Notes under the pieces: generated by a model
Told to the model about the DNA's origin: nothing
Seen by the model: the letters and a program-made list of their open reading frames with translations, nothing else
The model's database searches: none
NCBI GenBank assembly: GCA_023269035.1
Contig: JAHFMJ010000004.1
Location: 1 to 52,940 of the forward strand
Source of the DNA: Candidatus Kaiserbacteria bacterium
Lineage (GTDB): Bacteria; Patescibacteriota; Minisyncoccia; Phycocordibacterales; Phycocordibacteraceae
Direction of reading: 5' to 3'
Length of the DNA stretch: 52,940 bases
Shown: piece by piece, positions 1 to 52,940 of the stretch
Layout of the letters: every line of letters begins with the position of its first letter
How positions within the stretch are numbered: position 1 is the first letter of the stretch
Program-made: the position numbers and the translations under genes

Positions 1-807
1 GCGCGCTTTGTTGCGAAGATTAAAAATGCCTCGCGAGACGTGCACATCGCGATCGTTGGCAAATACTTTGATACCGGCGACTTTGTCCTCTCCGACGCAT
101 ACCTCTCCGTTATCGAGGCAATCAAGTATTCCGCTGCAGAAGTTGGCGCAAAAGCCAAGATAACCTGGGTCAATGCCAAGGATTTTGAGAAGGACCCGAA
201 GGCAGTTGCATCACTGAAAGAGTATGATGGCATCCTCGTCCCCGGCGGTTTTGGCGAGACGGGCATTGAAGGGAAGATCATGGCAATACAGTACGCGCGT
301 GAAAATACTATCCCGTACTTCGGCCTCTGCTACGGCATGCAGCTCATGTTGGTCGAGTACGCGCGCAATGTCCTCAAGCTCAAGGGTTCGCACACGACCG
401 AAATAGATGCCAACACCAAGCATCCGGTCATCGACGTGATGCCCGAACAGAAAGACATCCTCGCGAAAGAGGACTATGGCGGCACGATGCGCCTCGGTGT
501 CTACCCGGCCGATCTCAAGAAGGGGACCATCGCGGCCAAAGCCTACGGTATGGAGAGTACCGAAGAGCGCCATCGCCACCGTTACGAGGTCAATCCGGAT
601 TACGTCCGCCAGTTCGAGGAAGGAGGTATCGTCTTCTCCGGTGTCTCGCCTTCAGGTGTCCTTATGGAGATAGCCGAGCTCTCGAAGTCGGCGCATCCTT
701 TCATGCTTGGTACCCAATTCCATCCCGAGCTCCAAGCTCGGCCGCTTTCTCCGCACCCGCTCTTCACCGCGTTCCTCAAAGCGTGCGTTGAACGGTCACA
801 GATGTGA
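1..807 (+). CDS. pyrG: CTP synthase, C-terminal glutamine amidotransferase part (5' truncated by window edge)
   Basis: Frame open from base 1; IAIVGKY, DAYLSV, VPGGFG, GLCYGMQ, ERHRHRYE and TQFHPE motifs. Confidence 0.97.
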   Translation, partial: ARFVAKIKNASRDVHIAIVGKYFDTGDFVLSDAYLSVIEAIKYSAAEVGAKAKITWVNAKDFEKDPKAVASLKEYDGILVPGGFGETGIEGKIMAIQYARENTIPYFGLCYGMQLMLVEYARNVLKLKGSHTTEIDANTKHPVIDVMPEQKDILAKEDYGGTMRLGVYPADLKKGTIAAKAYGMESTEERHRHRYEVNPDYVRQFEEGGIVFSGVSPSGVLMEIAELSKSAHPFMLGTQFHPELQARPLSPHPLFTAFLKACVERSQM

Positions 808-810
808 GCC

Positions 811-1566
811 ATGCCTGTGCCCATAAGCCTCGTCTCGGTTAACGTCGAGGGTGAGAGACATCTTGACCTGGTGACCCCGTTCCTCAAGAAGCTCGGGCCC
901 GAGGTCGTCTGCATGCAGGAGCTGTTTGAGGCCGATGTGTCCGCTCTCGAAGCGGTACTCGGACCCTGCTTTTTTGTACCCATGATGCTTCATAAGAGCG
1001 TACGTGGCCTCCTGCCTTGGGGTATCGGGATATTTTCAAGGCTTCCGCTCCGACAGAGCTTCTCTCTTCAGTACGCGGGAAGAGAAGAGGATTCTCTTGC
1101 TCCTTTCGATACCACGTCGCTCGTTACCAGATACCGTACGCAAAAATATCCTCTCGTCGTGGTAAAAATCGGAAAAGAGGATAGTGATTTCACCATCGCG
1201 ACGACGCACTTTCCCTGGACCCCTGATGGAAGGCCGAACGACTTTCAGCGCGAGAGCCTTGCAGCGCTCTTTGCGGCACTCGATGGTATAGGAGAGTTTG
1301 TGCTGTGCGGTGATTTCAACGCGCCGCGCGGCATGGAGATTTTTGACACGATCGCGGGCCGTTACAAAGACACTATTCCTTCAGAGTACAAAACCTCGTT
1401 GGACGGTTCTTTGCATCGCGTGGGCCTTGAGGTGTTTACAAAAGAGGGAATGGATACCTTCATGGTCGACGGCCTTTTTTCTACGCCAGAGTACGACGTG
1501 CGTGAGGTCAGCTTGGTAAACGGCGTGAGCGACCACTGTGCCATCGTTGCCACCATCTGCCGATAG
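811..1566 (+). CDS. Endonuclease/exonuclease/phosphatase (EEP) family protein
   Basis: SVNV, VCMQE, TTH, LCGDFN and SDH motifs. Confidence 0.85.
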
Positions 1567-1621
1567 AGCTTCCACAATCACACATCTGGACAAGTTATTT
1601 CCTCTCGTGCTACCCTCAAGC

Positions 1622-2677
1622 ATGGGAAAAGTAACTGAGGAGACATTCCTCACCTTCGACGACGTACTGATCCGTCCACGCCAGAGCTCGGTGGAGCCTC
1701 GCGAGGCGGATGCCGCAACCTCAATATCAAAAGGCGGCTTTGCGCTATCCATCCCCATCATCTCTGCCGCCATGGACCAGGTGACGGAAACGCAGATGGC
1801 AATCGAGCTCGGGAAGCTCGGCGGTCTCGGTATCATCCACCGCAGCAACACGCTTGAAGAAGAAATAGCCATGGTCCGCGAGGCAAAGAAGAGCGGCGTG
1901 AAGGTAGGCGCGGCATGCAGCGCATTTGATTTGGAGCGCGCCATCGCATTACAGAAAGCCGGCGCAGATGTCATCGCGGTCGACTCTGCGCATGGCCATA
2001 ACATGAACGTCATCGCTGGTGCAAAGAAGATCAAGAAGGCGATAGGCACAACCCCGCTTCTGGTCGGCAACATCGCGACGAAAGAGGCTGCGCTTGAGCT
2101 GGTGCAGTTCGCTGACGGCATCAAGGTGGGCATCGGCCCGGGCTCCATCTGCACCACGCGTATCGTCTCCGGCGTGGGCGTGCCGCAGCTCTCTGCCATC
2201 ATGGAGGTGGTAGCAATCGCGAGGAAGGCGAAAGTCCCGGTCATCGCTGACGGCGGGTTACGCAACTCGGGCGACATCGCTAAAGCGCTCGGCGCTGGTG
2301 CCTCGGCCGTGATGCTTGGCAACCTGCTTGCCGGGACGGATGCTGCGCCGGGCGCACTGGTTGAGATGGACGGCAAGAAGTTCAAGGAATACCGCGGCAT
2401 GGGCTCGCTTGCAGTGCTGAAGAAAGGCAAGGCCAACGACCGTTACCTCGGCACCAGCAAGGGCATCGTCCCTGAAGGTGTTTCCGCGCTTGTGCCCTAC
2501 GCTGGCACGCTGGAGGACGTTGTCTCACGGCTGGTCGGCGGCATCCGGGTCTCGATGGGGTATGTTGGCGCAAAGAACCTTAGTGAATTCGAGAAACGCG
2601 TTGAGTTCATGCGCGTAACGAGCGCGAGCCGCAGGGAAAACGAGCCGCACTCGCTCGCCAAGATCATCGAACGCTAG
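1622..2677 (+). CDS. guaB: IMP dehydrogenase (GuaB/GuaC family), lacking CBS subdomain
   Basis: [45 protein letters not shown] and VPEG motifs; ATG 1622 preferred over upstream GTG. Confidence 0.9.
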
Positions 2678-2704
2678 CAGGCAATTTCCTGTATACTTTT
2701 GCGC

Positions 2705-3418
2705 ATGGGAGAACGACGAGTCTTTTCTGACTCAAAAGCACAAGCGTCTGACATTATTCCAGTTGTCTCTATAAACGGGAAACCCGTTGCTGACAGCGAA
2801 CTCCCATTGGGAATGAGGCGCGCACAGAGCATACCTGAACTCGGTGCCCTGATGGAAGACCCTCAAACGGAAATAGCATTTTTGGAGACTCCTCCAAGTA
2901 GTGCACCAGAAGATGGATTTAAAATTCTTGGAGAGGTCTTATCTTCATCATCTTTCACCTATAAGGCAAATCCTGAAAATGATATTGATTCGTTTTTCAA
3001 AAACCAGGTAATGATAATAAAACAATCCGGCACCAAAGCTCACAAAATAGAAACCGCTCTCGCTACTTTGGCGATCGTGAAGCAGGGTATTTTAGATATA
3101 GCATCCGCATTCCCCAACTACAGTATCGCAGGCTTCCAAAAGAAGGGTCCCGGCCAAAAAGAAGAGGTGACGGGGGATTGGCATACCGATAAAAATATCT
3201 TCCGTGCTCCGCTCGTGGCGGTGCGTACGTTTTCTGGACCTTCTACCGAGTATGCCGAAAAAGGAAAGACAGACCTGGTAATCGCACCTGACCCCGGTTC
3301 TATTGTCGTACATCGATCACCTCATTCTTCAACACTCAAATTTCAGCACCAGAGCCCAAAGAGTATAGACTCCCGTTTTGCTGTAACTATATTCTTTCTT
3401 CCCAAAGAACTAGAGTAA
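2705..3418 (+). CDS. Hypothetical protein, DUF1826/2OG-Fe(II) oxygenase-like C-terminus
   Basis: WHTD, TFSGPSTEY, HQSP and RFAVTI recall the HxD/GPGTE/HRSP/R pattern; TATACT 7 nt before ATG. Confidence 0.5.
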   Translation: MGERRVFSDSKAQASDIIPVVSINGKPVADSELPLGMRRAQSIPELGALMEDPQTEIAFLETPPSSAPEDGFKILGEVLSSSSFTYKANPENDIDSFFKNQVMIIKQSGTKAHKIETALATLAIVKQGILDIASAFPNYSIAGFQKKGPGQKEEVTGDWHTDKNIFRAPLVAVRTFSGPSTEYAEKGKTDLVIAPDPGSIVVHRSPHSSTLKFQHQSPKSIDSRFAVTIFFLPKELE

Positions 3419-3423
3419 CGTAG

Positions 3424-4476
3424 CTAAATTTTTATCACTTCCTCCCACGAGCGGCCGGGGACGCCGAAGTGCCCGTAGGCGGCGGTCTGCTGGAATATTG
3501 GCTTACGGAGGGCCAGGCGCTCGATGATGGCAAGCGGGCGGAAGTCGAAGTTCTTCGCCACTATCTCAGAGAGGTTGGTGCCGCTCTCGTCAAAGGCCTC
3601 GACCATCACCGGGTCGACGCGGCCGATAGCGTAAGCCACCGTCACCAGCACCTTAGTGCCGTAGCCGTTCGCGACAAGGTTCTTCGCGGCAAAGCGGCAC
3701 ATGTAGGCCGCACTACGGTCTACCTTCGTCGCATCTTTGCCGGAAAAGGCGCCGCCGCCGTGCGGCATGAGGCCACCGTAGGTGTCCACCATTATCTTTC
3801 TTCCCGTAAGCCCTGCATCAGCGGCAAAGCCGCCGAGCACGAACTTGCCGGTCGGGTTGACCAGCACCTCCACGCCCTCGAGGCTGCCGAGGACAGGAGT
3901 AAAGAGGTGTTGTATCAATCCAGTGCGTATCTCTTCCTGGCTCGCTTCTTCTGCATGTTGGGTCGAGGTCAGCGCCGTGATGACCTTGCCGTCTTTGATG
4001 GTCACTTGCGTCTTGCCGTCGGGACGGAGGAATTTCAATGTACCGTCGCGGCGTATGGCCTCGAGGCGCCTTGCAAGCGCGTGCGCAAGCACGACGCCAA
4101 GCGGGAGCATCTCTTTAGTCTCGTTGGTCGCGTAACCGTACATGATGCCTTGGTCGCCGGCGCCGCCAGTGTCCACTCCCATCGCGATGTCGCCGGACTG
4201 CTGCACGATCTTGACCAAAATATCGAGAGGGTCGGTGTAGCCGATGTCGCGATACACCTTATCGGCGATGGCTTTGTAATCGACTTTCGCGTTCGTCGTC
4301 ACTTCTCCGCCCATCATCAGCGTGCCGTGGCTGCCGAAGGTCTCGACGGCGACGCGGCTCTTCGGGTCTTGCGCAAGGCACGCGTCAAGGATGGCATCTG
4401 ATATCTGGTCGCACACCTTGTCCGGGTGGCCGGCGGTAACGCTCTCGGTGGTGTAGTACTTCAGTAAGTGGAACAT
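3424..4476 (-). CDS. metK: S-adenosylmethionine synthetase
   Basis: TESVTAGHPDKVCDQISD, GAGDQG, GLTGRKI, GGGAFSGKD and YGHFG motifs. Confidence 0.98.
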   Translation of the reverse strand: MFHLLKYYTTESVTAGHPDKVCDQISDAILDACLAQDPKSRVAVETFGSHGTLMMGGEVTTNAKVDYKAIADKVYRDIGYTDPLDILVKIVQQSGDIAMGVDTGGAGDQGIMYGYATNETKEMLPLGVVLAHALARRLEAIRRDGTLKFLRPDGKTQVTIKDGKVITALTSTQHAEEASQEEIRTGLIQHLFTPVLGSLEGVEVLVNPTGKFVLGGFAADAGLTGRKIMVDTYGGLMPHGGGAFSGKDATKVDRSAAYMCRFAAKNLVANGYGTKVLVTVAYAIGRVDPVMVEAFDESGTNLSEIVAKNFDFRPLAIIERLALRKPIFQQTAAYGHFGVPGRSWEEVIKI

Positions 4477-4488
4477 AGTGGGTATCTA

Positions 4489-4518
4489 GAAATAAATAAT
4501 CTCCTTTTCCAAGGAGAC
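4489..4518 (-). terminator. Intrinsic terminator of the metK leader (riboswitch expression platform)
   Basis: Minus strand TCTCCTT-GGAA-AAGGAGA followed by TTATTTATTT. Confidence 0.7.
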
Positions 4519-4526
4519 GCTTAAAT

Positions 4527-4626
4527 AGTATCTTCCCTTGGGAGGGCTGGAGGGAGCACTTTTTCCTTTTGGGAGAAGTTGCTGAACGGATCGCGAAGCC
4601 AGTGCTTTCCCCGTTCTCTTGATACG
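4527..4626 (-). ncRNA. SAM-I (S-box) riboswitch
   Basis: Minus strand GTATCAAGAG...GAACGG/CCGTTC (P2), CTGG loop pairing with CCAG (pseudoknot), GCAAC...GTGC (P3), CCCT-CCCA-AGGG (P4), closing GATAC (P1); directly upstream of metK; TATAAT at 4653-4648. Confidence 0.92.
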
Positions 4627-4727
4627 TCCTAATTCAGTTGTCCTTCCATTATACGCCCTCATGCCCAAATGCAATAGGCGTTTGGCACAGCTTTGACTCT
4701 CCTCATAGGTAAGCGTACGATGGCGCT

Positions 4728-5075
4728 ATGGGACGGGAATCAGCTCCAGCCAGTAAGTGGAAGACCAGCGCCCCCGCAGCTTCGGTAGACCTCGGACCTT
4801 TTTTCGGTTTTAGGTTCGCAGGACTTGAACTGAGGGAGGGAGATGAGCCGGTCATCGTAACCACGAAAGGGAAGCCTGACTTAACCGGCAAGGCTATCGG
4901 CTTGAGTAAATTGTATCTCGACAACCCGCGCAAGCCCGATAGCGTAGCCGTCGGATTCTCTTTCCATATAACGAATGACGCATTGCATCAGGACAAAACT
5001 CACCCGGGCAATATTATTGTCAACTCGTACGAGATAGACAGCATCACGCCCCCTCCGCGCAAGTCGCAATCCTAG
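4728..5075 (+). CDS. Hypothetical protein
   Basis: ATG-started 115 aa ORF filling the gap; no recognisable motif. Confidence 0.55.
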   Translation: MGRESAPASKWKTSAPAASVDLGPFFGFRFAGLELREGDEPVIVTTKGKPDLTGKAIGLSKLYLDNPRKPDSVAVGFSFHITNDALHQDKTHPGNIIVNSYEIDSITPPPRKSQS

Positions 5076-5123
5076 CTTGAAGTAAGCGCCTTTTTCCGCT
5101 ACTCTTCCCTCTGGATTACTTAT

Positions 5124-5194
5124 TGCGGGATCGTCTAATGGTAGGACTACTGCCTCTGGAGCAGTGTATCTTGGTTCGAATCCAAGTCCCGCAG
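5124..5194 (+). tRNA. tRNA-Gln(CTG), CCA not encoded
   Basis: Acceptor TGCGGGA/TCCCGCA, D-loop TAATGGTA, anticodon arm ACTGC-CTCTGGA-GCAGT, T-arm CTTGG-TTCGAAT-CCAAG. Confidence 0.96.
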
Positions 5195-5281
5195 CTTGTA
5201 AAGTGACCTTATTTTAAAGTCTTATTTGGGAGACCCTTTTTCACTTTGGAACTCCCATGTATAGTACACTTCCATAGCACC

Positions 5282-6052
5282 ATGACTGCCAAAGAGGCAT
5301 TTCGAGTTGAAAATGTTTCGGACCGAAGAGAGTCCGATCCGAATCTTGGTGTAAGGGTCAAGGTTATTGAGGATTGCGATTTCCCGATTGAGGAAGTTGA
5401 GGTCGATGGGCTTAAGACGCTCAAGATTCCGCTCGAGATACTTCGTTATTTCGACGAAGAAGGATACGGCGCGGTGCGTATAAATTCCGCCAAGCTTGCT
5501 GCTCGCTTGCCTAACTATGGCGGAAGTACTGCGCCCGGCCGCTCGCAGACCCCGCATCAAGACCATCTGCCAGCGGATCGTCGGAGGTTTCTCGCGTTTT
5601 GCAAGTCCGATGAAGTCCCCAGAGGATCTTCAACATATGTCATGAATCCCGAGCTCGGACGAAGGATTTTACCAATGCTTCTCGAGCAGTTCGAGGCGCA
5701 TCGTGAATGGTTGCGGGATAATTTCATATATCAGCCGCCGTATCTCGCAACGCAGGAAGAATTGTATCGATGTTTTGAGCCGGGAGGTATACATCGTGTC
5801 GTACAAGCGAGAATTGGCGCAGGAGCTCCTGGTGACGTACGGCTCTTTGCGTACCTAGGACTGATAACGTACCTGATCCAAGGAGAACTCGGCGATCATC
5901 TCGTAGAGGGTATCCTTGAAAAGCATGAAGAATCGGTATTTGTAGAGGACTGGAGCACGCCCGGTATACTTATCGTTGATAATCGACGCATGCTTCATGG
6001 TCGCGCGGGGCCGAATGTTCCCATCCAAAGAAACTGGATGGTTGAAGAATAA
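5282..6052 (+). CDS. TauD/TfdA-like 2OG-Fe(II) dioxygenase-fold protein
   Basis: PHQD (HxD) and W...ILIVDNRRMLHGR C-terminal motif. Confidence 0.6.
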   Translation: MTAKEAFRVENVSDRRESDPNLGVRVKVIEDCDFPIEEVEVDGLKTLKIPLEILRYFDEEGYGAVRINSAKLAARLPNYGGSTAPGRSQTPHQDHLPADRRRFLAFCKSDEVPRGSSTYVMNPELGRRILPMLLEQFEAHREWLRDNFIYQPPYLATQEELYRCFEPGGIHRVVQARIGAGAPGDVRLFAYLGLITYLIQGELGDHLVEGILEKHEESVFVEDWSTPGILIVDNRRMLHGRAGPNVPIQRNWMVEE

Positions 6053-6054
6053 AG

Positions 6055-6081
6055 GTTCCAACGTCGTACCAGATAGCCAGC
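6055..6081 (+). repeat. Degenerate intergenic repeat, copy A (GTTCCAACGTCGTACCAGATAGCCAGC)
   Basis: 21/27 identical to 8566-8592; weaker copies at 8019 and 10521. Confidence 0.55.
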
Positions 6082-6119
6082 CAACAAAATATTAGCGCTT
6101 CGCGCTTAAATTTTGTTGG
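6081..6119. repeat. Inverted repeat/terminator-like hairpin
   Basis: CCAACAAAAT...ATTTTGTTGG arms. Confidence 0.55.
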
Positions 6120-6164
6120 TCCTGAGTGAGCGTAGCGAATCGAAGGGCACCTCGAAGGGCTTCT

Positions 6165-6413
6165 ATGTATTTCCTCTACATACTTGAGTGTAAGAACAAA
6201 TCTCTTTATACAGGAATCACCACTGATGTTGAGCGGAGATTTAACGAACATAAGAATGGTATCGGTGGCCACTATACTCGTTCCCAAGAAGTCGTACGCA
6301 TAGCCTATAGCGAGCGACATCCGGACAGGTCTTCGGCTCTTAAAAGAGAATCACAGATAAAAGGCTGGACACGACAAAAGAAGTTGAATTTGATACAGTT
6401 CGGTCGACCTTAA
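6165..6413 (+). CDS. GIY-YIG nuclease family protein (YhbQ/UPF0213-like), copy 1
   Basis: YFLYILEC, LYTGITTD, RRFNEH and SALKRE.IK motifs. Confidence 0.9.
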   Translation: MYFLYILECKNKSLYTGITTDVERRFNEHKNGIGGHYTRSQEVVRIAYSERHPDRSSALKRESQIKGWTRQKKLNLIQFGRP

Positions 6414-6498
6414 AACGACGGTGCGATGAGAGCGGAAGGTGAATCATATCCCACAGCCAGTTTGAGATAGGCTCGGATTCCGAGGAGCCTAAAATTTT

Positions 6499-7437
6499 AT
6501 GCCAAAACCAGACTTTACACAGATAATTAGAACTCTTGAAGAATATTCTCAAAATCTAAAGGATAATGCGCAAATTGGGAACAGTAAGCTCATACTTGCC
6601 TTCGCTGAAATGATAAGAGCCATGGGGTGGGCGAGTGAACAGGCAGACACCAATAACACACAGATTGAGAATTTAACTTACGAGATTAAAGATTTGAAAG
6701 TAAAATTAGTTACCTACAGTTCGAAGAGTGACATATATACGCGCTGGCTCATCAAGCTTACTGTGGCGCTTGTATTGATTGGGATTCTAACAATCGTTGT
6801 GACGGCAGGGTCAATATGGTTAGGCTATATTACACTTCAGGCAACGACAGATCCTCAGGTCGATTTAACCTGGCAGCATTATCATCCTGGGCAAGACCCA
6901 AGCTTTGTTGATGCAACAAGTACCGTCGATCTGACTCTAAAGAATAACTTTTTCGGTTCAATTGATGACATATTTTTATATGTTGATTACTTTACAGTCG
7001 CCCAAGACAAGCAAGATTTCAATAAGGTTTGGCAGTGTGATTGGCAGAACAACATAAATGCCATTGCTTCAACTTCTATCCTAACTTCCGGACAAAGCTT
7101 TAATTTTTCCTTCCCAATGTTGAATTACTTTTCAAAGGATAGTTACTATGAGACCTTAAAAGGCCTTATAAATGCCGAGTCCATAGTAAGAGTCCGGGTA
7201 GTATTTGTAAAAAATGCGGGTCACACTCCTGAAACCACAGACTTTTATTATGCCGTCCTTGACAATAGAACGCTCGTTCACTACACAAATCTTTACTTAC
7301 CAACCAAAATCCAAACACAGTATGGGGCCACGAGTAGAGACCAACTCATTTCTTTATTAAAAAATTCCAGCATCTCCGACCTTGATACAAGATGTTCACC
7401 ATTTATGTTCGAAAGGCTAAAAGGTTTACAAAAGTAA
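6499..7437 (+). CDS. Hypothetical single-pass membrane protein (AT-rich)
   Basis: Coiled N-terminus, hydrophobic segment WLIKLTVALVLIGILTIVV, beta-rich C-terminus. Confidence 0.7.
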   Translation: MPKPDFTQIIRTLEEYSQNLKDNAQIGNSKLILAFAEMIRAMGWASEQADTNNTQIENLTYEIKDLKVKLVTYSSKSDIYTRWLIKLTVALVLIGILTIVVTAGSIWLGYITLQATTDPQVDLTWQHYHPGQDPSFVDATSTVDLTLKNNFFGSIDDIFLYVDYFTVAQDKQDFNKVWQCDWQNNINAIASTSILTSGQSFNFSFPMLNYFSKDSYYETLKGLINAESIVRVRVVFVKNAGHTPETTDFYYAVLDNRTLVHYTNLYLPTKIQTQYGATSRDQLISLLKNSSISDLDTRCSPFMFERLKGLQK

Positions 7438-7563
7438 CCATTCCGAGGAGGGGCGAAATGGTAGACTGAAAATAGTCAGAAAAGCTTTGTGAGGCGTGAT
7501 GGAGAATTATCCGATTTCGACGAGGCTAGCTCCTCTTTATTAATTTAATGTTACTCTTGCCGC

Positions 7564-8016
7564 ATGCTCGTGTCTCCTCATGCGGCGGTAGGAGCTGCGA
7601 TCGGCGCACTCATACCCAATCCACTGGTCGCTGTTCCACTTGCTCTGGGGAGTCACTATTTTTTAGATACTGTGCTTCATTGGCAGGAAACTCTTGCACC
7701 GTACACGCCAAGTAAGAAAACATACCTCCGCATCTCTTTAGACATACCTCTCGCACTTGGGATAACTACCCTGATTGCATACTGGAACCCGTTGCAAACA
7801 CCCTTAATCTGGGCAGGTGCCCTCGCGGGTACGCTTCCAGACCTCGACGCTCTCTTAGTCCAGGTGCCTTTTTTCTTACGCAAAGGAATTATAAAGATGT
7901 ATTGGGATTGGCATTGCAAAATTCAAAATGAGACAGGCGAGTGGCGAGGAGTTTGGCCACAGTTAGCTGTCATAGCACTTGCTCTTACTGTCTCTTACGG
8001 CCTACGGTTTCTATAG
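7564..8016 (+). CDS. Membrane protein, metal-dependent hydrolase-like
   Basis: PHAAVG, SHYFLD.H and LPDLD motifs in hydrophobic helices. Confidence 0.6.
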   Translation: MLVSPHAAVGAAIGALIPNPLVAVPLALGSHYFLDTVLHWQETLAPYTPSKKTYLRISLDIPLALGITTLIAYWNPLQTPLIWAGALAGTLPDLDALLVQVPFFLRKGIIKMYWDWHCKIQNETGEWRGVWPQLAVIALALTVSYGLRFL

Positions 8017-8039
8017 TTGCTCCAACATCGTCCCAGCTA

Positions 8040-8561
8040 ATGAAAAACAGGTATTACGTTACAGGAGTGAGCGGCACCGGCAAATCGACAATTGCCGAAG
8101 AGCTCAACAAGCGGGGGATAGTTGCCATTGATCAAGACTCTGATGAGTACGAGCTGTGTAGTTGGAAACATACTGAAACCATGGAAGATGCTGTATTCGA
8201 ATATGGCATCGGAAAAGCATTTCTTGAAGCGCATGACTATTACTGCGATGTAGAAAAATTAAAACGCTTGTTGGATACAGCAAAAGGCCCGGCATTTGTG
8301 CTCGGCGTAAGTGCAAACCAAGACGAGTATCTCGATCTTTTTGACAAGGTATTTCTTCTCCACTGTTCAGAGGAGACATTTATTAAAAGGATCAACGCTC
8401 GTACGACCAATGACTTTGGGAAACATGAATCGGAACGGGAGCACCTCTTGGGGTGGTACAAAGAACTTGAGCGAGGGCTTATGGATAAAGGGGCAATCGT
8501 CATAGACACGGAAGGCCCGGTCGAAGGCGTCATCGAGGAAATTTTAAGGCATACAACGTAA
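8040..8561 (+). CDS. P-loop nucleoside/nucleotide kinase-like protein
   Basis: YVTGVSGTGKST Walker A; RINARTTNDFGK lid. Confidence 0.8.
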   Translation: MKNRYYVTGVSGTGKSTIAEELNKRGIVAIDQDSDEYELCSWKHTETMEDAVFEYGIGKAFLEAHDYYCDVEKLKRLLDTAKGPAFVLGVSANQDEYLDLFDKVFLLHCSEETFIKRINARTTNDFGKHESEREHLLGWYKELERGLMDKGAIVIDTEGPVEGVIEEILRHTT

Positions 8562-8565
8562 GGGA

Positions 8566-8592
8566 GTTACAACTTCGTACCAGACGATCAGC
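8566..8592 (+). repeat. Degenerate intergenic repeat, copy B (GTTACAACTTCGTACCAGACGATCAGC)
   Basis: 21/27 identical to 6055-6081; lies just after a stop codon. Confidence 0.55.
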
Positions 8593-8617
8593 AAATTTAA
8601 TAAAGTATAGTGTTCAT

Positions 8618-10516
8618 ATGGAGATGGACCATTCATCGCATGATAAGCATGCCGGGCATCGCACAGCGGATTTTCTAAAAAAGTTCTGGATCGCGATAGG
8701 GTTTTCTGTTCCGATATTTTTTTATTCTGAAATGGCTCATGAGGTGTTTAATCTCCACGGTCCTGAATTTTTTGCTTGGCACTATGTGCTTCTCGTTCTG
8801 GGGTCCGCAGTATTTTTCTACTGCGGATGGATATTTCTCATAGGTGCATATCGCGAACTACACATGCGCATGCCCGGCATGATGACGTTAATAGCGCTTG
8901 CAATCAGTGCGGCCTATGCCTACAGTTTTTCTTCAATTCTCCTTGGGACCGGTCATGATCTCCTTTTTGAACTTTCTACACTTATTTCAATCATGCTCTT
9001 GGGGCATTGGATCGAGATGCGCTCTGTTCAAGGAGCGAAGGGGGCACTCAAAGAACTTGCAAAGCTTCTGCCTGATACTGCGGAAGTGGTCCGAAATGGA
9101 AAAACGGAGATTGTCTCGCTTAATGCACTGAAAGTGGGAGATTACGTACTCGTGAAGCCTGGCGGAAAAGTTCCTGCCGATGGACGTATCGTTGAGGGAG
9201 AGTCTGAAGTCGACGAAGCAATTATTACCGGCGAATCAAAACCGATACACAAATCAATAGGTACAGAGGTCATCGCTGGCTCTATAAATGGTGATGGAAG
9301 TCTCACACTCGAAATAACGCAGATTGGAGAAAAAACATTTCTTGCCGGCGTTATGCGCTTGGTCGCTGACGCAGAGGCTTCAAAATCAAAATTACAGATG
9401 CTTTCTGACAAGGCAGCATTTTATTTAACACTTGTTGCTATTGGCGCTGGAGGTGCAACGTTTCTCGTGTGGTTTTTTGCACAAGCAGGTATCGGGGTAG
9501 CCACAGAGCGGCTTGTTGCGGTTCTTGTTATTACCTGCCCGCACGCACTCGGGCTCGCCATCCCGCTTGTTGCTGCAATCTCGACGACGATGGCTGCACG
9601 AAATGGCCTTTTGATTCGCAAACGAATGGCGCTCGAATCTGCTCGCAATATTGATACCGTACTTTTTGATAAGACAGGAACCCTCACGGAGGGTGCGTTC
9701 GCGGTTGTTTCATCAAGCTCCGACGAAACGCTCGCCATTGCCGCTGCGGTCGAGCAGCACTCTGAACACCCGATAGGTAAAGCGATTATCATTGAAGCAA
9801 AAAAACGAAACCTTACAGTTGCGGAAGCTCAGAACTTTAAACGTATCTCCGGCATGGGCGCACAGGCAGACGTTATGGGCAAAACGATCTTCGTCGGACA
9901 GCGTGGCGGCGCAGATATCGTCGTTGAAGCGGAGGGCCAAAAAATAGGGAGCATCACAATTGCCGACAAGGTCCGGCCCGAAGCGCGGGAAGCGATTACA
10001 ACGCTCAAAGATATGGGATTGAGTATTACCATGATCACCGGAGATTCGCTTCAAGTTGCAAAAGAAGTTGCAGATGAGCTCGGTATAGAAGAGTATTTCG
10101 CTCGCGTGCATCCCGAAGAGAAGTCTGAAAAAGTGAAGCTCCTACAATCGCAGGGCAGACGGGTAGCGATGGTCGGCGACGGCGTGAATGATGCTCCAGC
10201 CCTTACGCAAGCCGATATCGGTATCGCCATCGGCGCAGGCACGAACGTCGCAATAGAGTCGGCAGGAATTATTCTTGTGAAAAATGACCCGCGAGATATT
10301 CCCAAGATTTTTAGGCTCTCACGCCTGACCTATAATAAAATGATACAAAATCTCTTTTGGGCGACCGGCTACAACGTGCTTGCGATTCCGCTTGCGGCTG
10401 GAGTACTAGCCTTTAAAGGCATACTTCTCCAGCCAGCTCTTGCCGCGGTTTTCATGTCGGCTAGTACAGTTATTGTAGCTTTTAACGCATTATTGCTGCG
10501 GAGACAAAAATTGTAA
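8618..10516 (+). CDS. copB: Copper-translocating P1B-type ATPase (CopB-like)
   Basis: His-rich N-terminus; TGES, CPHALG, DKTGTLT, SEHP, GDGVNDAP, YN and MSAST motifs. Confidence 0.9.
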   Translation: MEMDHSSHDKHAGHRTADFLKKFWIAIGFSVPIFFYSEMAHEVFNLHGPEFFAWHYVLLVLGSAVFFYCGWIFLIGAYRELHMRMPGMMTLIALAISAAYAYSFSSILLGTGHDLLFELSTLISIMLLGHWIEMRSVQGAKGALKELAKLLPDTAEVVRNGKTEIVSLNALKVGDYVLVKPGGKVPADGRIVEGESEVDEAIITGESKPIHKSIGTEVIAGSINGDGSLTLEITQIGEKTFLAGVMRLVADAEASKSKLQMLSDKAAFYLTLVAIGAGGATFLVWFFAQAGIGVATERLVAVLVITCPHALGLAIPLVAAISTTMAARNGLLIRKRMALESARNIDTVLFDKTGTLTEGAFAVVSSSSDETLAIAAAVEQHSEHPIGKAIIIEAKKRNLTVAEAQNFKRISGMGAQADVMGKTIFVGQRGGADIVVEAEGQKIGSITIADKVRPEAREAITTLKDMGLSITMITGDSLQVAKEVADELGIEEYFARVHPEEKSEKVKLLQSQGRRVAMVGDGVNDAPALTQADIGIAIGAGTNVAIESAGIILVKNDPRDIPKIFRLSRLTYNKMIQNLFWATGYNVLAIPLAAGVLAFKGILLQPALAAVFMSASTVIVAFNALLLRRQKL

Positions 10517-10562
10517 AATAGTTCCAAAGTCTCTTTCGTGTTTTTTGCGTTACTATTGAGCC

Positions 10563-10955
10563 ATGGCAAGAACGCTCACGGATCTGCGCAAAGTGCTTGC
10601 GGCTCATCCGAAGGCACAAGCACTGTGGGAGGACCTCACGCCTATAGCGCGGAGGGACTTCATGAGTTGGATAGAATCTGCCAAACAACCGGAAACCCGC
10701 AGACGTCGGGCCGAGAGTATCCCTTCGAGGCTCGCGTCCGGAAAGCGCCGCCCCTGCTGTTATGCCCTCGTACCGATGAATCTGTACAAAGCTCTCGCGC
10801 TTCTCCCTAAGGCAAGAGCGCAGTGGAAAAGCCTCACGCCCGATGAGCATAGGGATTTTACTGATTGGATACACGAGGCGGAAGAGCCTGGGTTGCGTGC
10901 ACAGAGGATCAACAAAACCTGCATGATGCTTGCCGCCGGAAAGCGTCACCCCTAA
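10563..10955 (+). CDS. YdeI/OmpD-associated family protein (tandem domain)
   Basis: Two repeats of W..LTP..RRDF..WI..AK.PETR.RR. Confidence 0.8.
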   Translation: MARTLTDLRKVLAAHPKAQALWEDLTPIARRDFMSWIESAKQPETRRRRAESIPSRLASGKRRPCCYALVPMNLYKALALLPKARAQWKSLTPDEHRDFTDWIHEAEEPGLRAQRINKTCMMLAAGKRHP

Positions 10956-10977
10956 CCTGACCGGCCAGCAAACATCC

Positions 10978-11646
10978 ATGGATCTAGCAACGATGCCAGA
11001 AGAAAAGCTCACTCTGCTCGAGAGGCGCCACGAGTATGGCGACGTGTACACGTACCTGTTCAAGCCCGCACAGCCAATCCCGTACCGCGCAGGGCAGTAT
11101 GCGCACGTGAGGCTCTTCGGCATGCCGCCAGAGGAGAGGGCCGTGCGGGAATTTTCGTTCGCATCGGCGCCGCATGATACCGAGATATCCTTCGGCGTCG
11201 ACTCCCGTTCGGGAAGTGCATACCAGAGGCGCTTGCATGCAATGAAAGCAGGAGAGACCGCAGGCATCTTCAAGATAAAAAGCCACATGACCTGGCCGCC
11301 CCCGGTGGTCTCTGATGTCGTGATGATAGCGGGCGGCATCGGGGTGACGCCGTTCCGTTCGATGTTACGTGACCTCGCGTATAAAAGAGTAAGCCTCACC
11401 TCGACGTTCATCCAGGTAGGGCGGGGGCCGTATCAAGATGAATTGTCTGCTCTCGTAGCCGAGTACAGGGCTATTCAAAGGGATGAGCTCCCCAGCACTC
11501 TTGCTCAGACGATCCAGGAGCACCATGACGCGCACTACTACCTCGCTGGTTCCCCCGGCTTCGTGCAAACCGTTGCCGCAGCCCTCTCCGCATCGGGTAT
11601 CACGCGCGTGGAGAGCGATGAGTTCAAAGGGCTCGCGGAATACTGA
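10978..11646 (+). CDS. FAD/NAD(P)-binding oxidoreductase (ferredoxin-NADP reductase family)
   Basis: YRAGQY, REFSFAS, IAGGIGVTPF and YLAGSP motifs. Confidence 0.85.
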   Translation: MDLATMPEEKLTLLERRHEYGDVYTYLFKPAQPIPYRAGQYAHVRLFGMPPEERAVREFSFASAPHDTEISFGVDSRSGSAYQRRLHAMKAGETAGIFKIKSHMTWPPPVVSDVVMIAGGIGVTPFRSMLRDLAYKRVSLTSTFIQVGRGPYQDELSALVAEYRAIQRDELPSTLAQTIQEHHDAHYYLAGSPGFVQTVAAALSASGITRVESDEFKGLAEY

Positions 11647-11671
11647 CTTAACATCTTGTTACGATTATTGT

Positions 11672-11917
11672 ATGTATTTCCTCTATATTCTCGAGTGCAA
11701 GAACGGCTCGCTGTACACGGGCATAACGACCGATGTTGATCGGAGGTTTGCTGAGCACAAGAGCGGGGCCGGCGGCCGCTACACCAGATCGCATGAAGTA
11801 CTCCGCGTTGCATATACGGAAAGGTGTCCGGACCGGTCATCCGCCCTGAGACGCGAAGCGGAAATCAAGCGTTGGCCGCGAGAAAAGAAGAGAGGGCTCA
11901 TCGGCCTCGTAAAATAA
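11672..11917 (+). CDS. GIY-YIG nuclease family protein, copy 2
   Basis: YFLYILECKNGSLYTGITTD; clearly homologous to 6165-6413. Confidence 0.9.
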   Translation: MYFLYILECKNGSLYTGITTDVDRRFAEHKSGAGGRYTRSHEVLRVAYTERCPDRSSALRREAEIKRWPREKKRGLIGLVK

Positions 11918-11930
11918 GTATAATGAGGTC

Positions 11931-12080
11931 ATGAACAAGATAAGCACCAATTTTGCGATATTCGTACTGTTCTTCGGCGTCGCCGCAGTGCAGGCAATCC
12001 AGACGCGCAACTGGCTCATGGTCGCTTTCTGGGTCGCCATCGGCCTTGTTTTCCTCTCTGCGGACTTTAAAAAACCGTAA
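11931..12080 (+). CDS. Small 2-TM membrane protein (49 aa, not in ORF track)
   Basis: MNKISTNFAIFVLFFGVAAVQAIQTRNWLMVAFWVAIGLVFLSADFKKP; TATAAT 6 nt upstream. Confidence 0.7.
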   Translation: MNKISTNFAIFVLFFGVAAVQAIQTRNWLMVAFWVAIGLVFLSADFKKP

Positions 12081-12112
12081 CCGCTGTCGCATCGTCGGCT
12101 GAGCAAATACCT

Positions 12113-13282
12113 ATGAAGGAAAAAATCCTCGGCTTGCAGAAAAACATCTTCTTTCTCGGCCTCACCAGCTTCTTCAATGATTTTTCGTCTGAGATGGTCT
12201 TGTCGGTCCTGCCCGCGTTCTTCATCTCCGTGCTCAAGTCCGGCGCCGGAGCGCTCGGCATCGTCGAGGGTATTGCCGAGGCCGCCGCGAACGTCATCAA
12301 GATCTACTCAGGTCGTTGGTCCGACCGGATAGAGCGCCGGAAGATATTTGCCGTTGCCGGATACACACTCTCGGTCATGACCCGGCCGCTCTACCTCCTC
12401 GCCAGCTCCGTCGGCTCGGTCATCGGTTTGCGGCTCGTCGACAGGATCGGGAAGGGCCTTAGGGATTCGCCGCGCGACGCGCTCATATCGCTCTCTACTC
12501 CAAAAGAGGAAGTGGGACGGTCGTTCGGCTACCACCGGGCAATGGATACCCTCGGCGCTATTGCCGGCCCGCTCGTTGCGTACCTCATCCTTCAGCAGTT
12601 CCCGCAGGGATTCAATGTCATATTTATCACTGCATTCGTCGTCGGTCTTGTGGCCATCGCGAGCCTCTCTCTGGTGAAGGACGTGCGGCAGGTGATCGAG
12701 CACGCGCGGAGCAGCGACGCTCCGCGCGTGCTCCCGTTGCGATTCAAGCTCTACATAGCATCTATCTTCATATTCTCGCTCGGCACGCTCCCGGTTGCGA
12801 TAGTGCTTTTTAAGACGCAGGATCTTGGTATCACCATCGCGTCGATCCCGCTCTTCTATATGATCTACAACGTTTCCTACGCGCTGTTTTCGTTGCCGGC
12901 GGGACGCGCGGCCGACTCGATAGGCAGCGGGACCGTCATCATCGTCGGATATATATTCCTCATACTCGGCTATCTCGTCTTGGATATCTCTTCGACGCTC
13001 CCGGTCCTCGTTGCAGGATTCTTGTTGCTCGGCGTCTTTTCTGCCCTTACTGATGGCGTGCAGCGGTCACATCTTTCTCACCTCGTCGAGGACAGGTACA
13101 AGGGTGCCGCGTATGGCTACCTCAATGCGGCGTCCGGATTCGGAGCTCTTATCGCCGGTGCGGTCGGCGGGTACCTTTGGCAGAACTATGGCGATGCATT
13201 CGCCCTCACTCTCGGTGTGGGAGTCGTCCTCTTCGGCCTCGTCTTCTTTACCGTCGGCGGCCTTATTGTCCCGAAAGGCTGA
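12113..13282 (+). CDS. MFS transporter
   Basis: About 12 TM; GRWSDRIERRK, DRIGKGLRDSPRDA and GRAADSIG motifs. Confidence 0.92.
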   Translation: MKEKILGLQKNIFFLGLTSFFNDFSSEMVLSVLPAFFISVLKSGAGALGIVEGIAEAAANVIKIYSGRWSDRIERRKIFAVAGYTLSVMTRPLYLLASSVGSVIGLRLVDRIGKGLRDSPRDALISLSTPKEEVGRSFGYHRAMDTLGAIAGPLVAYLILQQFPQGFNVIFITAFVVGLVAIASLSLVKDVRQVIEHARSSDAPRVLPLRFKLYIASIFIFSLGTLPVAIVLFKTQDLGITIASIPLFYMIYNVSYALFSLPAGRAADSIGSGTVIIVGYIFLILGYLVLDISSTLPVLVAGFLLLGVFSALTDGVQRSHLSHLVEDRYKGAAYGYLNAASGFGALIAGAVGGYLWQNYGDAFALTLGVGVVLFGLVFFTVGGLIVPKG

Positions 13283-13337
13283 AAGGGCCTGTGGATACCA
13301 ATCTACACGCTTTTCAAATGAAGGGTAGGATGAAGAT

Positions 13338-14492
13338 ATGAATACCCCCACCCGCATATCGCTTTTAGGAGCGCTTGCTTTGTTTGCTCTTTCGCCGCTT
13401 TTCGCAAGTGCGATGGAGGTGCAGGCAAACAAAGAGGCAATGGTTGCTGCGGGGGCGACGGTCATGGACGACCAGTACCTCGCAGGCGGCACCGTCACGG
13501 CAGCAGGGAACTTTAGTCGCGATCTTGCCGTAGCAGGCGGGACCGTCCTCGTGTCAGGCCCTATCGTAGGCGAGCTCCTCGCCGTAGGTGGCAACCTCAC
13601 CTTTACGGGCACGGTCGGCAGCACCGCACGCATCGCGGGAGGCAACCTCATCATCCAAGGCGCCGTCGGGCACGACCTCGTTGCCGCGGGCGGGCAGGTC
13701 ATTGTCGGCGGCCCGGGCATCGCGGGAAGCGCGCTGCTCGCAGGCGGCACCGTCTCGCTCTCAGCGCCGGTAAAAGGAGACCTGCGGATAGCGGGCGGCG
13801 ACGTGACGATAGACGCACCGATATCCGGCAACGTCGAGGTGCGCGCTCAGAGGGTGACGCTCGGCAGCCACGCGACTATTGGTGGCACCTTTACCTACAC
13901 GGCCCCGCAAGCCGCGACAGTCATGACTGGCGCGGTCATCACCGGTGCGACCACGTATCATGAGAGCAAAGAAGTGCCGACGCCGACGAAGGCAGGCATC
14001 GCGGCAGCCGCCGCAGCAATATTCTCGCTCCTCTTCTTCGGCAAAGTGCTCGCTTCCCTCGTCGGCGCACTCGCTATCGGACTCTTTTTCAAGCGCTACG
14101 CGCGCGAGATCGTGAAGCATGTGGTGAAAGACCCCTGGGGTGAGGTGGGCCGCGGGCTCGTGGTTGCCATCGTCATGCCGGTCGCATCGATACTGCTTTT
14201 CTTCACTGTTGTGGGCATCCCGCTCGGCATACTCGGACTGCTCGTCTCTATCGTACTTTTCGTCTTTACCGGGCTTACGGCGCCTGTCGTCGCGGGCTCG
14301 CTCGTGCATAAGTGGATATGGAAGCCGGGCGAGTATCAAGTGAACTGGAAGATAATCCTTCTCGGCGTTGCCGTCATGCTCGTGCTCGACCTCATCCCGC
14401 TCATCGGGTGGCTCATACGGCTTGGCATCTTCCTTGCGACGCTCGGCGCGGTAGCCGCGCTCAAGTGGTCGGTCGCTAAGGAGTGGCGTTAA
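13338..14492 (+). CDS. Secreted beta-helix (bactofilin-like AGG repeats) protein with C-terminal TM bundle
   Basis: Signal peptide, repeated AGG.V.V.G.V.GD units, hydrophobic C-terminus. Confidence 0.75.
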   Translation: MNTPTRISLLGALALFALSPLFASAMEVQANKEAMVAAGATVMDDQYLAGGTVTAAGNFSRDLAVAGGTVLVSGPIVGELLAVGGNLTFTGTVGSTARIAGGNLIIQGAVGHDLVAAGGQVIVGGPGIAGSALLAGGTVSLSAPVKGDLRIAGGDVTIDAPISGNVEVRAQRVTLGSHATIGGTFTYTAPQAATVMTGAVITGATTYHESKEVPTPTKAGIAAAAAAIFSLLFFGKVLASLVGALAIGLFFKRYAREIVKHVVKDPWGEVGRGLVVAIVMPVASILLFFTVVGIPLGILGLLVSIVLFVFTGLTAPVVAGSLVHKWIWKPGEYQVNWKIILLGVAVMLVLDLIPLIGWLIRLGIFLATLGAVAALKWSVAKEWR

Positions 14493-14496
14493 TAGC

Positions 14497-14667
14497 ATGG
14501 ATATGAATCATATGGACAAGATAAAAATCGAGAATCACACGGTAGGCGGGGGATTATGGATCGCCGCATGGCTCTTCACCATCGGGTACCTCCACCTCTC
14601 GTTCTGGCAGGGCGTGTTTGCGGTCCTGCTCTGGCCCTATTACCTCGGCGCCTTCTTCTCGATGTAG
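14497..14667 (+). CDS. Small membrane protein (56 aa, not in ORF track)
   Basis: MDMNHMDKIKIENHTVGGGLWIAAWLFTIGYLHLSFWQGVFAVLLWPYYLGAFFSM fills the gap. Confidence 0.7.
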   Translation: MDMNHMDKIKIENHTVGGGLWIAAWLFTIGYLHLSFWQGVFAVLLWPYYLGAFFSM

Positions 14668-14705
14668 GTAACCGTTATCCGGGCTCTTAAGTTTGATATC
14701 AGGAT

Positions 14706-15017
14706 ATGCAAAACCCTTTTGCCAATGCTACGCTCGCGGCGCTCTATATCATTGGTATCGTCTATGCCATCGATACGTTCTCCCGGCTCTCCGTTGCTCC
14801 CAAAGGGCCGACGCTCCTCGTGCCTATGACCATCCTCTCGCTTTTTGTCCTCTCAGCGGCGGTGATGGGTTTCCTCTTCGTCTATCAGCCTTTGCGCCTC
14901 TACATGGAAGGGCACAAGAAAGATGCAGTGCAATTTTTTGCCAAGACGACGCTCACCTTCGCCTGTTTCGCCCTCCTATTTCTCATCACACTCCTATCAA
15001 CCTCGCTCGGCGCTTGA
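14706..15017 (+). CDS. Small 3-TM membrane protein
   Basis: Hydrophobic ORF with host-like codon usage. Confidence 0.7.
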   Translation: MQNPFANATLAALYIIGIVYAIDTFSRLSVAPKGPTLLVPMTILSLFVLSAAVMGFLFVYQPLRLYMEGHKKDAVQFFAKTTLTFACFALLFLITLLSTSLGA

Positions 15018-15031
15018 TATACTAACTGCAT

Positions 15032-15364
15032 ATGCAAAAATTCATGGTGCTCTACCAGGCTCCGTCCACGGCCATGCAAGAGTGGATGAAGAAGCCTGAG
15101 TCAGAGCGTAAAGAAGCGGAGCAGAAAATGAAAGATGAGTGGGGCGCGTGGATGAAAGCCCACCCCATGGTGCTCAACACCATCGCGGTCGGCAAGGCGA
15201 AGCGTGTCACGAAAGGGAACGTTGCAGACGCGAGCAACGACATCATGATCTCTTCCTACGTGGAGGCAGAGTCTCCTGAAGCGGCTGCTGCGCTCTTTAC
15301 GGACCATCCGCATTTCGGCATCCCCGGCGCCACTATCGAGGTAATGCCCATCCGGCCGATGTAA
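15032..15364 (+). CDS. YciI-like protein
   Basis: KFMVLY, W.AW, VEAES.EAA and HPH...IEVMP pattern. Confidence 0.65.
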   Translation: MQKFMVLYQAPSTAMQEWMKKPESERKEAEQKMKDEWGAWMKAHPMVLNTIAVGKAKRVTKGNVADASNDIMISSYVEAESPEAAAALFTDHPHFGIPGATIEVMPIRPM

Positions 15365-15367
15365 GCC

Positions 15368-15850
15368 ATGCAGAAGATCACGCCACACCTTTGGTTCGAC
15401 AAACAGGCCAAAGAGGCCGCTGAGTATTACGTATCAGTGTTCGGCGACCTGCCTGCGCAGGCAGGGGGTTCGAAGGTAACGAGCGTTCAGACAATCCACG
15501 ACACTCCTTCGGGCGACGCAGATATCGTCACCTTCACGCTACGCGGTCAGGATTTCATGGCTATCAGCGGCGGACCTCTCTTCAAGTTCACCGAGGCGAT
15601 ATCTTTCATCGTCAACTGCGATACGCAGGAGGAGGTAGACCACTTTTGGAGCAAGCTCTCTGCAGTGCCCGAGAGCGAGCAGTGCGGCTGGTGCAAAGAT
15701 AAGTTTGGCCTCAGCTGGCAGATAGTGCCTTCGGCGATGGGGGAGATGATGAGCAAAGGCACCCCGGAGCAGATGGGCCGCGTAACGCAGGCCTTCCTCA
15801 AGATGAAAAAGTTTGACATCGCCGCGCTCAGGGCGGCGTACGAGGGTTGA
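15368..15850 (+). CDS. VOC/PhnB family protein
   Basis: KITPHLWFD, GGP.FKFTEAISF, QEEVD and CGWCKDKFGLSWQIVP motifs. Confidence 0.9.
   Translation: MQKITPHLWFDKQAKEAAEYYVSVFGDLPAQAGGSKVTSVQTIHDTPSGDADIVTFTLRGQDFMAISGGPLFKFTEAISFIVNCDTQEEVDHFWSKLSAVPESEQCGWCKDKFGLSWQIVPSAMGEMMSKGTPEQMGRVTQAFLKMKKFDIAALRAAYEG
15448..15465. repeat. Perfect 18-bp palindrome CCTGCCTGCGCAGGCAGG inserted in-frame in CDS
   Basis: Self-complementary, multiple of 3, encodes LPAQAG. Confidence 0.75.
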
Positions 15851-15903
15851 GATTGGAGGTATACTTTACTCAGGTTCCTTATTAAGTAATTACCTATTTT
15901 CAT

Positions 15904-16338
15904 ATGGTAGTAGTTCCGGTTAATTATCTCGCGGTGGTTGCAGCGGCCGTTGCCGCGTTCGTTATCAGTTGGTTGTGGTACGGCCCCATCTTCGGCAAGG
16001 CGTGGATGAAGTCGGCCGGCATGGGCGAGCTGACGCCTGAAATGAAGGCGATGGGTATGAAGAAGATGCCGATGAACATGATGATCCAGTTCGTCGGAAC
16101 GCTCCTCATGGCGTACGTGCTCCAGCACTCGCTCGTGTTCGCCTCTGCCTACATGCAGGCCTCCGGCCTCTCCGCCGGGCTCATGGCAGGCTTTTGGAGT
16201 TGGCTTGGCTTTGTCGCTCCCGTCACCGTGGGCATGGTGCTGTGGGAGGGAAGGCCGTGGAAGTACTGGTGCATCGTCGCCGGCAACTGGCTCGTCAACC
16301 TCCTCGTCGTCGGCGCCATCTTGGCATTGTGGGTGTAG
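15904..16338 (+). CDS. DUF1761 family membrane protein
   Basis: NYLAV, LWYGPIFGKAWM and W.GF motifs. Confidence 0.8.
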   Translation: MVVVPVNYLAVVAAAVAAFVISWLWYGPIFGKAWMKSAGMGELTPEMKAMGMKKMPMNMMIQFVGTLLMAYVLQHSLVFASAYMQASGLSAGLMAGFWSWLGFVAPVTVGMVLWEGRPWKYWCIVAGNWLVNLLVVGAILALWV

Positions 16339-16359
16339 CACTCGCAGCAGCATAAAACA

Positions 16360-16389
16360 CAAAATCCCGGTACGAGTACCGGGATTTTG
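16360..16389. terminator. Intrinsic terminator-like hairpin
   Basis: CAAAATCCCGGTAC-GA-GTACCGGGATTTTG. Confidence 0.75.
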
Positions 16390-16402
16390 CTATAGTGACT
16401 CT

Positions 16403-16738
16403 ATGTCCATCGACCGTAAGAGCAGTGAAGGTGTTATTTTTGCCAGCACGTCCGGCGACGCCGAGCCCAGTTGGGAAGGGAGGCACCTCAGCGTTGGTGA
16501 CTTGGTACAGATAAAAGATAAAGACACGGCACAGTTGCTCACCTCTGTCTTTTTTAAATTTACTCTCGAACAGAGATTTCGTGTCGTACTTGTACAGAAG
16601 CAGGGAAGGAAGCCTCACAAGCCGTACGCGGTCTTTATCCGCTTGTATGATCCCAACGACGGGCCTCCCTACAAAAAGAGGTTAGGAGACCAGGGTCCGA
16701 TAGGAGAGTCAAACTTGACCAAACTCTCTGATGCCTAG
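16403..16738 (+). CDS. Hypothetical protein
   Basis: ATG 6 nt after TATAGT; 111 aa. Confidence 0.55.
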   Translation: MSIDRKSSEGVIFASTSGDAEPSWEGRHLSVGDLVQIKDKDTAQLLTSVFFKFTLEQRFRVVLVQKQGRKPHKPYAVFIRLYDPNDGPPYKKRLGDQGPIGESNLTKLSDA

Positions 16739-16753
16739 CGAATCTAATAGGGT

Positions 16754-16912
16754 ATGAAAAAGCTTGTCTGGTTTGGGCTCATCGTCGGTTCCACTCTGGG
16801 CGGTATGGTGCCCTCGCTCTGGGGCGCTGACGTATTTTCCTTCTCCTCCATCATCCTCTCCGCCGTCGGCGGCCTCCTCGGCATCTACCTCGGCTATCTG
16901 TTGGGGAGGTGA
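16754..16912 (+). CDS. Small Gly-rich 2-TM membrane protein (52 aa, not in ORF track)
   Basis: MKKLVWFGLIVGSTLGGMVPSLWGADVFSFSSIILSAVGGLLGIYLGYLLGR. Confidence 0.7.
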   Translation: MKKLVWFGLIVGSTLGGMVPSLWGADVFSFSSIILSAVGGLLGIYLGYLLGR

Positions 16913-17006
16913 GTCGGGTATACTGCCCCTTATATGGTAGGAAATCCTGTTGCCTCCTTAAACAGAGATGCTAACGTAATTATGTTGGGGGATTGAGGAA
17001 AATAGT

Positions 17007-17537
17007 ATGAATTTAAAAATCCCAAGGCTTGGTGTGCGCCTCTTTGACCCCCGTAGTCCGGACTGGTGGGTTTACACAACGCTCTCTATTATTATCGTTG
17101 TCGTCCTTCCCTTCATAGCACTGTTGTTCGGAAGTGATGTAAGGTATGCGCAGGCGGCACATCTTCTTAGCTCACATTTGTTAATATTTAGTATTGTTTT
17201 GAGTGCAACGGACTTGGGATTATGGGCTGGTCGTGAACGCAAACAAGAAGAAGGAAAAGATTATAGAGCATCTATCTCTCGGCAGATATTAATTATAGTG
17301 ATTTCAACTCTTATGCTTGCCTCTCTTGAAGGCGTGGCATCGTATAACCCACACCCCAACCTCGTATTATGCTTTTCAGCTCTTATGGGTTTTGGATCTT
17401 TGTGGCTCTACAATCATAATCCTGAAAGTTCTGATTTAACCGATGATGCCATTTCAAAAGCTAAGTCAAAAGGAGAAGCAGAATTTGACGAAAGAATAAG
17501 AACAGAAGAACCTCAAGATATTGAGGTTAAACTATAA
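17007..17537 (+). CDS. Hypothetical 4-TM membrane protein (island)
   Basis: Four hydrophobic segments and charged tail; 3 nt before the DGQHR gene. Confidence 0.7.
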   Translation: MNLKIPRLGVRLFDPRSPDWWVYTTLSIIIVVVLPFIALLFGSDVRYAQAAHLLSSHLLIFSIVLSATDLGLWAGRERKQEEGKDYRASISRQILIIVISTLMLASLEGVASYNPHPNLVLCFSALMGFGSLWLYNHNPESSDLTDDAISKAKSKGEAEFDERIRTEEPQDIEVKL

Positions 17538-17540
17538 ATC

Positions 17541-18695
17541 ATGCCCAACCCACTCCCTTTTAGAAAAGAAGATGCGATTAAGGTTCCTATCCTATCGGTT
17601 AAGCAACCTATTGGTACTTTTTATATAGCTACTATTGGCGCAAAAGATGCTGCAGATATTTGTTCTGCCGAATGGCGTCATGCTGATTTCGACACACGAG
17701 ATGAGCTCGAGGAATACATTGGTATTCAACGTCCCTTAAATAAAAAACGCATCGAAGAGATAAAAAAATATGTGAAAACATGGGATGCAACTTTCCCCAA
17801 TTCCATTATTCTTGCGGTGAGACCCGATTATTATTTTATAGAAAGTGAGTCTACAATGTACATAAAACGAGATTCACACTCCACTAACATCATTGATGGA
17901 CAACATCGTCTTGCTGGATTTGACTCTGAATCAGGGAACGATTTTCAATTAATAGTAGCTTTATTTCCAGAACTCGAACTCGAAGAGCAGGCATATATTT
18001 TCTCTGTAGTGAACACAAAGATGACTCGAATTAACCCCTCACTATCTCAGGACTTGTATGCATTTGCCACGCTCGATACTCCCGAAAAACTCGCCCATAA
18101 TATTGCACGTGACTTTAATCGTGACATAGCCAATCCTTGGTATGACAAAATAAAAATGCTTGGTCATAGAGATGCGGGTTCGAGCGCGGTCCTGTCTCAA
18201 AGTACGTTCACGAGGGAAATTATTGCTTACATATATAATCCAAAAAGGGCCTATGAAATAAGAGATTTCTTGCACCGGACAACTAATAATCGTTCAACAT
18301 TAAGCACTTTCTACTCCGAGAACGAAGCTGAAAGGTTCATTTTCTGGAAACCGTATGTGGACGGTAAAGATAAATATATTTATTCCGTTTTGAAAAATTA
18401 TTTTGCTGCAGTAAAAGAGGTCTACTCTCAAGAATGGGATGATGCACACCAAATTCTTACAAAAACTACTGGCTACAGTGCATTGATGCACGTTCTTGTT
18501 AATGTCTATCGTCTTGGTTTATCAAAAAAAGATTTATCCCAAGATTTTTTTGTATCGTTGTTTGTTAAAGCAAAATCCAGTAATAAGGTAAAAAACTTTA
18601 TTTCGACAAATTACAACCCAGGAAAAGTCGGAGAAAAGAAATTATCTGACGATTTTCTCAACGGAATGGAACTTATCAATGAAAATGAAACCTAA
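17541..18695 (+). CDS. DGQHR domain protein (DndB/ParB-Srx-like)
   Basis: IQRPL, FPNSIIL, IIDGQHRL and QAYIF..VN motifs. Confidence 0.9.
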   Translation: MPNPLPFRKEDAIKVPILSVKQPIGTFYIATIGAKDAADICSAEWRHADFDTRDELEEYIGIQRPLNKKRIEEIKKYVKTWDATFPNSIILAVRPDYYFIESESTMYIKRDSHSTNIIDGQHRLAGFDSESGNDFQLIVALFPELELEEQAYIFSVVNTKMTRINPSLSQDLYAFATLDTPEKLAHNIARDFNRDIANPWYDKIKMLGHRDAGSSAVLSQSTFTREIIAYIYNPKRAYEIRDFLHRTTNNRSTLSTFYSENEAERFIFWKPYVDGKDKYIYSVLKNYFAAVKEVYSQEWDDAHQILTKTTGYSALMHVLVNVYRLGLSKKDLSQDFFVSLFVKAKSSNKVKNFISTNYNPGKVGEKKLSDDFLNGMELINENET

Positions 18696-19521
18696 AGTTC
18701 CCACATTCTTAAAATGGGCTGGAGGAAAGAGGCGTATTTTGAATGCTCTCCAACCATTGTTTCCGAAGAAGATAGAAAGATATTTTGAACCTTTCCTAGG
18801 TGGTGGCTCCATGTTCTTTTACGTGATGCAAAAATATAGACCATCATTCGCAACGATTTCCGATATCAATGCTGACTTAGTGGAAGTCTATAAAACAGTA
18901 CGTGACAACCCACATGAGCTTATTAAAAAGCTTAAGGGATTCAAAAAGAAAGATTCAGAGGAGTTTTATTATCGGACAAGAGATTTATTTAATCAAAAAA
19001 AACTTCAAGGAACCGAAAGAAGTGCAGCATTCATCTACATGAACAAAACCGCTTACAGTGGGCTGTTCCGTGTAAATTCCAAAAATGAATTCAACGTTCC
19101 CTATGGACGTTATAAGAATGCAGAGGTCTTTGATGAGGAGACTCTTTCTCAAGCGAGTACCCTTTTGCAAGGAGTTGAGATTAAATGTCAGGACTACAGG
19201 GATATTCTAGGAGAAATCCAAGATGAGGATTTTATCTATCTTGACCCTTGTTATGATCCCATTAAAAAGACCAGTTTCGTTCAATATACTCCGGAGAAAT
19301 TTTCAAAATCTGATAGAGAGCGTTTATCCAGATTCGTCCTGAGCGCTCAGAAACGAGGCGCAAAGGTGTTACTAAGTAACAACAACGTATCTAGGGTCAA
19401 GAGGTTGTACCCAGGTTTTTATTTTCACCCTATTAATGCGCCGCGTAGTCTTGGGGCGAGAGTAGGAGCTAAGTCGGAGGTCATAGAACTTGCTATAAAA
19501 AACTATGCTTCTGTCGTGTGA
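18679..19521 (+). CDS. dam: Dam-family DNA adenine methyltransferase
   Basis: KWAGGK, YFEPFLGGG, GLFRVNSKNEFNVPYG and YLDPCY (DPPY variant). Confidence 0.85.
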   Translation: MKMKPKVPTFLKWAGGKRRILNALQPLFPKKIERYFEPFLGGGSMFFYVMQKYRPSFATISDINADLVEVYKTVRDNPHELIKKLKGFKKKDSEEFYYRTRDLFNQKKLQGTERSAAFIYMNKTAYSGLFRVNSKNEFNVPYGRYKNAEVFDEETLSQASTLLQGVEIKCQDYRDILGEIQDEDFIYLDPCYDPIKKTSFVQYTPEKFSKSDRERLSRFVLSAQKRGAKVLLSNNNVSRVKRLYPGFYFHPINAPRSLGARVGAKSEVIELAIKNYASVV

Positions 19522-19961
19522 AAAAACAGTACATTCGTGATGGCAGGTCACCTATTCCAAAGGATGAGAGAACATCCCGCGCAATGAGTGCGATACGGGC
19601 AAATAATACTAAGCCAGAACTGACTGCACGAAGGCTCCTTTCAAAGTGGAAAATAAAAGGATATCGATTGAATTGGAAGAAAGCACCAGGCAGACCGGAT
19701 ATAGCCTTCCCAAAAAAGAAAGTCGCTATTTTTGTTCATGGTTGTTTTTGGCACGGTTGTCCGTACTCGAAACCCAAGTTACCAAAAACGCATAGAGCTT
19801 TTTGGAGAAAGAAGATCGAGACGAACAAGCTACGCGATAAACGAAAAGTGCGAGAACTACACCGCCTTGGCTGGACGTCGATCACGGTCTGGGCTTGTAG
19901 GCTTGACTCTGATAGGGGAAGGGACAACTTTGTTAAAAGTGTCCGCCTTGCTCTTCAGTGA
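19518..19961 (+). CDS. vsr: Very short patch repair endonuclease
   Basis: SRAMSAIR, NTKPEL, PGRPDI, FVHGCFWHGC and VWAC motifs. Confidence 0.92.
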   Translation: MKKQYIRDGRSPIPKDERTSRAMSAIRANNTKPELTARRLLSKWKIKGYRLNWKKAPGRPDIAFPKKKVAIFVHGCFWHGCPYSKPKLPKTHRAFWRKKIETNKLRDKRKVRELHRLGWTSITVWACRLDSDRGRDNFVKSVRLALQ

Positions 19962-21248
19962 CTCTTTGTGGGCTTTGCTTAAAGCTATTCCGATACGCTC
20001 TACTACACCCACGACCAGTGCATTGCCCATAAAGAAGGCCCGACGGACGTCAGAGATGCCTTCAAGTTCTGTGTGGTTATCTGGGAACATACATAGGCGT
20101 TCAAGCTCCAGCGGGGTGAGGCGTCTATACTTACCTGATGCTGTTTTTATTACATGCTTGAAACGTGACGCAGTTGCGCCGCCCTCCCCAGTTACTATCG
20201 TGCGTGATGGCTTTTCAAGGGGATCAGGGAATGCCATAGACCCTTCTGTGTAGTTGAACTTAAAACCATTTTGACCCTGCCGCTCCTCATTCTTTGCACC
20301 TTTTAAATATTTCCATTGCTTAAGAGTGCCATTAACGAAATAGGTCTCAGGTACTTTTTGCTCATCAATAAGAATATCACCAAGGGTTTTTTGCCGCCCT
20401 CCGTAGTTAGCTACTACCGGGATCGAATAGAATGCTCTACCTTTCATAAAACCGGCGTTATAGAAAGGACTTGTAGCAGGCGAATCTGTGTTGAATTGTT
20501 CTGTAATATCCGCGTAACTTCCTATTAAATTATCCGAGGTCGGAAGACCTGCTTTTGCAGATACAGGGAACCCTGAGGCCAGGATGCCTTTCTCTGTGAT
20601 TATTTCCGTAGACTCCATCGCGTCCATTTGACGATATATGTCCGTTGATTTGTGATAACCCACGATAAAAATACGACGTCTTCGTTGTGGCATTCCATAT
20701 TCTGCGGCGTTGACCACGCGCCACTCGACTGCATATCCGAGGTCAGCAAGTGTTGCCAACATAATGGCAAAGTCACGACCTCGCTGCGAGGCAGGGGATT
20801 TTAATAAACGATCAACGTTCTCCAAAAATATATACTTAACAGGCCTTTTCTCTTTTTGTTTAAGCTCAAGGATATTCCGTATCTCCCACCAGAGAACGCC
20901 CTTTCTCCCGGCAATCCCGGCAGCTTGGCTCAATGTTCTGGCGACAGAATAATCTTGGCAGGGGAATCCTCCGACCAAGACGTCGTGGTCAGGTATTTTG
21001 AAGTCGCCTTGCTGTGCTTTTTTTACTACTTCTGAAATATTGGTGTTAGTGAACTGACGTTCTTCCCCTGGTAATGGCGCGAACCGAGAAGCGTAAACAT
21101 CGTGGGCGTGTTGTTTTTTTGTACCAGGTTCCCATTGGTTGAACCAGACTGTTATAAAGTCTTTTTCACGCTCTCCTTTTTTCCCGGAAAGCCCGAGACG
21201 GAAACCTCCTACCCCAGCAAAAAGCTCAACCACCCTAAGCGGTTGCAT
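19857..21248 (-). CDS. dcm: DNA (cytosine-5)-methyltransferase, M.Sau3AI-like
   Basis: VELFAGVGG, NQWEP, GGFPCQDYSVA, ENVDRLL, PQRRRR and FMGNAL motifs. Confidence 0.92.
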   Translation of the reverse strand: MQPLRVVELFAGVGGFRLGLSGKKGEREKDFITVWFNQWEPGTKKQHAHDVYASRFAPLPGEERQFTNTNISEVVKKAQQGDFKIPDHDVLVGGFPCQDYSVARTLSQAAGIAGRKGVLWWEIRNILELKQKEKRPVKYIFLENVDRLLKSPASQRGRDFAIMLATLADLGYAVEWRVVNAAEYGMPQRRRRIFIVGYHKSTDIYRQMDAMESTEIITEKGILASGFPVSAKAGLPTSDNLIGSYADITEQFNTDSPATSPFYNAGFMKGRAFYSIPVVANYGGRQKTLGDILIDEQKVPETYFVNGTLKQWKYLKGAKNEERQGQNGFKFNYTEGSMAFPDPLEKPSRTIVTGEGGATASRFKHVIKTASGKYRRLTPLELERLCMFPDNHTELEGISDVRRAFFMGNALVVGVVERIGIALSKAHKESLKSKADTFNKVVPSPIRVKPTSPDRDRRPAKAV

Positions 21249-21343
21249 GATATTGGTTCGATCGGTATGGTGCTTACGAGAACCCATACTCTGATCTTAT
21301 CAAACTTTGTTCATTCGATCAAGATCGAGTTATCAACACCTCC

Positions 21344-22117
21344 ATGACAGACCATTTAAAGCCGTATCTTCAAGTAAACAAAAAAGATATCGCCATTAAG
21401 GTGGCAGGCCCGAAACGAATGGCTCGCATTATTGAGGCAATAGGTTGGCCCAGTGGTTCACAGAATACTCTGCGTTATCAATCTCTATGGGAAGGTTACG
21501 GTTATTCTATCAAATTAGGAAAACCAGGGAAGGAAGCGGCCGTCGACTATATGAATTGCCGGTATCTCGATGGCCATAAGGGTAATAATCCGAACGATAT
21601 GCGACCGTCGATATTCCGCAACGGTGTATTGGTAGAACAACATCTAGCATCGTTCATAGATATTTTCGACGAGATGCAGAAGTTTAATGATTCTGACCCT
21701 ATCGCCATAGAGATAATAGGATGTCTATTGTTTAGGTCTGCTTATATGCTCGACCACGTCGAAGTTAGGACTGGTATATGGAGATACCAACCTGCTGAGC
21801 AGGTTGTTCAAGCATTACAGCGCCGTTTGCCTGTAGCAGAAGGTGTGCCCGTAGAAGCATTCCTTCATTTTCTTGATGCCCTGGCATGGAATGAGGACGT
21901 GAAATATTACACTCTCGGATATGATGTGATACGAAAAGGAACCGGTAGAAAAAACAACTTGCTGACTTGTGCGAATCTTATCGGTGTTCTATTGAATAAG
22001 GTTCGAATATCAAAATTTGCAGGAACCTTTGGTCGTCCCCCGGTCGGTATTTCTCCGATTTCGAACCTAGAAGCATTCCGTGTTTTTTCTGATTTAGAAC
22101 CAAAAATCGAGAAATAA
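21344..22117 (+). CDS. Hypothetical protein, putative restriction endonuclease
   Basis: Divergent from the C5 MTase, 257 aa; function inferred from context only. Confidence 0.5.
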   Translation: MTDHLKPYLQVNKKDIAIKVAGPKRMARIIEAIGWPSGSQNTLRYQSLWEGYGYSIKLGKPGKEAAVDYMNCRYLDGHKGNNPNDMRPSIFRNGVLVEQHLASFIDIFDEMQKFNDSDPIAIEIIGCLLFRSAYMLDHVEVRTGIWRYQPAEQVVQALQRRLPVAEGVPVEAFLHFLDALAWNEDVKYYTLGYDVIRKGTGRKNNLLTCANLIGVLLNKVRISKFAGTFGRPPVGISPISNLEAFRVFSDLEPKIEK

Positions 22118-22151
22118 ACACCTCACTTAACTAATCCCTGAATTTGATACG

Positions 22152-22601
22152 ATGGGAAAAATGAAGATACACGAACTCGGACATGTGGTTTTGTATGTGA
22201 CCAACCTTGAGTTGGTGGGGGATTTTTATCGCGACACGCTTGGGTTTAGGGAGGTGGTCCGGCAATGGCCCATCGCGGCGTTTTCCTCAGGCCGGACGCA
22301 CCACGAGATGCTTTTGATCGAGGTCGGTGGGGTGGCCGAGCACTCTGCGCGGCCAACACCAGGCCTCTACCATATCGGGTTTAAGGTTGCCGACTCGCAC
22401 GAGGAGTTACGAGCGGTATATAAGGAGTTGAAGGAGAAAAAGGTACCCATCCTCGGCACCACCGACCACGGCGTCACGCACTCTATTTATATTCTCGACC
22501 CGGACGGCAACGAGCTCGAGCTCTACGCCGACGTTAGCGACGAGTGGAAGCGTAACCCGGCCGCGATAGGCGAGGAGGCCAAACCGCTCAATCTTGAGTA
22601 G
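22152..22601 (+). CDS. VOC/glyoxalase family protein
   Basis: LGHVVL, FYRDTLG, GLYHIGF and YILDPDGNELEL motifs. Confidence 0.9.
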   Translation: MGKMKIHELGHVVLYVTNLELVGDFYRDTLGFREVVRQWPIAAFSSGRTHHEMLLIEVGGVAEHSARPTPGLYHIGFKVADSHEELRAVYKELKEKKVPILGTTDHGVTHSIYILDPDGNELELYADVSDEWKRNPAAIGEEAKPLNLE

Positions 22602-22670
22602 GCCGCCGCACCCCTCAAGCACAAGTTATCCGTGGAGGGTTTTATACGCGCTACACTGTAAGGAGCACCC

Positions 22671-23306
22671 ATGGCTCTTTTTCTTGTTACGCGGCCGTAT
22701 ACTCATGATGAAAAAGAGCGCGCCATCGCGCATGCGCGGTCGGGCGCAACGCCCGACCGCGACTACTACCTCCTCGTAGCGGGTGCGGTAGTCTTTGCGC
22801 TCTGCGGCATCTTCCTTGACAGCATCCCGGTGCTCATTGGCGCCATGATAGTGGCACCCTTGGCAGGGCCGATACTCGGATTATCCCTCGGCCTCGCGCG
22901 CGGTGAGTGGATGCTCGTCGCGCGCTCGGGAGCGATGCTTGTAGCATCGCTTCTTATTGCCTTTGTCATCTCCTCAATCGGTGTCTCGCTCCTCGGGCCG
23001 CTCCGCGCCGACTCGATCTACATCACATTCGTCGCACACCCGTTCTTCGACCTGCTCATCGCCTTTGTCGCTGGCATCATTGCAGCCTATGGCCTGATGC
23101 GCGAGCGGGTAGGGAACGCGATGGTCGGCGTGGGTGTTGCAATATCGCTCATGCCGCCTTTGGTCGCGACCGCAGTCGCGCTTGCCGAAGGGCTCCTCCC
23201 GGGCGCCGAACAAGCGTTTCTCATATTTATGTTTAACGTCATCGGCATTATAGCGGGGAGCGCGCTTATTTTTATTACTTTCGGTCTTAACCGTTTTAAA
23301 ATATGA
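22671..23306 (+). CDS. DUF389/TIGR00341 family membrane protein
   Basis: IGAMIVAPL, GVGVAISLMPPL and FNV motifs. Confidence 0.8.
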   Translation: MALFLVTRPYTHDEKERAIAHARSGATPDRDYYLLVAGAVVFALCGIFLDSIPVLIGAMIVAPLAGPILGLSLGLARGEWMLVARSGAMLVASLLIAFVISSIGVSLLGPLRADSIYITFVAHPFFDLLIAFVAGIIAAYGLMRERVGNAMVGVGVAISLMPPLVATAVALAEGLLPGAEQAFLIFMFNVIGIIAGSALIFITFGLNRFKI

Positions 23307-24487
23307 AAAAATATCTCACGCTCTCAATCATCGCGTTCATGCTTCCCCTCGGAGCCTTTGCTCTGGTTGATGCCCCGGCGATGGACACCACGACCCCAGA
23401 TACCTCAACTACTGACACGGCAACCGAAATGCCCGCGGGGCCAACGGTGAGCAATGCGCGTGTAACCAACATCACTGACACCACGGCGGAAGTAGATATA
23501 GATACGGACGAGATGGTGCAGGGCTATGTGGAATACGGAAAAGACACGACCTACGGCATGTCGACTCCGTTGACCGCCGAGTTCACCGCCTCTCCGATGT
23601 TCTATCTCAGCGGCCTCACACCGGAGACCCTCTACCACTACCGTGTCATCGTGATGGACACTGCCGGCAACGCGGCCATCACGACCGATAGCACTTTTAC
23701 AACGCTTGCGACTCCGGCTCCGCAAGAGGAGCCGACCACTCCTCCGCCGACAACGAGTACGACAACCTCTTCCACCACAACCACACCGCCGCCCTCCACC
23801 GCAACAACTACGCAGACCTCAACGCCACCATCGGTAACTCCGCCCGTTGTTACAGTGCCCACTCCCGCTCCGATTTCAAAAGTCTCTACCCCACTTCCCC
23901 CCATTACTTCAGCAGGTGGACTGCCAGTCGCACCGTTCCGTCCGCTCCTCTTGCAGGTACAGGCGCTCGACGGCAAAGTCGCCTTCAGCTGGAAAAAAGA
24001 CGCTGGAGTGAAGAACGGCACTATTCACACGCTCATTGTCAGGAAACAGGGCAGCGACTACGTAAGCTCGCGCGTCGACGGCACCGTGGTCTATGACGGG
24101 ACCGATCAGAGCTTCACCGACACCGACGTTGTCAACGGGACCGAGTACCACTATGCGCTCTACTCATACGGTATCTACGGGCGTTTCTCGCCTGCGGCAC
24201 GTCTGAAAGCCATACCGACAGCGAGAAAGACCGAAGTGTCGCGCGCGACGTCACCTCAACCACCAGTGCCGATACTCGCCCGTGACCTGTATCGCGGCCT
24301 CTCGGGCGACGACGTAAAACACCTGCAAGCCTACCTTGCCGGGCATGGGTTTTATCCTGAAGCGCAGATCACCGGCTACTTTGGCTCCTTGACCCGTGCC
24401 GCAGTCATGCGTTTCCAGAAGCTGAACGGCATCGGCCCGGCAGCCGGGTACGTCGGCGCGCTCACGCGTGATGCGCTCGGGCAATAG
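23303..24487 (+). CDS. Secreted FN3-like protein with Thr/Pro linker and C-terminal peptidoglycan-binding domain
   Basis: VEYG, LSGLTPETLYHYRV; G.SGDDVKHLQ...GYFG.LT.AAV..FQ. Confidence 0.8.
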   Translation: MKKYLTLSIIAFMLPLGAFALVDAPAMDTTTPDTSTTDTATEMPAGPTVSNARVTNITDTTAEVDIDTDEMVQGYVEYGKDTTYGMSTPLTAEFTASPMFYLSGLTPETLYHYRVIVMDTAGNAAITTDSTFTTLATPAPQEEPTTPPPTTSTTTSSTTTTPPPSTATTTQTSTPPSVTPPVVTVPTPAPISKVSTPLPPITSAGGLPVAPFRPLLLQVQALDGKVAFSWKKDAGVKNGTIHTLIVRKQGSDYVSSRVDGTVVYDGTDQSFTDTDVVNGTEYHYALYSYGIYGRFSPAARLKAIPTARKTEVSRATSPQPPVPILARDLYRGLSGDDVKHLQAYLAGHGFYPEAQITGYFGSLTRAAVMRFQKLNGIGPAAGYVGALTRDALGQ

Positions 24488-24506
24488 GTTTATAATTATG
24501 GAAGGT

Positions 24507-25070
24507 ATGGAATGGCATACGGTAACTAAGTTTTCGCAGGCAGTCGCTATTATTCTTTTCGTCGGGGTTTTTGCGCTCGGGTTCTTCCTGGGAGGGGAGT
24601 ACCAGAAGAGCGCCAGCGTGCCGGTCTCCACTCCGCTGCCGACGGGAGGGCTCGCGGGCGACCACTGTGGCGGATTCATCAAGGACGCGCCCACATGCGC
24701 CGCAGGCTTTCATTGTCAGCTCAAGATATCGAATCCTGACACGGGTGGCATCTGCGTCGCCGACCCGAAAGAGCTTTCCGTTAAGCTCGGCGGTACGATC
24801 TCTGCCTTAGGGGTTTCGATAACGCCAACGAGCGTGCTCGAGGACAGCCGTTGCCCCACTGACGTGCAGTGCATCCAGGCCGGTACGGTACGATTGAGTG
24901 CAACGATTGTCAGCGGTATGGGCACCGCGACGCAAACATTTGAGCTTAATAAGGCGGTGACGACCGAAGCCGAGCAGATAACCTTGGTAAAGGTCGACCC
25001 GGCGCCGCTCTCCACAGAGCCTCGCGCTTCGCGTGACTACACGTTCTATTTTGAAATAACGTCGCGCTAA
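24507..25070 (+). CDS. Membrane-anchored Cys-containing hypothetical protein
   Basis: N-terminal TM, CGG..C...C domain, EDSRCP.DVQCIQAG. Confidence 0.7.
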   Translation: MEWHTVTKFSQAVAIILFVGVFALGFFLGGEYQKSASVPVSTPLPTGGLAGDHCGGFIKDAPTCAAGFHCQLKISNPDTGGICVADPKELSVKLGGTISALGVSITPTSVLEDSRCPTDVQCIQAGTVRLSATIVSGMGTATQTFELNKAVTTEAEQITLVKVDPAPLSTEPRASRDYTFYFEITSR

Positions 25071-25090
25071 GACAGACGGTGCTGACTCTA

Positions 25091-25867
25091 ATGAACTATA
25101 ACGAGACAAAAAAGAAATTTAACGCCGCTAAGGATCTTCTCTCGGGCTCCTCGACGACGAGCACCAAGGTGAGGGCCGCTCTTGCTCTGCTCAAGGGCCT
25201 GCATCCTGATATCGACACGAAGTTGGCGATGTGCGACGAGCATCTTGCCGCGATAGAAAAGCTCGAAGGCGGCTCTCTCATCGAGCTCTCTGCGGAGGCT
25301 CTGCCGGAGGAGACGGAAGAGCAAAAGAAGCGCAAGCGCTTGCTGCTCCTCTTCATACGCAGTTGGGACGACCTCAAGAGCGAGGTGGCACGGGTAGAAA
25401 AGGAGTTTGATAACGCAAAAAATAATAACGGCGGACAGGGGAGCGGCGGCATGCCGATGTGGAAGAGGATATTGAGCGCTGCAAAGGGGCCGCTTGCCAT
25501 CGTCACCGTCGTCGCGATAGCGATTGCCGCACTCCAGGTGAGCGCGGTTGATGTGACTATAAAGAACGATGGCTGTGGCACCCTGCAGGTGAGCTCGAGC
25601 ATTCCCATTTCACTCCGCGGCCTCTCGCTCCCAAGCGGGCCTATTGCTAATGGCGGTTCAGCAAACGCGAGCTTGCCACCGCTCGCAGTCTCGGTGGACG
25701 GCACGAAGCTCGGAGTCATCGCCATGAGCGCGTTCGGCATGCACCTCTCCTTCAACCTCCCTGGCGTGAGCGACGTACAGCTCGACGGCGCCTCGCTCAT
25801 GGGCAAGAAGACGGAGGTAAAGCTAGGAGACAAGCCGGCACATGAGCTGCGCCTCGTGTGCAAATAA
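25091..25867 (+). CDS. Hypothetical single-TM protein
   Basis: Helical N-terminus, TM segment, beta-rich C-terminus. Confidence 0.65.
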   Translation: MNYNETKKKFNAAKDLLSGSSTTSTKVRAALALLKGLHPDIDTKLAMCDEHLAAIEKLEGGSLIELSAEALPEETEEQKKRKRLLLLFIRSWDDLKSEVARVEKEFDNAKNNNGGQGSGGMPMWKRILSAAKGPLAIVTVVAIAIAALQVSAVDVTIKNDGCGTLQVSSSIPISLRGLSLPSGPIANGGSANASLPPLAVSVDGTKLGVIAMSAFGMHLSFNLPGVSDVQLDGASLMGKKTEVKLGDKPAHELRLVCK

Positions 25868-25871
25868 CGAT

Positions 25872-26192
25872 ATGGGATTCATCGGACGATACATCGCCTA
25901 CCTGAAAGACAACCCGCACGGGTATTGGTTCAAGCGCAAACTCTATGGGTGGGGCTGGGTGCCAGCGCGTAGAGAAGGGTGGCTCGTCATTGCCGCATAC
26001 GTCGCGCTCTTTGCGGTCGGCGAAGTGCGGGTCATCAGGCGTGTCGAGATATACACGCTGACAACTCAAAACGTCATCTTCTTTGCCGCCTATGCTTCCG
26101 TCATTACCCTTATCCTCATACGTATTTGCTACACTAAAGGCGAAAAACCGAAATGGATGTGGGGTGTCCGGAAGAAGATTGGTCAGGAATAG
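25872..26192 (+). CDS. Small membrane protein
   Basis: WFKRKLYGWGWVP..EGW and KGEKPKW.WG. Confidence 0.7.
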   Translation: MGFIGRYIAYLKDNPHGYWFKRKLYGWGWVPARREGWLVIAAYVALFAVGEVRVIRRVEIYTLTTQNVIFFAAYASVITLILIRICYTKGEKPKWMWGVRKKIGQE

Positions 26193-26250
26193 TCGAGCAA
26201 ACGACCTTTTCATCGAAGTTTCACCACCACAAGGAGTATACTTTAAGGCT

Positions 26251-26913
26251 ATGAACAAAGTTCTCATTTGGATAGGTGTTTGCATCGTACTCGTTGTCGG
26301 GGCGTTCTTTATTTTTAAGAACTCAGTACCTCCCGAAACACAGGGGACGGTGCCGCAACCGTCGAAGGATACACTGACTCTCAGTGGAGGCGATATCACG
26401 CTCGTGTTGCCGGTCGACTTCGGCCTTGCAACGAGTGCGGAGCAGGTGCCGGTCAAGAGCTACATCCCGCCATGCTCAGAGGGCTTTGAGTATTGCTTCT
26501 ACTACAACAACCCCCAATTTCAGGGAACCAACTTTGAAAGCGCGGGGCTCTCTATACGCCACCGCGCGGGCCTTTCGACACAAGACGCGTGCGTTACCAC
26601 GATGCCGGACGGCTATAACAACACCGAGCATGTAACGCAGAGTGCCGAAGGCTATCGTGCGGCGATGTTCGCGGTCGGCGACGCGGGCGCCGGGCACTAT
26701 GCAAGCGGCAAGGTATACCGCATCGCGCTCTCCACCACGTGCTACGAGTTTGAGACCCGGATAGGGGAGACTCAGTTTGCCAACTATTCTCCCGGCAGCA
26801 TCAAAGAATTTACCGCCACTGACCGTGCGACGGTCGAGCTTGCGCTCGCGCGCATCCTCGAGCATGCCACACTCTCCTCGGGAGCGACCATCGTCTTTCC
26901 GCAAGGGGAGTAA
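26251..26913 (+). CDS. Membrane-anchored hypothetical protein
   Basis: N-terminal TM; ATG 8 nt after TATACT. Confidence 0.7.
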   Translation: MNKVLIWIGVCIVLVVGAFFIFKNSVPPETQGTVPQPSKDTLTLSGGDITLVLPVDFGLATSAEQVPVKSYIPPCSEGFEYCFYYNNPQFQGTNFESAGLSIRHRAGLSTQDACVTTMPDGYNNTEHVTQSAEGYRAAMFAVGDAGAGHYASGKVYRIALSTTCYEFETRIGETQFANYSPGSIKEFTATDRATVELALARILEHATLSSGATIVFPQGE

Positions 26914-26972
26914 GAGGGACGGAATGTGACCCCTTTTTGACAAGGGAGTCGCAATTCGTTACCCTTCCGCGC

Positions 26973-27599
26973 ATGGCAACCATCTTGCGCGAGCTGGGGC
27001 TCCGCCATCAGTGGCTCTATGACTCTATCGTCTTCGGCGCGAGCTTGACCTTTGGCGGCGAATTCCGCCTCAGGCACCTGGCGCTCGAGTACCTGCGCAT
27101 AGCGCCCGACACGCGGGTGCTCGACCTTTGCTGTGGCGGCGGACAGGCGACAAAGTGCCTCGCTGAGAAGTCGCACTACGTCACCGGGCTTGATATTTCT
27201 GAGCACTCGATTGCGCATGCGCGCCGGGCCGTCCCCGAAGCCTCGTTCATTGTCGCTTCAGCGACTGACATCCCGTTCCCTGATTCCTCGTTTGACATCG
27301 TCCACACGAGCCTCGCTTTTCATGAGATGACCGCCTCGCAAATAGAGAGGATACTTGCGGAAGCGTTTCGCGTGCTAAAGCCCGGCGGGACGCTCACGGT
27401 CCTCGACTTCCACTACCCGCACAATGCGTTTTTCCGCGTGGCGCTCTTCTTCGATTTTTTCATATTTGAGACGGAGACGGCTTGGGATTTCATCGCGAGT
27501 AATTTTACAGGGCGCGTCACACGTGCAGGGTTTACGGTCCAAAGGGAGTACCTGCACGCCGGCGGCAGCTTTCAGGTGCTCCAAGCGTCCAGGCTTTAG
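26973..27599 (+). CDS. Class I SAM-dependent methyltransferase (UbiE-like)
   Basis: VLDLCCGGG, GLDIS, PFPDSSFD and RVLKPGG motifs. Confidence 0.88.
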   Translation: MATILRELGLRHQWLYDSIVFGASLTFGGEFRLRHLALEYLRIAPDTRVLDLCCGGGQATKCLAEKSHYVTGLDISEHSIAHARRAVPEASFIVASATDIPFPDSSFDIVHTSLAFHEMTASQIERILAEAFRVLKPGGTLTVLDFHYPHNAFFRVALFFDFFIFETETAWDFIASNFTGRVTRAGFTVQREYLHAGGSFQVLQASRL

Positions 27600-29002
27600 A
27601 GCGTAACGTATTCTTCGCGGTCGCTCCCGACACCGATGCCCTCTACCGCGCAACCGGCGCGCTCTTCTATCTCTTTCAGCACTTTTTTCAGTGCGCTCGG
27701 CAGGTCGCTCGGGTTTTTTGCATTTTTGATATCCTCGGTAAATCCTTCACGGTACTCGATGATGGGCTTCACGCGCTGATAGGCGTTGAGCGATGCAGGC
27801 ACGTAGTCGATCATCTCGCCGTCAAGCTCGTAGCCGGTGACGAGCGGTATCATGCCGTTTTTTGTGCGTGAGTAGGCTTGCAGGAGGTCGCACTTGGTCA
27901 GGACGAGGCTCTTTATGCCGTTTATCTTCACCGCATGCGAGAGCTGAACGAGGTCGAAGACGCCGATGCGCCGCGGACGGGTTGTAGTCGTTCCATATTC
28001 GCCCGAGAGGACACGTATCGCTTTGCCAACGTCGAACGGGTCGCTCGAGGCGAGGAGCGCGTCCACGTCATAGGCGGCCTCGACGGCTTTTCCATACATC
28101 GGGCTGCCATCGGCGTTCGCTTTCATGCAATATTCCTCTGATTGCATGCCGCCAAACTCGGAGGGGAAGGGGCCGTGCCCGACCCGCGACATGATGACCT
28201 TAGCCACGCCGATGGTCTTGCGGTGGCAGTCGGGGGAGAGGTCGCCGCCGCCGTAAGCGGCCGCGGCGGTCGTGCCGCTCGAGGTAACGTACGGCACCAG
28301 GCCTTTTACGACGTCGAGCATGAATGCCTGCGCGCCTTCGAAAAGGACCTTCGCCCCGCCCATCACTTTCTTCTGAAGGAAGAGCGTGTCTTTTTCGATG
28401 AGTGGCGCGATGGCTTCGAAGTCTTTCTTCATTTCCGCGAGTTCACTGTCGATGTCGGCAGTGTAGCCGTGCAAAGCAGCCATCGCCTCGAAGTTGGCGC
28501 GCATCATCCTGAAGTAAGTGTCAGGGTCGTTCTGCAGGTCGCCCATCCTGATGTTGAGCACGCGCTCGCCCCACATGCGTAGCGCTCTGTCCGCATATGC
28601 CGGGCCGATGCCGTTTTTCGTCGTCCCGATAGTCGAGCCAATGTTCGCGTCTATCGCGAGGTGGTGCGGCTGGATGACGCTCGCCTGCGAGGAGATATGG
28701 AGCCTCTCCCGCGCATCGATGCCGCTCTTTTTCAGGTTCTCGAGCTCCTCATCCAGTTTCGAGATGTTGATGACGCATCCTGATCCGATGTACATCGACG
28801 TGTTCTTATAAAAGATGCCGGAGGGCACCTGATGGAGCGCGATGCTCTTGCCGTCGTGGACGATGGTGTGGCCCGCGTTCGCTCCGCCGTTGAAGCGCGC
28901 GATGACGTCGTACTCTTTTGCTTTGCCGTCGGCGACGCGGGCTTTGCCTTCGTCACCGTATTGCGTTCCTATCAGTACATCGGCAAATCCTTGAGCAGTC
29001 AT
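27596..29002 (-). CDS. purA: Adenylosuccinate synthetase
   Basis: QYGDEGK, GGANAGHT, GTTKNGIGPAY, FEGAQ and EYGTTTTRPRR motifs. Confidence 0.96.
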   Translation of the reverse strand: MTAQGFADVLIGTQYGDEGKARVADGKAKEYDVIARFNGGANAGHTIVHDGKSIALHQVPSGIFYKNTSMYIGSGCVINISKLDEELENLKKSGIDARERLHISSQASVIQPHHLAIDANIGSTIGTTKNGIGPAYADRALRMWGERVLNIRMGDLQNDPDTYFRMMRANFEAMAALHGYTADIDSELAEMKKDFEAIAPLIEKDTLFLQKKVMGGAKVLFEGAQAFMLDVVKGLVPYVTSSGTTAAAAYGGGDLSPDCHRKTIGVAKVIMSRVGHGPFPSEFGGMQSEEYCMKANADGSPMYGKAVEAAYDVDALLASSDPFDVGKAIRVLSGEYGTTTTRPRRIGVFDLVQLSHAVKINGIKSLVLTKCDLLQAYSRTKNGMIPLVTGYELDGEMIDYVPASLNAYQRVKPIIEYREGFTEDIKNAKNPSDLPSALKKVLKEIEERAGCAVEGIGVGSDREEYVTL

Positions 29003-29049
29003 TATTCATCAGTATATCCCGATAGTACGGCCTTTGCTATACTTCATTG

Positions 29050-29631
29050 ATGAAAGATATCGTCATTGTGGTCGGCGGATTGATACTTCTTGCTCTGGTG
29101 TGGGTAGGATGGACGTCGCTCCACATGGAGCCGCTCACCAATGGCCCGGTTGCATGCACTGCGGATGCCAAGCTCTGCCCCGATGGCAGCTACGTCGGCC
29201 GCAGCGGCCCCTCGTGCGCCTTTGCCGCGTGTCCTCCTGCACCCGTTTCCTATAAGGATGCCGCGTATGTGATAGATAGCATGCCGATGACCATCCCTTC
29301 TGGCGCGATAAAATATTTTGGCAACGAGGCGACAGGCGATCTCAATGGCGACGGCCAAAGTGATGTCGCCTTCATTATCACCTACGACGGAGGAGGGAGT
29401 GGCACCTTTTACTACGCGGTTGCGGCACTCAAGACTGGCGATGGCTATACAGGGACGAACGGCGTGCTCTTGGGAGATCGCATTGCGCCGCAAGCAACCC
29501 AGATACAGAATGGCCAAGTCATCATTAACTACAGCGACAGGAAACCTACCGACCCGATGACCACACCGCCCTCGGTCGGCGTCTCGAAATATCTGAAAGT
29601 CTCCGGCGCTCAGCTTGTCGTTGCTCAATAA
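29050..29631 (+). CDS. Membrane-anchored protein with CTADAKLCPDGS Cys motif
   Basis: N-terminal TM, C-rich motif, GDLNGDG and GGSGTFYY. Confidence 0.7.
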   Translation: MKDIVIVVGGLILLALVWVGWTSLHMEPLTNGPVACTADAKLCPDGSYVGRSGPSCAFAACPPAPVSYKDAAYVIDSMPMTIPSGAIKYFGNEATGDLNGDGQSDVAFIITYDGGGSGTFYYAVAALKTGDGYTGTNGVLLGDRIAPQATQIQNGQVIINYSDRKPTDPMTTPPSVGVSKYLKVSGAQLVVAQ

Positions 29632-29958
29632 ATGATGTCCAGACTGGTCACCACACTCATCAATACCATCCCGATCCTCATCATGATCGGGCTGATACCG
29701 CTCGTACCGAATGACTACGTATTGGCGCTCCTCTATATTTTTATCATCGCTGTTGCGCTCTTTATCAAACGTGACCGGAAGGACATCATCGTGCTCGTTG
29801 CAGGAGCTCTCCTTTTAACGATCTCGGAATCGATCTTTGTCAGTACTGGTGTCGAGACATTCGTACGCCACAGCCTCTTTAGCCTCATGCCCCTCTGGCT
29901 CCCGCTCCTTTGGGGCTACGCATTTGTCGTTATCAAGCGCATCGTGCTTGTTATCTAG
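29632..29958 (+). CDS. Small membrane protein
   Basis: Hydrophobic; PLWLPLLWG. Confidence 0.65.
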   Translation: MMSRLVTTLINTIPILIMIGLIPLVPNDYVLALLYIFIIAVALFIKRDRKDIIVLVAGALLLTISESIFVSTGVETFVRHSLFSLMPLWLPLLWGYAFVVIKRIVLVI

Positions 29959-29976
29959 CCAGTGGTTCATTGCTCT

Positions 29977-30504
29977 ATGCACCTTGTACTCCCATCGGTA
30001 GAATATAAGAAATCTTTCATAGAGGCGGTAAGAGAATTTCAAGAAGAAGAACCTAATGAAACAACCAGGCGCTATTTTAAATATTCTGTTCCAGAATTTG
30101 AAGCTAACTTCGATACGTATGTTCAAGAATTAAAAGCCGAAACATTAGGCCTTGGCTTGCCGGTAGGGTATGTTCCAAACACCCTTTATTGGCTCACGGA
30201 CGGCGACGAGTACATTGGGCGAGTGACCGTCAGACACAGGCTTAATGAACACCTTGAGAGTATCGGCGGTCACATCGGATACGACATACGACCGAGTAGA
30301 CGGAAACAGGGGTACGGGAGCAAAATCCTTGAACTCGCGCTCCCCAAAGCAAAAGAACTGGGTATTAAGCGTGTTCTTATTACCTGTGATGAAACCAATC
30401 TCGGCTCGCGCAGGGTTATCGAAAAGAACGGAGGTGTTTTTGAAAACAAAGTGCCCAACCCAGAAACGGGCATAGATAAATTGCGGTATTGGATTACTTT
30501 GTAA
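29977..30504 (+). CDS. GNAT family acetyltransferase
   Basis: GGHIGYDIRPSRRKQGYG and N.GSRRVIEKNGG motifs. Confidence 0.9.
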   Translation: MHLVLPSVEYKKSFIEAVREFQEEEPNETTRRYFKYSVPEFEANFDTYVQELKAETLGLGLPVGYVPNTLYWLTDGDEYIGRVTVRHRLNEHLESIGGHIGYDIRPSRRKQGYGSKILELALPKAKELGIKRVLITCDETNLGSRRVIEKNGGVFENKVPNPETGIDKLRYWITL

Positions 30505-30519
30505 AAATCGACTCCCTAA

Positions 30520-31131
30520 ATGACGCAAGAAATTTTCACAGCATTTGTCCTCGGTCTTGTCGGTGGCCTTGTACCCGGGCCGGTGTTGGCCGCGACGTTT
30601 ACTGAAATACTGCAGGGCGGTTTTCCTAAAAGCCTGCGGATCATTTTTTGGGCGATGCTCGCGGAAACACTGCTAGCTCTTATCAGCCTCGTTGCTTTCT
30701 CTTTCCTTGGTTTATCGGAATCTTTTTTCTACGCATTGTCATTCGTCGGCGCAGGCATTCTTATATGGATTGCTACGCAACTGTGGAAGATAAAAAGCCT
30801 GGATGTGGGAGACAAAGTCCATTTCGGGATTGGAAAAATATTTTCGATGATATTTGCAAATGGTATCCTTTGGACTTTTTGGATCACCGTTTGCGTTCCT
30901 AAGGCCATACTGCTCGGTCAACAGCTACACTATGGGCAATTGGTATTTCTCGTTCTGGTAGAAATGGGATGGCTTATTTCGACTGTCGGCGTGGCATTCG
31001 CGTTTTCCTGGTTCAGAGGAGTGCTTTCTAATCCAAAAGCTATCCCGCGCATGTTTAAGCTCTTTTCGGCCCTTTTTGTCTACTTTGCTCTCAGTATGCT
31101 CTACACGAGCGCTACTTTCTTTCTGAAATAA
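30520..31131 (+). CDS. LysE-family translocator
   Basis: PGP motif near N-terminus; about 6 TM. Confidence 0.7.
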   Translation: MTQEIFTAFVLGLVGGLVPGPVLAATFTEILQGGFPKSLRIIFWAMLAETLLALISLVAFSFLGLSESFFYALSFVGAGILIWIATQLWKIKSLDVGDKVHFGIGKIFSMIFANGILWTFWITVCVPKAILLGQQLHYGQLVFLVLVEMGWLISTVGVAFAFSWFRGVLSNPKAIPRMFKLFSALFVYFALSMLYTSATFFLK

Positions 31132-31187
31132 AGAATCCGGGACCCTTTAGCTTGCATTGAAATATATACATATGCTAATATACGCAT

Positions 31188-31481
31188 ATGACTGACTTAT
31201 GCAAAGAGATTGCCAAGATGGGAAAGGGCATCGGCAACACCGGCCGCTACCGTATCCTCGAGGCCTTGATGAAAGGCCCTAAGACGGTTGGGCAGATAGC
31301 GAAGGCCGTCCGTCGCCCTCAGCCCGCGGTCTCGCAGAACCTCAAGGTGCTCAAGGAGAGCGATTTGGTGGCTGATGAGCGGCGGGGTAAGGAAGTCTAT
31401 TACTCTATTAACGTTGCGTATATGGCGAATCTCTTACAAAAGCTCGCTGTGGACGTTAAGAAAGGCACTAAAAAAAGATAA
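31188..31481 (+). CDS. ArsR/SmtB family transcriptional regulator
   Basis: R.RILE.L, QPAVSQNLKVL..LV...R.GKEVYY. Confidence 0.9.
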   Translation: MTDLCKEIAKMGKGIGNTGRYRILEALMKGPKTVGQIAKAVRRPQPAVSQNLKVLKESDLVADERRGKEVYYSINVAYMANLLQKLAVDVKKGTKKR

Positions 31482-31484
31482 CCT

Positions 31485-32108
31485 ATGAACTACGATACAC
31501 TTGCAAACGCAGAGAGCATTGCTCGGACCGTCGAGGGCCTGAAGGGCCGTGGAGTAGAGCCGATAGTGCTTGAGAGTGGTGCGGAGGCCCTCGCAAAAAT
31601 AAAAGAGCTCATACCCACCGGAGCCTCGGTAATGAACGGCTCGTCGGTGACCCTCGAGGAGGTTGGCTACATCGAGTATCTCAAAACCGGCACGCACGGG
31701 TGGAACAACCTGAAAGATGCGATTCTTGCAGAGAAGGACCCCGTCAAGCAATCACTCCTCCGCAAGGAGTCTGTCACCTCCGATTACTATCTCGGAAGTG
31801 TCCACGCACTCGCGGAGACCGGGGAGTTCATCATTGCATCGAACTCTGGTTCACAGTTACCGCACATCGTCTTTACGTCATCCAATCTCATCTTTGTCGT
31901 CTCGACCAAGAAAATTATTCCGACGCTCGCAGAGGGCTTTGCACGATTGGAACAGCATGTGCTTCCGCTTGAGGACGACCATATGAAGAGGGTTTATGGG
32001 CCGCAGTCGGGGAGTAAGATTTCAAAAGTCGTCATCTGGAAGGACGAGGCCGTGTATTTGAAGCGCACCGTGCGCATGCTCCTGGTCAAGGAGAAGCTCG
32101 GTTTCTGA
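31485..32108 (+). CDS. LUD (lactate utilisation) domain protein
   Basis: GSSVTLEE, YYLGSVHAL, ASNSGSQ and KEKLGF motifs. Confidence 0.75.
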   Translation: MNYDTLANAESIARTVEGLKGRGVEPIVLESGAEALAKIKELIPTGASVMNGSSVTLEEVGYIEYLKTGTHGWNNLKDAILAEKDPVKQSLLRKESVTSDYYLGSVHALAETGEFIIASNSGSQLPHIVFTSSNLIFVVSTKKIIPTLAEGFARLEQHVLPLEDDHMKRVYGPQSGSKISKVVIWKDEAVYLKRTVRMLLVKEKLGF

Positions 32109-32118
32109 TATCTGATTG

Positions 32119-32144
32119 TGTAATAAGAACACTCCAGGCCCGTC
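32119..32144 (+). promoter_or_regulatory. Putative ECF sigma promoter TGTAAT-N16-CGTC
   Basis: Same motif and spacing at 33022-33047 and 34771-34796. Confidence 0.65.
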
Positions 32145-32160
32145 ATCAGTGACGGGCCTG
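32135..32160. terminator. Hairpin, possible terminator
   Basis: CAGGCCCGTCA-TCAG-TGACGGGCCTG. Confidence 0.55.
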
Positions 32161-32200
32161 CTTCTTACTATAGGGCCCGTTAATAAAGCTTAAAAACACT

Positions 32201-32974
32201 ATGAAAAGCATCTATTGGAAAAATGTAACTATGAGTGCAGCGTTTGCGCTCTCAGCAGTACTCGGTTTGGCAGCTCCTGGGCTTGCGCTCGCAGAGGGCA
32301 ACGGACAGGGCGGTCCTGAGGGCTCTGGCGTCGAAGTGCATATTACTGGCAATGGCAACGCCCTCGTTCGTGGAGCCAAGGTCGTCTCGGTTTCCGGAAC
32401 GGACGTCAGCGCGACGACGGCTTTCGGGCCCTCGACGCTCTCGTGGATAATCCACACTGACACGTCGACGCAGTTCGTGCGTCGTTTCGGCGGTGCTTCC
32501 TCTGTTGCCGAGATTACTGCCGGCGACACCATCAGCTTCTCCGGCCCTTTGGCAACGAGTTCCGGCCTTGTGGTTAACGCGAAGATCGTTAAGGACTGGT
32601 CAATTCTTAAAACGCGCTCGATGCTGACCGGTGTCGTCGCGTCCATCAATGCGGGTTCCAGCTCCTTCGGGCTCAGCACTAATAACCACGGCACGGTCAC
32701 GGTGAACGTCGCGAGCAGCACGATTCTGATGAAGAACGGGATCAATATCCTCTTCTCACTCCTCGGCATCGGGGATAAGGTTAAGGCTTCCGGCACCTTC
32801 GATGCGCAGGCGAGCACGCTTGCAGCGGAGAGGATCGACGTCAACTTCGCCGCATCAACCACTGCTGATGGCAGCGGCCATGAGGGCAACGACGATCATG
32901 GCAAGGGGAACGGCGGTGGATTCCTGAAGTTCTGGTCTGACCACTTCTTCAAGCTCAATTTCGGTCACAAATAA
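32201..32974 (+). CDS. Secreted protein with DUF5666-like OB-type repeats
   Basis: Signal peptide; repeated G.V.S...T...L..GD.V..SG...A..I. Confidence 0.65.
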   Translation: MKSIYWKNVTMSAAFALSAVLGLAAPGLALAEGNGQGGPEGSGVEVHITGNGNALVRGAKVVSVSGTDVSATTAFGPSTLSWIIHTDTSTQFVRRFGGASSVAEITAGDTISFSGPLATSSGLVVNAKIVKDWSILKTRSMLTGVVASINAGSSSFGLSTNNHGTVTVNVASSTILMKNGINILFSLLGIGDKVKASGTFDAQASTLAAERIDVNFAASTTADGSGHEGNDDHGKGNGGGFLKFWSDHFFKLNFGHK

Positions 32975-32982
32975 CCGGCTGA

Positions 32983-33012
32983 AAAACAGCCCCGCCATGG
33001 CGGGGCTGTTTT
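32983..33012. terminator. Bidirectional terminator-like palindrome
   Basis: AAAACAGCCCCGCC-AT-GGCGGGGCTGTTTT. Confidence 0.8.
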
Positions 33013-33021
33013 ATTGTATTG

Positions 33022-33047
33022 TGTAATGTACGAACCGCTATGCCGTC
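33022..33047 (+). promoter_or_regulatory. Putative autoregulatory ECF promoter TGTAAT-N16-CGTC
   Basis: Immediately upstream of the ECF sigma ATG. Confidence 0.7.
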
Positions 33048-33054
33048 TTAACCT

Positions 33055-33555
33055 ATGAGCACCTATGAACGAGATTTCATACAGGCATATCACGACAACG
33101 CCGATGCGCTCTTTCGGTACTGCCTTTTCAAAGTCAGCGACCGCGAGCGTGCCATCGACCTGGTCCAGGAGTGCTTTACCAAAACCTGGAGCTACGTCGC
33201 GGAAGGGAAGACGGTCGACTCCTTCAAGCCGTTCCTCTACCGTACGCTCAACAATCTCATCATTGATGAGTATCGACGGAAAAAGGATACTTCGCTTGAT
33301 GCACTGGTTGACCAAGGCTTTGACGTCGGCATGGATCCGCGAGAGGCCCTCCTCGACTCGCTCGACGGGAAGCGCGCCGTTGCGCTCCTCCAGAAACTCC
33401 CGGAAGAATATCGCGAGGTCATCTATCTCCGGTTCGTGGACGGGCTCTCCTTTGCAGAAATCGCCGATGCCACCGGTGAGAATACAAATACCCTTACCGT
33501 TCGTGCCCACCGTGGCATCAAAAAACTGAAAGAACTCATCACGTATGGATACTAA
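33055..33555 (+). CDS. ECF RNA polymerase sigma factor
   Basis: AIDLVQECF, FLYR..NLIIDEYR, LPEEYREVI and SFAEIA motifs. Confidence 0.93.
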   Translation: MSTYERDFIQAYHDNADALFRYCLFKVSDRERAIDLVQECFTKTWSYVAEGKTVDSFKPFLYRTLNNLIIDEYRRKKDTSLDALVDQGFDVGMDPREALLDSLDGKRAVALLQKLPEEYREVIYLRFVDGLSFAEIADATGENTNTLTVRAHRGIKKLKELITYGY

Positions 33556-34432
33556 AATCAAAAACATTTTCAAAGCTGCACAGGACGTCTCGCTTACGGA
33601 GGCTGAACGTGCGCATGTGCTCTCAACACTCCAGAATTTTATGAAAGAGCATCCGTCAGCACACCCACAGCACAGCACCCCTTCGCCGTACACGAATGTG
33701 TCTCTCTTTTTGCGCGTGCGCTATGTCGTTCCCGTCACACTCATACTTTCGCTTGTCCTCGGCGGCGGCACAGCATTTGCCGCTGAGGGTGCGCTCCCCG
33801 GCGACACCCTCTATCCAATGAAGATACACCTTAATGAGAAAGTCGAGACATTGCTTGCCCCGACGCCGGAAGCGCGCGCGGAAGTAGCCGCAGCGCAGGC
33901 CCTGCGCCGCGTCAGCGAGGCGGAGACGCTTGCCGCGCACGGCCGCCTTGACGCAACGACGACGGAAGAGATACGGCAGCGTTTTTCCCTGAAATCAGAA
34001 GAACTGAAGCGGCAGGTACAGAAACTCGAAGACGACAACGATCATGCGGGAGCCGACCGCGTCAGCGTGCATTTCGAACAAGAGCTCGATACGCATTTCA
34101 ACGCTTTTGTTGGCCTTGACGAGAGGAGCGCGACGGCGACCAGGCCTGAGATCACCACTATCAAGGACGATATACAGCAGCGTATAAAACATGTTTCCGA
34201 TGAGCGCATGAAGGCGCGGGCGAGGCGCATTAAGGATGTGCAAGAAAAGCTGAATGCAGGGACCGATATCCACACGCAGATCCGCACAACGTCTGATGGA
34301 GAGCAAAAAGGCGACTCTGTTGAACAGAATGGCTCCGACCAGGGACGTAAGGACGGCCCCACACCCGAGTCACCTGAGGGAGGCCAGGAAAACGGCCCCA
34401 TCCTGCCGCTGCCGGCTCAGTTGGGACTATAG
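33545..34432 (+). CDS. Putative anti-sigma factor (DUF5667-like)
   Basis: Overlaps sigma gene; one TM followed by AEGALPGDTLYPMK...E. Confidence 0.75.
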   Translation: MDTKIKNIFKAAQDVSLTEAERAHVLSTLQNFMKEHPSAHPQHSTPSPYTNVSLFLRVRYVVPVTLILSLVLGGGTAFAAEGALPGDTLYPMKIHLNEKVETLLAPTPEARAEVAAAQALRRVSEAETLAAHGRLDATTTEEIRQRFSLKSEELKRQVQKLEDDNDHAGADRVSVHFEQELDTHFNAFVGLDERSATATRPEITTIKDDIQQRIKHVSDERMKARARRIKDVQEKLNAGTDIHTQIRTTSDGEQKGDSVEQNGSDQGRKDGPTPESPEGGQENGPILPLPAQLGL

Positions 34433-34492
34433 CCTTGCGCGTGCCGTACGCGGCGTATACTGAAGGCATTACTAAGCTCTCTCACTTTTAAT

Positions 34493-34756
34493 ATGCATAT
34501 CAATCCAAATAAGGCTGGCCTCGCGCTCGGCGCATTTATCGGCGGCGGGCATCTTGTGTGGTCGCTCGTGGTAGCGCTCGGCTGGGGCCAGGCGTTGCTC
34601 GACTTCATCTTTACGCTCCACATGATTCATCCGGTATATACGGTCGGACCGTTCGATATCACGATGGCGCTCGCGCTCATCGTCGTGACCGCGCTTATCG
34701 GGTACGTCGGCGGCACGGTATTTGCCAAGATCTGGAACCATTTTCATCGCGGATAA
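34493..34756 (+). CDS. Small membrane protein
   Basis: 2-TM; HLVWS, LHMI. Confidence 0.7.
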   Translation: MHINPNKAGLALGAFIGGGHLVWSLVVALGWGQALLDFIFTLHMIHPVYTVGPFDITMALALIVVTALIGYVGGTVFAKIWNHFHRG

Positions 34757-34770
34757 GCAAAAGAGGGAAG

Positions 34771-34796
34771 TGAAATAAACCTTCTTATCATACGTC
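34771..34796 (+). promoter_or_regulatory. Putative ECF promoter TGAAAT-N16-CGTC
   Basis: Same spacing as the two other copies; 15 nt upstream of the GH18 ATG. Confidence 0.55.
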
Positions 34797-34811
34797 TGGT
34801 AGTATAGGCGT

Positions 34812-36023
34812 ATGAAACGTAGTACCCACTACTTGATCGGCCTCCTTGTCGTTAGCGCGATCCTCGTGCCGGATGTTTCTTTTGCGGCGACGGCAAAGCT
34901 TGAGGTCTCCGGCTGGCTCCCATACTGGCGCAAGGCCACCTCGACTGCCGACATCGCGCCGCATCTCTCCGTGTTCAAGGAGATCAACCCCTTCGGCTAC
35001 TCGGTGAAGAGCGACGGCACGCTCGCTGACACCGCTAAGCTCACTGAAGAGCCGTGGACATCGCTTATCGCCGCTGCGAAGGCGAAGAAAGTCCGTATCA
35101 TCCCGACGGTGATGTGGAGCGACGGCGCCACCATAGATCGTATCTTGAGCGACGGGGTGAGCCGGCGCCAGCTCGAGGACGACATCACGGCGCTCGTAAA
35201 AGACAATGGGTACGACGGCATCGAGATCGACTTCGAAGGAAAGAAAGCCGAGACCAAAGATTATTTTTCCACTTTCTTAAAGGGTTTGTATCAGCGTATG
35301 GGTACCAAATGGGTGATGTGCGACATCGAACCGAGAACGCCCATCTCTGCTCGCTATGACGGTACGCCTCCTGCGGATGCAGGACAGTATGCTAATGACT
35401 ACGTGCAAATAAACAAATACTGCGACCGGGTGAAGATCATGGCCTATGACCAGGGGACGATCGACGTGAAGCTCAACAAGCTCGCGAACGGCGCGCCTTA
35501 CATCCCTGTGGCTGACCCGGCATGGGTCGAGAAGGTGATACAGGAGGTACGTAAGACCATACCGGTACGGAAACTGATGCTCGGCATCCCGACCTACGGT
35601 TACGAGTACGAGGTCACCCCGCTCTCGGAACAAGGCTACCGCTATGACCTCTTGTGGGCCTTCAACCAGAAGTATGCGTACGACCTCCTCCTCCAATATC
35701 ATCCGAGCGTCCAGCGCAACAGCGCCGGCGAGCTCTCCTTCGCATATCTTCCCAACGTGTTGCCCGACGTCCCTCCTCCTAACACCGAGGCGCCGTATGA
35801 TGTACCGGCTGGCGCGGCGACGACGTCCGGTTACGGCAAGCTCTCCACTCTTGGCGGCGTGGCGATACTCTCCACGAACCCTGTTTTCAACCTCGTCTGG
35901 TGGAGCGACGCTAACGCCATCAAAGATAAGATCGCGCTTGCCAAGAAGTACGGCCTGCGCGGCGTGAGCTTCTTCAAGATAGACGGCGGGGAAGACCCGG
36001 CCCTCTGGGACGTGCTCAAATAA
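34812..36023 (+). CDS. Glycoside hydrolase family 18 protein (secreted)
   Basis: YDGIEIDFE (DxxxxDxE-type), IMAYD and LGIPTYG motifs. Confidence 0.88.
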   Translation: MKRSTHYLIGLLVVSAILVPDVSFAATAKLEVSGWLPYWRKATSTADIAPHLSVFKEINPFGYSVKSDGTLADTAKLTEEPWTSLIAAAKAKKVRIIPTVMWSDGATIDRILSDGVSRRQLEDDITALVKDNGYDGIEIDFEGKKAETKDYFSTFLKGLYQRMGTKWVMCDIEPRTPISARYDGTPPADAGQYANDYVQINKYCDRVKIMAYDQGTIDVKLNKLANGAPYIPVADPAWVEKVIQEVRKTIPVRKLMLGIPTYGYEYEVTPLSEQGYRYDLLWAFNQKYAYDLLLQYHPSVQRNSAGELSFAYLPNVLPDVPPPNTEAPYDVPAGAATTSGYGKLSTLGGVAILSTNPVFNLVWWSDANAIKDKIALAKKYGLRGVSFFKIDGGEDPALWDVLK

Positions 36024-36046
36024 GCCTTTTGCTTTATAGTAGGGGG

Positions 36047-39013
36047 ATGGCAGTGCGTCTTGATGTTGTTACCACGATCGAAGACGCACGCGCGGGACTC
36101 AGGCTCAAGGCTTTCCGGGAGAGTGCAGGCAGCACGGTTACTGCTGTCCATGTCGCCGACTCATACCTCTTAGACGCAGCGCTCTCGCATGCCGGGCTCA
36201 GCAGAGCCCGGCATGCCCTTATAAACCCGCTCATGGAAGCGGCGCATATGACGGGCGCGTGGGTGCCGAAACGTTTTGCCTATGCGATAGAAGTCGGGTT
36301 CCTCCCCGGCGTGACCGATAACGTGGGCGCGACCGCGCAAGAGACGATAGAAGATGCAACCGGATACGCATTTAAGGCGGGCGAGAAGGTTTACTCTTCT
36401 CAGGTATTTGTGATTGAAGGCGCGCTTACCGAGCACGATGTACATACGATTGCTGCGTCGCTCTATAACCCACTGATACATTCGGCGACGATTTATGACC
36501 GTGCGTCGTGGAAGAAGCGGGATAGGACATTCACGGTTCCAAGAGTCTCGCTCTCTGGCTCGTCGGAAGTTGCGGAAGTAAACTTAGAGCTCGCAGACAC
36601 TGAGCTTGCCGAGTTAGGGAAGCTCGGTATCGCCGATGTGGATGGCACGCGTCGTGGCCCGCTCGCACTCTCGCTCGAGTATCTGAAAACCATTCGCAAC
36701 CACTATCGTGCACTGGGGCGGAAACCGACCGATATCGAGCTTGAGGCTCTGGCGCAGACCTGGAGCGAGCACTGCAAGCACACTATTTTCGCGAGCCCGC
36801 TCGATAGTATCGAGAAAGGCATCTACAAGACCTATATAAAAGGAGCGACGGAAAAAATCCGCGCGAAGAAAGGTAAAAACGATTTCTGCGTCTCCGTCTT
36901 CAAAGATAATTCCGGCGGCATCGTCTTTGACGACGAGTACGTTATCACGCACAAGGCCGAGACGCACAACAGCCCTTCGGCCCTCGACCCCTTCGGCGGG
37001 GCAGTGACCGGTATTGTTGGCGTCAACCGTGATGCGATGGGCTTCGGCCTTGGTGCCAAGCCGGTTGCGAACACGTACGGCTTTTGCTTCGCATCGCCCG
37101 AGGAGACACGGCCGCTGTTCCGCGACAGCGAGCGAACGCAGGAGATGCTCCTACCTAAGCGCATCATGGAAGGGGTCATTAAAGGAGTGAACGTTGGCGG
37201 CAACCAGAGCGGGATACCAACGCCGAACGGCTTCATGATTTTCGACGAGTCGTATCGAGGCAAGCCGCTCGTCTTCGTCGGCACCATCGGCCTTATCCCA
37301 AAGAAACGCGGCAAAAGAGTCTTGTATAAGAAAGAGGCAAAGCCGGGAGACTACATCGTGATGGTCGGCGGGCGCGTGGGGCTCGATGGCGTGCATGGTG
37401 CAACGTTCTCCTCCGAGTCGATAAACGCCGGCTCTCCGGTGACGTCGGTACAGATAGGCGATCCCATTACGCAAAAGAAGTTCAGCGATGTGATAATCAA
37501 AGAGGCGCGCGATCAAGAACTCTACACGAGTATTACTGACAACGGCGCAGGCGGTCTCTCCTCCTCGGTCGGCGAGATGGCAGAGCAGAGCGGCGGGTGC
37601 CACGTGCGGCTTGAGAAAGTACCGCTGAAGTATCCGGGCCTCGCGCCCTGGCAGATCTGGATATCAGAGTCGCAAGAGCGCATGACGCTCGCCGTGCCGA
37701 AAAAAAAGTGGAAGGCATTTCACGCACTCATGCAGCGCCGCGGTGTGGAGGCAACAGTGATCGGGGAGTTCACCGAAAGCGGAAAGTGCATAGTCACCTA
37801 CGGTTCAAAAACGATCATGGATTTGAGCTTGGAGTTCTTGCATGACGGCTTGCCGGTAACACCGTTGAAAACTACGAAGCCAAATTTTGTTTTTGAGGAA
37901 CCGGACGTGCGCGTGCCAAAAGATTTCTCCGGTACGTTTGCGGCCATGCTCGCGCGCGAGAATATCGCAAGCAATGCGTTCATCTCCCGCCAATACGACC
38001 ACGAGGTCCAGAGCGGTTCAGTGCTAAAGCCTTTGCAGGGGAAGGGACAGGTAAATGCGGACGCGGCGGTGTTTCGTCCGCGCCTTGAGTCAGAACGGGG
38101 TGTCGTACTTTCGTCAGGAATTACTCCCTACTACGCCAACATCGATCCGTATGGCGCCGCAGCGGCTTCCATAGATACAGCTGTGCGCTCTGCTGTTGCC
38201 GCAGGCGCCCCGCTCGACCATCTGGCAATACTCGATAACTTTTGCTGGTGTTCATCGGACGAGCCGGAACGGCTGTGGCAGTTGAAAGAGGCCGCCAAAG
38301 CCTGTTACGACGTCGCAGTTGCATACGGTACTCCTTATATATCCGGCAAGGACAGCATGTTTAACGACTTCAAGGGCTATGACGAAAAAGGGAACCCGCT
38401 GAAGATCTCCGTCCTCCCGACGCTTCTTATCTCGACCATTGCGGTAATTAAGGACGCCCAGAAGGCCGTCTCGCTCGACGCTAAGATGCCGGGCGACCTC
38501 GTGTATCTTCTCGGCGAAACGCATGAGGAGCTCGGCGGGTCTGAATATTTCAGGATGATCAGCGAGCATAACCAAGAGGGGAAGATCGGCATGAGTGCGC
38601 CGCAGGTGGACGCGAAGAAAAATCTGCGCCTCTACAAGGCGCTTGCAAAAGCGATAGAGCAGGAACTTGTCGCCTCTTCGGTCTCTGTCACGCGCGGCGG
38701 TGTCGCCGTCGCACTTGCACGCATGGGCATGGCGGGTATGCTCGGCATCGATGCGAACCTTGAAAAAATCCCGGGTTCGACCAAAAAGTCCTACGCGCTC
38801 CTCTTTTCCGAAAGCCAAGGACGCATCATTGTGAGCATCGCTCCCGAGAACGCCACAAAGTTCGAAAAACTTTTTTCCGGACTGCCCTTTAAGAAAATTG
38901 GTACGGTAACGAAAGGGAAGAGCATCTCAATCGCGGTCGGAAAGAAGAATTTCGCAAACCTCCCGCTCGGAAAGGCGCTCGAAGCGTATCGTTCAACTTT
39001 TAAAAATTATTAA
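36047..39013 (+). CDS. purL: FGAM synthase PurL with N-terminal PurS-like fusion
   Basis: QTWSEHCKH, KAETHNSPS, DNGAGG, SESQERM, ISGKDS and FSESQGR motifs; N-terminal LPGVTDNVG and NPLI. Confidence 0.95.
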   Translation: MAVRLDVVTTIEDARAGLRLKAFRESAGSTVTAVHVADSYLLDAALSHAGLSRARHALINPLMEAAHMTGAWVPKRFAYAIEVGFLPGVTDNVGATAQETIEDATGYAFKAGEKVYSSQVFVIEGALTEHDVHTIAASLYNPLIHSATIYDRASWKKRDRTFTVPRVSLSGSSEVAEVNLELADTELAELGKLGIADVDGTRRGPLALSLEYLKTIRNHYRALGRKPTDIELEALAQTWSEHCKHTIFASPLDSIEKGIYKTYIKGATEKIRAKKGKNDFCVSVFKDNSGGIVFDDEYVITHKAETHNSPSALDPFGGAVTGIVGVNRDAMGFGLGAKPVANTYGFCFASPEETRPLFRDSERTQEMLLPKRIMEGVIKGVNVGGNQSGIPTPNGFMIFDESYRGKPLVFVGTIGLIPKKRGKRVLYKKEAKPGDYIVMVGGRVGLDGVHGATFSSESINAGSPVTSVQIGDPITQKKFSDVIIKEARDQELYTSITDNGAGGLSSSVGEMAEQSGGCHVRLEKVPLKYPGLAPWQIWISESQERMTLAVPKKKWKAFHALMQRRGVEATVIGEFTESGKCIVTYGSKTIMDLSLEFLHDGLPVTPLKTTKPNFVFEEPDVRVPKDFSGTFAAMLARENIASNAFISRQYDHEVQSGSVLKPLQGKGQVNADAAVFRPRLESERGVVLSSGITPYYANIDPYGAAAASIDTAVRSAVAAGAPLDHLAILDNFCWCSSDEPERLWQLKEAAKACYDVAVAYGTPYISGKDSMFNDFKGYDEKGNPLKISVLPTLLISTIAVIKDAQKAVSLDAKMPGDLVYLLGETHEELGGSEYFRMISEHNQEGKIGMSAPQVDAKKNLRLYKALAKAIEQELVASSVSVTRGGVAVALARMGMAGMLGIDANLEKIPGSTKKSYALLFSESQGRIIVSIAPENATKFEKLFSGLPFKKIGTVTKGKSISIAVGKKNFANLPLGKALEAYRSTFKNY

Positions 39014-39015
39014 CT

Positions 39016-39762
39016 ATGATTGAACGACCCTCAGAAGCAAAAGAAAGCGGTTCTCACCAAGGCAGGGCTTTGGCAGAGTCGCTTCGTTTTCGCACTTGGC
39101 GTGACTCTTCCCTTGCTTGGATACGGGAGGATAACCTCGAAAAACTCGACGTTATCCGGTCAATCGTGGTTGTCGGATCATCAAACTCCGGTAAGACGAC
39201 CATCGTTAACTACATCCGAGAGATGCTCAATAACCATCCGGCTTTCTCCCAAGCTTTTGACATACCAAAGCGGGTGATTACTCGGCCTCAAAGAAAAAAC
39301 GATGATCTCGAAGAGAATATATTTGCCTCAACTAGCGAGGATTTTACGCGAGAGACAGAGAGAGGGATTGCCTGGGAACGCGATATGGGTGCTGGTCGGA
39401 CTGAACGATACGGATTCGTAAAGAGTGACCCAAACAAGATCCCTATATACTCCGCCAACAACGCGTTACTAAAGAACAGAGATAGTATCGTTTCTTCAGA
39501 CCCAAGTTTTTTGGATCACTCGCTGGTGATTTTGGTTTCCGCGCCAGACGATGCCCGTGCGAAACGTCTTGAAAAAAGGTCTCCTGATATTGTGAAAGAT
39601 AAACCTGAAGAAGCTAAAATGCGTATGGAAGACAGTGCCATGAATCAGTACCCCAATTGTCATGTTGTAGTACACAACCCCGAAGGTGCACAAGCAGAGG
39701 TTAAAAAAATTCTCGCCTTCGTACTTGAGAACATCCTTGCGTCGATTAAAGGCACCGTATGA
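39016..39762 (+). CDS. PhnN/guanylate kinase-like P-loop kinase
   Basis: VVGSSNSGKTT, RVITRP..EN, YG and RAKRLEKR motifs. Confidence 0.65.
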   Translation: MIERPSEAKESGSHQGRALAESLRFRTWRDSSLAWIREDNLEKLDVIRSIVVVGSSNSGKTTIVNYIREMLNNHPAFSQAFDIPKRVITRPQRKNDDLEENIFASTSEDFTRETERGIAWERDMGAGRTERYGFVKSDPNKIPIYSANNALLKNRDSIVSSDPSFLDHSLVILVSAPDDARAKRLEKRSPDIVKDKPEEAKMRMEDSAMNQYPNCHVVVHNPEGAQAEVKKILAFVLENILASIKGTV

Positions 39763-40547
39763 AAACCAGAGTACTCATCTTTTCAGGATACGGCCTTAAC
39801 TGCGAAGAAGAAACCGCATACGGTTTTACGCTTGCGGGAGCCTCGACGGATATCGTACACATCAATGATGTTATCGACGGACGGGTAAAATTGAAAGACT
39901 ATCAGATACTCGCGTTCCCCGGCGGCTTTTCCTATGGCGACGATACCGGAAGCGGGAAGGCCTATGCCAACCGAGTGAGGAACCACCTCGGCAAAGAGCT
40001 CAAGGATTTTCTGAAACGCGATACCCCCCGCCAATCGCGGGGCAAGCTCATCATCGGCATCTGCAACGGCTTTCAGATACTCACCCAGCTCGGCCTGCTT
40101 CCGGGTGCGCTCACCTTCAACGACTCGAACCGCTACATCGATAGGTGGGTGGACCTTAAGCCTGAGGGTGATAGCCCATGGCTGAGGGGGATAGAAAAGC
40201 TCTCCGTGCCGATAGCGCATGGCGAAGGAAAATTCATTGCAGACAAAAAGACCCTTGCCGAACTGAAGAAGAAAAAACAAGTCGCGTTCCGCTATGTGAA
40301 AGGGGAGACATCGACGTATCAGGATCTGCCCGCAAACCCGAACGGCGCGATGGAAAATATCGCCGGCGTCCTCTCGCACAAAGGCCGGGTGCTCGGCATG
40401 ATGCCGCACCCCGACCGCCATCTCTTTTCTATCCAACGTCCCGACTGGCCGCTCTTAAAGGAACAGGCAAAACGGGCTGGTACCTTGCTCCCCGAGCACG
40501 GCCAAGGCCTCCAGATTTTCAAAAACGGTGTCGAGTATTTTAGATAA
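39759..40547 (+). CDS. purQ: FGAM synthase glutaminase subunit
   Basis: GLNCEEE, PGGFSYGD, GICNGFQ, AHGEG, NPNG and MMPHPDR motifs. Confidence 0.96.
   Translation: MKTRVLIFSGYGLNCEEETAYGFTLAGASTDIVHINDVIDGRVKLKDYQILAFPGGFSYGDDTGSGKAYANRVRNHLGKELKDFLKRDTPRQSRGKLIIGICNGFQILTQLGLLPGALTFNDSNRYIDRWVDLKPEGDSPWLRGIEKLSVPIAHGEGKFIADKKTLAELKKKKQVAFRYVKGETSTYQDLPANPNGAMENIAGVLSHKGRVLGMMPHPDRHLFSIQRPDWPLLKEQAKRAGTLLPEHGQGLQIFKNGVEYFR
40023..40043. repeat. 21-nt in-frame hairpin insertion in purQ (CCCCGC-CAATC-GCGGGG)
   Basis: Encodes TPRQSRG just before KLIIGICNG. Confidence 0.6.
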
Positions 40548-40555
40548 GAAAACTC

Positions 40556-40690
40556 TTATCTTTTTCTCCTATCGTTCCACCTCCGGAGGCTTCTTTTCGT
40601 TAGAGTGAGTTGTTCTATGAGCAATTCGAGGAATTTGATCGCTCCGCTAACCACGCTGGCGGTTTGTACCTCGTATTTTTTTCCGGTCAT
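40556..40690 (-). CDS. Possible small protein (44 aa)
   Basis: MTGKKYEVQTASVVSGAIKFLELLIEQLTLTKRSLRRWNDRRKR, between purQ and the leader promoter. Confidence 0.35.
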   Translation of the reverse strand: MTGKKYEVQTASVVSGAIKFLELLIEQLTLTKRSLRRWNDRRKR

Positions 40691-40729
40691 AGTTTTTCTA
40701 CGCTATCACGGCTCTTAGAGAAAGTCTAT

Positions 40730-40758
40730 TTGACGCGGCGCATCCTGGCAGGTACCCT
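40730..40758 (+). promoter_or_regulatory. sigma70-type promoter TTGACG-N17-TACCCT
   Basis: Canonical spacing; 8 nt before the leader ATG. Confidence 0.65.
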
Positions 40759-40766
40759 AAGAGCAC

Positions 40767-40838
40767 ATGCACTCAGCCCAGAACATGATGATGGCGATGA
40801 TGATGTCTATGAAAAGGCTGGTTTTGCGTACGCCCTAA
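40767..40838 (+). CDS. Met-rich leader peptide MHSAQNMMMAMMMSMKRLVLRTP
   Basis: 8 in-frame ATG codons in 23, 7 of them within 9 consecutive codons; not in ORF track. Confidence 0.8.
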   Translation: MHSAQNMMMAMMMSMKRLVLRTP

Positions 40839-40900
40839 TTAGTTCAAAGCCCTCGACCAAGACCAGCCTTCGCACCTCCGAGGGCTTTTTATTTACTTTT
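40814..40900 (+). promoter_or_regulatory. Transcription attenuator: antiterminator 40814-40826/40858-40870 versus terminator 40846-40855/40879-40888 plus U tract
   Basis: AAGGCTGGTTTTG pairs with CAAGACCAGCCTT (13 bp, one GU); AAAGCCCTCG pairs with CGAGGGCTTT, followed by TTATTT. Confidence 0.78.
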
Positions 40901-40911
40901 TCACCATCACC

Positions 40912-41877
40912 ATGCCAGAAAGACAACCGAAGAATAATGAGCGCAGAGGACGATTCGCCTGGATAGCCGAGAGTATCAATACGTACAAAAGAGCCCGCTG
41001 GCAGGCGTTTTACGAAAAGATACGCAAAGATACCGGTGTCGCCCATGTAAACGATTGCGCTGACGACGATGCGCGGACGCGCCTTACCGCGCGTTCGTCA
41101 GAATTGCTCGGCCGTTTTGCTGGCTTTACCGGCGTGACCACTGATCTCGAGGGTGCCGGCGGTATCATCAATGCCCTTGATGCACTCAGCGGAGCAGGCC
41201 ACCCGAAATCGAGAAAACATAAGAACGTCATACTTGCCAATGTTGCTCCGCGCGAAGGGGAGGCCGCAAAACGGAATGAGAACGGAAGCCCGTTTTGCTA
41301 CTTCTGGCACCAGGGGACGCTGGTCGTCACGACGGTAGACGGCCTCTCGCTCTCGCTCGTCAAGAAATTCGGTCTCACCAAGAAGGTCCATGTGCTTGAT
41401 ACGAAAAAGGCGCTCGCGCTCTTCAGGAGGAAAGGCATGATCACCCCGGAAGAGGAGGGGCGCATAGGCTCGACCCAATTCAGGAGTTATGAGTTCTCGC
41501 CGCGCGTCGCCGCCTATGTCCTCCGCTATGGCGGTATCCCCGGCGCAGAGCAAAGGAAGATACAAGACATACCGGACGCTCCAGCAGCCGTATGGCTCGT
41601 CGATCAGTTCGCCAAATACGGCAACTGCAAGACGACGGTAACCCTGGAGGATGTTGCGATCGATACGAGCGACACGAGCAAGAGCCCCCACGGCTCTATC
41701 ACCACCAGGTTCGGCAAGCTCCCGTTCTTTCCGCGCCTAAAGGATGCGCTTGAGGGTACGCCCTGCATCGTCGTCGGGAGCTCCGGCCTCGGCAAAAGGC
41801 GTTTCCTTGAAATAGTCATTAAGGGAGGGAATGCCGCACAGGCCCTCGGCCTCTCTTCAGGAGACGAGATTTTCTAG
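40912..41877 (+). CDS. SAM hydroxide adenosyltransferase/halogenase (DUF62) family protein, divergent
   Basis: C-terminal VD.F..GN.KT and GSSG...LEIV.KGGNAA..LGLSSGDEI; N-terminal NDC, NVAPR, TQFRS. Confidence 0.75.
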   Translation: MPERQPKNNERRGRFAWIAESINTYKRARWQAFYEKIRKDTGVAHVNDCADDDARTRLTARSSELLGRFAGFTGVTTDLEGAGGIINALDALSGAGHPKSRKHKNVILANVAPREGEAAKRNENGSPFCYFWHQGTLVVTTVDGLSLSLVKKFGLTKKVHVLDTKKALALFRRKGMITPEEEGRIGSTQFRSYEFSPRVAAYVLRYGGIPGAEQRKIQDIPDAPAAVWLVDQFAKYGNCKTTVTLEDVAIDTSDTSKSPHGSITTRFGKLPFFPRLKDALEGTPCIVVGSSGLGKRRFLEIVIKGGNAAQALGLSSGDEIF

Positions 41878-41907
41878 CTTTTGCAGAGTGCGGTATGATA
41901 TGAGCTT

Positions 41908-42435
41908 ATGAGTACAGCGCTTGTCGGCATCATCATGGGCTCGGACTCCGACCTCACCATCATGAAGGCCGCCGCTGATGTGCTCGAAGAGCTCGGCATC
42001 GCCTCTGACGTGACCGCCCTCTCGGCACACCGCGCACCGGAGGAGGTCGCTGAATACGCAAAAACTGCAGCGGAAAAAGGCCTTAAAGTTATCATCGCAG
42101 GCGCGGGCGTTGCGGCGCACCTCCCTGGCGTCATTGCCGCTTTCACGCCGTTGCCCGTCATCGGCGTTCCTATCAAGAGCTCCGCTACTGCGGGTATCGA
42201 CTCGCTCTTCGCCATCGCGCAGATGCCGCCGGGCGTTCCCGTTGCGACCGTTGCCATAAACGGTGCAAAGAACGCCGGCATCCTCGCCGCGCAGATAATC
42301 GGCACGGGCGACGCTTCGGTTTTACAGAAAATGATCGACTACAAGAAGAAGATGAATGCCGATGTCGTTGCCAAAGCACAAAAGATAGAAGAGCGCGGGT
42401 TTAAAAAATACATGGAAGAAAACGGCTTGCTATGA
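41908..42435 (+). CDS. purE: N5-CAIR mutase
   Basis: IIMGSDSD, SAHR.P, AGAG.AAHLPG and QMPPGVPVATV motifs. Confidence 0.97.
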   Translation: MSTALVGIIMGSDSDLTIMKAAADVLEELGIASDVTALSAHRAPEEVAEYAKTAAEKGLKVIIAGAGVAAHLPGVIAAFTPLPVIGVPIKSSATAGIDSLFAIAQMPPGVPVATVAINGAKNAGILAAQIIGTGDASVLQKMIDYKKKMNADVVAKAQKIEERGFKKYMEENGLL

Positions 42436-43547
42436 GCGAGTACGCGAAGGCAGGTGTGGACTATTCAGTACTGGAGCCCTTCAAGCAGGCGATGATCGCG
42501 GCGGGGAAGCAGACACTCAGCTTTCCTAACAAAAGAGATGTCTTTGTCGCCGAAGACGTGATGCATGCGCACGGAGCCGTGTTCGAATATCGCGGGAAGA
42601 AAGATCACCTGTGGTGCCAGACGCAGGAGGGTCTCGGCAACAAGAACTGGGTCGCGGAGTGGATGTATGAGAACAGCGGTACCGGCAAGACCTACCACGA
42701 CCTCATAGCACAGGACGTAGCGCTCATGTCGGCCAACGACTGCCTCGCACAGGGCGCCTTGCCGGTCATTTTTACCGATCATATCGAAGCCAATTCGAGC
42801 GAGTGGTTCGGGGATGTAAAGCGTGCACAAGATTTGGCCGCCGGATTCGTAAAAATCTGCGAGGAGGTCGGGATGGCCCTCCCTGCCGGAGAGTCTGCTC
42901 CTTTGAAATATTTGATAAATCCTAAAGCGCCCGTGAAGAACGCGGCGAGCTTCTCTGGCGCCGTCACCGGTATCATCGCGCCGAAGAAGAACGTCATAAC
43001 TGGCAAAGACCTCAAACCGGGCGACCACATCATCGCGGCAACCTCCTCCGGCATCCACTCGAACGGCATTTCCTTGGTAATAACGAAGGCGATGGATTTG
43101 CCTGAAAATTTTTTGACCAAGCTTCCGAACGGAAATACGCTCGGAGAGGAGACACTCATCCCGACTCGTTCGTATATAAAGCTCATAGAAGCTCTTTTGG
43201 AAAATGAGATCAAGATCAGCGCGCTGCTTCCTGCGACCGGCGACGGCGTGGGCAAGATAGCTTTCGACAAAAGACCCTTCACCTACCGCATCAGCTCGTG
43301 GCTCCCTGTCCCGCCGCTCTTCACGTATTTCCGGGAACAGTTGGGGCTCCCGCTCGAGGACTGCCTCAAGACCTTCAACTGGGGTGCGGGATATTATATC
43401 TTCGCTCCAGAGGGTGAAGTGAAAAAAATACTTTCCATCGGAAAGAAAATAGGGTATGAACTGATGGATGTCGGGGTCGTCGAAGCAGGGAAAAGGGAAG
43501 TGGTGTTCGAACCCGAAAATATTACCCTCATGCCTCCGGGCGAATAA
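42432..43547 (+). CDS. purM: AIR synthase
   Basis: YAKAGVD, EGLGNK, AGESA, SSGIHSNG and TFNWG motifs. Confidence 0.9.
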   Translation: MSEYAKAGVDYSVLEPFKQAMIAAGKQTLSFPNKRDVFVAEDVMHAHGAVFEYRGKKDHLWCQTQEGLGNKNWVAEWMYENSGTGKTYHDLIAQDVALMSANDCLAQGALPVIFTDHIEANSSEWFGDVKRAQDLAAGFVKICEEVGMALPAGESAPLKYLINPKAPVKNAASFSGAVTGIIAPKKNVITGKDLKPGDHIIAATSSGIHSNGISLVITKAMDLPENFLTKLPNGNTLGEETLIPTRSYIKLIEALLENEIKISALLPATGDGVGKIAFDKRPFTYRISSWLPVPPLFTYFREQLGLPLEDCLKTFNWGAGYYIFAPEGEVKKILSIGKKIGYELMDVGVVEAGKREVVFEPENITLMPPGE

Positions 43548-43549
43548 CT

Positions 43550-44482
43550 ATGACTGACGTATTAAAAAAGACCGACTTTAAGAATCTTGGCGAGCGGACG
43601 GAGGGCAAGGTCCGCGATATTTATACGCAGCAGGACAAGATAATCCTGGTCACCACCGACCGCCATTCATCCTTTGACCGCATCATCGCGCACATCCCGC
43701 ACAAAGGCGCGGTGCTCAACCTCGCGAGCGCCTTCTGGTTCAAGAACACCGAGCACATCATCGGCAACCAGGTCATAGCGGTCCCCGACCCGAACGTGGT
43801 CGTGGCGAAGCGCGCCAAGCCGTTCCTCGTCGAGGTGGTGGTGCGCGGCTACCTCACCGGCGTTACCGACACCTCTATATGGACTAACTATCAAAAAGGG
43901 ACGCGCGACTTTGGCGGCATCACGCTCCCCGACGGAATGAAAAAGAACATGCCGCTCCCGAAAGCCATCATCACCCCGACCACCAAAGCCGGGCATGATG
44001 AAAACCTCTCGCTCGATGAGGTGGTACCGCGCGGCCTCGCCACGCAAGCCGAGTGGGACGAGATGCAGCGCGCGGCGCTCGCGCTCTTTGAGTTCGGGCA
44101 ATTGCACGCTGCGGCAAACGGACTCATCTTGGTTGATACCAAATACGAATTTGGTCTCTACGAGGGAAAAGTAATACTCATCGACGAAGTGCACACGCCG
44201 GACAACTCGCGGTACTGGCAAGCCTCTACGTACAAGGAGCGCCTTGCGCAAGGCGAGGAGCCGATGGCGTTTGATAAAGAGTTCCTCCGTATCTGGTTCA
44301 AGCAGAACTGCGACCCATACAAAGACGCCGTACTCCCTGAGGCCCCCGCGGAGATGGTGGAAGAGATGTCACGCCGCTATATCTCGCTCTTTGAGCAATT
44401 GACCGGAGAGAAATTCGTAAAATTCGAGGGCAGCATCACCGAGCGCATAGAAAAGAACCTGATGCCATATCGTCTTGGTTAA
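43550..44482 (+). CDS. purC: SAICAR synthase
   Basis: GKVRDIY, TDRHSSFD, TPTTK, DTKYEFG, DEVHTPD.SRYW and DKEFLR motifs. Confidence 0.96.
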   Translation: MTDVLKKTDFKNLGERTEGKVRDIYTQQDKIILVTTDRHSSFDRIIAHIPHKGAVLNLASAFWFKNTEHIIGNQVIAVPDPNVVVAKRAKPFLVEVVVRGYLTGVTDTSIWTNYQKGTRDFGGITLPDGMKKNMPLPKAIITPTTKAGHDENLSLDEVVPRGLATQAEWDEMQRAALALFEFGQLHAAANGLILVDTKYEFGLYEGKVILIDEVHTPDNSRYWQASTYKERLAQGEEPMAFDKEFLRIWFKQNCDPYKDAVLPEAPAEMVEEMSRRYISLFEQLTGEKFVKFEGSITERIEKNLMPYRLG

Positions 44483-44485
44483 TGC

Positions 44486-45136
44486 ATGAATCAGACCTCC
44501 AAACTTCTTGCATTTACCCGTCTTCTTCAAGGGCTTAAAAACCTTGAGCGTTTCAAAGGACAATATTATTGGAAAGAATACCCGCAACCAGAGCGATACG
44601 AGTCGGTCGCCGACCACTCGTGGCGGATGGCCATGATGTTGGTGGTTATTGAGAGCAGCCTTTCACAACCTATCGACTTTAAAAAGGCAATGACGATGGC
44701 ACTCATACACGACCTGCCTGAGATCATCGCTGGCGATCCAAGCCCTCTTGGCTCAGACGGCACCGGCAAGGACTCTCACGCCTATAACGCAGAGTTGAAG
44801 GCGAAGAAGTACGAGAAGGAAAAACAAGCGGCACAGGAAATATTTGGAGCCCTCCCCGAGGATGAGAAGAAGAACCTCTATAGCCTTTGGCTTGAGTATG
44901 AAGGCCAACAGAGCTTCGAGGGCCGCCTGGTCAAAGCGCTCGACCGTATTGAAGCGAAACTCCAAGTGCTTGAGTACACCAAGAAAGACGGCATGTACAA
45001 AAGCCACCTCGACTTCACCATAGCGTATGGGTCCGAGACGCTCGACGTAGACGCCTCGGTAAAGGCCTTCGGCTCAGCAGTGGTAGAAGAACTGCAGAAA
45101 AATTACAAAGAGTTCATCCCGCCGAAGCAGGCATAA
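44486..45136 (+). CDS. HD domain hydrolase (YfbR/HDDC2-like)
   Basis: [17 protein letters not shown] and VKALD motifs. Confidence 0.88.
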
Positions 45137-45171
45137 TTTTGATTAATGACTAATTTTCTGCTATAGTACAC

Positions 45172-45193
45172 AAGCTCCCCGCGGAGCTTTTTT
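45172..45193 (+). terminator. Terminator-like hairpin before typA
   Basis: AAGCTCC-CCGC-GGAGCTT followed by a T run. Confidence 0.5.
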
Positions 45194-45201
45194 CGTAAAA
45201 T

Positions 45202-46983
45202 ATGGAAATCCGCAACATCGCTATCATCGCGCACGTCGACCACGGCAAGACGACGCTCACCGACGCGCTTCTCAAGCAGACGGGCGTGGGCGAGGAGGGC
45301 GTCTCTATGGACAGCAACAAGCTTGAGCTCGAGCGTGGCATCACTATTTATGCAAAAAATGCTTCCATTCCATATAAAGGAACGAAGATAAATATCGTCG
45401 ACACCCCGGGTCACGCCGACTTCGGCTCCGAGGTTGAGCGCGTTTTGCGAAGCATCGACTCGGTCTTGCTTGTGGTGGACGCGCAGGAAGGGCCGATGCC
45501 GCAGACCCGCTTCGTGCTCAAGAAATCACTAGAGCTCGGCCTCAAGCCCATCGTCGTCATCAATAAGATAGACAAGCCTGCCGCAGACCCGGCACGGTGC
45601 GAAGAGCAGGTGCTCGAACTCTTTTTGGAGCTCGGTGCCAACGATGCACAGGCCAACTTTCCGGTGGTGTACTCTATCGGCCGCCAGGGCATCGCGAAGA
45701 AAAACCTCACCGATGAGTCCACCGACCTCACCCCACTACTCGACACCATCCTCGCCCACATCCCCTCGGCTTCAACCGCACCAACGGACGCTCCGCTCAT
45801 GCTCCAGCCGTTCAACCTCGCGTACGACAACTTCCTCGGCCGTATGGCCGTCGCCCGCATCTACCAGGGCACCGTGACGTCGGGTCTCACCGTTTTCATC
45901 AAAAAGCCGAACGGCGAGGCGCGCCCGGGAAAGATAGTTAAAGTATTTACCTTCAAGGGCCTCAAGCGCGAGGACACTGAGTCTGCAAGCTCGGGCGATA
46001 TCGCACTCATCGCAGGCCTCTCCGACATCTTCATTGGTGAGACGGTAACGACCGATAAAGATGCAACACCGCTGCCCGCCATCGCCATCGACGAGCCGAC
46101 CATCGAGCTCAACTTCTACCCCAACAGCTCGCCGTTCGCCGGCAAGGAAGGGAAGTTCGTCACCACGCGGCAGATCCGCGATCGCCTCGAGCGCGAGCTT
46201 GAGGTCAACGTCGGCCTCCGCGTCGATTTTTCCGCATCGGACTCATTTGCCGTTGCTGGTCGTGGCGAACTGCACATCTCTATATTGCTTGAGAACATGC
46301 GCCGCGAAGGCTTTGAGCTCCAGGTTTCACAACCCAAAGTTATTTTTCATGAAATAGACGGCGTCAAAAGCGAGCCGTTCGAAGAGGTTATCGTCGACAC
46401 GCCGTCCGAGTATCAGGGCGCCGTCATCGAGCGGCTCGGCACGCGCGCGTTCGTGATGCAAAACCTGACCACCCACGGCAACCAGGTGCGCCTCACTTTT
46501 GAAGGCCCGACCCGCGGCCTCCTCGGCTACCGCAACCAGTTCGTCATCGACACCAAGGGCGAGGGGATACTCTCTTCGCGCTTTGTCGGCTTCAAGCCGT
46601 ACGCAGGGGAGATAAAGAAGCGCAACGTCGGCTCAATGATTTCGATGACCTCCGGCAAGGCACTCGGCTTCTCGCTCTGGAACCTGCAAGACCGTGGCGT
46701 GCTCTACATTGGCCCTACGACGGAAGTGTATGAAGGCATGGTGGTGGGGAACACCTCAAAGGGCGAGGAGATGACCGTCAACCCGACAAAAGGCAAACAG
46801 CTCACCAACATGCGCGCCTCCGGCTCTGACGAAGCTATCAACCTTGTTCCACCCTACACCCTCACTATCGAGCGCGGGCTTGAGGTGATGACCGAAGACG
46901 AATTCCTCGAAATAACACCGCAGAGCGTCAGATTGAGGAAACAGTATCTAACGGAGAATGATCGGATAAAGTCGAAAAGGTAA
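45202..46983 (+). CDS. typA: Translational GTPase TypA/BipA
   Basis: [27 protein letters not shown] and [11 protein letters not shown] motifs. Confidence 0.97.
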
Positions 46984-46999
46984 CGTAACTGCACGCAAG

Positions 47000-47132
47000 C
47001 CCGGTAGGACAAAACGGCATCGTGCAATTGCTCTTCCACTAAAGCAGACGACCTCCGCTTTGTACTTCTAAATGTAGATATTTTCGCTTTCCGCATAGGC
47101 ACAGGGAGTAATGCCGTTTTTACCTAACCGGG
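47000..47132. other. Long imperfect inverted repeat/putative structured RNA
   Basis: CCCGGT/ACCGGG, AGG/CCT and AAAACGGCAT/ATGCCGTTTT nested arms, plus internal hairpins. Confidence 0.55.
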
Positions 47133-47241
47133 TAAGCAATTCCTCACCGAAAACGACCGCGCCAAATCCCGCCGGAAGGAAAATTAAAGACCTTGTAGTA
47201 AATAACAAAGGAGCGTAGGCTGTTAATTAAGCTTTCTAGAT

Positions 47242-47946
47242 ATGGCTTCTTCTGCAAAAGTAAAAGCTGTCAAAACTACTCCAACTAAGAAGAGATCATT
47301 TTTTAATTTCAATAGAAAAAAGTTTTCAAGACTTGCTAGGGACTATCATCATGAGATTGTACATCTAACAGGAGATTTAAGACGAATTAATCAAATAATA
47401 CAAGTTTCCGCACTTCTTTCTAATCAGCAAATAAATTTAATGAAAAGAAAAAATACGAGCCATCTTATATCTGAAACAGGTTTGCTTACTTTTGAAGATA
47501 CACAGTATCATGTAGAGAATTTTTCTTTTAGGTTAACGGGTTATCGAGATAAATTGGTTCAATTTATCAATCAAGCTCTTAAAATTGGTTTCGATGAAAC
47601 TACAATGGGGATTCTTGGTCCTATAAGTAAAAACAGAACTATTAAAGATGCTCATCTTGATACAGAAATCAAAAAATTTCAAAAAGACAAAGATTTTAAG
47701 GAAGTATTGAGTGAAAGAATTTTAATGACTCATCGCCGTTATTACGGAAAAGAGAATGCTTACAGCCCTTTAATGACTCCTAATCTAGAAGGGATTGCTG
47801 ATAAAAATGCTTTCTTTAAAAATTGGAAACAGAATGTACTTGCAAAAGCAAATCGGACTAACCGGCTTGTTTTAAAAACAATGGATATGAATGATAGGGT
47901 TATGGAGAAAATAAATAGTTGTATAGCTAAAAACAAACCTCGATAA
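47242..47946 (+). CDS. Putative HEPN-domain protein (Cthe_2314-like), AT-rich
   Basis: YHVENF...DKL.Q.IN and Rx4H motif RILMTH. Confidence 0.6.
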   Translation: MASSAKVKAVKTTPTKKRSFFNFNRKKFSRLARDYHHEIVHLTGDLRRINQIIQVSALLSNQQINLMKRKNTSHLISETGLLTFEDTQYHVENFSFRLTGYRDKLVQFINQALKIGFDETTMGILGPISKNRTIKDAHLDTEIKKFQKDKDFKEVLSERILMTHRRYYGKENAYSPLMTPNLEGIADKNAFFKNWKQNVLAKANRTNRLVLKTMDMNDRVMEKINSCIAKNKPR

Positions 47947-47987
47947 ATTGATTTAATTTATCGCATAATGAGGTATACTAGGGGCGT

Positions 47988-48446
47988 ATGAATAAGAACA
48001 CTTCTTTGATCGTTGGGGGGATTATTGTCTTGGCCCTCATTGTTGGCGGGCTGGTCGTCTTTGGCGGCGCGCCTACGAGCCCCACAACTACAGGGCCGGG
48101 AGAGCTTGATGCCTTTGCACAATGCCTTAAGACGAACGGCGTAACATTCTTCGGCGCGTTCTGGTGCCCGCACTGCCAGGCGCAGAAGAAGCTCTTCGGC
48201 AACTCGGTCTCTAAGCTCCCGTACGTCGAGTGCTCCAATCCCGACGGCCAGTCGCAGACGCAGATCTGCATCGACAACAAGATACAGTCGTACCCGACTT
48301 GGCAGTTTGCCGACGGCACACGCGTGACGGGCGAGCAGACGCTCCAACAGCTTGCGGATAAATCTAAATGCCAGCTACCAGCCACGAGTGATAGTGTGAC
48401 GACCGCTCCAGTGACTGTCGGCAGTTCGACCCCGGTCTCGCAATAA
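47988..48446 (+). CDS. Membrane-anchored thioredoxin-fold protein
   Basis: WCPHC, YVEC and YPTW motifs. Confidence 0.85.
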   Translation: MNKNTSLIVGGIIVLALIVGGLVVFGGAPTSPTTTGPGELDAFAQCLKTNGVTFFGAFWCPHCQAQKKLFGNSVSKLPYVECSNPDGQSQTQICIDNKIQSYPTWQFADGTRVTGEQTLQQLADKSKCQLPATSDSVTTAPVTVGSSTPVSQ

Positions 48447-48453
48447 CCCTCAC

Positions 48454-48993
48454 ATGAATACGGACGCAGTGCTCGCGCTCAACCACCTCGTAGCGCTTGG
48501 GACAATAGGGATGCAAGCGCTGACGCTGGTACTGCTTTTTGTATTTTTCTTCAAGAAAGAGAGCCTCGTTGCAAAGCTCGCAGGACGCTGGGGCATGTGG
48601 GTGGCATTTCTCCTCTCGCTTGCGGGGGTGGCGGTAAGCCTCGTGTATTCAGACTACTTTGGCATCATCCCGTGCGGGCTCTGCTGGGTGCAACGCGTCT
48701 TCCTCTACCCACAAGTCGTGCTTTTCGCACTCGCGCTTTGGAAAAAGGATAGACGCATCGCTGACTACTCAATAGCGCTCTCCATTTTCGGTGCCGCAGT
48801 TGCGCTTTATCAGCACTACCTCCAGATGGGCGGCACGTCCGCTCTTCCGTGCCCGGCGTCAGGGGCGGGGGACTGCGCCAAGCGATTCCTTTTCGAGTTC
48901 GACTACATCACGTTCCCGCTCGTCGCTTTTTCCTCCTTCGCGCTCCTCATCGTCATCATGCTCTTTGTCCGCAGACACAGCGTTGACAAATAA
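48454..48993 (+). CDS. dsbB: Disulfide bond formation protein (DsbB/BdbC)
   Basis: PCGLCWVQR and a second Cys pair; multiple TM. Confidence 0.88.
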   Translation: MNTDAVLALNHLVALGTIGMQALTLVLLFVFFFKKESLVAKLAGRWGMWVAFLLSLAGVAVSLVYSDYFGIIPCGLCWVQRVFLYPQVVLFALALWKKDRRIADYSIALSIFGAAVALYQHYLQMGGTSALPCPASGAGDCAKRFLFEFDYITFPLVAFSSFALLIVIMLFVRRHSVDK

Positions 48994-49011
48994 AGGGTAT
49001 TACGCTACAAT
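48983..49011 (+). promoter_or_regulatory. sigma70 promoter TTGACA-N17-TACAAT
   Basis: Near-consensus, upstream of the DEAD-box gene. Confidence 0.75.
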
Positions 49012-49093
49012 AGCGAGGTACTTAATTTCTCCATTCGGTTTTACGGGATATCGTTCCTGACAGAGCCTTTGGAAGCAAAGGTGTATATCAGGT

Positions 49094-50404
49094 ATGTATA
49101 ACCCACAAGGGAACAAAGGCAGTTTTACACGTACTCCGCGTCATCAGCGTGGCGGTAGTTCATCTGGCCCGCGCAAGCCATACCACGGTGGAGGTGGCGG
49201 CGGACCGAGGCGCTCTTTCCATGGAGGTCATGGCGGTGGCGGAAGGGGAGGTGGGCGCTCACGGGCCGACTCGTTCAGCCAATACATCGACGTATCGCGT
49301 TTTGTAAACAAAGCGGTCATCACGGAAGAGGTGCACGACTTTGTCCCCGAGCACGCCTTTAAGGATTTTCATATCGAAGAGCGCCTCAAGACAGCCATCA
49401 GCAAAAAAGGATATATAAACCCAACACCGATCCAGGACAGGGCCATCCCGCATGTGCTCCGTGGTAGTGACGTTGTCGGCATCGCCAACACCGGTACCGG
49501 CAAGACGGCGGCATTCCTCATTCCTCTCATCAACAAGATGTTGCTTGATTCGACGCAGGAGGCGCTCGTCATGGTGCCGACACGCGAGCTTGCGATACAA
49601 ATTGAGCAGGAGTTCCGCGGGCTCGTCTTTGGCTTGCGCCTCTTTTCCGCATGTTTCGTCGGCGGAGTTCCTATCAACAAAGACCTGCGCAACCTCCGTC
49701 AGCGCAACAACCTCGTCATCGGCACACCGGGAAGGCTGAAAGACTTGGTTGAGCGCCGCGCACTCGACCTTTCAAAATTCAAGACCGTCGTCCTCGACGA
49801 GGCCGACCGCATGCTCGATATGGGTTTCATAGGCGACATGAAGCTCTTGCTCGGACAGATGCCCGCCGAACGGCACACGCTCTTTTTCTCCGCAACGCTG
49901 ACCAAGGAAATTGAACGCCTCATCAAGGACTTCCTCAAAGAGCCCGTCACCATTTCAGTAAAGACCCAAGAGACGCCGGATTCCATCGAGCAGGACGTGG
50001 TGAAGGTCGGCCCCGAGCAGACTAAGATCGACGTGCTTGACGGACTGTTGCGCCAGGACGGCTTTGATAAGGTGCTCATCTTCGGCAAGACCAAGCATGG
50101 CGTGGAGAAGCTCGCTAAGGAGCTGGTACATCGAGGCGTAAAAGCCGAGAGTATACACGGCAACAAGACGCATGCGCGCCGCCAGCGCGCCCTCGAGCTC
50201 TTTAAGCGCGACCACGTGCAGGTGCTCGTCGCGACCGACGTCGCCGCGCGCGGGCTCGACATCGCTGGCGTCTCGCATGTCATCAACTTCGACCTTCCGG
50301 CAACCTATGAAGACTATGTCCACCGCATCGGCCGCACCGGCCGGGCAGGGAAGAAGGGCAAGGCGCTCACCTTCATCGAGCAAAGGGGCCGTCCGTCTCG
50401 CTAA
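49094..50404 (+). CDS. DEAD-box RNA helicase with Gly/Arg-rich N-terminus
   Basis: TGTGKT, PTRELA, DEAD, SAT, ARGLD and HRIGRTGR motifs. Confidence 0.96.
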   Translation: MYNPQGNKGSFTRTPRHQRGGSSSGPRKPYHGGGGGGPRRSFHGGHGGGGRGGGRSRADSFSQYIDVSRFVNKAVITEEVHDFVPEHAFKDFHIEERLKTAISKKGYINPTPIQDRAIPHVLRGSDVVGIANTGTGKTAAFLIPLINKMLLDSTQEALVMVPTRELAIQIEQEFRGLVFGLRLFSACFVGGVPINKDLRNLRQRNNLVIGTPGRLKDLVERRALDLSKFKTVVLDEADRMLDMGFIGDMKLLLGQMPAERHTLFFSATLTKEIERLIKDFLKEPVTISVKTQETPDSIEQDVVKVGPEQTKIDVLDGLLRQDGFDKVLIFGKTKHGVEKLAKELVHRGVKAESIHGNKTHARRQRALELFKRDHVQVLVATDVAARGLDIAGVSHVINFDLPATYEDYVHRIGRTGRAGKKGKALTFIEQRGRPSR

Positions 50405-50448
50405 GCTACTGTGGTAGAATAGTGTTCTTAACCCAGTAGCTTTTTTCT

Positions 50449-50985
50449 ATGCCTACAAAATATATCGCTATAGGAATTGCCGCACTTATCATCGCGGCTG
50501 GCGCGTATTTCTATTTCACCTCTTCGAGCACTGCCGGACCCGGAGCCGGTAACCAGGCTCCTGCATCAACACAGACGGGCAGTACTGCAAACGCGGGTAA
50601 CACTTTTACCGGCTCGCTCGCCGACCTCGTCAAGCGCGGCGGCGATTTTAAGTGCACGTTTACGACCGATGCGACGGCTGCACAATCCTCTGGTGTCGTC
50701 TACATTTCAGGTACGCGCGTCCGTGGCGACTTTGCGAGCACCGCGCAGGGCATCAACGTGGAGAGCCACATGATACAAGACGCCGGCTATGTGTACGTCT
50801 GGTCGCCGCTGATGCAGCAGGGATTGAAGGCCAAAGCGGCCGCACCTTCGCAAACACCCGGTACGGGGTCGATGTCGGGGCAGGGAGTCAACCAGAATCA
50901 GAGTTACGCATACAATTGCAGTCCGTGGTCCGTCGATGCGTCCGTCTTTGCTCTCCCTGCAGGTGTGACCTTTGCCGGTCAGTGA
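50449..50985 (+). CDS. Membrane-anchored hypothetical protein
   Basis: N-terminal TM; C.F...G.VY..G..RGD...Y.C..W. Confidence 0.7.
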   Translation: MPTKYIAIGIAALIIAAGAYFYFTSSSTAGPGAGNQAPASTQTGSTANAGNTFTGSLADLVKRGGDFKCTFTTDATAAQSSGVVYISGTRVRGDFASTAQGINVESHMIQDAGYVYVWSPLMQQGLKAKAAAPSQTPGTGSMSGQGVNQNQSYAYNCSPWSVDASVFALPAGVTFAGQ

Positions 50986-51075
50986 TACAATACGACCCTA
51001 TGATGGATATTGATGAACCGGTTGTTCCGGCCGCGCCTGCGCCCGTTCCAATGCCGCCAGAGGACGGAATGACGC

Positions 51076-51288
51076 ATGAGCAGGATGGACAGGAACACCA
51101 AAAATAACGTCGAAAAAAGGCGCACTACTGCGGGCCTGACTCAGGTAGAGCTTGCCGAGAAGGTTGGCGTGACGCGCCAGACCATTATTGCCGTTGAGAA
51201 AGGGGATTACACTCCCTCGGTTGCCCTCGCGCTCAAGCTCGCGAAGGTATTCAAGCTGGCGGTAGAGGATTTATTTACGCTATCCTGA
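51076..51288 (+). CDS. XRE-family HTH transcriptional regulator
   Basis: TQVELAEKVGVTRQTI...E.G.Y.PS..LA. Confidence 0.92.
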   Translation: MSRMDRNTKNNVEKRRTTAGLTQVELAEKVGVTRQTIIAVEKGDYTPSVALALKLAKVFKLAVEDLFTLS

Positions 51289-51295
51289 TGTAACT

Positions 51296-51637
51296 ATGCA
51301 CGCACTCATCGGCATCATCTTCGTTCTTATACTCGGCGCCTTCGCCAACCCGTTCATGCTCTACATGCCCTCGGGCACAGAGTACGCCGCGCTTGCTGTC
51401 CTCACCGTGGTTGCGGTGCTCTTTGTCGGGCTCATATTTCGCGAGGAGGCACGGGACGAAAGGGAAGAGGCGCTTCGCGCCCGTGCAGCTCGTTGGGGCT
51501 ACCTTGCTGGCATCATCACGCTCTCCCTTGGTGTTATTGTCCCCTTGCTCCAAGGCCGCCACGCTGACCAGTGGATACTCGCCGCGCTCGCTGTCATGAT
51601 CATAGCCCGTCTCGCCTCCCGCGCGGTGTCAGAATAA
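51296..51637 (+). CDS. Small membrane protein (DUF2178-like)
   Basis: Hydrophobic, with DERE..R..AAR. Confidence 0.65.
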   Translation: MHALIGIIFVLILGAFANPFMLYMPSGTEYAALAVLTVVAVLFVGLIFREEARDEREEALRARAARWGYLAGIITLSLGVIVPLLQGRHADQWILAALAVMIIARLASRAVSE

Positions 51638-51660
51638 TTAAATCTGTTTTCCACAAGGGA

Positions 51661-51680
51661 ATGTAAAGGGGACTTTACAT
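51661..51680. promoter_or_regulatory. Operator-like inverted repeat ATGTAAAG-GGGA-CTTTACAT
   Basis: Perfect 8-bp arms with 4-bp spacer. Confidence 0.5.
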
Positions 51681-51731
51681 CCACGCATGGATGCGTAGAC
51701 TAAGGGGATAGTAACGAAATAATATTTTTCT

Positions 51732-51959
51732 ATGAATAGCACTATGACTTGGGTTATCGGTATTATCGTCGTCGCGGCTATCGGCTATGGCATTTACGCT
51801 TATACCAAGCCAAGCGATGACTCGATGATGATGAAAAAAAGTACTGACACTATGATGAAGAGCGACACGTCAGGCGACACTATGATGCAAAACGCAACCG
51901 ACACCATGATGAAGAAAGAAGGTGATACGATGATGAAGGATGCTCCCTCGACCAACTAA
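51732..51959 (+). CDS. Small membrane-anchored Met-rich protein with DTMM repeats
   Basis: TM followed by DSMMMK/DTMMK/DTMMQ/DTMMK/DTMMK. Confidence 0.75.
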   Translation: MNSTMTWVIGIIVVAAIGYGIYAYTKPSDDSMMMKKSTDTMMKSDTSGDTMMQNATDTMMKKEGDTMMKDAPSTN

Positions 51960-51964
51960 AAAGA

Positions 51965-52675
51965 ATGGCTGACGTTACTATTGTTGTCGCGTTCGTAGCG
52001 GGGTTTGTCTCCTTCTTAGCGCCCTGCATCCTGCCCATCATCCCGGGCTTCCTGGCATACCTCGCCGGCTCGGTGACGGATAAGCCCGACGCGAAGGGGC
52101 GGCTCGAGATATTCCTCAATAGCGTCTTTTTCGTCATCGGGTTCTCCCTCGTCTTTGCGGCGCTCGGCGTTTTGCTCAACACCATTCTGCAGGGCATAGC
52201 TTACGGAGTGCAGACCTGGCTCGCGCGCATCGGCGGCGCACTGATCATCTTCTTTGGTCTCTACCTCACGGGGCTTATCAAAGTCCCGTTCCTCGATCGC
52301 GACCACAAGATGATAGTGAAGAAAAAGTTTTCCTCGCGCTACATCACCTCGCTTGTCTTTGGCGCCGCGTTCGCCGCCGGGTGGACGCCCTGCGTCGGCG
52401 CAGCGCTCGGAGCGATACTCGGCCTCGCGGCCGCGCATCCTGGCACGGCCTTCTCGCTCCTCATGGCGTACTCGCTCGGGCTTGGCCTGCCGTTCCTCAT
52501 CGTCGGTGCTTTTGCGGCACAAGCGCAGGCGCTTGTCCTAAAGATCGGCCCGGCGCTCCGGTACATAAATATCGTCTTCGGTGCGCTCCTCATCATCCTC
52601 GGTATCCTGGTGTTTACCCAAAACCTTTCGCTTATCGCCAACTTCGACCTGCTTAATAGTATTCTCTTACACTAA
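51965..52675 (+). CDS. ccdA: CcdA/DsbD-type transmembrane electron transfer protein
   Basis: SFLAPCILP, GWTPCVG and YSLGLGLPF motifs. Confidence 0.92.
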   Translation: MADVTIVVAFVAGFVSFLAPCILPIIPGFLAYLAGSVTDKPDAKGRLEIFLNSVFFVIGFSLVFAALGVLLNTILQGIAYGVQTWLARIGGALIIFFGLYLTGLIKVPFLDRDHKMIVKKKFSSRYITSLVFGAAFAAGWTPCVGAALGAILGLAAAHPGTAFSLLMAYSLGLGLPFLIVGAFAAQAQALVLKIGPALRYINIVFGALLIILGILVFTQNLSLIANFDLLNSILLH

Positions 52676-52677
52676 GT

Positions 52678-52940
52678 ATGAACGCGTACGTCCGGACAGC
52701 AGTGACCATCATCGTGCTCGCCGCTATCGGCGGAGCGATATTTTTCCTTGAGGGAAAAATGGGCAAGGGAATGGCCTCTACCCTTCGCGGCGATTCAAAT
52801 ATTGCCATTAACATGACTGATGCTCGCATCGCAGCAAAAGCAAAGTTGTATCCGGTCGCGAAGGACATATCAACGCCGGACGGTTTTATCAATGCAGACC
52901 CCTTCACCATCCAGAGCCTCATCGGGAAGAAGGTGATACT
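52678..52940 (+). CDS. Redoxin/DipZ-like thioredoxin (3' truncated)
   Basis: TM then GFIN..P.TI.SL.GKKVI, typical of the segment preceding the redoxin CxxC; follows ccdA. Confidence 0.65.
   Translation, partial: MNAYVRTAVTIIVLAAIGGAIFFLEGKMGKGMASTLRGDSNIAINMTDARIAAKAKLYPVAKDISTPDGFINADPFTIQSLIGKKVI

Follow-up and report, generated by a model that had tools for sequence, protein, structure and literature searches.

Leader-peptide attenuation is a textbook mechanism. The classical attenuators (trp, his, leu, thr, pheA and ilv; Trp_leader and His_leader in Rfam) have in common a brief leader ORF in which codons for a single amino acid are repeated, an intrinsic terminator just before the regulated gene and an antiterminator that shares bases with that terminator, its 5′ strand lying where a ribosome that has not stalled will reach it. 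In the literature we searched, such leaders are described for Trp, His, Leu, Thr, Phe, Ile/Val and Cys. Methionine is missing from the list; for its control the same literature names MetJ/MetR, S-box, T-box and SAM riboswitches. The first-pass annotation of the locus we describe here knew of no characterized Met-codon attenuator, and our search of the full-text literature turned up no description of one either, although the supplementary attenuator lists of PMC2965389 could contain some. SAM-I (S-box) riboswitches and the Met-specific T-box do the same job, terminating transcription prematurely before Met/SAM genes and relenting when supply is low, but they sense through an aptamer or a tRNA-binding RNA. 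A passage of PMC1262725 gives S-box control of methionine genes as known and records no RNA element found for these genes in Actinobacteria. Mycobacteria, according to bioRxiv 10.1101/834739, have leaderless polycysteine short ORFs, first cistrons with consecutive codons for a sulfur amino acid, that act as amino acid-responsive attenuators.

Our locus comes from a Candidatus Kaiserbacteria bacterium (contig JAHFMJ010000004.1), a groundwater organism with a small genome of 710 kb; by the window we mean the whole 52,940-nt stretch that was analyzed. A look-up of sequencing runs containing this DNA listed three, all of them DNA from a single groundwater study that may have supplied the assembly, and no RNA run. 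Between positions 40,730 and 40,911 are a leader ORF, a codon run, a terminator and an antiterminator, and to that extent the trp/his/leu/thr type of architecture proposed in the first-pass annotation stands. It does not stand in full. Classical attenuators terminate without translation, whereas this leader, in which we found no 1:2 helix, is predicted to read through and is probably on by default. The amino acid sensed would be methionine, the upstream ORF (uORF) is probably leaderless, and in place of a biosynthetic operon there is a gene for an enzyme of the SalL/DUF62 fold in a CPR host. The uORF differs from the mycobacterial polycysteine ORFs in having Met codons rather than Cys codons, and in a different phylum. 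The cys leaders of mycobacteria lack conserved terminator hairpins, according to PMC1262725; most of the leaders described here have a hairpin with a U tract, and a helix that would compete with it. Judging from sequence, we put at roughly 80% the probability that the leader acts as a ribosome-mediated transcription attenuator and that what it senses is how much charged elongator tRNA-Met is available.

The uORF, like every feature given below, is on the forward strand. It occupies 40767–40838 (23 codons plus TAA) and encodes the peptide MHSAQNMMMAMMMSMKRLVLRTP, as read from the sequence and the ORF translation. Its regulatory codon run, 40785–40811, reads ATG ATG ATG GCG ATG ATG ATG TCT ATG: seven Met in nine codons, as had been noticed at first reading. 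No other small ORF in the genome is as dense in Met. The 710 kb contain, counting both strands, 6078 ATG-started ORFs of 6 to 45 codons; this one alone reaches 6 Met within 7 consecutive residues, the runners-up being three ORFs with 4. A chance origin of the leader is unlikely. In the seven-member subfamily to which the window belongs, the frame, the ATG start and the in-frame stop are retained in 7/7, and the N-terminal part differs in both sequence and length.

How might such an ORF be transcribed and translated? A promoter-like site at 40730–40758 (−35 TTGACG at 40730–40735, a 17-nt spacer and −10 TACCCT at 40753–40758) ends 8 nt short of the uORF ATG at 40767, which would leave a 5′ UTR of about 0 to 2 nt, so that the message would be nearly leaderless. 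There is no Shine–Dalgarno sequence before the window's uORF, and translation, presumably, would be by leaderless initiation. The first-pass annotation had taken the site for the promoter. It is in place, and the six subfamily members that have upstream DNA carry TTGAC[GT]-N16/17-TAnnnT at the same position, but its −10 hexamer is weak, matching at 3/6 positions only, and for that reason it was missed by our consensus promoter scan. Neither the generic promoter scan nor the terminator scan gave any enrichment over shuffles. Further afield, 40 of 73 unique leaders have a promoter-like site ending 3 to 40 nt before an in-frame uORF ATG; the distance is 6 to 13 nt in 31 of the 73 and exactly 6 nt in 16, a spacing compatible with leaderless translation.

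Homologues of the downstream gene are found across the Patescibacteria (CPR), and the first-pass annotation had suggested looking upstream of them for a conserved poly-Met uORF. The outcome was positive, and broader than expected. Counting as a Met-run uORF one in which 3 or more of 7 successive residues are Met, within 300 to 330 nt upstream of the homologue, we found one at 31 of 52 loci from genomes and 49 of 80 from metagenomes, or 80 of 132 homologous loci overall; upstream DNA of 150 nt or more was available for 72 of the 80 metagenome loci. It is absent from 21 of the 52 and 31 of the 80. Controls were close to empty: 0/52 on the antisense strand and 6/904 in other 300-nt windows. Under a stricter criterion of at least 4 Met the count was 21/52 genome loci against 0/904 control windows. 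Clustering by blastn sorted the 73 unique leaders into 36 clusters without detectable nucleotide similarity to one another, and the Met run is the sole feature common to all 36; what is conserved, then, is the Met run and the layout.

The layout is best described from the window outward. The 5′ strand of the antiterminator, 40814–40826 (AAGGCTGGTTTTG / AAGGCUGGUUUUG), lies within the last uORF codons, 10 to 22 nt before the stop codon, and pairs with a 3′ strand at 40858–40870 (CAAGACCAGCCTT / CAAGACCAGCCUU). The helix has 13 bp, 12 Watson–Crick and one G-U, with a computed energy of −19.7 kcal/mol as a duplex and −17.5 to −19.7 kcal/mol as a hairpin, more stable than either form of the terminator. 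Of those two forms, the large alternative stem pairs 40846–40855 (AAAGCCCTCG / AAAGCCCUCG) with 40879–40888 (CGAGGGCTTT / CGAGGGCUUU) in 10 bp around a 23-nt loop (−14.9 to −15.0 kcal/mol). The small hairpin, 40865–40886, which came out of the terminator scan, pairs 40865–40872 (AGCCTTCG / AGCCUUCG) with 40879–40886 (CGAGGGCT / CGAGGGCU) in 8 bp, 5 of them G-C, with a loop of 6 and the tail TTTTATTTAC (−11.1 to −11.7 kcal/mol). The U tract follows at 40886–40894 (TTTTTATTT, T5-A-T3), its first three T doubling as closing bases of the large stem. From its end to the ATG of the gene at 40912 there are just 17 nt. That is no space for a separate promoter, so the gene should be expressible by read-through only.

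The 13-bp helix and the large stem with its U tract had both been proposed at first reading, and both are there. The competition between them had been proposed too, and here a correction is needed: the large stem only interleaves with the antiterminator, in a pseudoknot topology, so that one RNA might in principle contain both at once. The small hairpin is another matter. Its first 6 nt (40865–40870) are the last 6 nt of the antiterminator 3′ strand, so these two helices are strictly mutually exclusive, and the operative competition, as we read the predicted pairings, is that between the antiterminator and 40865–40872/40879–40886. We found no anti-antiterminator (1:2 or "protector") helix; the free RNA folds into the antiterminator, which belongs to its minimum free energy structure, and a two-helix switch of this kind would be on by default. 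As a whole the leader does not stand out in the usual statistics. The fold energy of 40760–40911 is not significant (z −1.41; 16 of 200 shuffles fold as well), nor is the yield of a terminator scan of 38500–43000, with 7 sites against 5.8 expected.

We also folded the leaders with the stretch covered by a ribosome masked, another check that had been suggested. For the window itself, the terminator 3′ strand has a pairing probability of 0.02 with no ribosome; with a ribosome at the first, middle or last Met of the densest run the terminator probability is 0.24, 0.05 or 0.34, and with one at the stop codon it is 0.40. The rise in this equilibrium simulation is modest. A ribosome parked at the stop codon covers just 6 of the 13 nt of the antiterminator 5′ strand. 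Across 67 leaders, the median probability of pairing for the terminator 3′ strand climbs from 0.23, when the ribosome sits on the run's first Met, to 0.80, when it has reached the stop. Between these two positions 31 leaders show a rise, and 2 a fall, exceeding 0.2; about 14 have a predicted terminator probability of at least 0.96 in every ribosome state.

Elsewhere among the relatives, a hairpin with a T tract (−6.7 kcal/mol or better) stands between uORF and gene at 29 of the 31 genome loci with a Met run. When its complementarity to the bases that follow the Met run was scored against dinucleotide shuffles, the terminator 5′ strand reached p ≤ 0.05 in 42 of 66 leaders. Loci of related organisms are not independent, which makes the cluster-level count the safer one: with one representative per cluster, complementarity is seen in 19 of 32, where 1.6 would be expected (binomial 3.5e-17). 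Relative to the uORF stop codon, the median position of the pairing partner is −21 to −7 nt. Within the window's own subfamily both helices hold across the seven relatives (88 of 91 cells paired for the antiterminator, 55 of 56 for the small terminator), and the changes seen are wobble or compensatory, one pair appearing as U-G, C-G and U-A. The small terminator hairpin has a GAAA tetraloop in one member (L041). In the large stem a T-A pair has become C-G in two (L100 and L128), judged by eye from the sequences since the MAFFT alignment misplaces the stem's 5′ strand, and in L007 the stem is down to 7 bp. As for the covariation that the first-pass annotation had suggested testing for, it is modest. 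In a 14-sequence subfamily with the motif KNEG the terminator scores above all 500 shuffles, but the antiterminator there is marginal (48 of 500 reach its score), and in the window's seven-sequence subfamily neither helix is significant (154 of 500 shuffles for the antiterminator, 360 of 500 for the small terminator).

An uORF with a promoter-like site and a terminator of its own could also be an independent gene for a small protein, a functional Met-rich peptide that binds metal, say, or sits in the membrane, whose overlap with the helices is incidental. Conserved C-terminal residues within subfamilies (RRLVLR, KNEGTFSHT, SPNIGVAYCIA) would fit. Yet the codons for those residues are the exact bases that pair with the terminator 5′ strand, and the peptides of the 36 clusters have nothing in common beyond the Met run; the window's peptide matches no Pfam family. 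Besides the 17-nt gap between U tract and ATG in the window, the distance from uORF stop to gene is short in most relatives, which leaves the next gene without a promoter of its own. We regard a small-protein gene as highly improbable.

Conserved helices raise a different thought, that the leader is a ligand-binding RNA or the target of a protein, with the AUG repeats and helices forming an aptamer or binding site and translation playing no part; some homologues do carry riboswitches or an undescribed structured motif. The sequence changes speak the language of codons, however. The AUGs always share one frame with the start and the stop, the N-terminal length of the ORF changes by whole codons, the base changes seen in the paired 5′ strand leave the encoded residue as it was (AGG to CGG, GTT to GTC) and the clusters share no sequence outside the run. 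A search of 40300–41100 against Rfam (E ≤ 10) gave five matches, all to snoRNA models at 17.6 bits or less, far below gathering; when the search was extended to the whole window at gathering thresholds, a single tRNA was all it found. Such an RNA is scarcely credible here. A SAM-I or other SAM riboswitch, or a T-box, was also considered for the window, and no Rfam covariance model for one matched.

What the leaders stand in front of is informative in its own right. A Met-run uORF with a terminator is found before metA/HTS at one locus (L143; Pfam E 1e-60) and before a homocysteine S-methyltransferase at 2 of 6 loci whose upstream DNA we examined. Where the uORF is missing from before homologues of the window's own gene, SAM-I takes its place at two loci: L050 has a SAM-I riboswitch that scores 61.8 bits, where 44.4 is the gathering score, and L048 has one at 33.3 bits, below gathering. 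Some homologues are preceded by a further structured RNA motif that is as yet undescribed. SAM-I on the sister loci and uORFs before metA and homocysteine S-methyltransferase together point to methionine as the signal. Why a cell should need a SAM-consuming hydrolase under SAM-I, which is off at high SAM, is not obvious.

Could the leader instead sense the general state of translation? The AUG run would then be a set of in-frame starts, and the quantity read would be ribosome availability, initiation (fMet-tRNA, formylation, the capacity for leaderless initiation) or elongation speed. Methionine is the initiator amino acid as well, the switch is on by default when no ribosome comes, the promoter spacing hints at leaderless initiation, which requires a 5′ AUG, and some uORFs begin with the Met run itself (L072, MMMAMMTLKNEGTFSHS). 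Most leaders, though, have their ATG 6 to 15 codons upstream of the run, as classical leaders do. The run is of Met specifically in 36 unrelated clusters, and the genes behind it or their homologues are linked to Met and SAM, by metA, homocysteine methyltransferase, the SalL/DUF62 fold and SAM-I alike. We hold a general sensor to be quite unlikely. The stalling of ribosomes for want of Met-tRNA, the model of the first-pass annotation, draws support from the conserved uORFs, the complementarity to the terminator and the association with Met/SAM genes.

The Met-tRNA attenuator would then work as follows. Transcription would begin at the uORF AUG or within a few bases of it, from the promoter at 40730–40758, and the message would be translated leaderless or nearly so. 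With ample Met-tRNA, the ribosome should pass the seven AUG codons and reach the last codons of the uORF, where it would unwind and mask the antiterminator 5′ strand (40814–40826). That would free 40858–40870, the small hairpin (40865–40872/40879–40886) or the larger one (40846–40855/40879–40888) could form before the U tract, and RNA polymerase would halt 17 nt short of the gene at 40912. When Met-tRNA is scarce the ribosome would stall on the AUG run (40785–40811), upstream of 40814; should the lack of Met block initiation itself, no ribosome would reach the leader at all. Stalled or absent, the ribosome would leave the antiterminator to form, which it should do in preference to the terminators because it is more stable and is transcribed first. 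The terminator would be blocked and the SalL/DUF62-fold gene transcribed. We infer the start site, the stalling and the termination from the sequence. Failed initiation and stalling at AUG would both lead to read-through, and for this reason the default-on design suits methionine, which serves initiation and elongation. A Met-run uORF whose 3′ end is predicted to compete with a terminator recurs across the Patescibacteria before this gene family, metA and homocysteine S-methyltransferase.

We lean, with some reserve, toward a larger proposal: that the Patescibacteria have a phylum-wide Met regulon run by leaderless poly-Met leader peptides, the first Met-specific ribosome-mediated attenuator, with a two-helix, default-on design. 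It would control metA, homocysteine methyltransferase and an uncharacterized family of SalL/DUF62-fold proteins (likely to yield L-Met from adenosyl-sulfonium compounds), and would be interchangeable in evolution with SAM-I and with the undescribed structured RNA motif. If true, a Met-codon attenuator fills the methionine gap among the known leader-peptide attenuators, shows how an attenuator can cope when the amino acid it senses also serves initiation, and is an early cis-regulatory system to be defined for CPR bacteria. These bacteria cannot be grown alone; the predictions are easily testable in a heterologous Met auxotroph. The leader also offers a means of finding more Met/SAM genes in reduced CPR genomes and a regulatory handle on the function of the uncharacterized family.

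That family deserves a closer look. The regulated gene (40912–41877) encodes a 321-aa protein with the fold of SalL, the fluorinases and DUF62 (SAM hydroxide adenosyltransferase), preceded by an N-terminal helix extension of about 45 aa that members of the window's subfamily have in addition. Behind it are purE-purM-purC, to which read-through may possibly extend. Pfam SAM_HAT_C matches at 27.9 bits, against a cut-off of 25.5, and is matched by all six members tested; SAM_HAT_N was not detected at E ≤ 1. The AlphaFold model of the protein has a pLDDT of 92.7, and when it was compared with the PDB by Foldseek each of the best 38 matches was to SalL, a chlorinase, a SAM hydrolase or a fluorinase (E 2e-10 to 5e-7; about 15% identity over some 300 aligned columns). 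The predicted two-domain fold is thus that of the SalL/FlA/DUF62 superfamily, and the label "SAM hydrolase-like" given at first reading holds at the level of the fold. The whole two-domain fold is shared with DUF62, the chlorinase SalL and the fluorinase FlA at about 15% identity, but the motifs differ, being NDCxDDNAxGRQ, NVAPR, TQFRS and DNFGN in the family here. The modeled fold suggests that the enzyme may release L-Met from a SAM-type substrate. The protein at one further locus, L156, is tentatively a relative, since it has motifs in common with the family and matches L157 weakly by BLASTP; hhalign of L156 against the family profile gave a probability of 19% only. A profile search of the PDB found the (R)-SAM hydrolase MJ1651 (E 0.0014), the FHGRD motif of which falls, in the local profile alignment, opposite QFRS of the 321-aa protein; the His of FHGRD is a member of the catalytic triad.

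We read the leader at 40767-40894 as a methionine-sensing, ribosome-mediated attenuator, a reading to which the sequence evidence lends a probability of about 0.8. The first-pass annotation had proposed the same, and its proposal is supported with refinements: a small hairpin, a default-on mode of action and a probably leaderless uORF. The promoter-like site, leader ORF, run of seven ATG codons in nine, 13-bp pairing and terminator that it had described are each present where it had placed them. In the promoter-like site, a -35 box, TTGACG (40730-35), is followed after 17 nt by a -10 box, TACCCT (40753-58), which ends 8 nt before the ATG of the uORF MHSAQNMMMAMMMSMKRLVLRTP (40767-40838). The Met run occupies 40785-40811. 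Just beyond it lies the 5' strand of the antiterminator, AAGGCTGGTTTTG (40814-26), which pairs over 13 bp with CAAGACCAGCCTT (40858-70), and a large terminator stem, AAAGCCCTCG/CGAGGGCTTT (40846-55/40879-88), then leads into TTTTTATTT. The annotation had these helices interleave and compete. The large stem does interleave with the antiterminator, but only that (a pseudoknot topology); the strictly exclusive competitor is an added small hairpin, AGCCTTCG/CGAGGGCT (40865-72/40879-86), also returned by a terminator scan, because 40865-70 belongs both to it and to the antiterminator. Folding energies are -17.5 to -19.7 kcal/mol for the antiterminator, -11.1 to -11.7 for the small terminator and -14.9 to -15.0 for the large one, and the leader RNA folded without a ribosome contains the antiterminator. 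The U tract lies just 17 nt from the ATG of the downstream gene (40912-41877), so the gene, to judge by this layout, is dependent on read-through. Among the genome's 6078 small ORFs, this uORF is the only one with six Met in seven residues, and three others have four. The fold energy of the leader was not significant by itself (z -1.41), nor were generic promoter and terminator scans on their own, and an Rfam search of the leader and the whole window gave no match to the leader.

The downstream gene has a homologue in 6 of 61 related genomes. Three other long-form homologues (37-66% identity) all carry a uORF of the same type upstream, with peptides MSIVICAMMMAMMMPMRRLVLRTVSI, MNPAQTSSMMMAMMMLMRRLVLRYT and MHNSAQMSGMMMAMMPSMRRLVLCHS; the two short-form homologues among the 61 have none. 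Scanning one genome per species with a protein profile yielded 52 loci, all in CPR lineages; the 52 genome loci counted below are the window plus 51, one truncated locus being left out. Metagenome contigs contributed a further 80 loci, 72 of them with at least 150 nt of upstream sequence. The conserved poly-Met uORF that the attenuator reading predicts, taken as at least three Met in seven residues, precedes the homologue at 31 of the 52 genome loci and 49 of the 80 metagenome loci. The antisense strand of the same regions gave 0/52, and 300-nt windows taken elsewhere in these loci 6/904; with at least four Met, the count was 21/52 upstream versus 0/904 in control windows. The 80 uORF-bearing loci reduce to 73 unique leaders, which blastn groups into 36 clusters whose peptides (ending, for example, in ..MMMEMMTLKNEGAFSHT, ..MMAMMNSPELGVAYCIA, ..MMMVMSAA or ..MMMPLVTQRSFSLS) have the Met run as their sole common feature. 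As a sequence type, the Met-run leader is widespread in CPR bacteria.

At 29 of the 31 genome loci, the uORF is followed by a hairpin with a T tract, at -6.7 kcal/mol or lower. In 42 of 66 leaders, the 5' strand of the terminator shows complementarity to the segment that runs from the last Met codon to the terminator (p<=0.05, 300 dinucleotide shuffles per leader); with one representative per cluster, 19 of 32 are complementary versus 1.6 expected (binomial 3.5e-17). The partner's median position relative to the stop codon is -21 to -7 nt, within the last uORF codons. Folding with ribosome-masked segments, which the first-pass annotation had suggested, was run by partition function with a 28-nt mask on 67 of the 73 leaders, at equilibrium and hence ignoring the order of transcription. 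The terminator 3' strand had a median paired probability of 0.43 without a ribosome; with one on the first, middle or last Met codon of the run it was 0.23, 0.33 or 0.76, and with one on the stop codon 0.80. Between the first-Met and stop positions the value rose by more than 0.2 in 31 leaders and fell in 2; about 14 leaders form the terminator at a probability of at least 0.96 whatever the ribosome state. For the window, the values were 0.02 (no ribosome), 0.24, 0.05 and 0.34 (first, middle, last Met) and 0.40 (stop), a modelled response in the expected direction and of modest size.

Covariation, expected for both helices, exceeded all shuffles for one of them in one subfamily. In the alignment of 14 sequences from the KNEG subfamily, the terminator is 96.4% paired, with a covariation score above all 500 shuffles and one pair that is CG in 11 sequences, UA in 2 and AU in 1; for the antiterminator of that subfamily the figure is 94.4%, with double-sided changes at two pairs, and 48 of 500 shuffles reach its score. 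In the window's own subfamily of seven, 88 of 91 antiterminator cells (one double-sided change) and 55 of 56 small-terminator cells are paired, with scores not above shuffles (reached in 154 and 360 of 500, respectively). By eye, a T-A pair of the large stem becomes C-G in two relatives (L100 and L128), and the stem is shortened in a third (L007). Base changes within the 5' strand that pairs leave the encoded residues unchanged (AGG to CGG, GTT to GTC).

The best-supported model from these sequences is a two-helix, default-on attenuator worked by the ribosome. A ribosome that passed the AUG run would reach 40814-26 and so free 40858-70 for the terminator. Stalled at 40785-40805, with its leading edge about 12 nt ahead, it would leave 40814-26 free, and the antiterminator would form; with no ribosome, the same strand would likewise be free and the same helix would form. 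The annotation had likened the architecture to trp, his, leu and thr attenuators. The proposed ribosome-mediated competition of two helices is kept in our model, but no anti-antiterminator helix was found in the leader, unlike trp and his. A default-on design would be sensible for methionine because Met starvation also blocks initiation. The first-pass annotation knew of no characterised Met-codon attenuator, and we found no Met-codon leader peptide in the openly searchable full-text literature; a prior description in subscription journals or supplements is possible. Passages of PMC2965389 discuss Firmicutes His leaders and no Met leader. Passages of PMC1262725 cover the Actinobacteria, with leaders of the Trp, Cys and Leu/Ile/Val types; no RNA element is reported there for methionine genes, known elsewhere to be under S-box control. 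Polycysteine leaderless ORFs in mycobacteria are reported in bioRxiv 10.1101/834739.

To judge by spacing, a leaderless start is probable here too. TTGAC[GT]-N16/17-TAnnnT precedes the uORF in the six window-subfamily members with upstream DNA. Of all 73 leaders, 40 have such a promoter-like site with its end 3-40 nt upstream of an in-frame ATG; the gap is 6-13 nt in 31 leaders and exactly 6 nt in 16. With a 6-nt gap, transcription would begin at the A of that ATG.

The putatively regulated 321-aa protein matches Pfam SAM_HAT_C slightly over the cut-off, as do six of six family members checked, and a PDB profile search with it found the (R)-SAM hydrolase MJ1651 (E 0.0014). The best 38 Foldseek matches to its AlphaFold model (built from 51 family sequences, pLDDT 92.7) are all SalL, soil chlorinases, DUF62 SAM hydrolases or fluorinases (E 2e-10 to 5e-7, about 15% identity). 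The label "SAM hydrolase-like" is thus valid for the predicted fold. Cleavage of SAM at C5', with release of L-methionine, is established for SalL, DUF62 and fluorinase enzymes. In the window's subfamily the protein is extended at its N terminus by about 45 residues (1-45, 40912-41046), predicted as a single long helix (H14-38); short-form homologues (246-285 aa) are without it. The window also contains metK (3424-4476, minus strand), with no Met-run uORF or Rfam riboswitch. Elsewhere the genome encodes an AdoHcy hydrolase, and no nucleosidase of the PNP_UDP_1 type turned up in it. In this genome, the Met leader belongs to the SalL/DUF62-fold gene only.

The genome (710,320 bases, 41 contigs, 96% complete) has as its closest public relatives metagenome-assembled genomes labelled Patescibacteria/CPR, and groundwater metagenome runs contain the window's DNA. 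Leader and gene form a cassette within a purine operon (36029-44482): purL (36029-39013), a 248-aa P-loop ORF (39016-39762), purQ (39759-40547; GATase_5, E 6e-77), a 364-nt gap containing the leader, the 321-aa gene, purE (41908-42435; AIRC, E 9e-61), then purM and purC. The 248-aa ORF overlaps both purL and purQ by a few bases, and its AAA_18 similarity is weak, under the Pfam cut-off. Since the scan gave no plus-strand terminator between 41877 and purE, purE-purM-purC may be co-regulated with the gene. Besides L-methionine, DUF62-type enzymes also yield adenosine. The same layout occurs in the related genome G002, and another, G024, has a PurQ-like gene immediately upstream (loci compared: the window, L002 and L003).

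Other elements occur before the same gene family, and Met-run leaders before other genes. Two homologues are without a Met uORF and have SAM-I instead: L050 a riboswitch at 1258-1359 (61.8 bits, gathering 44.4) and L048 a variant at 905-1076 with a 69-nt insert (33.3 bits, below gathering). A Patescibacteria scan for ATGATGATGNNNATGATG matched 29 of 401 genomes, several matches being short uORFs followed by terminators before other genes. At L143 (reverse strand, run at 1501), the gene is the homoserine O-acyltransferase MetA (PF04204, E 1e-60), and after the terminator come a Shine-Dalgarno sequence and an ATG; at L153 (the same place as L175), it is a homocysteine S-methyltransferase (PF02574, E 3e-21). 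Both are genuine methionine genes. L156 and L157 have Met-run uORFs before proteins with NAAPR, QFRS and D.YGN motifs, tentatively remote relatives of the window's family. PF02574 is present in 7 of 401 genomes; of six loci with upstream DNA examined, two (L174, L175) have a Met-rich uORF plus terminator and four do not. An undescribed two-hairpin RNA motif lies upstream of further homologues of the gene (15 unique sequences: L016:1283-1344, L037:1351-1409, L121:1037-1098, L135:1009-1063, L137:1043-1095 and 10 more). It has a P1 hairpin with conserved loop GAGGUAAU, a P2 hairpin GGAAAUA/UAUUUCC and a conserved CCAYCACA on the 3' side, usually followed by a terminator, with compensatory changes at 4 of 13 predicted pairs and no Rfam match. 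Its position, taken by the Met uORF or SAM-I at other members of this gene family, makes it a candidate for a Met/SAM-related riboswitch or a ribosome-mimic element. At L017 (1243-1421), the two occur in tandem: the motif with its terminator, then a Met-run uORF (MINTLAITMMMEHD) with a second terminator, before the same gene.
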